Assembly: GCA_021203815.1 (NCBI GenBank)
Contig: JAJQAL010000003.1
Span: 1-44,598 of the forward strand
Source: Coprobacillus sp.
GTDB lineage: Bacteria > Bacillota_I > Bacilli_A > RFN20 > CAG-826
Length of the DNA stretch: 44,598 nt
Direction: 5' to 3'
Numbering within the stretch: the first letter of the stretch is position 1; each line of letters opens with the position of its first letter. Of this stretch, positions 1 through 44,598 are shown piece by piece. Made by a program: the position numbers and the translations under genes. The notes beneath the pieces are model-generated. The model saw only the letters and a list, made by a program, of their open reading frames with translations, did no database searches and was not told where the DNA came from.

Positions 1-256
1 TTATGAGATAAACAAATTTATCTCCAAAAAGGAAGTGATCTATGGTGTGAACATCATCATTATCATCTTTAAAACCAAAGTTGTTAATGAGTAAATAATC
101 ATTCATTAAAGCAATTTTGTATACCTTTTTGTAGTATAACTTTATATAGTTATTTTTGCAGTAAACATTCTTAAGTGGAAACCATAAAACAAAGGCTACG
201 ATAAGTAAACCAATAAGCACAGTAAAGACGATATAAAAGATTTGAATCCCGCTCAT
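1..256 (-). CDS. NERD-domain-like membrane-anchored protein; N-terminal 85 codons only, gene runs off the left edge
   Basis: Not in the ORF track because it is truncated. The ATG at 256-254 overlaps the TGA of the upstream ORF (ATGA). My translation is MSGIQIFYIVFTVLIGLLIVAFVLWFPLKN...DDVHTIDHFLFGDKFVYLI. It has one TM helix followed by a TIDH..G.kFvYlI stretch like the core strand of NERD (nuclease-related domain) proteins. The layout matches ORF 8105..8746. Confidence 0.5.
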   Translation of the reverse strand, partial: MSGIQIFYIVFTVLIGLLIVAFVLWFPLKNVYCKNNYIKLYYKKVYKIALMNDYLLINNFGFKDDNDDVHTIDHFLFGDKFVYLI

Positions 257-711
257 GCTAACGTCGAAACCACCTTATCTGAAATAATAACATCATAAAA
301 AGTTCTCCCATCATGGCTAACACCAATAGCGATGAGGCAGATGATAAACCCGAGGCCCGCCGTTAAATAAGTAAGAAGAGTAACAATAATAGCTCTTAAG
401 GCCATCTTGCCCCCTTTAAGTGGGTTTCCTTCTTTATCGACATACTGAATTGAGAAGATTCGCATGCCAATAGTCTCCCCTTTAAAGGCCAAAGCGGGTA
501 TATAAAGATATAAAAAACAAATAAGAAAGGCAAATACAAAAGAAAGAGAAAACAAAGTAAGAATTAAATTAGTGACCACCCCATTATTAGAGGCATCAAC
601 ATAATATAAAGACGCAGGTAAAACAAAAATAAGGGATAAAATCACAATAAAGAGTCCGTCTAATAAGGCGGCATATAATTTATTTCGTTTAATTCTCTTT
701 TCTTCGAGCAT
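253..711 (-). CDS. RDD-family integral membrane protein
   Basis: 152-aa ORF with several hydrophobic helices. KLYAALLDGLF near the N-terminus and GETIGMRIFSIQYVDKEGNPL...ALRAII resemble the RDD family signature. The stop overlaps the start of the next gene. Confidence 0.6.
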   Translation of the reverse strand: MLEEKRIKRNKLYAALLDGLFIVILSLIFVLPASLYYVDASNNGVVTNLILTLFSLSFVFAFLICFLYLYIPALAFKGETIGMRIFSIQYVDKEGNPLKGGKMALRAIIVTLLTYLTAGLGFIICLIAIGVSHDGRTFYDVIISDKVVSTLA

Positions 712-753
712 GGCTTTATTTTATCAAAATAAAGGTTAATATAAAGTAAAAGA

Positions 754-1359
754 TTAATCGTAAATAGTCTCGCCGCTAAGAGCGGCTTTAATGAACCTAT
801 CTATTTCTTCATTACTCACTTTATGAGAAGCGGGGATATTATGAATATCAATCCAGCTAACCTCATCGGTTTCATATTCGTGTTCATGAAGTTCCCCTAC
901 GACTTTAGCTTCAAATATGATAGCGTATTCAGGGACTGAAGTGGCTTGTTTGAAGGGGGTTCTATTAGTGATACCCACTAAACGAACAATTTCAATCTCC
1001 GCTCCGGCTTCTTGCATACATTCCATCTTCGCGGTTTCTGCAGGGGAATTATATAAATCGCACCATCCTCCTGGAAGAGAATAGGTATGGGTATTAGCTT
1101 CTCTAACCATTAGGACTTTGTCTCTCGCTTCATTAAAGATAACACTACGCACACTTACATTAGGAGTGGGATAGACATCTCTTTCGAAGTAGTTATTGCG
1201 GTCAAATTTGACATTTTCAAAATCTTCAAGGAAGTCACGGCTCAAATCATTAATTTCGTTATAGTTAGTTAAAGCGTACTCATCTTTGGAGCAGACTAGT
1301 CCAATTTTCGCTATCGACTGGACTTTTATTAGAAAATCATAAATGTATTTACTATCCAT
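754..1359 (-). CDS. NUDIX hydrolase with an N-terminal helical domain (ADP-ribose pyrophosphatase-like)
   Basis: 201 aa. The Nudix box is visible as GGWCDLYNSPAETAKMECMQEAGAEI (GX5EX7REUXEEXGU pattern), preceded by a ~60-aa helical N-domain (IKVQSIAKIGLVCSKDEYALTNY) typical of the Nudix_N_2 class. Confidence 0.85.
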   Translation of the reverse strand: MDSKYIYDFLIKVQSIAKIGLVCSKDEYALTNYNEINDLSRDFLEDFENVKFDRNNYFERDVYPTPNVSVRSVIFNEARDKVLMVREANTHTYSLPGGWCDLYNSPAETAKMECMQEAGAEIEIVRLVGITNRTPFKQATSVPEYAIIFEAKVVGELHEHEYETDEVSWIDIHNIPASHKVSNEEIDRFIKAALSGETIYD

Positions 1360-1432
1360 ACCTATATTTTAATCTTATTTAATATTTGTGAGAAATGTTT
1401 TAACATAATATGAACTTAGGAAAGGCTAGTCT

Positions 1433-1870
1433 ATGGAATTTTGGCTTATTGCAATTATTGTTATCGCGGCTGTAATCGTTATTGGATTAGGCATATTTTT
1501 TGCAACAGGAATCTACCATGTTAAAGAAGGCAGAGTGGCAATAATGGAAAAATACTACGAGTTTTACGAGGTTTTAGGTCCAGGTTGGTATTATTATATG
1601 CCTCTTATCTATCATAGAAGAGCTTGGTATTCCACGGAGATGCAGTGCCGCACATATACACTAGAAAATAAAAATACGATAAATATTTATTATAAAATCG
1701 TCGATGTCGTGAAATATCACTATGGGAAAATCACTATTTATGATCACCTAATGGATATTGTTAATAACTGCGATGAATTAACAGAGGACATCTTAAAAGA
1801 AAGATTCCTTGAGATAGGAATCGAATTTATTAAAATTGAAGACGCACGAAATAATAGTGTAAAAGTCTAG
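1433..1870 (+). CDS. small membrane-anchored SPFH/band-7-like protein (compressed domain)
   Basis: 145 aa. N-terminal TM helix, then HVKEGRVAIMEKYYEFYEVLGPGWYYYMPLI, INIYYKIVDVVKYHY and IGIEFIKIEDAR, which parallel the SPFH motifs. AGGAAAGG Shine-Dalgarno sits upstream. The stop abuts the cdaA stop. Confidence 0.5.
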   Translation: MEFWLIAIIVIAAVIVIGLGIFFATGIYHVKEGRVAIMEKYYEFYEVLGPGWYYYMPLIYHRRAWYSTEMQCRTYTLENKNTINIYYKIVDVVKYHYGKITIYDHLMDIVNNCDELTEDILKERFLEIGIEFIKIEDARNNSVKV

Positions 1871-2662
1871 CTATTCAGGAATATCCATCGACATATAATT
1901 TGTAAACACAGTGAGGAATTTTTCAGTGCTGACTGTCTCTAAAGAGCCATTAACCGCGATAGAAATTCTTCCGGTTTCCTCGCTCACCACAACCGTTACG
2001 GCATCGCTTACCTCACTAATTCCGATAGCCGCTCTATGACGAGAGCCGTACTTAACCGCAAAAGGACGAGTGGAAGGTGTAAAGAAGACACTAGCCGCTA
2101 AAATAGTATTATTATGGATCACGACCGCTCCATCATGGAGTCTAGTTCCAGGATAAAATATAGTTAGGAGCAAATCACTACTCACAGGGGCATTGACTTC
2201 AATGCCGTTTTTTATGATATCTTTTAAAGTGGTGTTTCTTTCAAAGGTAATGATTGCACCTGTTTTAGAGTGAGCGAGCGAAAGCACCGCAGTATTAATC
2301 TGATCATATAACTCTTCTCTATCATATATACGCTCAATGGAGGGTTTTGCGTTCTTAGCGTTGACCACTTTGAAGGGGTTACCAAGGAAGCTTCTAAAGT
2401 CTCCCAGATTAGTGTAGAGCATATAAAGAAGATACACGGCAAGTAAGACACTAACCATGATAAAGACATACATCAAATTAAAGATAAATGTTAGGATATT
2501 TAAAACAAAGAAAAAGGTTAAGATAATAAAAGGAACTTTTCTTTTAATAACCATTCCAAAAGAATAAAAAAGTAGGAGATACACGAGTAAAATGGCGCAA
2601 ATTGATATAATAAAGGCCGCCATTGACATACTATTCCAGACATATAATTCTGTGCTATCCAT
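1871..2662 (-). CDS. cdaA: diadenylate cyclase (c-di-AMP synthase), membrane-bound CdaA type
   Basis: 263 aa. Three N-terminal TM helices plus a DAC domain carrying the hallmark HDGAVVI (DGA) and GSRHRAA (RHR) motifs. Confidence 0.9.
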   Translation of the reverse strand: MDSTELYVWNSMSMAAFIISICAILLVYLLLFYSFGMVIKRKVPFIILTFFFVLNILTFIFNLMYVFIMVSVLLAVYLLYMLYTNLGDFRSFLGNPFKVVNAKNAKPSIERIYDREELYDQINTAVLSLAHSKTGAIITFERNTTLKDIIKNGIEVNAPVSSDLLLTIFYPGTRLHDGAVVIHNNTILAASVFFTPSTRPFAVKYGSRHRAAIGISEVSDAVTVVVSEETGRISIAVNGSLETVSTEKFLTVFTNYMSMDIPE

Positions 2663-2809
2663 TTGTTTATTCTCTCTATTAAAATAATATCAAAATTAAC
2701 CTATTTTTTAAAAGTAATATTTAAAAATCAAAGACATTTTTTTAATTACCTTCTAATTAATAAATAAAATGTTTAAATTTATGCATTATAAGGCCTTATC
2801 TGGGTGTAT

Positions 2810-2838
2810 TTGAATATTCTATATAAATATAGTATAAT
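2810..2838 (+). promoter_or_regulatory. candidate sigma-A promoter for deoD (TTGAAT-17 nt-TATAAT)
   Basis: -35 TTGAAT at 2810-2815, 17-nt spacer, -10 TATAAT at 2833-2838. GGAGGA Shine-Dalgarno at ~2848, ATG at 2861. Confidence 0.45.
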
Positions 2839-2860
2839 AAGGCTATCGGAGGATGCAGAA

Positions 2861-3577
2861 ATGAGCACACCACACATAAATGCTAAGGATGGCGACTTTG
2901 CTAAAGTCGTCCTCATGCCGGGAGATCCACTCCGAGCTAAATGGATTGCGGAGACCTATCTAAAAGAAGCTAAATTAGTTAGTGATGTTAGGGGCATTTA
3001 TGCCTATACAGGATTAACTAAAAATGGGAAAAGAATCTCGGTTATGGCTTCTGGAATGGGTCAACCTTCAATAGGTATCTACTGCCATGAACTTTTCTGT
3101 GAATATGGAGTGGAAACCATAATCAGAATTGGAACATGCGGAACCTATCAAGAAGATATTCATTTATTTGATATTATTTTAGCCACAAGTGCTTCGACTG
3201 ATAGTAACTGGATTTATCAGTATGATGTTCCTCAGTATAGTGCGGGTTCCGACTTTGAACTCACTAAAGTCGCTAGTGAAGTTATTACTGGAAGAGGTGA
3301 GACTCTCCACGCTGGAAATGTCCTTAGTGCGGATGTGTTCTATGATCCAGATACGGAATACTGGAAAAAATGGAAAAGACTTGGCGTTTTAGCGGTGGAA
3401 ATGGAAAGTTATGCTTTATATGTTGAAGCCGCGGTGCAGCATAAAAGAGCGCTTACGATGCTAACTGTCACTGATAACTTTAACGATAGAAGTAAGAAGG
3501 CCACTTCAGAAGAGAGACAAACTGGTCTATCCAAAATGGTTGAAGCGGCAATCGAGACCGCTGAGAATTTTGCTTAA
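2861..3577 (+). CDS. deoD: purine nucleoside phosphorylase, DeoD type
   Basis: MSTPHINAKDGDFAKVVLMPGDPLRAKWIAETYL...GMGQPSIGIY...VEMES is a classic DeoD. I moved the start from the track's 2804 to the ATG at 2861, which follows GGAGGA and matches the usual N-terminus. Confidence 0.9.
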   Translation: MSTPHINAKDGDFAKVVLMPGDPLRAKWIAETYLKEAKLVSDVRGIYAYTGLTKNGKRISVMASGMGQPSIGIYCHELFCEYGVETIIRIGTCGTYQEDIHLFDIILATSASTDSNWIYQYDVPQYSAGSDFELTKVASEVITGRGETLHAGNVLSADVFYDPDTEYWKKWKRLGVLAVEMESYALYVEAAVQHKRALTMLTVTDNFNDRSKKATSEERQTGLSKMVEAAIETAENFA

Positions 3578-3630
3578 TATAGATTATTACATGCATTAAA
3601 TATATATAAAAATTAAGGGGGTCATTTTTA

Positions 3631-4050
3631 ATGAATATATTGTTCTATTTAACTCCTAAAAAAGATGTCGCTTATGTCGTGGAAACCTATTCAATAAGAC
3701 AAACTTTAGAGAAAATGGAATTCCATAGATATCAATCAATCCCTTTACTTAGCGATGACGGAAAATACGTTTCCGCAATAAGCGAGGGGGATTTACTATG
3801 GTATTTAAAAGCTCGTGATTTAAATTTAAAAGAAGTGGAACAGCTTCCAATAACTGATGTAACCCCGCAGCGAATTATTAAACCGCTTAAAATTGATGCT
3901 ACGGCAGAAGAGTTATATGAATTAATTATCACTCAAAACTATGTTCCGGTTGTGGATGACCGCGACATGTTTATTGGAATTGTCACAAGAAGAACAGTTA
4001 TCGATAAGATGGGAAGCGATATCGACATAAAAAAACTATTCGGAGAATAG
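3631..4050 (+). CDS. stand-alone CBS-pair protein (DarB/CbpB/YkuL-like)
   Basis: 139 aa with two CBS repeats (IPLLSDDGKYVSAISEGDLL; VPVVDDRDMFIGIVTRRTVIDKM). Size and the FxGIxTRRxV C-terminal motif recall the YkuL/DarB class. AAGGGGG Shine-Dalgarno upstream. Confidence 0.75.
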   Translation: MNILFYLTPKKDVAYVVETYSIRQTLEKMEFHRYQSIPLLSDDGKYVSAISEGDLLWYLKARDLNLKEVEQLPITDVTPQRIIKPLKIDATAEELYELIITQNYVPVVDDRDMFIGIVTRRTVIDKMGSDIDIKKLFGE

Positions 4051-4065
4051 TTTCTTATTATTTAA

Positions 4066-4142
4066 TGGCCCGCCCGGCAGGACTCGAACCCGCAACCCTC
4101 AGATTCGAAGTCTGATATTCTATCCAGTTGAATTACGGGCGG
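4066..4142 (-). tRNA. tRNA-Arg (anticodon UCG)
   Basis: Cloverleaf folded by hand: CCGCCCG/CGGGCGG acceptor, ATTC/GAAT D-stem, TCAGA/TCTGA anticodon stem, loop CTTCGAA, GCGGG-TTCGAGT-CCTGC T-arm, encoded CCA. Lies 5 nt after the GT2 stop. Confidence 0.85.
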
Positions 4143-4147
4143 ATTTT

Positions 4148-5476
4148 TTATACATCGATATCAAGCCGCTTGTTCTCAACCCACTGCTTATTTGCGGGGT
4201 TAGCGAATGTCGCATCGATTAAAACGAACAAATATAACGCCATATAAATAGGATTAGCAAACATCGTGTAGGCTTTTTGACGGTTATTCATGTTCGAGGT
4301 TTTCCTCGTTGTATGAATCATAATGAAGGTAAAAAGGAATAAGCCGAGGTATAAAATAACAAATGGAATAAAAATCATAAAGAAGGTCATTGAGTAATAT
4401 AAGGGGTCAAATAGTTCCATATCAACGGAGAGTAATGCCGCAAGGAAGACGCCAAGGGAACCAAGAGCGGCCACAATGGAAACAGCTATCCACAAAATAA
4501 GAGGAGCAAGTGACCACTTAAAATCGAGGAATCTAAATTTATTCTTGGTTGGATCTTTAATCTTTTTTGCTGCTTTTATGTCTTTTTTATACATGCTTCT
4601 GGAAACGACATACCCAATTAGCCATCTAGCGCGTCGGCGGATATCTCCTCTAAAGGTAGTAACTTCTTCACAGTATGTCGTCGCTTCGTTCGCGTAGTAG
4701 GCACTATATCCTTTAGCGACTGCGGCTGTTCCAAATTGATAGTCCTCGGCAAGGAGTTTATATTCCCAGCCGTTCATCTCTTCCGCAAGTTTAAATTTAA
4801 AGGCGAGACCAGTTCCACAGAATGTAAGGAATAAACCGTGCTCAGAGCGGTACCAGTTGCCCTCTTCATTAAGAAGAGCATGGGTTAGCCCGCTGCAGCA
4901 GCTAATCCAGTTATTCATATGTTTCTTATTTGAGAGGAGGTTAAGGTTACGACGGTTACAAATGACAACATCAGTGTCTTTAACAAGAGCGTTATTAAGC
5001 TCGACAAGCATGTCTTCTTTCATCTTGTTATCAGCGTCAATAACAAGAACTTCATCAAATTTCTCTCCCAACTCTAAAGCGTGTTTAAGTCCAGCGTCGA
5101 GGGCATCACCTTTACAGTGCTGGTCAGGAGATATGACAATATCATATTTAATCTTCCCTTCGAAGTGATCTTTAACAATTTCAATTGTCGGGTCGGTTTT
5201 ATTATCGACCACGACGATTACTCTAAAATGAGAGTGGTCATAAGTCTGGGCGAGAATCGACTTCAAAAGACGACCAATAACTTGGCTTTCCTGTCTTGCG
5301 GGCACGACAATACAGAAATCATTTATTTTATCATTATGAAGTTTTTCGTGCTTTTTTGCTGGTTCAAGCCAGTAAATCATACGGGGAATGTAGAGAATTA
5401 AACTAAGGACACTTAGACCGATATACGAATAACCAATAATTTGAAACGCTAGAACAAGCGCGTCATGATATGACAT
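4148..5476 (-). CDS. membrane-embedded family-2 glycosyltransferase (processive synthase type)
   Basis: CIVVPARQES...ILAQTY, VVVDNKTD, VIDADN (DXD) and RRRARW (QxxRW-like), with one N-terminal and several C-terminal TM helices. The start is probably the ATG at 5476, about 10 nt after AGAGGAGA. The track start at 5485 sits too close to the Shine-Dalgarno. Confidence 0.8.
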   Translation of the reverse strand: MSYHDALVLAFQIIGYSYIGLSVLSLILYIPRMIYWLEPAKKHEKLHNDKINDFCIVVPARQESQVIGRLLKSILAQTYDHSHFRVIVVVDNKTDPTIEIVKDHFEGKIKYDIVISPDQHCKGDALDAGLKHALELGEKFDEVLVIDADNKMKEDMLVELNNALVKDTDVVICNRRNLNLLSNKKHMNNWISCCSGLTHALLNEEGNWYRSEHGLFLTFCGTGLAFKFKLAEEMNGWEYKLLAEDYQFGTAAVAKGYSAYYANEATTYCEEVTTFRGDIRRRARWLIGYVVSRSMYKKDIKAAKKIKDPTKNKFRFLDFKWSLAPLILWIAVSIVAALGSLGVFLAALLSVDMELFDPLYYSMTFFMIFIPFVILYLGLFLFTFIMIHTTRKTSNMNNRQKAYTMFANPIYMALYLFVLIDATFANPANKQWVENKRLDIDV

Positions 5477-5526
5477 TAGTATCATTCTCCTCTAATGATA
5501 GCTGTGTATCATTAATTTTCTCTAAA

Positions 5527-5600
5527 TGGAGCACTCGACGGGAATCGAACCCGCGTATTCAGCTTGGGAAGCTGAAGTTCTACCATTGAACTACGAATGC
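5527..5600 (-). tRNA. tRNA-Gly (anticodon CCC)
   Basis: GCATTCG/CGAGTGC acceptor, GTTC/GAAC D-stem, TCAGC/GCTGA anticodon stem, loop TTCCCAA, GCGGG-TTCGATT-CCCGT T-arm, encoded CCA. 74 nt. Confidence 0.85.
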
Positions 5601-5603
5601 ACA

Positions 5604-5679
5604 TGGTGGACACTGAGGGACTCGAACCCACGACCTTCTGTACGTCAAACAGATGCTCTCCCATCTGAGCTAAGTGTCC
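5604..5679 (-). tRNA. tRNA-Val (anticodon GAC)
   Basis: GGACACT/AGTGTCC acceptor, GCTC/GAGC D-stem, TCTGT/ACAGA anticodon stem, loop TTGACGT, T-arm GTGGG-TTCGAGT-CCCTC (one U-U mismatch), encoded CCA. Lies 3 nt from tRNA-Gly. Confidence 0.8.
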
Positions 5680-5711
5680 AATGGGAATGCGACATAGTCG
5701 CAGTAAAGAAT

Positions 5712-5739
5712 ATTATATAACACTTATATACTTTTGCAA
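5712..5739 (-). promoter_or_regulatory. candidate promoter for the tRNA-Val/tRNA-Gly/GT2/tRNA-Arg unit (TTGCAA-16 nt-TATAAT)
   Basis: On the minus strand, TTGCAA (5739-5734) and TATAAT (5717-5712) with a 16-nt spacer. Located ~30 nt upstream of the tRNA-Val 5' end and just downstream of the tRNA-Thr terminator. Confidence 0.4.
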
Positions 5740-5769
5740 CTTTAAAAAATTAATCGAGATTATTTTTTT

Positions 5770-5796
5770 AAAAAAGAAAACCCTACTTTTGTAGGG
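5770..5796 (-). terminator. intrinsic terminator after tRNA-Thr
   Basis: CCCTAC-TTTT-GTAGGG hairpin (5781-5796), followed on the minus strand by TTTTCTTTTTT. Confidence 0.6.
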
Positions 5797-5808
5797 ATAT
5801 TAACTTAG

Positions 5809-5884
5809 TGGTGCCGACTATAGGAATCGAACCCACAACCTACTGATTACGATTCAGTTGCTCTGCCAATTGAGCTAAGTCGGC
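5809..5884 (-). tRNA. tRNA-Thr (anticodon CGU)
   Basis: GCCGACT/AGTCGGC acceptor, GCTC/GAGC D-stem, ACTGA/TCAGT anticodon stem, loop ATCGTAA, GTGGG-TTCGATT-CCTAT T-arm (two G-U pairs), encoded CCA. Confidence 0.85.
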
Positions 5885-5902
5885 ATTTGCTTTGTAGTAA
5901 AT

Positions 5903-5930
5903 ATTATAAAAGTATTTACTAAAATTTCAA
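5903..5930 (-). promoter_or_regulatory. candidate promoter for tRNA-Thr (TTGAAA-16 nt-TATAAT)
   Basis: Minus strand TTGAAA (5930-5925) and TATAAT (5908-5903). The -10 ends 18 nt before the tRNA 5' end. Sits immediately after the nadE stop. Confidence 0.45.
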
Positions 5931-5937
5931 TATCTCA

Positions 5938-8052
5938 TTAATCGAGTTCACTAAGGAGAGAGTTATAGCTCATATCGGGGGGAAGACGGAGGTCCCCACG
6001 TGGAGAAACGGATAAAGAGGTAATCTTAGGACCATCTGGAAGGGTACTTCTCTTAAACTGATTAGAGTAGAAGCGGCGGACAAAATTCCTTAAATGACCT
6101 TTAATGGTTTCTTCATCGTATTTACCCATAAAAGCGTAAACCGCAAGGTATAAAATCTTACTAAGAGAGAAATTTCTTCTTAAGTAGTAGTAAATGAAAA
6201 AGTCATTGAGCTCATATGGACCTATCTTATCTTCGGTTAGCTGATTAATCTCTCCGTTAACTGGATCAATAAGCTCTGGAGAGATTGGGGTCATCACAAT
6301 GCGGTTAGCGACATCCTCTATTTCAGGATGGATAGTCCCGTAATACCTAACTAGTTCTCTCACTAATGTTTTAGGAAGAGAGACATTGACATTATAGTTT
6401 GACATGTGATCACCGTTAAATGTGGTCCAGCCTAGACAAAGCTCTGATAAATCTCCAGTGCCCACTACTATGCCGCCAATCTCATTAGCGTAATCGAATA
6501 AAACCTGGGTTCTTTCTCTCGCCTGTGCATTTTCATAAACCACATTTTTATCATTAATATCGTGACCAAGATCGAGTAAATGCTGGGTTACAGATTTTTT
6601 GATATCGATTTCTTTAAAGGAAACATCGAGATTATTAGCGAGTTCTAATACGTTTTTATGAGTCTCATCGCTCGTTCCAAAAGCGGGCTCTGTTAGGACA
6701 TAAATATTTCTAGTGGGGATATTTAAGAGTTTAAATGCCTCAATACAGACAAAGAGGGCGAGGGTGGAATCAAGTCCTCCTGATAAACCAAGCACTATCT
6801 TATCGATTTTGGTGGCGCTGAGCCTTTTTCTTAAGCCGAGAGCCTGCATATAAATGACTTTTTCATAGACTTGATTATCGTCATAAATAAACGGGTTTTG
6901 CTTAATTTTACGTGAAAGTGAAGGGTTATTTAATTCCATTTTGAAGGGAATAATTTCCACTTCACTACTTTTTTCTAAGGTGAAGGAAGAAGCATGGATG
7001 CGCTCGTTTTCAAGTGATTCGATATCAATCTCAGAATAGATAAGCCCATCCATGAACATTCTTCCCTCATTAAGGAGATTACCATTTTCATAAATACCTT
7101 TGTACGATGAAAATATTAAGTCTTGAGTTGATTCACTTGGACCACTTGAGCAATATACATAGCCAGACATAAGTCTAGCACTGGTAGATTTAATTAAGTC
7201 TTTTCGAAATTCCTCTTTCCCGAGGATTTCGTTTGACGCTGAAAGATTAAAGATAATCTTAGCGCCGTTTATGGCCATAGCCGTTGAGGGCGGCTCTATC
7301 GCCCATAAATCTTCGCAGATTTCGACACCGAACGAGAGTTTATAATGCTCTAAATCCTCGAAGATAAATTTATTTCCGAAAATATATTCTTTCTCCCCTA
7401 TCACAATGGTGGAATTTTCTAAAGTATAGGGGTCAAACTGTCTATTTTCGTAGTATTCATTTTGATGAGGAAGATATTTTTTAGCGTATACCCCAAGAAT
7501 TTCGCTTCTATAAATAACGACTGCACAGTTATATAAATGAGAGTCTTTTCTTAGAGGAGCGCCCACCATAAAGACTATGTCTTTATTAGCGGAGTATTCT
7601 TTAAGTTCTAATAAAGCTTTTTCACATTGATTAAGAAGATCAGACTGATAGAATAAATCCCCACAGGTATACCCAGATAGACAAAGCTCAGGAAAGACTA
7701 AAAGTTTAATCTCCTTATCAAGCGCCATATCAATATATTTTTTAATTTCCGCAACATTGTGATTTACATCCCCAACAGCGATATCAAAGGAAGCGGCGCC
7801 CACTCTGATATAACCAAAGAAATTCTTATCGAGAACTTTATATTCAAATTTAGTAATTTGTTTCTTTGGTGCTAAATATAGTGGCTGCTGGATGGGTGAA
7901 GCGCTAATAAGTGAGCGGTAATACTCGTCTGACATCACGACTAAATCAGCATAACCATTTTTAGTAATAAAAAGGGGCTCATTCGATGAATGACAAGCCT
8001 CACTAATTTTATTAGTGTCACGCAAATCTTTAATAGGAATTATCTGACTCAT
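5938..8052 (-). CDS. nadE: glutamine-dependent NAD+ synthetase (CN-hydrolase + NAD synthase domains) with an extra N-terminal Phd/YefM antitoxin-like domain
   Basis: Residues ~80-370 form the CN-hydrolase/glutaminase domain (FGYIRVGAASFDIAVGD..., LLVFPELCLSGYTCGDLF, GVEICEDLW). Residues ~395-704 form the NAD synthase domain (VLGLSGGLDSTLAL P-loop, GTGDLSE). Residues 1-50, MSQIIPIKDLRDTNKISEACHSSNEPLFITKNGYADLVVMSDEYYRSLI, match the Phd/YefM pattern. There is no stop and no ATG/GTG/TTG between the two parts. Confidence 0.85.
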   Translation of the reverse strand: MSQIIPIKDLRDTNKISEACHSSNEPLFITKNGYADLVVMSDEYYRSLISASPIQQPLYLAPKKQITKFEYKVLDKNFFGYIRVGAASFDIAVGDVNHNVAEIKKYIDMALDKEIKLLVFPELCLSGYTCGDLFYQSDLLNQCEKALLELKEYSANKDIVFMVGAPLRKDSHLYNCAVVIYRSEILGVYAKKYLPHQNEYYENRQFDPYTLENSTIVIGEKEYIFGNKFIFEDLEHYKLSFGVEICEDLWAIEPPSTAMAINGAKIIFNLSASNEILGKEEFRKDLIKSTSARLMSGYVYCSSGPSESTQDLIFSSYKGIYENGNLLNEGRMFMDGLIYSEIDIESLENERIHASSFTLEKSSEVEIIPFKMELNNPSLSRKIKQNPFIYDDNQVYEKVIYMQALGLRKRLSATKIDKIVLGLSGGLDSTLALFVCIEAFKLLNIPTRNIYVLTEPAFGTSDETHKNVLELANNLDVSFKEIDIKKSVTQHLLDLGHDINDKNVVYENAQARERTQVLFDYANEIGGIVVGTGDLSELCLGWTTFNGDHMSNYNVNVSLPKTLVRELVRYYGTIHPEIEDVANRIVMTPISPELIDPVNGEINQLTEDKIGPYELNDFFIYYYLRRNFSLSKILYLAVYAFMGKYDEETIKGHLRNFVRRFYSNQFKRSTLPDGPKITSLSVSPRGDLRLPPDMSYNSLLSELD

Positions 8053-8061
8053 AATCTTCTA

Positions 8062-8096
8062 TACATAATTATGTACATAGTTATGTCAGAAATCAA
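8062..8096 (-). promoter_or_regulatory. nadE promoter (TTGATT-17 nt-CATAAT) overlapped by tandem palindromic operator-like repeats
   Basis: Minus strand -35 TTGATT (8096-8091) and -10 CATAAT (8073-8068). Perfect 14-bp palindrome TACATAATTATGTA at 8062-8075. Two directly adjacent 12-bp units, ACATAATTATGT (8063-8074) and ACATAGTTATGT (8075-8086), are 11/12 identical, and TGTACA lies at their junction (8072-8077). Confidence 0.4.
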
Positions 8097-8104
8097 TAAT
8101 AAAA

Positions 8105-8746
8105 TTATTGGTCAGGGTTTTGCGTGCTTATTTCTTTTATTGCTGGGGGATTATCACGGACAAAATTAAGGGATTCAACAATTCTCGTATATTCTCTATG
8201 AGTAAAGAGAGTGGGCATGGCGTTCTCCCATTTTATAATAATTTCCGTAAGATCTGAGGGTTTTACGACTGGAGCAGTGGGGTTTTTGACATCAAAAGAC
8301 TCGCATCCAATTACGACGACTGGATGAACATACTCTCTTTCCTTACTAATGATTTTAGAGAGCGCGGGAACATCCCCTTGAATCTCCCTAACGGGATTAT
8401 AAACTTTATAGGTTTTCGTGTTTTTATCCTTTGTGGTCTGCTTCCAGTAAGGGTCGTCATTATTACCTTCAATCACACCACTGAAATCTTTAACGAGGAT
8501 AGCGTATACACCTTTAGTGGTGACTACTATGTAGTCAAACTTCACTGGATTATCTTTCGCAGGGATAAGGATATTCTTATATATCGTTTTTGTTTCAATC
8601 GGAAGCCGGTTGATATAGTCATCTACTTTCTTAGAAAGATTTTTGACTTTATGACGAGGAAAAACACTGATACACAAAAAAATCACCGCCACGAGAACAA
8701 TGACTCCGCCTATCACAGATAAGGTAATTGTAAGAGCAGTTGACAT
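8105..8746 (-). CDS. membrane-anchored NERD-domain protein
   Basis: 213 aa. N-terminal TM helix, then KFDYIVVTTKGVYAILVKDFSGVIEGNNDDPYWKQT...YKVYNPVREIQGDVPAL, which parallels the NERD consensus (IDHivv..GifvIE.Kn.sG.i.G....W.q....yNP..Q). AAGGAAAG Shine-Dalgarno upstream. Confidence 0.7.
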   Translation of the reverse strand: MSTALTITLSVIGGVIVLVAVIFLCISVFPRHKVKNLSKKVDDYINRLPIETKTIYKNILIPAKDNPVKFDYIVVTTKGVYAILVKDFSGVIEGNNDDPYWKQTTKDKNTKTYKVYNPVREIQGDVPALSKIISKEREYVHPVVVIGCESFDVKNPTAPVVKPSDLTEIIIKWENAMPTLFTHREYTRIVESLNFVRDNPPAIKEISTQNPDQ

Positions 8747-8762
8747 ATTTTAGTCTTTCCTT

Positions 8763-8849
8763 TGGTGCCTGAGGCCGGACTCGAACCGGCACGTTCCAAT
8801 GAACATATGATTTTGAGTCATACGCGTCTACCAATTTCGCCACACAGGC
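8763..8849 (-). tRNA. tRNA-Leu (anticodon CAA), class II with long variable arm
   Basis: GCCTGTG/CTCAGGC acceptor (one mismatch), GGCGAAATTGGTAGACGC D-arm, loop CTCAAAA, long variable arm, GCCGG-TTCGAGT-CCGGC T-arm, encoded CCA. 87 nt. Confidence 0.85.
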
Positions 8850-8852
8850 ATA

Positions 8853-9320
8853 TTAATCATCGTCATTAGGGTCATCACCATCAAGCATATCCCACATACT
8901 GAGACGGAACATCTCATCATCTGGGGTGTCCCTATTAGATCCCCAAAACTCTTCTTCAGGGTCTAATGATTCGCTTTTACTTCTTTCTTTATGAAGCTTG
9001 GCTAGATATATTTCCTCTTTCTCTTTCTTTTCTCTCGCTTTTTCTTCATTTCGGGCGTCCCAGTCAACTGAGGCAAGGGCAAGGGCTATCGCAAATAGAC
9101 CCACAAAAACAAAGATAAACATCCATACAGTTTGAGTGGTAGCATAGGCCTCGTCCCCATAGGCAAAATCATTTACAAACCAAGAAAGAATCCCGTTAAA
9201 GATTAAAAAGAAGAAACAAACTCCACAGATAATAGCAAAAACAATCGCCGTAATCTTGCAGTTATGCCTTGTTTTTGCATTAGCATCTTCACTTAGATTT
9301 TTTCTATCACGTCCACTCAT
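8853..9320 (-). CDS. hypothetical two-TM membrane protein with a charged/acidic C-terminal tail
   Basis: 155-aa ORF with two hydrophobic helices, a KEKKEKEE stretch and a ...DGDDPNDDD C-terminus. I recognise no family. No Shine-Dalgarno in the 11 nt separating it from the upstream tRNA. Confidence 0.5.
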   Translation of the reverse strand: MSGRDRKNLSEDANAKTRHNCKITAIVFAIICGVCFFFLIFNGILSWFVNDFAYGDEAYATTQTVWMFIFVFVGLFAIALALASVDWDARNEEKAREKKEKEEIYLAKLHKERSKSESLDPEEEFWGSNRDTPDDEMFRLSMWDMLDGDDPNDDD

Positions 9321-9331
9321 AAGTTAAGTCA

Positions 9332-9420
9332 TGGTGTGGTCAAGAAGATTCGAACTTCTAAGGGGGACGTCCCCCACTAGCTTCTGAGACTAGCGCGTTT
9401 ACCAATTTCGCCATGGCCAC
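9332..9420 (-). tRNA. tRNA-Leu (anticodon CAG), class II
   Basis: GTGGCCA/TGACCAC acceptor (one mismatch), GGCGAAATTGGTAAACGC D-arm, CTAGT/GCTAG anticodon stem, loop CTCAGAA, GGGGGA-CG-TCCCCC variable arm, AGAAG-TTCGAAT-CTTCT T-arm, encoded CCA. Confidence 0.8.
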
Positions 9421-9434
9421 ATATTAGTATTATA

Positions 9435-11093
9435 TTACTCTTTTATTCCTCTTTTTTCATTCTCTTCCTGTTGCAGGACCTTAAAATCGACCTTCCCAAT
9501 CATCGTATGAGGAAGTGATTTCCTTATCTCTATTTCAACAGGAACTGAATATCTTATTAGATTTTTCCGACAGCTATTCATAATAGTCTCTACTAGACTA
9601 TTCTCATCACCTGTGGAGGCCGTGACAAAGGCTTTAAGAGCGTGCCCGGTTTTACTAAAGGGGACCGAAACACAGCTCGCTTCTTTAACGCCTGGAATAG
9701 TTTCAATATATTTTTCCACTTCACTAGGGAAGACCGCTACTCCATTGACCTTCACCACTCTCTTTTTTCTTTGCTTAAAGAAAACAAAGCCGTCTTCATT
9801 CATGTAACATAAATCTCCAGTATAGAGCCATCCGTCTTCATCTATGGCTTCCTTAGTGGCGTCTAAATCATTATAGTAACCAATCATCGTGGCTTTACAT
9901 CTCTGAGCGAGCTCTCCAACTTCCCCGATAGGAACTTCGTTATGGTTTTCATCCACAATCCTCACTTCGATATCAGGGCCCGCATGTCCGATAGAGCCGG
10001 GGCAGTTACATTCATGAGTATTAAGAATAGTCGCAGTGACCGCTTCGGTAAGTCCATATCCTTCAAAGAGCCTTCCATCATGACTTCCGTTTTTATGAAG
10101 GATCTCTTCAAACTGCTCAGTAAGTTTAGGAGGGAGAGAGTCCCCACCGCACCAAGCGACATGACAGTATTTAAGATTTTTACATTTAGAGAAGGGTTTA
10201 TAGTCCACGAGTCTTTGGTACATATTAGGAACACCGGCGATGGCAAGAAGCGGAAAATGATGAAGAGCCTGAGTCACCGCTTTCGGAGTGAACTTAGGAA
10301 TCTGAACTGAAGCAAAGCCGATACATAGAGGCGCGTGTATGGTCCAAAGTAGACCAAACCCATGGAAAGAAGGAAGGACAGAAAGCATTCCTTCATTTTT
10401 ATGCTCCCATAGATTACTAACGCATAAATGATGAGGAGCCTGATCTGCAAGGAAATTGAAATTCGTGTTGCTTAAACAGATTATCTTAGGATCTCCGGTG
10501 GTGGATCCACTGAGGAGAATAATGGCCATTTCATCCGCCCAGTTAGACTCAGTTGAAACGTCTTTCGAAACTGGTTTTAAGTGTTTTAAATACGTAAAAC
10601 CTTTAAAATCCCCATGTTTTTTTAGTTTTCGACGGGTTTTATTATTTAAGAATAAGTGATAACCAACTTTCTTAAAGAAAGGAAGATAATCTTCCACTCT
10701 TGAAACAAAGATCTTATCGCTCATTTTCTCATAGGGTTCAACATCATCCGCGATTCTCTGCTCAAAGAGAAAAGCGTATTTTGCATTAACCTTATTCATG
10801 ACCTCTTCCATCTGGGAATAGGGAGAAAGAGGATGCATGAGGCAGGATACCGCTCCTATCTTATTAAGAGCGTATAAAAGAATAATCGAGGTCGGAATAT
10901 TTGGCTGGGCCACTAAAACAACATCGCCTTTATTGATACCGAGATTATTTTTTAAAATTGCGGCGTAATAATTAATATATTCCTCGAGTTTAGTAAAAGA
11001 GATTTTCCTTCCTTCATAGTAAATCGCAGCTGCCTTAGGATTACGGCTCGCTCCAATAAGGAACGCTTCATATAGTGATAAACCTTCAAACAT
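9435..11093 (-). CDS. AMP-dependent acyl-CoA synthetase/ligase (long-chain fatty-acid--CoA ligase-like)
   Basis: 552 aa. AMP-binding motifs LLSGSTTGDPK (SGTTGxPK), EGYGLTE, YTGDL and the C-terminal GKVDFKVL lysine motif. Confidence 0.85.
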   Translation of the reverse strand: MFEGLSLYEAFLIGASRNPKAAAIYYEGRKISFTKLEEYINYYAAILKNNLGINKGDVVLVAQPNIPTSIILLYALNKIGAVSCLMHPLSPYSQMEEVMNKVNAKYAFLFEQRIADDVEPYEKMSDKIFVSRVEDYLPFFKKVGYHLFLNNKTRRKLKKHGDFKGFTYLKHLKPVSKDVSTESNWADEMAIILLSGSTTGDPKIICLSNTNFNFLADQAPHHLCVSNLWEHKNEGMLSVLPSFHGFGLLWTIHAPLCIGFASVQIPKFTPKAVTQALHHFPLLAIAGVPNMYQRLVDYKPFSKCKNLKYCHVAWCGGDSLPPKLTEQFEEILHKNGSHDGRLFEGYGLTEAVTATILNTHECNCPGSIGHAGPDIEVRIVDENHNEVPIGEVGELAQRCKATMIGYYNDLDATKEAIDEDGWLYTGDLCYMNEDGFVFFKQRKKRVVKVNGVAVFPSEVEKYIETIPGVKEASCVSVPFSKTGHALKAFVTASTGDENSLVETIMNSCRKNLIRYSVPVEIEIRKSLPHTMIGKVDFKVLQQEENEKRGIKE

Positions 11094-11104
11094 AGGTTAG
11101 CTCC

Positions 11105-11860
11105 TTAGATAAAGTAGAAAATAGGAGTTAAAATTATCTGATGTAAGATATAGATGATAAGGGTATGACGACCGATAAAGCAGATAGGTCTCTCCCAGTT
11201 ATATTTATGTTTAAGAAGTGAGGTTCTATTTTGGTAATAGAAGCGGGAGAAGATCGCGCCCGCAAAAAACCAGATGATATAAGGACAGAGCGACATATAG
11301 TCACCATAGCTTTTATTAGCCCATAGAATCGGGAAATACGCTCTTCCAAAATTATCTTCGAGAACTGGAAGGGCAATATTTGTAAATAAAACGCATATCA
11401 ATAGGACAGCAAGAAGGACTCTCCACGTCTTTTTCTCCACAAAGGCGTAAATCAGGGTGCATACCGCCAGGACACCAATCACATTAAATTCGATGGAAAT
11501 ATTACCAAAAACTCCCCATTCTGTCCCAATATTAGTGACAAACATGATTAAAATCATGACAGCAATAAGTTCACATGACCTCTTATAGTTATTTTTTGAG
11601 AAGGCAGTGGAGATCCCACTTAAAAAACAAAATAGAAATAAGACAAACTCTCTAAATACTTCTCTTGCGGTCCAGTGCCAGTACCAGGCGGCAAAGTCCA
11701 TGCTTTGATAAGCATATAGGTCATACATGATATGATCAAAAACAACGAGGACAATACATATCCCTCTTAGGAAATCAATTTCGTGGACTCTCCTATCAAA
11801 GGCTCTTACCTTTGGCTTTCGATCTACGGGTTCTTCAAGTACAGCAGCGGTATCACTCAT
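11105..11860 (-). CDS. DUF1624 / heparan-alpha-glucosaminide N-acetyltransferase-like membrane acyltransferase
   Basis: 251 aa, polytopic. N-terminal RVHEIDFLRGICIVLVVFDHIM is the characteristic R..xiD.lRG...l.mv..H motif. Confidence 0.65.
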   Translation of the reverse strand: MSDTAAVLEEPVDRKPKVRAFDRRVHEIDFLRGICIVLVVFDHIMYDLYAYQSMDFAAWYWHWTAREVFREFVLFLFCFLSGISTAFSKNNYKRSCELIAVMILIMFVTNIGTEWGVFGNISIEFNVIGVLAVCTLIYAFVEKKTWRVLLAVLLICVLFTNIALPVLEDNFGRAYFPILWANKSYGDYMSLCPYIIWFFAGAIFSRFYYQNRTSLLKHKYNWERPICFIGRHTLIIYILHQIILTPIFYFI

Positions 11861-11965
11861 ATCAGTTTTTTATTATATCAAAAAATGAAATCATATAAAT
11901 AATATTTATATTGCGTATTAAATGTGGGTTGAATAATCTTAAAAGAATGTTATAATAATTCCACT

Positions 11966-12691
11966 ATGGGATACGAAACATTAGACGGAATTATCGTTGA
12001 TTATTTTAATGGCCTTGGCTGGTGGGGTAATTTAATCCTCGTCCTTATTTCTCTTGTTCTCGCTACTGTCTTAGGCGGAATAATTGGAATGCAGAGAGAA
12101 TTAAATGGACACGCCGCAGGATTTAGAACACATGTTCTAATCTCTCTCGCCACGGCTTTAATCATGATTATCTCCATTTATGGACTCAGTTCCTCTAATG
12201 CTTCAGGAACAAGAGATCCAATGAGACTCGCCGCTGCTGGTGTTGCAGGCGCTGGATTTATCGGTGCGGGCTGTATCATTAAAAATGGTTCCACAGTCAA
12301 AGGTTTAACAACAAGCGCGACTATATGGCTAGTGACTGCAATTGGTCTATGCTGCGGAGCGGGATGGTTTGTTATCGCGATTCTAGTGACGATTATCGCT
12401 ATGATTGTCCTCGTCGTCTTTGCTAAAGTTGACATCTGGGCGAATAAGAAAAATTCTCATATTGTGGTCCTATCAGATTTAGAGTCTCCAATTCTCTCCC
12501 AGCTTCTCGAGTATCTCGAGAAATATCATATTCAATATCGTGATCTATCTTCTAGTTTTGCCGAGCATGAAGGTCAGAAATGTCTTAGAACTCACGTGAC
12601 CTGCTCCGGAAAAAGTAAAGCGGAGATAGAAGATTTTATCACTACCTTCAAAGAGGAAGTGAATCCAATCGATATCGTCTTATTAAAATAA
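11966..12691 (+). CDS. mgtC: MgtC/SapB family membrane protein
   Basis: 241 aa. LGGIIGMQRELNGHAAGFRTHVLISLATAL plus 4-5 TM helices and a soluble C-terminal domain. Confidence 0.85.
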   Translation: MGYETLDGIIVDYFNGLGWWGNLILVLISLVLATVLGGIIGMQRELNGHAAGFRTHVLISLATALIMIISIYGLSSSNASGTRDPMRLAAAGVAGAGFIGAGCIIKNGSTVKGLTTSATIWLVTAIGLCCGAGWFVIAILVTIIAMIVLVVFAKVDIWANKKNSHIVVLSDLESPILSQLLEYLEKYHIQYRDLSSSFAEHEGQKCLRTHVTCSGKSKAEIEDFITTFKEEVNPIDIVLLK

Positions 12692-12717
12692 CACTAATCT
12701 AGTCAGTTTATGAATAT

Positions 12718-12750
12718 AAAAAGGACACCATAGGTGCCCTTTTATTTTTC
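12718..12750. terminator. bidirectional intrinsic terminator shared by mgtC (+) and polC/tRNA-Pro (-)
   Basis: AAAAAGGACACC-ATA-GGTGCCCTTTTATTTTT. The stem has one mismatch and a U-run follows on both strands. Confidence 0.6.
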
Positions 12751-12754
12751 AAAA

Positions 12755-12831
12755 TGGTCGGAACGATGAGATTTGAACTCACGACCTCTTGGTCCCGAAC
12801 CAAGCGCACTACCAAGCTGTGCTACGTTCCG
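12755..12831 (-). tRNA. tRNA-Pro (anticodon CGG)
   Basis: CGGAACG/CGTTCCG acceptor, GCAC/GTGC D-stem, CTTGG/CCAAG anticodon stem, loop TTCGGGA, GTGAG-TTCAAAT-CTCAT T-arm, encoded CCA. Lies 8 nt after the polC stop. Confidence 0.85.
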
Positions 12832-12839
12832 ATAACTAG

Positions 12840-15800
12840 TTAAAAGAGGAAATCATCTCCAAATAGAGATAGCTGCTGCGATTTATTTGTGTCGGGGAGA
12901 GAGGATATCACTCCCATGTCATTAAGTTTTTTAATATTAGTGGAACTGAGAAGAGTTCTACTAGAGAGGTCTTCTTTTGATTTAAACTCTCCGTCTTTTC
13001 TTGAATCAACGATTGACTGGGCCACGTTTTCTCCAATTCCGTTTAGACAAATAAATGGAGGAATAAGTTTATTATTTTCTTCATCGATTACGAAGTTAAC
13101 AGAGTCACTCTTATATAAATCTATATTCCCAAAAGAGTATCCTCTTTCAAACATTTCAATCGAAAGTTGAAGTGTTTTTAAAATATCGTCGTCCTTTTTA
13201 GTGACATCTTCGCCTTGGGTTTTGCTCTTATCGGAGAGTTCTGTAATTCTTCTCATAATGGCTTCTTCTCCTTCAATCATCGTCTCAATATCAAACTGCT
13301 TAGAACGGACAGAGAAGAAAGTCGCGTAATAGTGAAGAGGATAATATATCTTAAAGTAGGCCACTCTCACGGCCATCATCACGTAAGCAGTTGCGTGTCC
13401 TTTAGGGAAGAGATATCTAATCTTATTACAGGAGTTAATATAGTACTCCGGAACATTATTTGCCTCCATTACTTTTCGGTATTCAGGCTTTATTCCTTTT
13501 CCTCTACGTACATCCTCCATAATGGAGAAGGCAACCGAGGAGGAAAGGCCTTTACTAATGAGATAAGACATAATGTCATCACGGCATCCAATGACCTCTC
13601 TTAAGGACGCTGTTCCATCTGTGATGAGGTCTTCAGCGTTTCCGTTCCAAACACCAGTTCCATGTGAAATTCCAGAAATAATAACAAGGTCTGAGAAGGT
13701 TTTTGGTTTTGTGGCATCGAGAATTCCTCTTACAAATGGGGTTCCAAATTCAGGAAGCCCAAGAGCCCCATTACTTTGATTTAAGAAATCGCTTGAGAGA
13801 TTTAGCTCGTTACTTGTGGAAAAAACCGATAAGACCTTAGGGTCATTAAAGGGGATAGAGTGAATATCTACACCTGTGGAATCACACATCATCTTAAGGG
13901 CCATTGGGTCAACGTGACCTAGTAGGTCAATTTTTAAAACCGTATCGTGAATAGATCGATAATCGAAATGGGTGGTCATCCAGTCAGCGTCTTTCTCATC
14001 CGCTGGATACTGAATTGGGGTGAAATCAGTAACTGTATATCCCTTAGGGATAACAATAAGCCCACCTGGATGCTGACCTGTGGTCCTCTTAACATCAACG
14101 CATCCACTAGATAGGTAGCTAAGTTTATTACGAGAGTATGAGTCTGGGTCCATCCCAAGCCATGAGATATAGTCTCTTGCTTTTGCGTAGGCTGTCTTAT
14201 CCGCGACTGTTTCAATCGTGCCTGCTCTAAAGACGTTTTGCTCTCCAAGAAGCTGTTTCACATATTCGTGAGCCGTCTTTTGATACTCACCTGCGAAGTT
14301 AAGATCGATATCAGGAACCTTTTCCGCTTCAAAACCGAGGAAGGTTTCAAAAGGAATGTTCTGTCCGTCATGAATCATCTCGCATCCACACTCAGGGCAC
14401 TTCTTATCGGGGAGGTCATATCCACTTCGACACTCTGGATATGTTGATAAAGTCCATTCTAGATGGTGGCAGTGAGGACAGACGTAATGCGGTTCAAGCG
14501 GGTTAACCTCAGTAATACCCGCAAAGAATGCGGCCACTGAGGATCCTACTGATCCTCTAGAACCGATAACATAGCCGTCTTCATTACCTTTTTTCACAAT
14601 TCTATGAGCGAGATAATAAATAACAGAATATCCATGGGATATAATGCCGTTTAACTCTTTACTTAGTCTAGTTTCAATAACTTGAGGTAAAGGATTTCCA
14701 TATATTTCATAGGCTTTCTTATAGCAGATTTCTCTAATAATGTTCTCATCTTTTGAAGTATATTCAGGCTCTGCGTCCATTAATGAAGTAATATCCTCAA
14801 TTTTTGGAGTGTAGAGTTTATCATTAGGAACTGGGATTATATCATCGTCGATTTGACTAGCGATTAGATTAGAATTAGTGACCACTACTTCATAGGCCTT
14901 CTCTTCTCCTAGCCAGCTAAATTCACTAAGCATCTCGTCGGTAGATAAATATCCTTGATTAGGATTTTCGTAGCGGGGATAGAGCTTTCTCTCCGCGGGA
15001 TTAAGAGGGTGTCTTTTTGTTTTAGCGTGGGTTTTTTCATTAGGCTCTCCAGCGATATAGATATCACGGAAAACTTTATGCTCTGGAATGTCATAGTGAA
15101 CGTCTCCAGTGGCCACGACAGGAATATGGAGCTCGTCAGCGCACTCCACAATGAGATTTAAAATATCATCGAGTTCTTTCGGTTTTAAATCGTGAAGATT
15201 AATGAGATGAGAGTAGCAATCTTTTGGTTGAAGTTCAATATAGTCGTAAAACTTCATTATTTTCTTTAAATCTTCTTTTCCTTTGTTTCTAGCGGTTTCG
15301 AAGACTTCTCCATTACAGCAAGCGCTTCCAAATAAGAGGTTTTTGCGATGATTTTCTAGTTCATGACGAGGAATTCGGGGATATTCGTTAAAATAATTAA
15401 TATGGGCAATACTAACAAGTTGGTATAAATCCTTAAGACCTGCTTGGTTTTTAGCGAGGACACATATATCACGAGGTCTAATATGTCTAAATGCTTCTTC
15501 TGGAGTCTCTAACTTCTCTAAATCAGAGACCATAAACTCTTTATTGCCTTTAGTAAAACTAGCAAGCATACCCTGCCATACTTCATTTAATCTCTCCGCA
15601 TCATAGTCCGCTCTATGAGCGCTACTATTATCGAAATAAATATCCATTCTCTTACAGACATCGGTTAATCGGTGTGATCTATTTTGAGGGTAGAAATACC
15701 TCGATAGTGTTAAAGTATCAATAACAATATTATTAAGTTTTGGATATCCATTTCTCTCTAATTCGGCATTTAAAAAGTCTAAATCGAAGGAAGCGTTATG

Positions 15801-17354
15801 AGTCACTAATATCGCGTCCCCCATGAAATCAAGAATCTCAGGAATGACGTCTTTTAATTTAGGTTTCCCGTAAAGCATCGCGTTTGTAATGTGAGTGAGA
15901 TTAACAATCTTATCGTCAATTTGATAGCCTGGGTCAATTAAGATATCTTTACGGCTAACAATAGTGCCGTGCTCCACCCTAACCGCGCCAAATTCGATAA
16001 TATTATTTCTTGTTATAGAAAGGCCAGATGTCTCTAAGTCTAATACAACATATGTCGCGTCACGAAGCTGAGTTTCTTTTGGATTATAGACATAGATCTG
16101 CTTTTCATCCATCATATAGAACTCGCATCCATAGATAATCTTCATCTCATTTTCTTTACCCGCTTTAAAAGCAGCGGGGAATGACTGTACGACTCCGTGG
16201 TCAGTCACCGCAATGGCTTTATGGCCGAGAGCTTTCGCGTAGCTACAGTAGTCACTTATATTAGTTACACCATCCATCGTAGACATCTTAGTGTGGAGAT
16301 GGAGTTCCACTCTTGGAGTCTCCGCTTTTTCATGTTTTATTACATCAGGGGGAAGGATATCGATATAGTGACCTTTAATCGCAAGGTCTTTGGCATAAGA
16401 GTTATAATAGACCGCTCCCCTAACTCTAACGTTAGTGCCAATCTTAATTTGTGAGGCTTTCTCGCTTGTAAGCGTTGAGTCATTCATATTAAAACGGGCG
16501 CTGATAGCCCCGCCATGTGGATCATAAATACCAACTGTAAGGGTGTCATTACCGCTTGGATTTTCTCTTAGCTGCGTCGAATAGACTTTGCCGTTAATAT
16601 CAACATTTTCGGAGTTAGTGTCAAGCTCATCGATAAAATCAAAGGGAACATAGTGTCCTTTTCTATTTAATCGGGCTCTCTCCCTCTCTTGAATCATGTC
16701 TTTATAATTGTTCTTCCATTCCCTAAGAAATGAGGCCTCATAATCAGTTAAGCCTTCACTATCGTCATCGGATTTACTCTCTTCACTATCAAGCGCACCT
16801 TCAAAGCTGACCGCTTCGACGTTTTTGGTAATGGTTTCCGTTGCTACTTGCTCAGCGTTTTCTTCCGCTTCTTGTTTCTCCTCTTCGGTATAGTTATTAA
16901 CTTCCACTGGAATGATGGTTTCATTTATTTCCATCTCATAGCCGATAAATTCGAGGAGCTTTTTAAATTCATTAATAACGGGATGATATTGGTCTGATTC
17001 TTCATCTCCGTTATAGATAACCTCTAAGGTATTAGGTTCTTCCCCTATATTAATTGTTAAAGGAGAAATAAATTTATAGGTTCCGATATACCACTCATTA
17101 AAGAGTTTAAGAGTGTCATCACTATTAGGTCTTACTTCGTAGGTGAAACGAAGAGAATATTTATAAGTTATATTTGGAAGGTGATCCATTAGCTCTATTA
17201 GTAGTTCATAGTTCCATGGGGTGCCTTTAAGAATAACCATATCAAACTGAGAGGGGTTAAACCTATTCTTTCCAAGCATTTCAAAATCCATATCGAACTT
17301 CTCGCTATTTTCGATACCAATACTCTTTAGAAATCTAATCATGTTATCGCTCAT
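12840..17354 (-). CDS. polC: DNA polymerase III alpha subunit, PolC type (Gram-positive replicative polymerase with intrinsic 3'-5' exonuclease)
   Basis: 1504 aa. PHP domain (VELHLHTKMSTMDG), DEDDh exonuclease (YVVLDLETSGLS...HNASFDLDF...HRADYDA), Zn module (CPHCHH...CPECGC) and polymerase core (HPGG, PDIDLNF). Confidence 0.97.
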   Translation of the reverse strand: MSDNMIRFLKSIGIENSEKFDMDFEMLGKNRFNPSQFDMVILKGTPWNYELLIELMDHLPNITYKYSLRFTYEVRPNSDDTLKLFNEWYIGTYKFISPLTINIGEEPNTLEVIYNGDEESDQYHPVINEFKKLLEFIGYEMEINETIIPVEVNNYTEEEKQEAEENAEQVATETITKNVEAVSFEGALDSEESKSDDDSEGLTDYEASFLREWKNNYKDMIQERERARLNRKGHYVPFDFIDELDTNSENVDINGKVYSTQLRENPSGNDTLTVGIYDPHGGAISARFNMNDSTLTSEKASQIKIGTNVRVRGAVYYNSYAKDLAIKGHYIDILPPDVIKHEKAETPRVELHLHTKMSTMDGVTNISDYCSYAKALGHKAIAVTDHGVVQSFPAAFKAGKENEMKIIYGCEFYMMDEKQIYVYNPKETQLRDATYVVLDLETSGLSITRNNIIEFGAVRVEHGTIVSRKDILIDPGYQIDDKIVNLTHITNAMLYGKPKLKDVIPEILDFMGDAILVTHNASFDLDFLNAELERNGYPKLNNIVIDTLTLSRYFYPQNRSHRLTDVCKRMDIYFDNSSAHRADYDAERLNEVWQGMLASFTKGNKEFMVSDLEKLETPEEAFRHIRPRDICVLAKNQAGLKDLYQLVSIAHINYFNEYPRIPRHELENHRKNLLFGSACCNGEVFETARNKGKEDLKKIMKFYDYIELQPKDCYSHLINLHDLKPKELDDILNLIVECADELHIPVVATGDVHYDIPEHKVFRDIYIAGEPNEKTHAKTKRHPLNPAERKLYPRYENPNQGYLSTDEMLSEFSWLGEEKAYEVVVTNSNLIASQIDDDIIPVPNDKLYTPKIEDITSLMDAEPEYTSKDENIIREICYKKAYEIYGNPLPQVIETRLSKELNGIISHGYSVIYYLAHRIVKKGNEDGYVIGSRGSVGSSVAAFFAGITEVNPLEPHYVCPHCHHLEWTLSTYPECRSGYDLPDKKCPECGCEMIHDGQNIPFETFLGFEAEKVPDIDLNFAGEYQKTAHEYVKQLLGEQNVFRAGTIETVADKTAYAKARDYISWLGMDPDSYSRNKLSYLSSGCVDVKRTTGQHPGGLIVIPKGYTVTDFTPIQYPADEKDADWMTTHFDYRSIHDTVLKIDLLGHVDPMALKMMCDSTGVDIHSIPFNDPKVLSVFSTSNELNLSSDFLNQSNGALGLPEFGTPFVRGILDATKPKTFSDLVIISGISHGTGVWNGNAEDLITDGTASLREVIGCRDDIMSYLISKGLSSSVAFSIMEDVRRGKGIKPEYRKVMEANNVPEYYINSCNKIRYLFPKGHATAYVMMAVRVAYFKIYYPLHYYATFFSVRSKQFDIETMIEGEEAIMRRITELSDKSKTQGEDVTKKDDDILKTLQLSIEMFERGYSFGNIDLYKSDSVNFVIDEENNKLIPPFICLNGIGENVAQSIVDSRKDGEFKSKEDLSSRTLLSSTNIKKLNDMGVISSLPDTNKSQQLSLFGDDFLF

Positions 17355-17357
17355 AGA

Positions 17358-18689
17358 CTAAACCAGCCTTAATATATCCATAACTAAAATAGCGACAAAT
17401 AGTCCGCCTATAATAACATAACCAATAATCGACATAACGGTCTTAAATTTCTTTGGGACTTTTCTTCGGCTTATCGCTTCAATTGCACAGACGAGAAGCT
17501 GCCACCCATCTAGACCCGGGATAGGAATAATATTTAAGAGGGCGAGGTTAACACTAATAAGACCCCAAGTGTAGATAAAGAATCCCACTCCATAGTTAAC
17601 TAAATACGTTGTGGTGGTGTTATAAATTGAAATAATACCGCCGAGTGAACTCCATCCTTTACCTCTAAATAAGTTACCTATTGCCTTTACCACGGCAGTG
17701 CTACTTTCTCCAAAATCGATAAAGGTTTCTTTAATAGCGACGCCAAATCCCTGCCTATACTTAGTAAGGGACATTGAAACCCCAAGTCTATCCCCAAATA
17801 GATAGATATCATTTTCTTCATCGTATTCAAAACCGAGCGTTATTTCGTGAGCGGTGTAATCATCGAGAAGTTCATAGTTTTCTGGATATTCATCTTCTTC
17901 ATATATAACACTATCTTCATTACGAACATACATATTAAAGGTTAATGTGGATAAATTATCTTCTTCGAGAATATTTACTAAATCATAATCCACAAGCTCG
18001 CCGTCTTCATATATTTCAATGATTGAGTAGACCCCTAAATACTGGTCAAAACCGATTTCATCGATTTGAATGCCGTTATTAGAGAGATATAGACCAATTG
18101 AAAGTCCGTCTCTAGTGGTTCCATCTTCATAGGTAAGAAGCGCATTTCCATCCATCACATAATAGGAATAGTCACCATCTTCAGCACTTATTGGGCCGAG
18201 TAATAGGATAGCGTCATCTTCATTAATACCCGCAGTTTCTGCGATTGAGTTTTCCTCAACCTCTCCAATGACATTTGTGTATAGGGCCATCTGAGGGAAA
18301 AAGACTTCATAGATAAAGAAAATAACTAGGGCTAAAAGAAGGTTCATCACGATTCCAGCGACATAGATAATAGCCTGTTTCCCTTTCTTTTTCGCGTCCA
18401 CTGATCTTTCAGGGTCGATTTGAAGCTCTTCGACCTGTTCATCGACATCATCGTCATCGTCATCTCCCCCGTTATACATCGAGACGAAACCGCCGAGGGG
18501 AATAATACGGACGGAGAAATAGGTTTCTCCGTTGGTCCTCTTTCGATGAATAATAGCGGGCCCAAATCCGATTGAGAAATCAAAACAGTAGACATTAAAA
18601 GCTTTTGCCATGGCAAAATGGCCAAGCTCATGGACGACGATGAGAAGGGAAAGGAGAATGATAAAGATGATGATATAGACCACTATCAT
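17358..18689 (-). CDS. rseP: RIP site-2 metalloprotease, RseP/RasP (M50) family
   Basis: HELGHF zinc motif in TM1, a PDZ-like segment (SIAETAGINEDDAILLLG), and the C-terminal NLALLNIIPIPGLDG motif. Also carries a D7-8 acidic run and a long insert after the PDZ. Confidence 0.85.
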   Translation of the reverse strand: MIVVYIIIFIILLSLLIVVHELGHFAMAKAFNVYCFDFSIGFGPAIIHRKRTNGETYFSVRIIPLGGFVSMYNGGDDDDDDVDEQVEELQIDPERSVDAKKKGKQAIIYVAGIVMNLLLALVIFFIYEVFFPQMALYTNVIGEVEENSIAETAGINEDDAILLLGPISAEDGDYSYYVMDGNALLTYEDGTTRDGLSIGLYLSNNGIQIDEIGFDQYLGVYSIIEIYEDGELVDYDLVNILEEDNLSTLTFNMYVRNEDSVIYEEDEYPENYELLDDYTAHEITLGFEYDEENDIYLFGDRLGVSMSLTKYRQGFGVAIKETFIDFGESSTAVVKAIGNLFRGKGWSSLGGIISIYNTTTTYLVNYGVGFFIYTWGLISVNLALLNIIPIPGLDGWQLLVCAIEAISRRKVPKKFKTVMSIIGYVIIGGLFVAILVMDILRLV

Positions 18690-19846
18690 AAGCTATTTCT
18701 CTCCCCGAGGATAACCTTACATCTTTTCCTTACTATGTCATCCGCTTTTATGATATTTTCATAGGTCAATTCACTAACCTCATAAGTTTCAAATTCTTTA
18801 ATAATTTGATTGATTAGAGGCTCTATTTCCGTAAATTTAATCTTTTGATTTAGAAATTCATTAATTCCATATTCCGCGGCGGCGTTAACAATAGCGCCGG
18901 AAAGACCGCCTTTATTTACAATATAGGGTCCATACATAATCGCGGGATATCTTTTAGGATCGAGAAGTGGGAATTTATAGTCACTCTTTTTAATGACTTT
19001 AGTGCCATAATGAGGTTCACTTGTGGTGCAGCCATATAGGGCAAACTCAATTGGGATATGCATATCAGGTTTAGACTCATAGAGTCTAATATGTCCGTCT
19101 TTATATTTAACAAAGCAGTGAATAAGGGAGTTAGGTTCCATAACGACATCCATATCTTTAAGAGTGGTCCCAAATAAATAGTTAGTCTCCACAACTTCAA
19201 AGGCTTTATTAAGCATAAGAGCACTTTCGATAGTGATGAGTTTACCCATGTCCCAGTTAGGATGTCTAAGGGCCTCCGCGGGGGTAACGCTAGAGAGATG
19301 GCTTAGACTAAAATTACGAAGAGCACCACCTGAGGTCGTAAGTAAAATGCGGTCAATATCTGTATCTTCTGCGAGTAAACAGCGGGTTAAGGCGGAGTGT
19401 TCACTATCGATTGGATAGATAACACCATGATTTTCATCGAGGACTTTTTTAATTAAATCTCCACCCACGACAATAGACTCTTTATTAGCAAGACCGACTT
19501 TCTTCCCTCTTAGGAGGGCATAATAGGTTGGAGTAAAACCCGCAAAACCACTGATAGCGTTCACCATCATTGAATATTCCGCTTCATTAGTGATTTGACT
19601 TAAGCCTTCATCTCCATAATAAAATTTGATATTTTTATACGACTTAACTAAATAGTTAATTTTTTCTTCTTCGATCGCATAGACCCATTTAATAGTGGGA
19701 TATCTTTTAAGTAAATCGGGAATAATTTCCACTTTATGGCCGACTGAAATACCAACGAGATGAAAATCACGTGGATGACGCGCGATAACTTCAAGTGTTT
19801 GGCGTCCAATACTACCGGACGCGCCTAAGAGTAAGATTTCTTCCAT
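18686..19846 (-). CDS. dxr: 1-deoxy-D-xylulose-5-phosphate reductoisomerase
   Basis: MEEILLLGASGSIGRQTLEVI (NADPH-binding GxxGSIG), LANKESIV, PIDSEHSA, HPNWDMG. I moved the start to the ATG at 19846 (codon 30 of the track ORF), 2 nt after the cdsA stop. Confidence 0.9.
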   Translation of the reverse strand: MEEILLLGASGSIGRQTLEVIARHPRDFHLVGISVGHKVEIIPDLLKRYPTIKWVYAIEEEKINYLVKSYKNIKFYYGDEGLSQITNEAEYSMMVNAISGFAGFTPTYYALLRGKKVGLANKESIVVGGDLIKKVLDENHGVIYPIDSEHSALTRCLLAEDTDIDRILLTTSGGALRNFSLSHLSSVTPAEALRHPNWDMGKLITIESALMLNKAFEVVETNYLFGTTLKDMDVVMEPNSLIHCFVKYKDGHIRLYESKPDMHIPIEFALYGCTTSEPHYGTKVIKKSDYKFPLLDPKRYPAIMYGPYIVNKGGLSGAIVNAAAEYGINEFLNQKIKFTEIEPLINQIIKEFETYEVSELTYENIIKADDIVRKRCKVILGERNSL

Positions 19847-19848
19847 AA

Positions 19849-20886
19849 TTATCCAAAAATACTTCCAAATGAGCCGGTCATAATCGCACTGGCTATACAA
19901 ATAAATAAGGCAGCCACCACTAAGGTGACACAAAGTGAATCAATACGGTCTAATACTCCTCCATGTCCTGGAATGATATGAGAAAAGTCTTTAATCTCAT
20001 ATGTTCTCTTAACGGAAGAGAAGATAAAATCCCCAAGCGTGGCAAATAGCGGAATAATAAAGGAGAGGATTAGAATGAGATACCAGTGCGAAGCGTCAAG
20101 GACGGAGCAAACTGGATAGTCACAGACCGCTAAGATATAGGCAAATAAGAAACTAATAACAAAGGAAACCACGATTCCACCGATAAAGCCTTCCCAAGTC
20201 TTTTTTGGAGATATTCTCACGTTGAGTTTATTTTTTCCAAAGAGCATTCCGACAAAATAGGCTCCCGCGTCGGTTAGGTAATCAGCGAGGAAGACATAGA
20301 GAACAAGCGTTGAACTAATAAGGGAATCATAGACATTAAAGTAAGACTCCTCAAAAGCATTTTCTCCGATAATGTAAGTCTCATATTGAGGGAAGTATCT
20401 TAGATATAAAATGCTCTCCACGGCAAGTCCAACGAGGATGAGGAGAAGAAACCAAACACAAGCGTCTTTCACGGAGAAATCGGTATCACAGATAACGATG
20501 AACATTCCAATAAGAGCAATAAGAATGCAGGCAATAACAGAGAGATAAATCGAATCGTAGTTGATATAAATTCTATAGACATTCCCTTCGTAAATTGGAT
20601 TAGAGGAAAAAAGCTTTCCAAAGATTGGCCAGCAGGCGATAACCGCCACTAAAATAACAGCGCAGATAGTAAGAAGAATCTTATATTTAGAGCTTACGCA
20701 TTTAGAGACTTCATAGCAGCCTAGAAAGCCAACGATAAGGATAAAAGCAAAGAAAAAATAATCACCTAGAAAGGTGCAAGGAAGAGCGACGGCAATTATC
20801 ACAACAGCACTAATGATCCTTGTAAGAGTGGATCTTTTTTGCTCTGGTTTTATTTCATTGGTCTCAACTAGTTTTCTATTTCCCAT
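19849..20886 (-). CDS. cdsA: phosphatidate cytidylyltransferase (CDP-diglyceride synthase)
   Basis: Polytopic 345 aa. Signature SxxKRxxxxKDxxxxxPGHGGxxDRxDS is seen as SSVKRTYEIKDFSHIIPGHGGVLDRIDS. Confidence 0.88.
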   Translation of the reverse strand: MGNRKLVETNEIKPEQKRSTLTRIISAVVIIAVALPCTFLGDYFFFAFILIVGFLGCYEVSKCVSSKYKILLTICAVILVAVIACWPIFGKLFSSNPIYEGNVYRIYINYDSIYLSVIACILIALIGMFIVICDTDFSVKDACVWFLLLILVGLAVESILYLRYFPQYETYIIGENAFEESYFNVYDSLISSTLVLYVFLADYLTDAGAYFVGMLFGKNKLNVRISPKKTWEGFIGGIVVSFVISFLFAYILAVCDYPVCSVLDASHWYLILILSFIIPLFATLGDFIFSSVKRTYEIKDFSHIIPGHGGVLDRIDSLCVTLVVAALFICIASAIMTGSFGSIFG

Positions 20887-20976
20887 GTTTTTTTATTGTA
20901 CCATTCTAAAAGACTTATTTAAATAAATCTTTTACTTTGCCTAATAAAACGCGTAAAAAGGAAAATTAGAGCAATT

Positions 20977-21004
20977 AAAAGCGCCGCATTTCGGCAGTGC
21001 TTTT
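20977..21004 (-). terminator. imperfect intrinsic terminator after frr
   Basis: AAAAGC-GCCG-CATTT-CGGC-AGT-GCTTTT hairpin, followed on the minus strand by TTTTAATT. Confidence 0.4.
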
Positions 21005-21029
21005 AATTAATATTCATAAAACCCAGTAG

Positions 21030-21575
21030 TTATAGGGTCAAAATTTCTTTTTCTTTTTCGGACACAATTTTATCGATATCACTCACCACTTCATCGGTGA
21101 CTTTTTGGATATCATCTTCAATATTTCTCGCTAAATCTTCGCTCATTTCTTTGTCATCTTTCACAATTGACATATAGTCACGGCGGATATTACGAACGTA
21201 GACCTTAGCTTCTTCTCCATATTTTTTGGCTTGTTTAACGATTTCTTTACGGCGGTCCTCAGTAATTGGGGGAATAGTAATACGAATAACAGTGCCCTCA
21301 CTTACGGGGTTAAGACCAAGGTCGCTAGTGGCAATCGCTGCAATAATACTCTTCATATCGTTTTTATCGTAAGGCTTAACGAGAAGTTGACGAGGCTCTG
21401 GGGAGGTAATTGAAGAAATCTGAATAATAGGAGTCATTGTCCCATAGTATTCCACCTGAATATGAGAAAGCATCGCTGGGGAAGCTTTCCCAGTTCTAAG
21501 CGTAGCGAGTCCACTTTCAAGATTCTCAATCGCTTTTTGCATATCATTTTTCGCTTCAATCGCAAGTTCTTCCAT
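21030..21575 (-). CDS. frr: ribosome recycling factor
   Basis: 181 aa. LRTGKASPAMLSHIQVEYYG...PLNQ-like..., IRITIPPITEDRRKE, VRNIRRD. Confidence 0.95.
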   Translation of the reverse strand: MEELAIEAKNDMQKAIENLESGLATLRTGKASPAMLSHIQVEYYGTMTPIIQISSITSPEPRQLLVKPYDKNDMKSIIAAIATSDLGLNPVSEGTVIRITIPPITEDRRKEIVKQAKKYGEEAKVYVRNIRRDYMSIVKDDKEMSEDLARNIEDDIQKVTDEVVSDIDKIVSEKEKEILTL

Positions 21576-21578
21576 AAT

Positions 21579-22295
21579 TTACCCCTTTCGACATGTGGTT
21601 CCCACATCTTCTCCGTTTATGACTTTTATAAAATTAGTTGGTTCCGCCATATTGAAGATACGTATCTCAATATCTTTGTCCACGAGCATCTTCACTGCGG
21701 TCATATCCATAATCTCGAGATTATTATCAATCATCTCCTGATAGGTGATACTTTTATAGAGAGTGGCGTTTGGATCCTCATATGGATTAGCGCTATAAAC
21801 GCCGTCCACTCCGTTTTTACCCATAAGGATGGCATCAGCGTCAATATCGATAGCAAGGGTTATGGCGGCGGTATCGGTGGTAAAGAAGGGTTTACCCGTT
21901 CCTCCCGCTAGGAAGATAATCTTTCCTTCCTTCATCGCTTTTTTAGCTTCCTCTTTCTCGTAGGGGACTGTGACCCCATCAATTGCGGGGATAGAGGAGA
22001 AGACAATACTAGGAACCTCGATATTTTTAAGAGCGCTACTAATCGCCACCGCATTAATAACTGTCCCAAGCATTCCCATATAATCAGCGGGAGCTCTTTC
22101 AATTCCGATTTCATCGGCGAGTTTACCGCGCCAAATATTTCCAGCGCCAATAACAATAGCAATCTCTATTCCCTGGTCATAGAGAAGTTTAATGATGTCA
22201 CACGTAGACTTTAGGTAGTCGACATCAATAATTTGAGAAGCCTCTTCTTGGCGAAGAGATTCACCACTTAGTTTAAGTAAAACACGCTTATACAT
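21579..22295 (-). CDS. pyrH: UMP kinase
   Basis: MYKRVLLKLSGESL..., VIGAGNIWRG, FLAGGTGKPFFTTDTAA. Confidence 0.95.
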   Translation of the reverse strand: MYKRVLLKLSGESLRQEEASQIIDVDYLKSTCDIIKLLYDQGIEIAIVIGAGNIWRGKLADEIGIERAPADYMGMLGTVINAVAISSALKNIEVPSIVFSSIPAIDGVTVPYEKEEAKKAMKEGKIIFLAGGTGKPFFTTDTAAITLAIDIDADAILMGKNGVDGVYSANPYEDPNATLYKSITYQEMIDNNLEIMDMTAVKMLVDKDIEIRIFNMAEPTNFIKVINGEDVGTTCRKG

Positions 22296-22306
22296 TTATC
22301 CTCCTA

Positions 22307-22331
22307 GAAAAAAGAAAGACTATGTCTTTCT
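22307..22331 (-). terminator. intrinsic terminator/attenuator between tsf and pyrH
   Basis: Perfect 8-bp stem AGAAAGAC-TAT-GTCTTTCT, followed on the minus strand by TTTTTTC, then the pyrH AGGAGGA Shine-Dalgarno. Confidence 0.6.
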
Positions 22332-22344
22332 ATTTCCATAATAG

Positions 22345-23226
22345 TTAGGCGTTTACCTGATTCATAACTTCTTCGACGAAGCTATCTTGTTTTTTCTCAA
22401 TTCCTTCGCCCACTGCATAACGGACAAAGTGGAGAACGGAGTTATTCTTTTCTTTAAGAACTTCTCCGACTGTCTTAGTGTCATCCATTAAGAAGGGCTG
22501 CTCACTTAAGGTGACTTCCTGGAAGATCTTAGAGACCTTGCCGTCGATAATTTTCGAGAGCATTTCAGGAGGTCTACTTGAAAGCTTAGGATCATTTTTA
22601 GCCGCTTCAAGTTGAATATCTTTCTCGTGAGAGAGAACATCAGCTGGGATATCCTCCATTTTGACATATTTAGGAGAGTTAGCGGCGACATGCATCGCAA
22701 GCTGTTTTCCAAGTTCGTCGTCTTTAGCGGCGAGTACTAAAGCCACCGCAATTTTACCGCCCATATGGATGTAGGTATAAATACCTGTCTCACCTTCAGG
22801 GTGAATAATTTCGAACCTACGTAGGGAGAGTTTTTCGCCAATTTTGACAGTGGCATCGCTAAATAGAGACTCCATCCCTTTCATAGCACTCTCGGGATCA
22901 GAGGGTTCATTAGCGAGTAAGTTAGAACCGATTTCGCCCGCAAAGCTCTTAAAGGCATCGCTAGATGAGACAAAGTCGGTTTCACAGTTTACTTCGTAGA
23001 TAGCAACTTTCCCGCATTTTGGGCAGGTTGAAGTAAGGGCAAGCCCTTCCGCGGCAATACGGTCCGCTTTATTTGCGACTTTGACAAGGCCTTTCTCTCT
23101 AAGCCAATCACAGGCTTTATCGAGGTCTAAATCATTCGCTTCAAGTGCGCCTTTGCAGTCCATAAGACCAGCGCCGGTTCTTTCACGAAGTAATTTGATA
23201 AGTTCAATTAAATTTGAATCTGCCAT
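22345..23226 (-). CDS. tsf: translation elongation factor Ts
   Basis: LIKLLRERTGAGLMDCKGALEANDLDLDKACDWLREKG (UBA-like N-domain) followed by the dimerisation core. 293 aa. Confidence 0.95.
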   Translation of the reverse strand: MADSNLIELIKLLRERTGAGLMDCKGALEANDLDLDKACDWLREKGLVKVANKADRIAAEGLALTSTCPKCGKVAIYEVNCETDFVSSSDAFKSFAGEIGSNLLANEPSDPESAMKGMESLFSDATVKIGEKLSLRRFEIIHPEGETGIYTYIHMGGKIAVALVLAAKDDELGKQLAMHVAANSPKYVKMEDIPADVLSHEKDIQLEAAKNDPKLSSRPPEMLSKIIDGKVSKIFQEVTLSEQPFLMDDTKTVGEVLKEKNNSVLHFVRYAVGEGIEKKQDSFVEEVMNQVNA

Positions 23227-23229
23227 AAA

Positions 23230-24393
23230 TTATTCCTCAGTTTTTGTTTCGCTTTCACTTTGAGCAGGGGCTTCTTTAGGAGCTTCCTTAACAGGTTTCT
23301 CCGCTTTTGGAGCCTCACTACTTCCTTCTTCTTTAGGTTTAGCGGGAGCTTTTTGTTTCTTCACAGGAGGTTTATTTGTTCCTTCAGCTCCTTCAGCTTT
23401 TGCGGCTTCTTCTTTTTCACGGGCCACTCTACGAGTCTGAAGTTTCTCATACTCTTCTTGACGAGCTTTACGATCCGCTCTAATTTTCGCGAGTTTCTCC
23501 GCGTTTTCTTTTTCAGTTTGTTTAATAACATCCTTCATGGTGACGCTTTCGCCTTCATCTTTGACGTAGGCGACCACAGGAACACCGCCTTTAGATTCAA
23601 CGATCGCATCAGCGATTACCGCTAGAATAAGGCTAACAGAACGAATCGCATCGTCGTTAGCGGGAATAGGATAATCAAGGATTTCAGGGTTACAGTTAGT
23701 GTCACAAATTCCAAAGACTGGAATATGGAGACGATGTGCTTCTTTCACCGCATTCATTTCGAGATTAGGATCCACTACAAAGAGAGCGTTTGGAATCTTT
23801 CTCATCTCTTTGATGCCGGTGAAGTTTTTCTCGAGCTTGGCTTTATCACGGCGGAGTTTCACTGCTTCCGCTTTTGGAAGAGCGTCGATTTCTCCGTCTT
23901 CTTCTCTACGGTCAAGCTCTTGGAGATATCTAATACGGCCTTGAATAGTTCTAAAGTTAGTTAAGGTGCCACCTAGCCATCTATTCGTGATATAGAAGCT
24001 ACCGCTTCTAAGAGCTTCTGCTTGAACAGCTTCTTGGCACTGCTTTTTAACGCCGACGAAAAGAACTTTACCGCCTTTATCGACGATATCTTTCATAGCT
24101 TTATAGGCTACTTCTATCTTTTCTACAGTCTGGGCTAAATCGATAATATAGACACCATTTCTCGCTCCATAGATGTATGGCTTCATCTTTGGATCCCAGT
24201 GTCTTGTTTGATGTCCAAAATGGGCACCCGCCTCGAGTAATTTTTTCATGGTGATGACCGGGGCGTCTGGGTCATGCATCACCTGCGCCATTAAATCCCC
24301 TTCTTGGGGTTCAGGGTTAATTGGTGCCTCCGTAGCTGGGGCAAGAGCCTCTTCAGTAGCAGGAGTCACTACTTCTTTTTCTTCTTCTTCCAT
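23230..24393 (-). CDS. rpsB: 30S ribosomal protein S2 with N- and C-terminal low-complexity extensions
   Basis: Core is ITMKKLLEAGAHFGHQTRHWDPKMKPYIYGARNGVYIIDL...VVDPNLEMNAVKEAHRLHIPVFGICDTNCNP. The ATG at 24393 is preceded by AAGGAGG at 8 nt, so the ~45-aa acidic N-extension looks genuine. A ~110-aa K/E/A/P-rich C-tail follows the core. Confidence 0.93.
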   Translation of the reverse strand: MEEEEKEVVTPATEEALAPATEAPINPEPQEGDLMAQVMHDPDAPVITMKKLLEAGAHFGHQTRHWDPKMKPYIYGARNGVYIIDLAQTVEKIEVAYKAMKDIVDKGGKVLFVGVKKQCQEAVQAEALRSGSFYITNRWLGGTLTNFRTIQGRIRYLQELDRREEDGEIDALPKAEAVKLRRDKAKLEKNFTGIKEMRKIPNALFVVDPNLEMNAVKEAHRLHIPVFGICDTNCNPEILDYPIPANDDAIRSVSLILAVIADAIVESKGGVPVVAYVKDEGESVTMKDVIKQTEKENAEKLAKIRADRKARQEEYEKLQTRRVAREKEEAAKAEGAEGTNKPPVKKQKAPAKPKEEGSSEAPKAEKPVKEAPKEAPAQSESETKTEE

Positions 24394-24518
24394 TAGGAAG
24401 ACCTCCTTATTGTTATTTCCTCCACTGCTTCGAAATACCAGCCACCCACATCGATATGGGACAAAAGGGATACAATTGGCAGTGTGTGTATTAGTTTGGC
24501 TTTATTTAAGCCTGCTAG

Positions 24519-24548
24519 ATTATAGCAAAATAAAAGTGAGATAATCAA
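24519..24548 (-). promoter_or_regulatory. candidate rpsB-tsf promoter (TTGATT-18 nt-TGcTATAAT)
   Basis: Minus strand TTGATT (24548-24543) and an extended -10 TGCTATAAT ending at 24519. This leaves a 5' UTR of ~115-120 nt. Confidence 0.5.
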
Positions 24549-24569
24549 TACTTTTATATTGCATATAAA

Positions 24570-25472
24570 CTATTTTTCTTTATGAGCGGTTGGATGATAA
24601 GTAGAGTAAGTCTCTTTCATCTCTTTATCACTGACATGGGTATAAACCTGAGTGGCGTTTATTGAGGAGTGACCAAGTAGCTCCTGAATAACGCGGAGGT
24701 CCGCGCCATTCTCGAGGAGGTGAGTGGCAAAGGAGTGACGGAGAGTGTGGGGATGCATCCCGTAGTATAGTCCGCATTTCTCCTGAATCGAATCAATAAT
24801 ATATTCTAACCCTCTTACGGTAAGCGGCTCCCCATCATCATTTAAAATGAAGACTGGAGTAATCTTACTTCCCATGAGTTTAGGACGGAGCTCAGTTTTA
24901 TATTTTTGCATCGCTTTGAGACACTCTTCAGAGAAGGGAACGATTCTCTCTTTTTGTCCTTTACCAAAAATCCTAGCAATTCTGGCTTTAAAATCGATAC
25001 TTTGAATCTCTAGATTAACGAGTTCACTCGCTCTTAGACCCATATAGTAGAGCATCATAATGATGCACTGGTCGCGGAGCATAAGTTCATCCGTTCTCTC
25101 TCCATTAACTTTAAAAAGTTCATTTACTTGCTCCTTAGTGAGAACGTCTGGATACTTCTTTTCCATCTTAGGACCTTCAATAAGAAGGAAGGGGTTATCA
25201 CTTATATAACCTTTTTGCTGGAGATAGGAATAAAACGTGGTGTAGCAGGAAAGTCTTCTTCGGCAGCTACGACGGGAGACCCCATTATCCATGAGTTCAC
25301 TCGAAAGGAAATTACGAATAAACTTCGGATCAACCTGGTCAAACTGGTAGTCTTCATGAAGAAGAAAATCAAACCACTTATCGAGGTCATTTTGATAGCT
25401 ACGAATTGTATCTTTCGTATAATTGCGTTCGTTTTTTAGATAATCGAGAAATTCTTGTTCCACTTTATTCAT
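24570..25472 (-). CDS. xerC: tyrosine site-specific recombinase, XerC/XerD family (chromosome dimer resolution)
   Basis: N-terminal SAM-like domain (FLDYLKNERNYTKDTIRSYQNDL). Catalytic residues in context: LRASEL (R), HTLRHSFATHLL (HxxR), LGHSSINATQVYTH (H...Y). The start is uncertain: ATG at 25472 or 25490, or TTG at 25499. The XerC versus XerD assignment rests on position after topA only. Confidence 0.85.
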   Translation of the reverse strand: MNKVEQEFLDYLKNERNYTKDTIRSYQNDLDKWFDFLLHEDYQFDQVDPKFIRNFLSSELMDNGVSRRSCRRRLSCYTTFYSYLQQKGYISDNPFLLIEGPKMEKKYPDVLTKEQVNELFKVNGERTDELMLRDQCIIMMLYYMGLRASELVNLEIQSIDFKARIARIFGKGQKERIVPFSEECLKAMQKYKTELRPKLMGSKITPVFILNDDGEPLTVRGLEYIIDSIQEKCGLYYGMHPHTLRHSFATHLLENGADLRVIQELLGHSSINATQVYTHVSDKEMKETYSTYHPTAHKEK

Positions 25473-25516
25473 AACTTTATTATTGCACATTAAGTGCAAA
25501 AACTAAATATAGGGGA

Positions 25517-27460
25517 TTAAGATTTCTTTGATTTATGGTATTTTTTCTTCGCTGATTGGTTATAGCCGCATTCTGGATTAGTGCATTTATAGTAGTCCCC
25601 GTACTGACCTTTTTTAAACGCCATAGGAGACCCGCATTTTGGGCACTTATGATTATCGATAACTTTCTCTTCATCGGGAAGAGATTTAGTAAACTTACAA
25701 GCGGGGAAATTAGAGCAACCGAGGAACTTTTCTTTGTTTTTGTTGTACTTATAGACAAGAGGAGCCCCACATAACGGACAGGTTTCATCGCTTACTTTAT
25801 CGGGCTCTTTATAAGCATGCTCTTTCGCGTATTCAATCGCATTAAGAACTTCTTTATCCGCCCTACTAACAACCTCGATATAAGTCGTCTGTTTAGAGCC
25901 GATGGCATCGAGGTCATCTTCCATCTTCTTCGTGTAGTCTGTATCGACGTATTGAGGGAAGTATTTTGTTAAAATAGCGGAGGTTTGCTGTCCTTTTTCA
26001 GTGGAAATAATCCCATCACTATTACTCGTAACATAGTTACGCTTCACTAAAGTACCAATTGTTTGAGCGTACGTAGAAGGTCTTCCAATGCCTTTATCTC
26101 TCATAAGAGAAATGACGTCACCTTCACTATAGTGCTTAGGTGGTTCGGTCTGCTTTTCTTCCGCGTCTTTAGCGGTGACTAAAAAGATATCTCCCTTTTT
26201 AATTTCAGGAATATTTTCATTTCCATTATCTTTCTTATCTAAGATAGAGGCACCATCAAAGATAGTTTTTCTAAATTCGAGATGGAAAAGAATATCATTA
26301 ACTCCTAAATTAATAAGTTCCACTCTCTCCTCTTTAGGTTTCATGAGGGCCTGAAGTGTGCGGTTATAGATAAGTTCATAAAGTTTTTGCTCATAGGAAT
26401 CGAGTTTTCCCGCTAAACTCTCTGGAGTGGACTTAATATTAGAGGGTCTAATACCTTCATGAGCGTCTTGATCATGTTCACCCTTCTTTTTAGAGTGGAG
26501 GCTTCCTATATATTCTTTTCCGTAGACCCCTCCGATATAACTAGTCGCAGAATCCACAAAAGAATCAGAGAGACGAACGGAGTCCGTTCTCATGTAGGTA
26601 ATATAGCCCTTTTCATATAGATGCTGAGCGGTAGTCATGACTGTTCCCACTCTCCATCCATAGCGGCTTGAAGCCTCTTTTTGAAGTGAAGATGTTTCAA
26701 AAGGAAGGCGGGGTTTAGCGGTGCTTATAGATGTTTTTACATCTAAAACTGGAATTTCAAGTGGAGTTTTAGAGGTTATTTCCGCGGCGAGAGCTTCATC
26801 AGTGATTCTCTCTTTGCTCCCTTTATAGGAGTCAAAGGTGAGGTCATAAGGAACGCTATTAATCGTGCCGCTAACCTTAATCACATAGTAAGTCGTTGGA
26901 ACAAAATCTTTAATCTCTTTATCGTGGTCACAGATAAGCTTAAGGACAGGAGACTGCACTCTCCCAGCGGATTCCGCTTTATTAATTCTTCGAATCGAAT
27001 TAGATAGTCCAAAACCGAGTATCTTATCGAGAACTCTTCTCGCTTCCTGAGAAGCCACTAAATCCATATCGATAGAGCGGCGGTTATTCATCCCTTTAAG
27101 AATCTCTTCTTCGGTAATCGCTTCATAAACCACTCTATTTTTATCCGTTAAAGGAAGGCTTAGAGCCTGAGCGACATGATAGGCAATCGCTTCTCCCTCG
27201 CGGTCATCATCGGTAGCAAGAATAACTTCTTTATGCGTTTTCTTCGCTTTAAGGAGATCGTTTATAATCTTTTGTTCACTTGCATCCGAAATAAAGATAG
27301 GACGATAATCGTTTTTTAGGTCTAGACCTAGCCCTCTTTCTCCCGAGTTAGCAAGATCACAAATATGTCCATTCGTATTAATAACATCATAGTCACTCCC
27401 TAAGATGCTTTTAATTTTTTCGATTTTTCCAGGTGATTCAATAACGACTAAATTTTTCAT
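25517..27460 (-). CDS. topA: DNA topoisomerase I
   Basis: Toprim LVVIESPGKIEKI and DDDREGE, active-site YITYMRTDS, and C-terminal Zn ribbons (CPLCGAPL..., CPKCGSPM...CTNPECGY). Confidence 0.95.
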   Translation of the reverse strand: MKNLVVIESPGKIEKIKSILGSDYDVINTNGHICDLANSGERGLGLDLKNDYRPIFISDASEQKIINDLLKAKKTHKEVILATDDDREGEAIAYHVAQALSLPLTDKNRVVYEAITEEEILKGMNNRRSIDMDLVASQEARRVLDKILGFGLSNSIRRINKAESAGRVQSPVLKLICDHDKEIKDFVPTTYYVIKVSGTINSVPYDLTFDSYKGSKERITDEALAAEITSKTPLEIPVLDVKTSISTAKPRLPFETSSLQKEASSRYGWRVGTVMTTAQHLYEKGYITYMRTDSVRLSDSFVDSATSYIGGVYGKEYIGSLHSKKKGEHDQDAHEGIRPSNIKSTPESLAGKLDSYEQKLYELIYNRTLQALMKPKEERVELINLGVNDILFHLEFRKTIFDGASILDKKDNGNENIPEIKKGDIFLVTAKDAEEKQTEPPKHYSEGDVISLMRDKGIGRPSTYAQTIGTLVKRNYVTSNSDGIISTEKGQQTSAILTKYFPQYVDTDYTKKMEDDLDAIGSKQTTYIEVVSRADKEVLNAIEYAKEHAYKEPDKVSDETCPLCGAPLVYKYNKNKEKFLGCSNFPACKFTKSLPDEEKVIDNHKCPKCGSPMAFKKGQYGDYYKCTNPECGYNQSAKKKYHKSKKS

Positions 27461-27542
27461 ATATTTCCCATAATAAAAGCGTTTTTAATTTAATGTCAAC
27501 AAGGGAAATTTGTACTTTTTACCTTAAATAAAAAATGAAATT

Positions 27543-28322
27543 TTATTTAAAATAATTGTAATCATCGAGCACTTCTTCAGGTGTCTCCACTAAAATGGCC
27601 CCGTCTTTAATTAAAGCGTTACATAAGGAGTCACTAGTAGCGAGGTGAGGAACACAGAAAATGGGTTTACCAAGCTGAAGAGCATGAGAGACAGTGGATA
27701 AAGAGCCACTTCTATTATGAGCCTCGGGAACGAGGAGTGCCGCGGGTATCGCAGCGATGATTCTATTCCTCTCCGTAAAATGGATAGGCTCAGGTTTTAA
27801 ATCGTTAGGGTATTCGCTTATCACGAGATGATCTTTTTTAAGCGTTTCGTAAAGCTCTTTATTTCGAGCGGGATAACAGTAGTCAATCCCACTTCCAAGG
27901 ACAGCGATAGTTTTACCGCCGGCATCGATACAGGCTTGTTGACCAATACTATCAATTCCGATTGCCATACCTGAAACAACGATTAACTGCTTACTAATCC
28001 CGCTTACTAAGTATTCCGTCATTTCTTTTCCGTAATCAGTATTGTTTCTTGAGCCAATAACACCGATAGAGTTCTTATCATCAGCGATAAGAGATATATC
28101 CCCGTAGTAAAAGAGGACAAATGGGGGGCAGGTCATAAAGTTAAATCTTTTAGGGTATTCTTCGTCTAAAAGAGTGAGGACATTAGCCTTGACCGTCTTA
28201 AGTGTGGCCTCAACTTCTTCAGGATCAGGTTTGTTCCTCGTTTTGATGGCGTTATAAATTTCATTCCAGTCGCCATTATACTTAACCGAAAAGTAAATAA
28301 GTAAATCTCGACCTTTAATCAT
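27543..28322 (-). CDS. dprA: DNA-processing protein DprA/Smf (short form)
   Basis: IGVIGSRNNTDYG, VVSGMAIGIDSIGQQACIDAGGKTIAVLGSGIDYCYPARN, and a Rossmann-like core. AGGAGG Shine-Dalgarno upstream. Confidence 0.9.
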   Translation of the reverse strand: MIKGRDLLIYFSVKYNGDWNEIYNAIKTRNKPDPEEVEATLKTVKANVLTLLDEEYPKRFNFMTCPPFVLFYYGDISLIADDKNSIGVIGSRNNTDYGKEMTEYLVSGISKQLIVVSGMAIGIDSIGQQACIDAGGKTIAVLGSGIDYCYPARNKELYETLKKDHLVISEYPNDLKPEPIHFTERNRIIAAIPAALLVPEAHNRSGSLSTVSHALQLGKPIFCVPHLATSDSLCNALIKDGAILVETPEEVLDDYNYFK

Positions 28323-28377
28323 AAAAATACCTCCTACTTATATAGGGGGTAAAACGGGCTTTTTGTGCAAAAAATTT

Positions 28378-28992
28378 TTAACTTTTTTCTAAAGCGCCTA
28401 AATATAAGGCGACAGGGGAATAGGAGTAGCGATGCACTCCCTCGATAGGACCAAAAGTGGATAAAGCTTCAAGATGCTTTTTAGTTCCATAGCCTTTATT
28501 CGACTTAAAATCATAAGCGGGGTATTTCTCGTCTAGACCAATCATAATATCGTCACGGGTGACCTTGGCGAGGATAGACGCCGCGGCGATACACATACAG
28601 ATGGCGTCTCCTTTTACAAGTGGAATACAGGGTGCAATGGTATCCACATGAACAGCGTCCGATAAAACTAGGTCAAAGGGAATATCAAGAGATTCAATCG
28701 CCTCCTTCATCGCAAGGCGAGAGGCCTCTAAAATATTAATCTCATCAATAACAGGGGCTTCCACTCTTTTAATAGAATAAGCAAGAGCATCCTCTTTAAT
28801 AATCTCAGCGAGTTCTCTTCGCTTTTTATTCGTGAGTTTTTTCGAGTCGTTTATATCATTATTAATAAAATTAATAGGGAGAATGACGGCGGCAGCAACG
28901 ACTGGGCCGGCAAGGCACCCTCTTCCCGCTTCATCGGTCCCAACGATTGTTTGAACCGAACTAGAGTAATATTTCTTCTCTCCCTCTAGCAT
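28378..28992 (-). CDS. rnhB: ribonuclease HII
   Basis: VGTDEAGRGCLAGPVVAAAV, DSKKLT, SAASILAKVTRD, GYGT..H. Confidence 0.93.
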   Translation of the reverse strand: MLEGEKKYYSSSVQTIVGTDEAGRGCLAGPVVAAAVILPINFINNDINDSKKLTNKKRRELAEIIKEDALAYSIKRVEAPVIDEINILEASRLAMKEAIESLDIPFDLVLSDAVHVDTIAPCIPLVKGDAICMCIAAASILAKVTRDDIMIGLDEKYPAYDFKSNKGYGTKKHLEALSTFGPIEGVHRYSYSPVALYLGALEKS

Positions 28993-29843
28993 ACGAGATC
29001 TTTTTCTAAAGATATCTTTCCAAGTAGGCCGTCTTTAAACTCTTTAAGAAGGAGGGTCTCCGCGCGGTCAATATCAGGAGCATTACTAGCGCGAATAAGG
29101 TGACGGGATTCACAAATACTATCTAAAACTTCACTATTTTCACCAATATTTGTTATCCCAAATCTCTCACTTAAAGCGTCTGGATAATACTCTCTTAGAT
29201 AGGTAAGTAAATAGTCCACTAGTTCACTATTTGGAAGAATTGATTCTTTAATTGAGCCGATTAATGCAAGGTTATTAGCGGTTTTCGGGTCATCGTAGTT
29301 CATTGGAAGAATACCAGGAGTGTCTAAAAGGTGAACGTCTTCATTAATCCTGATCCATTTCTCTCCCCGTGTAAAACCAGGGGTATTAGCCACTGCAGCG
29401 ACGTTTTTCCCCACGAGTTTATTTATAAGCGTGCTCTTTCCAACATTAGGGATACCGAGGACCATCGTTTTAATTGGCTGCGTCTTCATGCCTCTTGAGT
29501 GGTCCTTTACTCTTTTAGCCTCGCCTAATTTATTAATTTCATTAATGATGATTTTTTTACATGATGGCGAGGTAAGGTCCACACATAAAACATCGCTATA
29601 TCTTTCTTTAAGAAGAGCAATCTCTTTATTTAGGACAAGAGGGTCCGATAAATCGGATTTTGTAATGAGAATTAGCTTTAGTTTATTTGAGGATAACCTA
29701 TCAAATTCTTCGTTAATAGAAGAAAAAGGTGCTCTTCCGTCGAGCATGATTATCACTAAATCCACTAATTTAACTCTATCTACTATTTCATTCAGGGCTT
29801 TACTCATGTGCCCTGGAAACCAGTGTACCTGCTGCTGTCCCAT
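28986..29843 (-). CDS. rbgA: ribosome biogenesis GTPase A (YlqF/RbgA, circularly permuted GTPase)
   Basis: VHWFPGHMSKA, LILITKSDL (permuted G4), GIPNVGKSTLINKL (G1), DTPGIL (G3). Confidence 0.9.
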   Translation of the reverse strand: MGQQQVHWFPGHMSKALNEIVDRVKLVDLVIIMLDGRAPFSSINEEFDRLSSNKLKLILITKSDLSDPLVLNKEIALLKERYSDVLCVDLTSPSCKKIIINEINKLGEAKRVKDHSRGMKTQPIKTMVLGIPNVGKSTLINKLVGKNVAAVANTPGFTRGEKWIRINEDVHLLDTPGILPMNYDDPKTANNLALIGSIKESILPNSELVDYLLTYLREYYPDALSERFGITNIGENSEVLDSICESRHLIRASNAPDIDRAETLLLKEFKDGLLGKISLEKDLVC

Positions 29844-29847
29844 AAGA

Positions 29848-30540
29848 CTAGAACACCATTAGCATATTAAATTTCTTGGAGAGAACATTTATTCCCTCAT
29901 CAGTAAACTCAAGATTAGCTATTCCTTCCATGGCCACAGCGGTGCCCACGATATTCTCGATATGGATAGGCTCATTAACCGAAGCGGAATCAATTCCGTC
30001 ATCATAATTATCGCCCATCACATAATATTCTTCTTCCCCTAAAGTGATTGGCTCGGTATTAATAAGAGTGCCCTCTGAAATATTAGTCTCATAGTAAGGA
30101 ACTTCTTCCTCATATAAACCTGTTTCTTCATTAAGCACCATGATCTTGTTATTTTCAATTTTTAAAGTATCTCCAGGCATCCCAACCACCCTGCTCACTT
30201 CATATTTAGCGCTTTCTAATGGTTCATCCCCAACTGTATAGGGCTGAGCGTAGTCTTCTTCTTCCCATGGATAATAAGACACAACGATATCAAAACGGTT
30301 GATTTTAGTGTGTGCAAGGCGGTGGGTATCCATAATTCCAAAGTAGCCTTCTCCTCCGTTAACGGGATCAACACCATGAAAGGTAGGATACATGCTATCT
30401 CCAAAAACATAGAATGTTTCATAGTAGAAAGCGTGAAACCCGACAGCGACACCTAAAATAGCAACTACAGCGAGTATCAAAATGAGAATCACAAAAAGGA
30501 TTTTTCTCGAGTAATAAGAAACTTTAGTTGTGTCTTCCAT
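29848..30540 (-). CDS. lepB: signal peptidase I (S26)
   Basis: N-terminal TM anchor, GDSMYPTF (catalytic Ser box), RFDIVV, RVVGMPGDTL, YVMGDN. Confidence 0.85.
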   Translation of the reverse strand: MEDTTKVSYYSRKILFVILILILAVVAILGVAVGFHAFYYETFYVFGDSMYPTFHGVDPVNGGEGYFGIMDTHRLAHTKINRFDIVVSYYPWEEEDYAQPYTVGDEPLESAKYEVSRVVGMPGDTLKIENNKIMVLNEETGLYEEEVPYYETNISEGTLINTEPITLGEEEYYVMGDNYDDGIDSASVNEPIHIENIVGTAVAMEGIANLEFTDEGINVLSKKFNMLMVF

Positions 30541-30548
30541 ACACGAAG

Positions 30549-30577
30549 ATTATAAAACATGCCTACGCGTATAACAA
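30549..30577 (-). promoter_or_regulatory. candidate lepB promoter (TTGTTA-17 nt-TATAAT) ending 8 nt before the ATG
   Basis: Minus strand TTGTTA (30577-30572), 17-nt spacer, TATAAT (30554-30549), then CTTCGTGT and the ATG at 30540. No Shine-Dalgarno is present. Confidence 0.5.
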
Positions 30578-30586
30578 GAAACTATG

Positions 30587-30612
30587 AAAAAAGGAGGATA
30601 AATCCTCCTCTT
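30587..30612 (-). terminator. intrinsic terminator after rplS
   Basis: AAGAGGAGGAT-TT-ATCCTCCTTTTTT on the minus strand: GC-containing stem plus U-run. Confidence 0.7.
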
Positions 30613-30627
30613 CCGTTAGTTAATAAA

Positions 30628-30975
30628 TTAGAGTTTCTGTTTAATACGAGCAGATTTACCACTACGTCCACGGAGATAGTAGAGTTTATTTCTTCTTACT
30701 TTACCGTGTTTAACAACCTCAATGGAATCAATACTTGGGGAGTTGTAGTTGAAGGTTCGCTCTACACCCACACCACTAGAGATTTTTCTCACGGTGAAGG
30801 TTTTACTAACTTTTGATCCACGAACCTGAATCACAACGCCTTGGAAAGTTTGAATTCTCCTCTTGTTGCCTTCAATAATTTTGACATTGACCTTAATCTC
30901 ATCACCTGATTTAAAATCAGGAAGGTCTTTACGTAGCTGGGACTCTGTAATTTCATCAACTAGTTGATTGTTCAT
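30628..30975 (-). CDS. rplS: 50S ribosomal protein L19
   Basis: [32 protein letters not shown]...[32 protein letters not shown] moved the start to the ATG at 30975, 5 nt after GGAGG. Confidence 0.95.
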
Positions 30976-31006
30976 AGTGTCCTCCATTAACAAGTAACTA
31001 TATACC

Positions 31007-31036
31007 GATATTCATGTACCACCACAGCGGAATATC
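31007..31036 (-). promoter_or_regulatory. hairpin in the rplS 5' leader (possible L19 autoregulatory leader)
   Basis: 7-bp stem GATATTC/GAATATC enclosing a 16-nt loop. It lies between a TTGCTA-17 nt-TAAGAT promoter-like element and the rplS Shine-Dalgarno. Confidence 0.3.
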
Positions 31037-31089
31037 TTCGATTATCTTACATATATAAGATAAAAATAGCAATATAAAAGTTCAGACTT

Positions 31090-32601
31090 TTAGATTATCA
31101 GAATAATCGCATCTAAGGCGAACGAAACTAAGAATAAAGCTGCGATAACATAAATCGCGACGTGAACATCTTTTCCCTTTTTAGAGAAGAGCATCGCGGC
31201 GCAGTAAACGATAAGCCCCATTCCAATACCAGTGGCAATGGAATACGACAGGGTGGTAAAGATAAAAGAAACAAAAGCGGTTGTTCCAATAACGCCATCC
31301 CTAAAATGGATATTTTTCGCGTTCTCTACGAAAATAGAGCCGCCAACACACACTAAGGCTGGCGCAATGACGCATCCAGCGGTAAACATCGAAAAGATTG
31401 GATAGATGAACATAGATAGGAGCATCATAGCGGCCGCTGATACCGCCATAAGTCCTGTTCTCGCTCCCATCGAAACTCCAACGCCTGACTCCGCAAAAGA
31501 CGTCATTGTGGAGGTTCCCATCGGTCCACAAAGTAGGGCGCCAGTGGCATCAGCAAGAACCGCTCTTTGAGAGTTTTTAAGATGACCTTTATGGTCGATC
31601 ATCCCAGCATCTTTTCCAACTGATAAGAGAGTGGCGGTGGTGTCAAATAAGTTAACAAAAACAAGTGAAAAAATAGCGATATAGGAAACAGGATTAGTGA
31701 AAATATTGGCTAACGCCCCACCAAATCCGTTTTCTCCAAAACTGCTATTACTTGAGAAGGCCCCATAGGCAAATACTTCCTTAATTCCAGAGAAATCCGC
31801 CCAACTAACCGCGTCATCAAACCAAGGCCAAATTGGAAGATTAACCGCCGTTTCGCCTAGATTTTTATATGTATAAATAAAAGTTCCATCGACTTCAATA
31901 ATGCCGCCAGTCTCAATCATAATCGTTGAGATAATAACGCCAATGATCACTACTCCTACAATAGTGATAGGAATAGCCATCGCTTTTATAGTTTTCCGCT
32001 TAATAAAGAACAGACCAAAACAGACAATAATACCAGCGACTCCAAGTATCATTGCCGGGTCAAGGAAAGTATTAAGTTCTATTAGCGTGGCGGTGCCACT
32101 AGAGACAATAATTCCAGAATTAACTAAACCTACGACACAAATAAAAATACCATGCGAAGCGGCGATAATATTTCTTAAAACACGCGGAATTGCTTCTATT
32201 ATTTTAGTTCGGACTGGAGTGATGGATAAGACGAAGAATATGAGTCCGGCGACCGTAAGAAGTATCATAGTCTCCTGCCAGGAGAAACCCTGCCCCTGAC
32301 ATACAGTATAAGCAAGATAAGCATTAAGGCCCATTCCCGCGCTTATGACTATCGGGTAATTAGCGACTAGTCCCATGATGAGGGTCACGATACAGCCAAG
32401 TATCGCCGTCATCATGAAGACTCCAGAGGAGCTCATTCCCATGTCACTCATAATCGAAGAGTTGACTGGGAGGACATAGCACATACAAACGAAGGTAACA
32501 ATACCTGCAAGAATTTCTTTACGACAAGAACTTCCTCTCTCACTTATATGAAAGAATCGGTCTATACAGTTAGGTTTTTTTACTGCTTCTTCGTCTGCCA
32601 T
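31090..32601 (-). CDS. NCS2-family purine permease (AzgA / guanine-hypoxanthine-adenine permease type)
   Basis: 503 aa, ~12-13 TM helices. N-terminal FFHISERGSSCRKEILAGIVTFVCMCYVLPVNSSIM matches the AzgA/PbuG-type start (fF.l.e..T....E..aG.tTF..M.YI..VNP.il). Confidence 0.85.
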   Translation of the reverse strand: MADEEAVKKPNCIDRFFHISERGSSCRKEILAGIVTFVCMCYVLPVNSSIMSDMGMSSSGVFMMTAILGCIVTLIMGLVANYPIVISAGMGLNAYLAYTVCQGQGFSWQETMILLTVAGLIFFVLSITPVRTKIIEAIPRVLRNIIAASHGIFICVVGLVNSGIIVSSGTATLIELNTFLDPAMILGVAGIIVCFGLFFIKRKTIKAMAIPITIVGVVIIGVIISTIMIETGGIIEVDGTFIYTYKNLGETAVNLPIWPWFDDAVSWADFSGIKEVFAYGAFSSNSSFGENGFGGALANIFTNPVSYIAIFSLVFVNLFDTTATLLSVGKDAGMIDHKGHLKNSQRAVLADATGALLCGPMGTSTMTSFAESGVGVSMGARTGLMAVSAAAMMLLSMFIYPIFSMFTAGCVIAPALVCVGGSIFVENAKNIHFRDGVIGTTAFVSFIFTTLSYSIATGIGMGLIVYCAAMLFSKKGKDVHVAIYVIAALFLVSFALDAIILII

Positions 32602-32668
32602 AATCCTAAATTATTATACTAATAATTATATAAATGTAAATTAGAGAAAAAGTGTAAAGTAAAAAAAC

Positions 32669-32697
32669 TTGACACTAATCATAAATTAAATGATAAT
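32669..32697 (+). promoter_or_regulatory. candidate rpsP operon promoter (TTGACA-17 nt-GATAAT)
   Basis: Consensus -35 TTGACA at 32669-32674, 17-nt spacer, -10 GATAAT at 32692-32697. GGAGGA Shine-Dalgarno at ~32710, ATG at 32722. Confidence 0.55.
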
Positions 32698-32721
32698 AAG
32701 ACGACTAATGGAGGAAGTAAT

Positions 32722-32994
32722 ATGGCAGTCAAATTAAGATTAACTCGAATTGGAAGACACCTCGATCCATTCTATCGTATCGTTGCTGCGGATTCTAAGT
32801 ACGCTCGTGATGGCCGTTTTATTGAACAAATCGGTTATGTCGACCCTCATAAAGATATTCACGAAGCCGTCGTCGATGAAGAAAAAGCCTTAGCGTGGCT
32901 TGAAAAAGGCGCTATTCCAACCGATACTGTCCGTTCAATTCTTAAAGCCAAAGGCATCATGGAAAAATATGACCAGATTAAAAGAGGCAAGTAA
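32722..32994 (+). CDS. rpsP: 30S ribosomal protein S16
   Basis: MAVKLRLTRIGRHLDPFYRIVAADSKYARDGRFIEQIGYVDP... is the canonical S16. Confidence 0.95.
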   Translation: MAVKLRLTRIGRHLDPFYRIVAADSKYARDGRFIEQIGYVDPHKDIHEAVVDEEKALAWLEKGAIPTDTVRSILKAKGIMEKYDQIKRGK

Positions 32995-32996
32995 CA

Positions 32997-33269
32997 ATGG
33001 CAATGGACTATACAAAAATCATTCATGCAATTATTGATCCAATGGTGGATGATCCTGAGTCTCTCTTTATTAGAGAAATAAATGAGAATAACGGCAAGGA
33101 TTTAAAAATTGTTGTCGCGGCAAAAGGAGATGAAATCTCTCGCCTTATCGGAAAGAAAGGCCAGATAGCAAATTCTATTAGAGAAATCGTCTCTATCGCC
33201 GGGAAAAGCGACGAGATTCACGTTCACATTACCTTTGAATCTTTTGATGAAGGATTAGGTGTTGAATAA
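32997..33269 (+). CDS. khpA: KH-domain RNA-binding protein (YlqC/KhpA family)
   Basis: 90 aa. The LIGKKGQIANSIREIV GxxG KH motif and its conserved position between rpsP and rimM. Confidence 0.8.
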   Translation: MAMDYTKIIHAIIDPMVDDPESLFIREINENNGKDLKIVVAAKGDEISRLIGKKGQIANSIREIVSIAGKSDEIHVHITFESFDEGLGVE

Positions 33270-33290
33270 ACACCTTCTTTTTTTATATCT

Positions 33291-33797
33291 ATGGAACTCG
33301 TAGTTTTAGGAAAAATAACCAAAATAAGAGGGGTTAACGGAGAATTTAAAATTTTAAGTTCGACTTTTTACGCTAAAAAGAGATATAAAAAAGGAAATAA
33401 AATCTATATTGGTGCTGATGAAGATCATTTAGTGGAGTTTACTGTCAAAGCGCATCATACAATTGATAAATTTGACTATGTAACTACGGATGAGATAACT
33501 AATACAAATGAAGCAGAGAAATATGTCGATATGAATGTCTACGCGAGTAAAAACGAGATCACATTAGATAAAGGCGAATACTTCTTTGGGGATTTATGTA
33601 AGTGTGACGTTTATGATGAAGAGGGAAATAAACTCGGGCACGTTATAAAAGTAGAAGAGTTTCCCGCTCAAATAACGCTTGAGGTAGAAAAAGAAAATAA
33701 AGAAACCTTCTTTGTTCCATTTGTGGATGAATTTATCATTAATGTTGACATCGAAAAAGGGTCGATTATCATTCATTTAATCGAGGGTATGCTATGA
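33291..33797 (+). CDS. rimM: 16S rRNA processing protein RimM
   Basis: LGKITKIRGVNGEFKI (N-terminal beta-barrel), YFFGDLCKCDVYDEEGNKLGHV, VPFVDEFIINVDIEKGSI (PRC barrel). Confidence 0.85.
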   Translation: MELVVLGKITKIRGVNGEFKILSSTFYAKKRYKKGNKIYIGADEDHLVEFTVKAHHTIDKFDYVTTDEITNTNEAEKYVDMNVYASKNEITLDKGEYFFGDLCKCDVYDEEGNKLGHVIKVEEFPAQITLEVEKENKETFFVPFVDEFIINVDIEKGSIIIHLIEGML

Positions 33798-34576
33798 AAA
33801 TAACAATTTGTACCTTATTTCCAGAGATGTTTAGTGGGGTTTTAAGTAACTCAATTATTAAGCGTGCCCAGGAAAAAAATCTTGTTCAAATCGAAGTTGT
33901 TAATATTAGAGATTACACTAAAGATGAATACGGAAGAGTAGATACTCCTCCAATCGGTGGGGGTGCTGGTCTTATTATGAAATGCCAGCCTATAGTCGAT
34001 ACCCTAAAAGCAGTAAGAGGTGATAATAGCCATGTTATTCTTTTCTCACCTCGCGGAGAAAAATATACACAGGAAAAGTGTAAAGAACTTTGTTCTTTAA
34101 ATAAAGATATTGTTCTCGTTGCGGGTCACTACGAAGGGGTGGATGAGAGAGTAAATAAATACGTCGATGAGCTTATTAGTGTGGGAGACTATATTCTCAC
34201 CGGAGGAGAAATTCCCGCGATGATTGTTTTAGACTCTGTGGTGAGATTAATCGACGGCGTTATTAGTAGCGAGTCACTAGAATCAGAATCATTTGATAAC
34301 GGACTACTAGAATATCCACAGTACACCGAGCCTTATGACTTTGAAGGGGATAAGGTTCCTGATATTCTATACTGCGGTAATCACCAGGTAATTGATAAAT
34401 ATCATTTAAAAGAGAGTCTAAAAATAACTAAGCAGTACCGCCCTGATTTACTTGAAAATCGAAAATTAAGTAAGCAAGAAAAAGCCCTCATTAGTGAAAT
34501 TGATGAGGGGATTGAACATCCTAAATGGGAACAGGATGCTATTAGTAAAGGTAAAAAATTTATTAAAAATAGTTAA
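33794..34576 (+). CDS. trmD: tRNA (guanine37-N1)-methyltransferase
   Basis: ITICTLFPEMF, DTPPIGGGAGLIM, GHYEGVDERV, LSVGDYILTGGEIPAMI, YPQYTEP. Overlaps rimM by 4 nt. Confidence 0.95.
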   Translation: MKITICTLFPEMFSGVLSNSIIKRAQEKNLVQIEVVNIRDYTKDEYGRVDTPPIGGGAGLIMKCQPIVDTLKAVRGDNSHVILFSPRGEKYTQEKCKELCSLNKDIVLVAGHYEGVDERVNKYVDELISVGDYILTGGEIPAMIVLDSVVRLIDGVISSESLESESFDNGLLEYPQYTEPYDFEGDKVPDILYCGNHQVIDKYHLKESLKITKQYRPDLLENRKLSKQEKALISEIDEGIEHPKWEQDAISKGKKFIKNS

Positions 34577-35916
34577 CGCATTAACCCACCCATATTAGGC
34601 GGCATTTTACCAGATTTGGTATATTTTTCCATTTGCTTCATTTGATCTTTCATCATCTCATACTGCTTGAGAACTCGGTTAATATCCGCAAGGGTGGTTC
34701 CACTACCATTAGCGATTCTCTGCTTACGGGAATATTTAAGAATCTCGGGATGTTCTCTTTCTTCGGGAGTCATCGAGTTAACAATCGCTTCAATCTGAAC
34801 GGTTTCTTTTTCCACTCTCTCCATTTGTGATTTATCAATCTTAGGCATTCCTGGAATCATTCCCATAATAGAAGAAAGTGGCCCCATCCTTTGGACGCTT
34901 TTAAGATTATCCACCATATCATTAAGATCAAATTTACCACTCATAGCTCTATTAGCGGTCTTTTTGAGCTCTTTTTCGCTTATATTATCCTCGGCTTGCT
35001 CCACTAAGGTAAGGACATCTCCCATACCAAGGATTCTTTCCGCCATTCTATCTGGGTGGAATATATCAAGGTCGGTCATCTTTTCGCCGGTTCCAGAAAA
35101 TTTAATAGGAACTCCTGACATATATTTTATGGAAAGAGCCGCTCCACCACGGCTATCACCATCGAGTTTAGTCATGATAATACCGGTTAAATCTAGTTTT
35201 TCATGGAACGCCATAGCGACGTTAACGGCGTCTTGACCCGCCATAGCATCCACCACAAGAAGAATCTCTTCAGGAGAAACCGCTTCTTTCATATTGTTAA
35301 GTTCGTCCATAAGCTGATCATCTATTTGAAGACGGCCCGCTGTATCGATAATGAGAGCGCCATAGTGATCATTAAAAGCCTTTTCTTTTGCTTTCGAGGC
35401 AATTTCAACTGGATCTACATCACTACCAAGAGAGAAGACATCCGCACCAACCTGCTGGCCGACTGTTTGAAGCTGCTCAATAGCAGCGGGACGATAGACG
35501 TCACAAGCCGCAAGAAGGACTCTCTTATTAAGTTTATGTTTAAAATAATATGATAATTTACCGGCGGTTGTGGTTTTACCGGTTCCCTGAAGTCCCACAA
35601 GCATAATAACAATTGGACGAGTAGAAGGAATATTAAGCGTAGCGTCTTCAGGACCGAGAAGCTCAGTTAACTGTTCGTCGACAATCTTAACCACCATTTG
35701 GGAGGGACTAAGAGTTTCAAGAACCTTTTGATGGATTGACTCTTCTCTCACTTTCGCGATGAAATCTTTGACCACTTTGTAGTTTACATCAGCTTGGAGT
35801 AAAGCAATACGGATTTCCTTAAGCATGTCGTCCATATTGGATTCAGTTAAACGAGCTTGTCCACGAAGCTTTTTAAATATTGCATTAAAGCGATCAGTTA
35901 GCTCTTCAAATGCCAT
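34573..35916 (-). CDS. ffh: signal recognition particle protein Ffh
   Basis: [10 protein letters not shown]..., GLQGTGKTTTAGKL, DTAGRL, TKLDGDSRGGAALS, and a Met-rich M domain (GMGDV..., MGMIPGMP). Confidence 0.97.
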   Translation of the reverse strand: MAFEELTDRFNAIFKKLRGQARLTESNMDDMLKEIRIALLQADVNYKVVKDFIAKVREESIHQKVLETLSPSQMVVKIVDEQLTELLGPEDATLNIPSTRPIVIMLVGLQGTGKTTTAGKLSYYFKHKLNKRVLLAACDVYRPAAIEQLQTVGQQVGADVFSLGSDVDPVEIASKAKEKAFNDHYGALIIDTAGRLQIDDQLMDELNNMKEAVSPEEILLVVDAMAGQDAVNVAMAFHEKLDLTGIIMTKLDGDSRGGAALSIKYMSGVPIKFSGTGEKMTDLDIFHPDRMAERILGMGDVLTLVEQAEDNISEKELKKTANRAMSGKFDLNDMVDNLKSVQRMGPLSSIMGMIPGMPKIDKSQMERVEKETVQIEAIVNSMTPEEREHPEILKYSRKQRIANGSGTTLADINRVLKQYEMMKDQMKQMEKYTKSGKMPPNMGGLMR

Positions 35917-36241
35917 GCTTATTCATCCTTTCTATTTCATCAATTAACTGATTATCTTTTAAATCTTCATTATCTTCTTTGAGTTTTGCAGTTATTTCGA
36001 GTGTTTTGACACTGTTTTCATAAATTTTTAAATCTTTTTCAAATTTATCAAGTTTGTCTTTTCCCTTTTGAATAGCGTCGTTAATCGCAGATCTAGAAAC
36101 ATTATATTCAATGGCGAGTTCACTATAGGAGATATCAAGAGAAAAGGCTTCATATAAAATAGTTTTTTGTTTCTTAGAAAGAAGCTCGCCATATATGTCG
36201 AGTAGGTTATTATAGTAATCTCGTTCTTCTATATTATTCAT
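35906..36241 (-). CDS. ylxM: YlxM/UPF0122 putative helix-turn-helix protein of the SRP operon
   Basis: [60 protein letters not shown] is the typical YlxM. I moved the start to the ATG at 36241, which overlaps the ftsY TGA by 1 nt. Confidence 0.8.
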
Positions 36242-37212
36242 CACGCACCTACACAAAGTCCATACAGATATTGGTCGAGATCAAACTCCACTAAATCATC
36301 AATTTTTTCTCCCACTCCGACGAAGCGGACAGGAATTCCAAGTTCATCCCTAATAGCGAGAATAATCCCGCCTTTAGAGGTTCCATCGAGTTTAGTAAGA
36401 ACAATTCCACTAATTTCAGCGACCTCATTAAACTGTTTGGCTTGAATGACGCCATTCTGACCGGTTGTCCCGTCAATAATAAGAAATGTCTCGTGAGGAG
36501 CACCAGGTATTTCTTTTCCTAACACTCTCTTTATCTTACCAAGTTCATCCATTAAGTTAGTTTTTGTTTGGAGTCTACCGGCAGTATCGACAATTAATAA
36601 ATCAATATTATCCTCTTTCGCTTTTTTCGCTCCTTCATAGGCAACAGAGGCGGGATCAGCATTACTATCCCCATTTACAATGGGAATCTCAAGACGATTT
36701 GCCCAAATAGTAAGCTGCTCAACTGCGGCTGCTCGGAAGGTATCAGCAGCGCAGAGCATAACAGATTTACCCATATTCTTATAGCGGTAAGCAAGTTTAG
36801 CGATGCTTGTGGTCTTCCCGACGCCGTTCGCGCCTACAACAAGAAGGACTGTAGGGCCACTACTACTAAACCTTATATCGCTTGGTATATCTCCTTTAGA
36901 GGTATACTCGTAAAACATCTTTTCGATAAGAATCTCGTTTATATCATCTGGATTGTCTACTTTTCTCTTTTTAGCTTCGTTCATCACTTCTTCAATAATC
37001 TTAATAGTGAGAGAAACACCAACATCTGATTCAATTAGAATTTCTTCTAGTTCATCAAAATACTCCTGATTTACTTTTTTATAAGAACGAGAAAGAGAAG
37101 ATAATTTAGATGAGAAATTCTTTCGGGATTTATCCATCCCTTTAACATATTTCTCATCAACTTCCTTATCTTTTTTATTAAATTTATCTTTGATAAAAGA
37201 TATTAATCCCAT
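36241..37212 (-). CDS. ftsY: signal recognition particle receptor FtsY
   Basis: [33 protein letters not shown]. 323 aa with a short A-domain. Confidence 0.95.
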
Positions 37213-37901
37213 TAGTTACTCCTCTTTTTAAGAGCGTTTTTAGCGGCGTCTTCTTCCGCATCTTTCTTTTTCTTTCCTTTACCCACTGCGAGGGTCATAT
37301 CTCCAAAATGGACCGAAACATAAAAAGTCCTGTCGTGAGCGGGTCCTTCCGTTTTATCGACGACATAGGTAACAGAATCGCGATATTCATTTTGCATTTC
37401 TTCTTGAAGTCTTGTTTTATAGTCGATGACAACATCTTCATCAGTGGATAAGATGACATCTAGTAAATGCTCTTTAATTAACTCATAAACATAATCAAGT
37501 CCTTGATCGAGATAAAGGGCCCCCATAAGGGATTCACAGACATCCTCTAAGACATTATCTTTACTAAAAAGTTGGTCTCGGTCTAAAGAATTCCCCACTT
37601 TAATATACTTTTCTAATTCAAGGGAACGGGCAAAAGTCGCTAGAGAATGAGACTTAACAACATAGGATTTTAATTTTGACATGTCGCCAGGTTCCATATC
37701 GCCCTTATTTTTATAGATGAGGTCACTCACCACAAAGCCAATAACGGAGTCTCCCATAAACTCAAGTCTTTCATAATCGTGATGTTTAGTATTAGCGTCG
37801 CTATTATAAGAGGAGTGAGTGAGAGCAAGTTCAAATAGCTCTTCATTATGAGGAGTTATTTTAAGCTTTTTATATAAACCCGATAGAGGCTCAACTTCCA
37901 T
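37212..37901 (-). CDS. rnc: ribonuclease III
   Basis: ALTHSSY...YERLEFMGDSV (RNase III signature) plus a C-terminal dsRBD (GPAHDRTFYVSV...GKGKKKKDAEEDAAKNAL). Confidence 0.93.
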   Translation of the reverse strand: MEVEPLSGLYKKLKITPHNEELFELALTHSSYNSDANTKHHDYERLEFMGDSVIGFVVSDLIYKNKGDMEPGDMSKLKSYVVKSHSLATFARSLELEKYIKVGNSLDRDQLFSKDNVLEDVCESLMGALYLDQGLDYVYELIKEHLLDVILSTDEDVVIDYKTRLQEEMQNEYRDSVTYVVDKTEGPAHDRTFYVSVHFGDMTLAVGKGKKKKDAEEDAAKNALKKRSN

Positions 37902-38875
37902 TACTCGCTTAATCCTTCTTTAATCTTACTTACGATATCCGCTTCACATAGACTCTTAGCGACATCAAGAGCGGACACAAACGCTCTCGCGTCACTATTA
38001 CCATGCGCTTTAACCACGACTTTATTCGCACCGAGTAACATCGCTCCTCCAGTGTTTTTATAGTCCATTGTTTCTCTTAAATCTTTTATGCCTTTTCGAA
38101 CATGCAAATAGCCGATTTTAGTAATCGCATTCTTTTTAAACATCTTTTTAAGTTCATCATTAAAAAACTTCGCCACGCCCTCGGTGCTTTTTAGTAAAAC
38201 GTTACCGGAGAATCCGTCACATACAATGACATCCGCTTCTCCATAAAGGGAGTCTCTTGCTTCAATATTTCCTTTAAAACCTGGGAAATTATTAGTTTTA
38301 TAGAGCTGATATGCATCTTTAACCGCGGGCGAACCTTTTCCTTCTTCAGTCCCGTTATTAAGGAGATAAAGTGCAGGCTCTTTAACTCCATAAACCGCTT
38401 GAGAATACGCTCTTCCCATAAAGCCAAATTGATAGAGTTCTTCCGCGCTATTTTCATTATTAGCGCCAACATCTAAAATAACGACTTTCTTCCCTTTAAT
38501 CGCTGTTGGGAATGGAGCGACAAGGGCCGCTCTTTTTACACTAGGAATTAATTTAACTTTAACAGTCGCAGCGCTTAAAAAGCCGCCTGTAGACCCGCAG
38601 CTAACAATCGCATCAGCATCTTCACTAATAAGCTTATCAAGAGCCACCATCATCGAGGAATCTTTCATCCTTAAAACTTCTAAAGCGTGGGCATCCATCG
38701 GAACAACGCTTTTAGACTCAACGACAGTGCAGACGCCTGTTAAGCAAGAAAGTTCCTCTTTATTTCCCACCGCAATTATATCAATATCGGGGTTATTCTT
38801 TTTAAACTCGATAATAGCGGCGCAGACTACGCTGCTTCCATTATCACCGCCCATTGTATCAACCACTATTTTCAT
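37901..38875 (-). CDS. plsX: phosphate:acyl-ACP acyltransferase PlsX
   Basis: MKIVVDTMGGDNG, VSCGSTGG, LDVGAN, CDGFSGNVLLK, GAMLLG...VKAHG. Confidence 0.93.
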   Translation of the reverse strand: MKIVVDTMGGDNGSSVVCAAIIEFKKNNPDIDIIAVGNKEELSCLTGVCTVVESKSVVPMDAHALEVLRMKDSSMMVALDKLISEDADAIVSCGSTGGFLSAATVKVKLIPSVKRAALVAPFPTAIKGKKVVILDVGANNENSAEELYQFGFMGRAYSQAVYGVKEPALYLLNNGTEEGKGSPAVKDAYQLYKTNNFPGFKGNIEARDSLYGEADVIVCDGFSGNVLLKSTEGVAKFFNDELKKMFKKNAITKIGYLHVRKGIKDLRETMDYKNTGGAMLLGANKVVVKAHGNSDARAFVSALDVAKSLCEADIVSKIKEGLSE

Positions 38876-38946
38876 AAATATATCCTCTCGCTTATTGTCT
38901 CATTTTATCATATAAAATTAAAACACTATGAGTTTTAATTTCTAAG

Positions 38947-40947
38947 TTATCCTTTAAAGACATCTCCGTCATAATTAATTTCTTTTTCCATGTGATCAAT
39001 AAAGGCTTTAAATCCTTTATCATCATTCTGATTTTTTAGGATCACATCGGCATCTCTATTTGCACTTTGGAATATCTTTACATCGTTAATAACATTAAGG
39101 TATTTAAAATCTGGGATACCGCTTTGATTGAGTCCACTGAGCTCTCCAGGTCCTCTCGATTTCAAATCGTATTCCGCAAGGGTAAACCCATCATCAACTT
39201 CTGTTAGAATCTTAAGTCTATCTATTTCTTCTTGGCTATAGGAAAGGTCAGTAACGAGGTAGCAGGTTGACTCCTGTCCATTTCGGCCCACTCTCCCTCT
39301 TAATTGATGAAGAGAAGATAGCCCAAATCTTCGTCCACCGTAGATTACAATCATAGAGGCATCGCCGACATCAATACCAACTTCCACTACCTGAGTGGAA
39401 ACTAATATCGGTTTATCTCCCGATTTAAATTTATTAACATTTTCCTCTTTTTCTTCCGAGCCCATTCTTCCGTTTAACTGGCACACTTTATTAGGAAATA
39501 ATTCATTATACCTTGCAAAAAGGGAATAATTTGTTTCTTTTTCTTGTTCACTATCAATCACTGGGGCAATGATATAAACCTTGCCGCTATTAGAAAGCGT
39601 TTCACTTATTTTATCCTTTAAAGCGGCGTCATTTTTAATGATTTTCGTCTTAACATCTCTTTTTTTATTTGGGAAAGAATATAGGGTGGAAACAGAAAGA
39701 TCAGAAAGCATAGTTTGACTTAATGTTCGTGGAATAGGAGTGGCACTCATCATGAGTAAATCGACCTCTTTTCCTTTATCAATGAGACTGCTTCTTTGAT
39801 TTACTCCAAAGCGGTGCTGCTCATCAACCACTACTAAACCTAAATGAGAATAGACAGTGCTTTTAGAGAAAACCGCGTGGGTTCCCACTAAAATATCGAT
39901 AATTCCATCCTTTAAATCCTCTAAAATAAGTCTCTTTTCTTCTAAACTAGTAGAACCTGTAAGAAGCTTAATATTAACTTTAGTGTCTTTAAAGATTTCT
40001 TTCATGTTTTCATAGTGCTGTTTCGCTAGTGTTTCTGTAGGAGCGAGAAAGACGCCTTGTTCCCCTCTAAGGAAATTCGCGTATAAGCAGATAAAAGCCA
40101 CAATGGTCTTTCCACTTCCGACATCTCCTTGAAGAAGTCGATACATAAGCGAAGAACCATTCATATCATTAATTATTTCATTAACCGCTTGAGTTTGATC
40201 TAAAGTAAGGGAGTATGGCAGAGTATTTATAAATTTATCTACTTCACTCATCTCGATAAAATTAACACTTAATTTACTTAACGCGTTATTTTCCTGGCGA
40301 ATTAATTTGTTTTTCATCGCAAAACAAAGTGCTTCTTCATATTTTAAATATAATAGCCCGTTTCGAATGTCTTCTTTATTTTTTGGATAGTGAACATTAT
40401 TAAGTGCGATATCTTTTGTGGGAAGATTATATTTATGAATGAGGCTATAGGGAACCTGAGAATATATTTTTCCATCGAGCTGTTTAAAGGCTTTAGCGAC
40501 TAGTCTAGTGTATTCAAACTGTTTCATATCTCCACATAAAGAGTAGATAGGAACAATCTCATCTTCACTAGGAGCGCTCTTATTCACTTTATTTAAAATG
40601 AAATAATCGTTTTTCGAGCTATACTGCCCGGTAAAGGTATAGGTGATATTAGTGTCGAGTGTTTTCTCTAGATAACCCTGGTTATACGCTAAAAAGCGAT
40701 ACTCCCTCCCTTTCTCACTAATAACGGTAAAGGTGGTCATTTTCGTTTTATAGGATGGAAGCGGAGCGGGTTTATCCTCTAAGTGCCCAGTTACCACGAT
40801 CTTCTCTTTATCTTCATACTGTTTAGAGTCATCACTTACCGAGACAATTTCATATTTTTTAGGAATATGAAAAAGGACATCATAGTAAGAATGAATATCC
40901 ATTTCATAAAGAAGTCTATTTAATCTTTTCGAAGTTGTAAGTTTCAT
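38947..40947 (-). CDS. recG: ATP-dependent DNA helicase RecG
   Basis: Wedge/OB N-domain plus SF2 helicase motifs LLQGDVGSGKT (I), VVDEQHRFG (II), MSATPIPRT (III), and QLRGRVGRN (VI). Confidence 0.93.
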   Translation of the reverse strand: MKLTTSKRLNRLLYEMDIHSYYDVLFHIPKKYEIVSVSDDSKQYEDKEKIVVTGHLEDKPAPLPSYKTKMTTFTVISEKGREYRFLAYNQGYLEKTLDTNITYTFTGQYSSKNDYFILNKVNKSAPSEDEIVPIYSLCGDMKQFEYTRLVAKAFKQLDGKIYSQVPYSLIHKYNLPTKDIALNNVHYPKNKEDIRNGLLYLKYEEALCFAMKNKLIRQENNALSKLSVNFIEMSEVDKFINTLPYSLTLDQTQAVNEIINDMNGSSLMYRLLQGDVGSGKTIVAFICLYANFLRGEQGVFLAPTETLAKQHYENMKEIFKDTKVNIKLLTGSTSLEEKRLILEDLKDGIIDILVGTHAVFSKSTVYSHLGLVVVDEQHRFGVNQRSSLIDKGKEVDLLMMSATPIPRTLSQTMLSDLSVSTLYSFPNKKRDVKTKIIKNDAALKDKISETLSNSGKVYIIAPVIDSEQEKETNYSLFARYNELFPNKVCQLNGRMGSEEKEENVNKFKSGDKPILVSTQVVEVGIDVGDASMIVIYGGRRFGLSSLHQLRGRVGRNGQESTCYLVTDLSYSQEEIDRLKILTEVDDGFTLAEYDLKSRGPGELSGLNQSGIPDFKYLNVINDVKIFQSANRDADVILKNQNDDKGFKAFIDHMEKEINYDGDVFKG

Positions 40948-40979
40948 ACCTAATTAATAGCTATGAAATAAGATAAATC

Positions 40980-42668
40980 TTATTCAACGCCAATAAGGAA
41001 GGAGTAGACGGGTTGTCCGCCGTCCACAACATCAAATTCAACGTCAGGATAAAGGGCTTTAAACTCCCCTTTAATAGCGGCGTTAAGTTCATTAAGCTCG
41101 CTCTCATTTGCATCTTGTCCCTTGTAGAGAGTTACAATTCCGCTATCCTCACCGATAAGCTCTTTACATAAGGCTTTAATCGCCTCTAATTTAGAAAGGC
41201 CTGAATAAACACATTTCTTATTAGTCATGGCAATAATATCGTCTTTTTTGATTGAAATGCCGTCCATTTCGCTGTCCCTAATTGAATATGTAACTTCTCC
41301 GCTTCTTACGTTATTAAGGGCGTCTCTCATATTAACGACGTTATCATTAGGCTCTAAAGACTCATCAAAAGCAAAAGCCGAGCTTATTCCCTGAGGAATC
41401 GTTCTAGTGGGGACAACATAAACCGCTATACGGCTATCAGAAACATCTGCCGCTTGCTGAGCGGCCATAAAGATATTGGAGTTATTTGGAAGAATAAAGA
41501 CCGTACTTGCTCCAGTTTGATTTATGACTTTGACAAAGTCATCCGTGGAGGGGTTCATCGTCTGACCACCGCTCACGATATATTCAACTCCGCATTCTTT
41601 AAAATATTCATCGAGTCCTTCTCCACTACTAACCGCAATTAAAGCGTATTTTTTGGTAATAGGAGTGACATCGACTTTACTATCACTGTCTCTTACTTCT
41701 TCAATTTCTTCCCCATAGTCCTCGTGGATTGTGTGATGCTGCTCGGTCATATTATCCACTTTAATTTTCATAAACTCACCATACTGCTGAGCGTTATTTA
41801 AAACAGTTCCCGGATTAAGAGTGTGAATATGAACCTTTACTAGATCATCATTTTCGACATAGACAATTGAGTTGCCATGGGCTTCAAGGAAGTTTTTAAA
41901 TCTATTAGTGCTAAATTCTTTCTTACTTTCTTTCGGGCCAAGTTTAAGAATAAACTCCGTGCAATATCCAAATTCTTCTTCTTCAATCTTAATCTGGGCT
42001 TTTTGGGTGTGGGCCATGAGATTATTAATCGTGGCCTCATCATCTCTTTCGATTACTTTATCCGATAAAGCGCTTCTCATCCCTTCAAAAATACGAACTA
42101 GACCCGCAGAACCTGAGTCCACTACTCCAACCTGTTTAAGAATTGGAAGGAGATCAGGCGTCCTATCAAGAGAGGCTTTAGCCTCTTCTATCATGATGTC
42201 CATCGCTTTTTTAAAGGACATATTTTCATTAAATTCATCCGCTAATTTTTGAGTGGATTCTCTCACCACTGTTAATATAGTGCCTTCTACTGGGTTATTT
42301 ACCACGTGATAGGCATTAGCGACACCGGTCTGCATGGCCTCTAGGAAATCACCTACAGTGAGCTGATCTTTATCGCCCACTCCACGGGCAAAACCAATAA
42401 AAATCTGAGAGGTAATAACACCGCTATTGCCTTTTGCTCCATTAAATAGGCCCACTGAGAATGCTTTCATAATGGAGGAAGCGCTAGTGTCAATTCTATT
42501 TTGAATCTCTTTAACTCCGCTTGAGAGAGTTAGATTCATATTCATTCCGGTATCGCCGTCCGGCACAGGGAAAACGTTAAGAGCGTCAACCTCAGGGTAA
42601 TGGTTATAGAGGTTATTTGCGCCGGATATAAACATGAGCTTAAGATCTTGACCGTTTATCGTTTTCAC
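40980..42668 (-). CDS. DAK2-domain fusion protein YloV (fatty-acid kinase FakA-like)
   Basis: N-terminal Dak2 domain (LNVFPVPDGDTGMNM, GNSGVI), a central segment, and the C-terminal DegV-like/FakA_C part. Conserved position between asp23 and recG, as in Bacillus and Staphylococcus. Confidence 0.85.
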   Translation of the reverse strand: MKTINGQDLKLMFISGANNLYNHYPEVDALNVFPVPDGDTGMNMNLTLSSGVKEIQNRIDTSASSIMKAFSVGLFNGAKGNSGVITSQIFIGFARGVGDKDQLTVGDFLEAMQTGVANAYHVVNNPVEGTILTVVRESTQKLADEFNENMSFKKAMDIMIEEAKASLDRTPDLLPILKQVGVVDSGSAGLVRIFEGMRSALSDKVIERDDEATINNLMAHTQKAQIKIEEEEFGYCTEFILKLGPKESKKEFSTNRFKNFLEAHGNSIVYVENDDLVKVHIHTLNPGTVLNNAQQYGEFMKIKVDNMTEQHHTIHEDYGEEIEEVRDSDSKVDVTPITKKYALIAVSSGEGLDEYFKECGVEYIVSGGQTMNPSTDDFVKVINQTGASTVFILPNNSNIFMAAQQAADVSDSRIAVYVVPTRTIPQGISSAFAFDESLEPNDNVVNMRDALNNVRSGEVTYSIRDSEMDGISIKKDDIIAMTNKKCVYSGLSKLEAIKALCKELIGEDSGIVTLYKGQDANESELNELNAAIKGEFKALYPDVEFDVVDGGQPVYSFLIGVE

Positions 42669-42670
42669 TT

Positions 42671-43021
42671 TTAGTTACCACCTGAAATATGAACCGCGTA
42701 GATATTAACTTTTTTGCATTTCTTACTAAATGCTCTACTTAGGTTATAGATAACAACCTTTTGCGCGCTCATTAAAACTTCGCTTATCTTCACGAAAGGA
42801 GCGATTTCAACATAGATTGTTACAGAGAAATAGTCTTTAATATCCTTATCCACGGAGATTGCTTTAAGAGCGGCCTCATCATATACCGCTTTGCCGCTAG
42901 AGGTACATATAGAGGAAATCCCATAGCACGATAAAATCGCATCCCTAGCAGTGCTTTGGACATCTTTTATCGTATATGTTATCTTTTTATTTTCAGTATT
43001 TGCTTTCTTCTCACTTGCCAT
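42671..43021 (-). CDS. Asp23/Gls24 family envelope-stress protein (YloU-like)
   Basis: 116 aa. ARDAILSCYGI..., V.IYVEI..., KVNIYAVHI pattern. Conserved partner immediately upstream of yloV. Confidence 0.85.
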   Translation of the reverse strand: MASEKKANTENKKITYTIKDVQSTARDAILSCYGISSICTSSGKAVYDEAALKAISVDKDIKDYFSVTIYVEIAPFVKISEVLMSAQKVVIYNLSRAFSKKCKKVNIYAVHISGGN

Positions 43022-43065
43022 AGCGGTTACCCGGTAAAAAATATAATATCAAAAAATAGTGAATA

Positions 43066-43087
43066 AGTGAATATATTTATATTCACT
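43066..43087. promoter_or_regulatory. perfect 22-bp palindrome upstream of the asp23-yloV operon (operator candidate / weak terminator)
   Basis: AGTGAATATA-TT-TATATTCACT, with an extra AGTGAATA half-site copy immediately 5' on the plus strand. On the minus strand it overlaps a TTCACT-17 nt-TATTAT promoter-like element. Confidence 0.3.
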
Positions 43088-43155
43088 ATATATTTGAGTT
43101 ATATAAAAAGAATAGGCTTTAGGCGTATTCAATTTATTAAACAAATTAATGTAGA

Positions 43156-44445
43156 TTATTCAGCTAGATTAAAGAGAATACCAAACTGAATATCGCTCCA
43201 ACTGCTTCCAATAAAAGTATCAAAGGCATCAGCATCCGTACCTACGCAGCCTTCAATATCACTAATCCAAATGAAGCTGGCATAGATATAAAGCGTTTCA
43301 CCCGCACCAACAGTGAAGGCTTCGTTATGTTCAACCCCTGTTAAATCAATATCGTTATTTTCAAGAGTGATGTTGTAATCGACAGATTCAGTCGAATAGG
43401 CATAATTGAGATCAAAGTGTTCATCAATTGTCGCTTCATAGCCAAGAATAGTCTTACAGAAGTCACAACACTCTGTACGTGGACATGTTTGTCCTCTTAT
43501 GTATGCATCATAATCACCAAGAATATAGCATCCAACATCATAGCAGTTGCAATCACATTGACCAAACCAGAATCTTGTAACTGGATCAACATCGAGGGAA
43601 ACTTGAACTTCGGTATCACCATAATTTGTAATTGATCCTATAATCCCATATTTACTTTTACTAGAACGAGGAGTCCCTGAATATTCATCAGGACTTGGTG
43701 CTAGATATGACTCTGTACTTGGGCAGTGTCCATTATCATCCGTATCAGTGCCACTTGAATCAACCTCCCCTAGGGTTTGACCGCAGACGCTGCACATAAC
43801 TTTATTATAAAAATTCTCTTCTTGCCAGGTAAGAGTCCCCACGACATATGTATGCTCTCCAGTGGCCGCAACATATGACTCTGAATCTACATAAGAATAC
43901 CCACATTCACATACTTTTGTGGTGTAACCCTGCTCCACACATGTTGGCGAGGTTACGACATCCTCAAATGTATGAACGGATTCCTCTTTATATCCGCAGG
44001 CAGAGCACTCGCGGTAATGGCCTAAATCTGGATTAGTTTCATCATATATATAATCTCCATAGGTATGCACTCCAGTAGCGGCTTTCCCTGAGGCTTCAGT
44101 TTGGAGATTCTCACATCGAGCGCAGACTTTTGTATAGTAGCCGTCATCTACGCAGGTTGGCGCTGTCTCCGTCATGATATAGTCATGCCCTAATGGGTCT
44201 ATTTTTCCTATATACGTATCCCCGCATATGGTGCAAGTATAAGTAATCTCGCCTTCTTCAGTGCAGGAGGCTTCTTTTGTTACCACGCCTTCATCATATA
44301 TATGTTCAGTGTGTTCACTAGTGCCGCTTCCATGTTCATAGACGTCTTCCTCCCCGGTGTAGATCGGGGGAATCGCCTCCACGCAGCTAGTTAGGCCTAA
44401 AGAAAAGGCGGTTAGAAGAGCGATACTTAAAAGAGATTTTTTCAT
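43156..44445 (-). CDS. Cys-rich repeat lipoprotein (secreted, unknown function)
   Basis: MKKSLLSIALLTAFSLGLTSC has a signal peptide and lipobox (L-T-S-C). I moved the start to the ATG at 44445, behind GGAGGAG. It has 4-5 repeats of the form C..(E/D)G....(C)..CG......(A)TG.H(T)Y, and a C-terminal ~190-aa domain with CDCNCYDVGC and CPRTECCDFC clusters. Confidence 0.7.
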   Translation of the reverse strand: MKKSLLSIALLTAFSLGLTSCVEAIPPIYTGEEDVYEHGSGTSEHTEHIYDEGVVTKEASCTEEGEITYTCTICGDTYIGKIDPLGHDYIMTETAPTCVDDGYYTKVCARCENLQTEASGKAATGVHTYGDYIYDETNPDLGHYRECSACGYKEESVHTFEDVVTSPTCVEQGYTTKVCECGYSYVDSESYVAATGEHTYVVGTLTWQEENFYNKVMCSVCGQTLGEVDSSGTDTDDNGHCPSTESYLAPSPDEYSGTPRSSKSKYGIIGSITNYGDTEVQVSLDVDPVTRFWFGQCDCNCYDVGCYILGDYDAYIRGQTCPRTECCDFCKTILGYEATIDEHFDLNYAYSTESVDYNITLENNDIDLTGVEHNEAFTVGAGETLYIYASFIWISDIEGCVGTDADAFDTFIGSSWSDIQFGILFNLAE

Positions 44446-44545
44446 GTTTTTCTCCTCCAATATTAATTATATTATGCGCTACTAATAGGATTACTTAAGG
44501 AAAACGTTTCTTAGTAGCTAGTTATAATAGATATATTTTAAAATA

Positions 44546-44598
<53 letters not shown>

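Follow-up and report, generated by a model that had tools for sequence, protein, structure and literature searches.

A NAD+ synthetase fused to a Phd/YefM-type antitoxin domain behind a matching operator, a candidate enzyme-repressor of gut Bacilli

The window analysed here, a stretch of 44,598 nucleotides of Coprobacillus sp., contains a nadE gene whose product carries a Phd/YefM-type DNA-binding domain at its N-terminus, and whose promoter is overlaid by a paired palindromic operator. As judged from sequence, we consider the nadE product to be an enzyme-repressor, with a probability of about three in four: nadE would be under negative autoregulation by an antitoxin DNA-binding domain that was domesticated along with its promoter and operator. 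An earlier sequence-only reading of this DNA had proposed an enzyme-repressor, and the comparative and structural analyses below support that interpretation. The coordinates of the relevant features are listed in Table 1.

Table 1 Features of the nadE locus in the window.
Feature	Position	Strand	Basis
Sigma-70-type promoter TTGATT-17-CATAAT	8068..8096	(-)	Consensus scan, 9 of 12
Two-unit operator CATAACTATG-TA-CATAATTATG	8064..8085	(-)	Two 10-bp palindromic units, centres 12 bp apart
Phd/YefM-fold domain, residues 1-48, putative dimeric DNA-binding module	7909..8052	(-)	Pfam, AF2, Foldseek
Flexible unconserved linker, residues 49-78	7819..7908	(-)	AF2, orthologue comparison
NAD+ synthetase body, residues 79-704 and stop codon	5938..7818	(-)	Nitrilase-type glutaminase and synthetase domains

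The minus-strand ORF 5938..8052 encodes a glutamine-dependent NAD+ synthetase of 704 residues with intact catalytic residues. The Pfam models CN_hydrolase and NAD_synthase match residues 91-271 and 405-621, respectively, and the NCBIfam equivalog model for NAD+ synthase, PRK02628, matches residues 78-703 with 729.5 bits, exceeding its cutoff of 473. Since this match begins at residue 78, the first ~77 residues are extra, in agreement with the ~75 additional N-terminal residues described previously. The Glu-Lys-Cys glutaminase triad (E122, K191 and C246) and the SGGxDS ATP-pyrophosphatase motif (SGGLDS, residues 424-429) are invariant among 74 orthologues. Residues 78-704 align over their full length (E=1e-122) with NadE from M. 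tuberculosis (tbNadE, PDB 3dla), a member of the octameric class that shares both the triad and the SGGxDS motif; unlike the fused NadE, tbNadE has no N-terminal DNA-binding domain. The AF2 model of the enzyme body has pLDDT values of mostly 85-99. The immediate neighbours of the gene are a NERD-domain gene upstream and tRNA genes downstream.

Residues 1-50 had been likened to Phd/YefM antitoxins by their residue pattern, and fold prediction, structural comparison and profile searches all agree. In profile-HMM searches of the 704-residue product, PhdYeFM_antitox (Pfam PF02604) was matched in addition to the two catalytic-domain models; it covers residues 3-50 and, when the first 75 residues are searched alone, gives E=1e-4 and 22.5 bits, under the gathering score of 29.8. 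AF2 modelled residues 1-50 as a beta-alpha-alpha-beta-beta-alpha fold with pLDDT 87-94, and among the top ~46 Foldseek matches in the PDB nearly all were Phd/YefM-type antitoxins, among them Phd and YefM in their DNA-bound forms (probability ~1, target TM-score up to 0.84). A PDB search with the N-domain sequence profile returned solely antitoxins of this family. The match to PF02604 ends at profile position 50 of 74; the C-terminal region with which Phd/YefM antitoxins wrap and neutralise their toxins is missing, and the linker followed by NadE stands in its place. In the full-length AF2 model, the N-domain folds apart from the enzyme; the flexible linker of ~28 residues between them is modelled with low confidence, has no secondary structure and falls below pLDDT 50 at residues 55-61.

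Comparison of distant orthologues with the window protein gave identities of 56% for the N-domain, 51% for the enzyme body and 8% for the linker. Because the N-domain is conserved like the enzyme while the linker drifts, it appears to be maintained by selection. Among the 74 orthologues, its residues P6, I7, L10, R11, N32 and G33 never vary, and at least 90% share K31. K31 corresponds to Arg-31 of YefM in HMM register if chain 2a6q_A is, as presumed, offset by a tag of 3 residues, and R11 adjoins YefM Arg-10 in a hand alignment with a one-residue shift. Both of these YefM residues, R10 and R31, are required for binding of operator DNA (PMC4803016).

Reading of the minus strand directly upstream of nadE bore out the TTGATT-17 nt-CATAAT promoter described earlier, as well as its adjacent 12-bp units, 14-bp palindrome and TGTACA junction. 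The promoter score is unremarkable, 10 such sites having been found against 10.8 expected. Its -10 box coincides with bases 1-6 of operator unit 2, and its spacer is filled by unit 1. The first 12-bp unit, ACATAATTATGT, lies at 8063-8074 and extends to the perfect 14-bp palindrome TACATAATTATGTA; the second, ACATAGTTATGT, lies at 8075-8086, with TGTACA at the junction of the two. The pattern ACATANNTATGT is confined to these two places in the 44.6-kb window (0.04 expected; no shuffle reached 2). An RNA element in the intergenic region was considered and rejected (fold z=-0.81, no Rfam match, no terminator-like hairpin predicted). No terminator was predicted in the window between nadE and the upstream NERD gene, and read-through from that gene might therefore bypass occlusion of the promoter.

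The same arrangement recurs wherever the fusion was examined. Two CATAATTATG-like units lie immediately upstream of 21/21 fused nadE genes, with the consensus CATAATTATGnTATAATTATG, a spacing of 11 bp at 16 loci and of 12 bp at 5. Scored against the double consensus, the window operator reaches 19 of 20 and the 21 fused loci 14-19, with at least 16 at 18 of them; ~1% of random segments reach 16. A metagenome scan returned mostly non-fused NadE, and these were taken as a negative-control promoter set: the operator is absent from all 63 non-fused nadE promoters, where the best score is 13. By eye, the remaining intergenic DNA flanking the operators of fused nadE is dissimilar, and three close relatives with the 12-bp spacing keep TTGnnn or TTTACA 16-17 nt upstream of CATAAT. 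In some clades the operator ends just 2-6 nt before the ATG, and mRNAs there may be leaderless.

The yefM-yoeB operator of E. coli comprises adjacent palindromes with TGTACA cores, as the earlier reading had correctly stated; these are 12 bp apart from centre to centre and overlap the -10 box (PMC1802561, PMC4803016). In the fused nadE genes, TGTACA was rejected as the conserved core, since most loci have the 11-bp spacing and no central TGTACA. The junction TGTACA is confined to the 12-bp-spaced Coprobacillus clade, and many stand-alone operators carry the same hexamer on their outer flanks. The TGTACA in the window is a by-product of the 12-bp junction, with CATAATTATG as the conserved and predicted recognition unit, unlike the TGTACA core of yefM-yoeB.

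These observations also bear on an account that we regard as improbable, in which a toxin-antitoxin (TA) cassette integrated ahead of nadE and the antitoxin head became joined to the enzyme through a deletion. In this account nadE would now be driven by the cassette promoter and the motif would be kept solely as a promoter, while the domain would no longer bind DNA and may serve as an oligomerisation or solubility module. The -10 box embedded in operator unit 2 fits such an origin, as does the clear derivation of the domain from Phd-ParE modules, and promoter function could account for some of the motif conservation, because the DNA is AT-rich and a portion of the motif also acts as a -10 box. 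A passive remnant is harder to reconcile with an N-domain conserved like the catalytic body across ~50%-identical orthologues next to a drifting linker, or with the invariance or near-invariance of the residues matching the DNA-contact arginines of YefM. Outside the -10 hexamer, operator positions C1, G10 and G21 are invariant in 16/16 loci and all of unit 1 is conserved, although promoters need no palindrome in the spacer; moreover, non-fused nadE promoters never carry the motif.

The likely source of the domain is found among stand-alone antitoxins. The N-domain shares 35-75% identity with the DNA-binding domain of a Phd-type antitoxin widespread in Clostridia, and stand-alone homologues of ~87 residues, with 60-76% identity to the query domain alignment, reach 33-41 bits with the Pfam model, over its threshold. 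We examined 77 non-NadE loci, comprising 65 stand-alone genes of ~87 residues and 12 DUF2007-type fusions, and found an adjacent ParE toxin gene at 56. The stand-alone genes have a conserved operator, CATAATTATG-n-TATAATnATG, that overlies the -10 box, with the locus consensus tg.aCATAATTATGnTATAATnATG; sites equivalent to the nadE operator were found upstream of at least 70 stand-alone homologues. The Phd-DUF2007 proteins, which occur in his operons, may represent a second, independent co-option of the domain.

With the same operator consensus and 35-75% identity between fused and stand-alone forms, cross-recognition is physically plausible, and the fused domain might connect NAD synthesis with TA modules at other places in the genome, its main targets lying in trans instead of at nadE: it could occupy the identical operators of stand-alone phd-parE modules or heterodimerise with their antitoxins. 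We judge this to be less probable still than a domain that has lost DNA binding. The operator is always at nadE itself (21/21 fused loci), and stand-alone modules occur mostly in Clostridia, whereas the taxon-named fusions are from Erysipelotrichia and other Bacilli. Searches of the entire window by tblastn with the ParE toxins of related antitoxin modules gave no match, consistent with the toxin partner having been reported missing, and no ParE-like gene was detected at the 20 other fused loci either. The nadE operator is the sole site in the window scoring at least 16 of 20; the next best, at 32609-32630, scores 15, and a regulon inside the window was rejected on these grounds.

The fused architecture is found in at least 120 protein clusters with 47-100% identity, those with taxon names belonging to Coprobacillus, Erysipelotrichaceae and Bacilli MAGs. 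Among the top 150 representatives carrying this domain, all long proteins were NadE or NadE fragments, and fusions to other enzymes were rejected for that set. Pairwise identities of N-domain and enzyme are weakly correlated (Pearson 0.39, Spearman 0.19); we make no claim on a single origin of the fusion, because a 48-residue domain cannot separate one origin from several. Codon reading in the window confirmed that codons 51-83 are free of stops and of ATG, GTG and TTG; past codon 50, a possible start codon first appears as the GTG at Val84, within the NadE core, and the window DNA has neither a start codon nor a ribosome-binding site in front of that core. An assembly artefact, in which a sequencing error hiding a stop codon joined a small antitoxin gene to nadE, is favoured solely by how rare such fusions are a priori and by one contig-end orthologue fragment annotated 'Phd/YefM family antitoxin, partial'. 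The absence of these start signals counts against it, and it is refuted by the independent clusters from many assemblies, by direct re-reading of the in-frame fusion from DNA at 21 loci, the window included, and by a linker that varies from 14 to 42 residues among orthologues with the frame always open.

For the enzyme-repressor, we propose the following mechanism. A Phd-ParE cassette like those common in Clostridia would have supplied the N-domain along with the cassette's promoter and operator; the Phd/YefM dimerisation and DNA-binding domain would have been retained and the toxin-binding tail swapped for a flexible linker and a 626-residue enzyme. Dimers of the N-domain would bind the two adjacent CATAATTATG palindromes, one helical turn apart, and binding over the spacer and -10 box of the nadE promoter would block RNA polymerase, so that the enzyme level would be autoregulated negatively. 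It counts against this mechanism that free Phd/YefM antitoxins are often weak operator binders without a toxin co-repressor, and that the locus has no toxin. The enzyme body, which falls into one class with the octameric NadE of M. tuberculosis, probably gathers several N-domains, and it would thereby stand in for the toxin, which in the parental system acts as co-repressor by bridging antitoxin dimers. More tentatively, the protein could be a true trigger enzyme, a possibility we rate well below even odds: occupancy of its synthetase and glutaminase sites by NaAD, ATP, glutamine or NAD+ would alter the pairing of N-domains in the NadE oligomer, and hence the affinity for the operator. Modulation of operator binding by any of these ligands is at this point speculative.

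The fused NadE combines traits of two groups of known regulators. BirA is both biotin ligase and bio repressor, NadR is NMN adenylyltransferase and repressor of the NAD regulon, and PutA is proline dehydrogenase and put repressor. Like these, the NadE fusion joins an enzyme of a cofactor or amino-acid pathway to an N-terminal DNA-binding domain in one polypeptide, with the promoter of its own gene or pathway as the target or, for the NadE fusion, the predicted target. The architecture and the operator were found together at 21/21 fused nadE promoters, the operator being called by comparative genomics alone. The DNA-binding domain of BirA and NadR is a winged helix or helix-turn-helix and that of PutA a ribbon-helix-helix, whereas the NadE fusion uses a Phd/YefM antitoxin fold. 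Furthermore, BirA, NadR and PutA are defined by effector control of DNA binding, while the NadE fusion is likened to them from its sequence and indicates autoregulation alone, no regulon having been found in the 44.6-kb window.

With the Phd/YefM antitoxins, including those of E. coli YefM-YoeB, phage P1 Phd-Doc and M. tuberculosis RelJ, the NadE fusion shares the N-terminal fold, the conserved YefM-type basic residues and the two palindromes 11-12 bp apart overlapping its own -10 box, and with the Phd-ParE modules of Clostridia it shares the sequence family of the N-domain. Autorepression by YefM and Phd acts through pairs of palindromes, spaced ~12 bp, that overlap the -10 box of their promoters (PMC1802561, PMC4803016). 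The NadE fusion differs from these antitoxins in having the 626-residue enzyme in place of the toxin-neutralising tail, in lacking a toxin gene, and in that the gene it is predicted to regulate is the housekeeping biosynthetic gene nadE. A literature search, missing most subscription journals, found no published NadE-Phd/YefM fusion or NadE trigger enzyme, and in a survey of the NadE family (PMC3376133) the terms 'N-terminal extension', 'additional domain' and 'DNA-binding' are absent.

The prediction is sharply defined: it names a site of 22 bp and two candidate contact residues, and the non-fused nadE promoters offer a natural negative control. A further use is conceivable in low-GC Gram-positive bacteria, where the domain plus its operator might be deployed as a compact and portable repressor-operator pair.

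The known regulators of bacterial NAD synthesis are NadR, NiaR, NrtR and NadQ, and to our knowledge these gut Bacilli have no described regulator dedicated to nadE. A NadE that represses itself would close this gap and enlarge the small set of enzyme-repressors. It would also provide a case of TA-module domestication in which antitoxin head, promoter and operator were captured together and adopted as a unit for core metabolism, the toxin-binding tail being exchanged for an essential enzyme whose body takes over the co-repressor role of the toxin. If the trigger-enzyme reading were true, the last enzyme of NAD synthesis would sense the flux through its pathway directly and set its own transcription accordingly, constituting a previously undescribed NAD-homeostasis circuit in Erysipelotrichia-type gut Bacilli.

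Profile searches of the fused nadE product matched the NCBIfam equivalog PRK02628 (long glutamine-dependent NAD+ synthetase) across residues 78–703, scoring 729 bits where the cutoff is 473; an extension of ~77 residues thus precedes a complete enzyme. Residues 78–704 could be aligned in full to M. tuberculosis NadE (3dla), a member of the octameric class (PMC6946656), with E = 1e-122. Since the glutaminase triad E122, K191 and C246 and the SGGLDS motif (424–429) are invariant across 74 orthologues, the enzyme is, on this sequence evidence, almost certainly active.

Coordinates of the features discussed (in the window unless a locus from another genome or metagenome, L, is named)
Feature	Location	Strand	Remarks
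Fused nadE ORF	5938-8052	-	704 residues
CN_hydrolase	residues 91-271		Pfam
NAD_synthase	residues 405-621		Pfam
Two-unit operator	8064-8085		
NERD (nuclease-related) domain protein gene	8105-8746	-	membrane anchor at the N-terminus; gene ends 52 nt before nadE
NUDIX gene	754-1359	-	about 5 kb from nadE
Seven tRNA genes	4066-12831	-	Arg-TCG, Gly-CCC, Val-GAC, Thr-CGT, Leu-CAA, Leu-CAG, Pro-CGG
NUDIX genes, other loci	L164 1373-2452; L165 455-1540; L167 444-1529; L168 1-648; L172 4614-5153		
AbiEii (abortive-infection toxin) gene and small upstream ORF	L170 906-1772	divergent	adjoining fused nadE; 'Bacilli bacterium' MAG
DUF2007-type loci	L004, L008, L009, L013, L022, L023, L025, L032, L033, L036, L051, L076		gene start about 3001 in most
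Operator ending 2-6 nt before ATG	L001, L082, L084, L103, L164-L168		

The added residues had been proposed to resemble Phd/YefM antitoxins, and structure prediction and profile searches bear this out. The Pfam PhdYeFM_antitox model matched residues 3–50 of the isolated 75 residues with E = 1e-4, at 22.5 bits, below its gathering score of 29.8. An AF2 model based on the N-termini of 38 orthologues adopts a beta-alpha-alpha-beta-beta-alpha fold (pLDDT 87–94 across residues 1–50). Of the ~46 top-ranked Foldseek matches in the PDB, nearly all were Phd/YefM-type antitoxins (probability ~1; target-normalised TM-score up to 0.84; rmsd 1.3–2 Å across ~50 residues), including the DNA-bound structures of Phd with its operator (4zm0, 4zm2) and YefM-YoeB with DNA (6l8e), and the sequence profile of the domain matched only Phd/YefM-family antitoxins in the PDB. 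Mutation of YefM R10 or R31 abolishes operator binding (PMC4803016). Across the 74 orthologues R11 is invariant and K31 near-invariant; K31 corresponds to YefM R31 in the HMM register, once an offset of 3 residues, presumed to come from a tag, is allowed for in chain 2a6q_A, and R11 lies one residue off YefM R10 in a hand alignment. By predicted fold and sequence, the N-domain is thus a Phd/YefM DNA-binding domain.

On the coding strand, the 52-nt gap 5' of nadE has the sequence TTGATT-tctgACATAACTATGTA-CATAAT-TATGTAtagaagatt-ATG. Re-reading recovered the two 12-bp units, perfect 14-bp palindrome and junction TGTACA exactly as the sequence-only reading described them. The window has no further copy of ACATANNTATGT (expected 0.04). 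The promoter match of 9/12 is ordinary taken alone. RNA structure was not supported as an explanation. The leader spans about 9 nt (tAGAAGATT), with a ribosome-binding site that is weak at best. With no terminator predicted between the NERD gene and nadE, transcription may continue from the one into the other.

When one genome from each species was scanned with the N-domain profile, at least 579 candidate stretches matched, and among 1.84 billion representative proteins 748 clusters (50% identity) were retrieved at E ≤ 1e-10; the Phd-ParE family is very widespread in Clostridia. Among the best 80 loci of the scan, 3 were NadE fusions, about 65 encoded stand-alone ~87-residue proteins 60–76% identical to the query domain alignment, and 12 encoded proteins of 130–138 residues with a DUF2007-like tail. 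The stand-alone proteins, from Lachnospiraceae, Oscillospiraceae, Anaerovoracaceae, Acetobacterium, Halanaerobium and others, exceed the Pfam PhdYeFM threshold (33–41 bits), and a ParE_toxin gene follows, mostly with an 8-nt overlap. A ParE-like gene adjoins 56 of 77 non-NadE loci and none of 21 fused nadE loci, in agreement with the earlier statement that the window gene lacks a toxin partner. In several of the stand-alone loci (L003–L080) the toxin ORF is truncated or no toxin lies within the flank. The top 150 of the 748 clusters contained no long proteins other than NadE or its fragments.

Nearly every stand-alone or DUF2007-type gene carries the motif tg.aCATAATTATGnTATAATnATGt.caaa 18–28 nt 5' of its ATG, the second unit containing the −10 TATAAT; across the stand-alone genes the promoter-operator is strikingly uniform (tgtACATAATTATGyTATAATwATGTACA). 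Fused nadE promoters were collected from the window (1), the genome scan (3), a metagenome scan (5) and exact protein look-up (12). Two CATAATTATG-like units lie upstream in all 21, and the fused consensus, CATAATTATGnTATAATTATG, is identical to the toxin-antitoxin consensus. On a 20-point score for the match to the double consensus, fused promoters reached 14–19 (≥16 in 18/21), whereas 63 distinct non-fused nadE promoters reached at most 13 despite a larger searched region; about 1% of random segments score at least 16. By eye, the surrounding intergenic DNA of the fused loci shows no other likeness. This sequence comparison, the decisive result, indicates that the operator travels with the domain.

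The units are spaced 11 bp apart in 16 fused loci and 12 bp in the other 5, the window's Coprobacillus-like clade. In both classes unit 1 fills the −35/−10 spacer and unit 2 begins with the −10 hexamer (TATAAT or CATAAT); in three 12-bp loci closely related to the window's (L001, L002, L161) a TTGnnn or TTTACA hexamer, read by eye, lies 16–17 nt 5' of CATAAT. The distance from the end of the second unit to the ATG is 2–25 nt. In 9 of the 21 loci the −10 hexamer lies only 6–10 nt from the start codon, leaving no Shine-Dalgarno room, a geometry as expected for leaderless mRNAs. [quoted passage not shown] The nadE operator likewise has two palindromic units at a spacing of one helical turn, one over the −10, but the recognised sequence differs, and TGTACA was rejected as its conserved core.

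We propose that N-domain dimers on both units would occlude the promoter, so that NadE would repress its own synthesis; we give autorepression through the window site a probability of about 0.75. In the parental modules the toxin bridges antitoxin dimers and strengthens repression, an avidity role that the oligomeric enzyme body probably takes over. Metabolite-responsive control, attractive purely by analogy with the ligand-controlled BirA, NadR and PutA, is considerably more tentative. The domain could instead be a non-binding passenger with an inherited promoter, but this is improbable, as purifying selection acts both on the N-domain and on operator positions unneeded by the promoter; C1, G10 and G21, none of them part of the −10 hexamer, do not vary across 16/16 loci. 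Less probable still is a trans-acting link to toxin-antitoxin loci, since no second site or toxin was seen locally; 8064–8085 is the sole window site scoring ≥16.

Among about 5.8 billion proteins, the in-frame architecture already read from the window recurs in at least 120 clusters of proteins ~700 residues long, down to 47% identity, which excludes an assembly artefact; the fusion is real and old. Query coverage was 98–100% in all but one, an N-terminally truncated entry, and all begin with (I/K)xPIxxLRxT...PIFITKNGYxDLVxxSxxxY. Named carriers are Coprobacillus, Erysipelotrichaceae, Erysipelotrichia and 'Bacilli bacterium' MAGs, and public databases annotate the proteins merely as 'NAD(+) synthase'. 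Distant orthologues retain 56% identity to the window protein in the N-domain, 51% in the enzyme body and 8% in the linker, which varies from 14 to 42 residues. In the full-length AF2 model (pLDDT 85.7) the N-domain has its own fold, the enzyme body is confidently folded, and residues 51–78 form a structure-less, low-confidence linker.

NUDIX hydrolase genes, often fused to a Y_phosphatase3 domain, adjoin fused nadE in several distant loci, immediately downstream in L172; they may be connected with the turnover of NAD or ADP-ribose. The AbiEii gene beside one fused nadE is probably a coincidence. The window tRNA genes, alone or two together, are interspersed among protein-coding genes on the nadE strand, three directly downstream of nadE (5527–5884).

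The DUF2007-type genes, a third architecture (Phd-type N-domain plus ~80-residue tail) in Oscillospiraceae, are preceded by the same operator (CATAATTATG-n-TATAAT). One (L008) lies within a histidine operon, between hisD (1657–2931) and hisB, hisH and hisA (3449–5351). In these proteins the antitoxin head may have been co-opted a second time, independently, to control metabolic genes. Both enzyme-repressors and Phd/YefM operators are familiar; the literature searched nowhere describes an antitoxin DNA-binding domain that was captured along with its promoter and operator, joined to an essential enzyme of NAD synthesis and conserved throughout a bacterial lineage.
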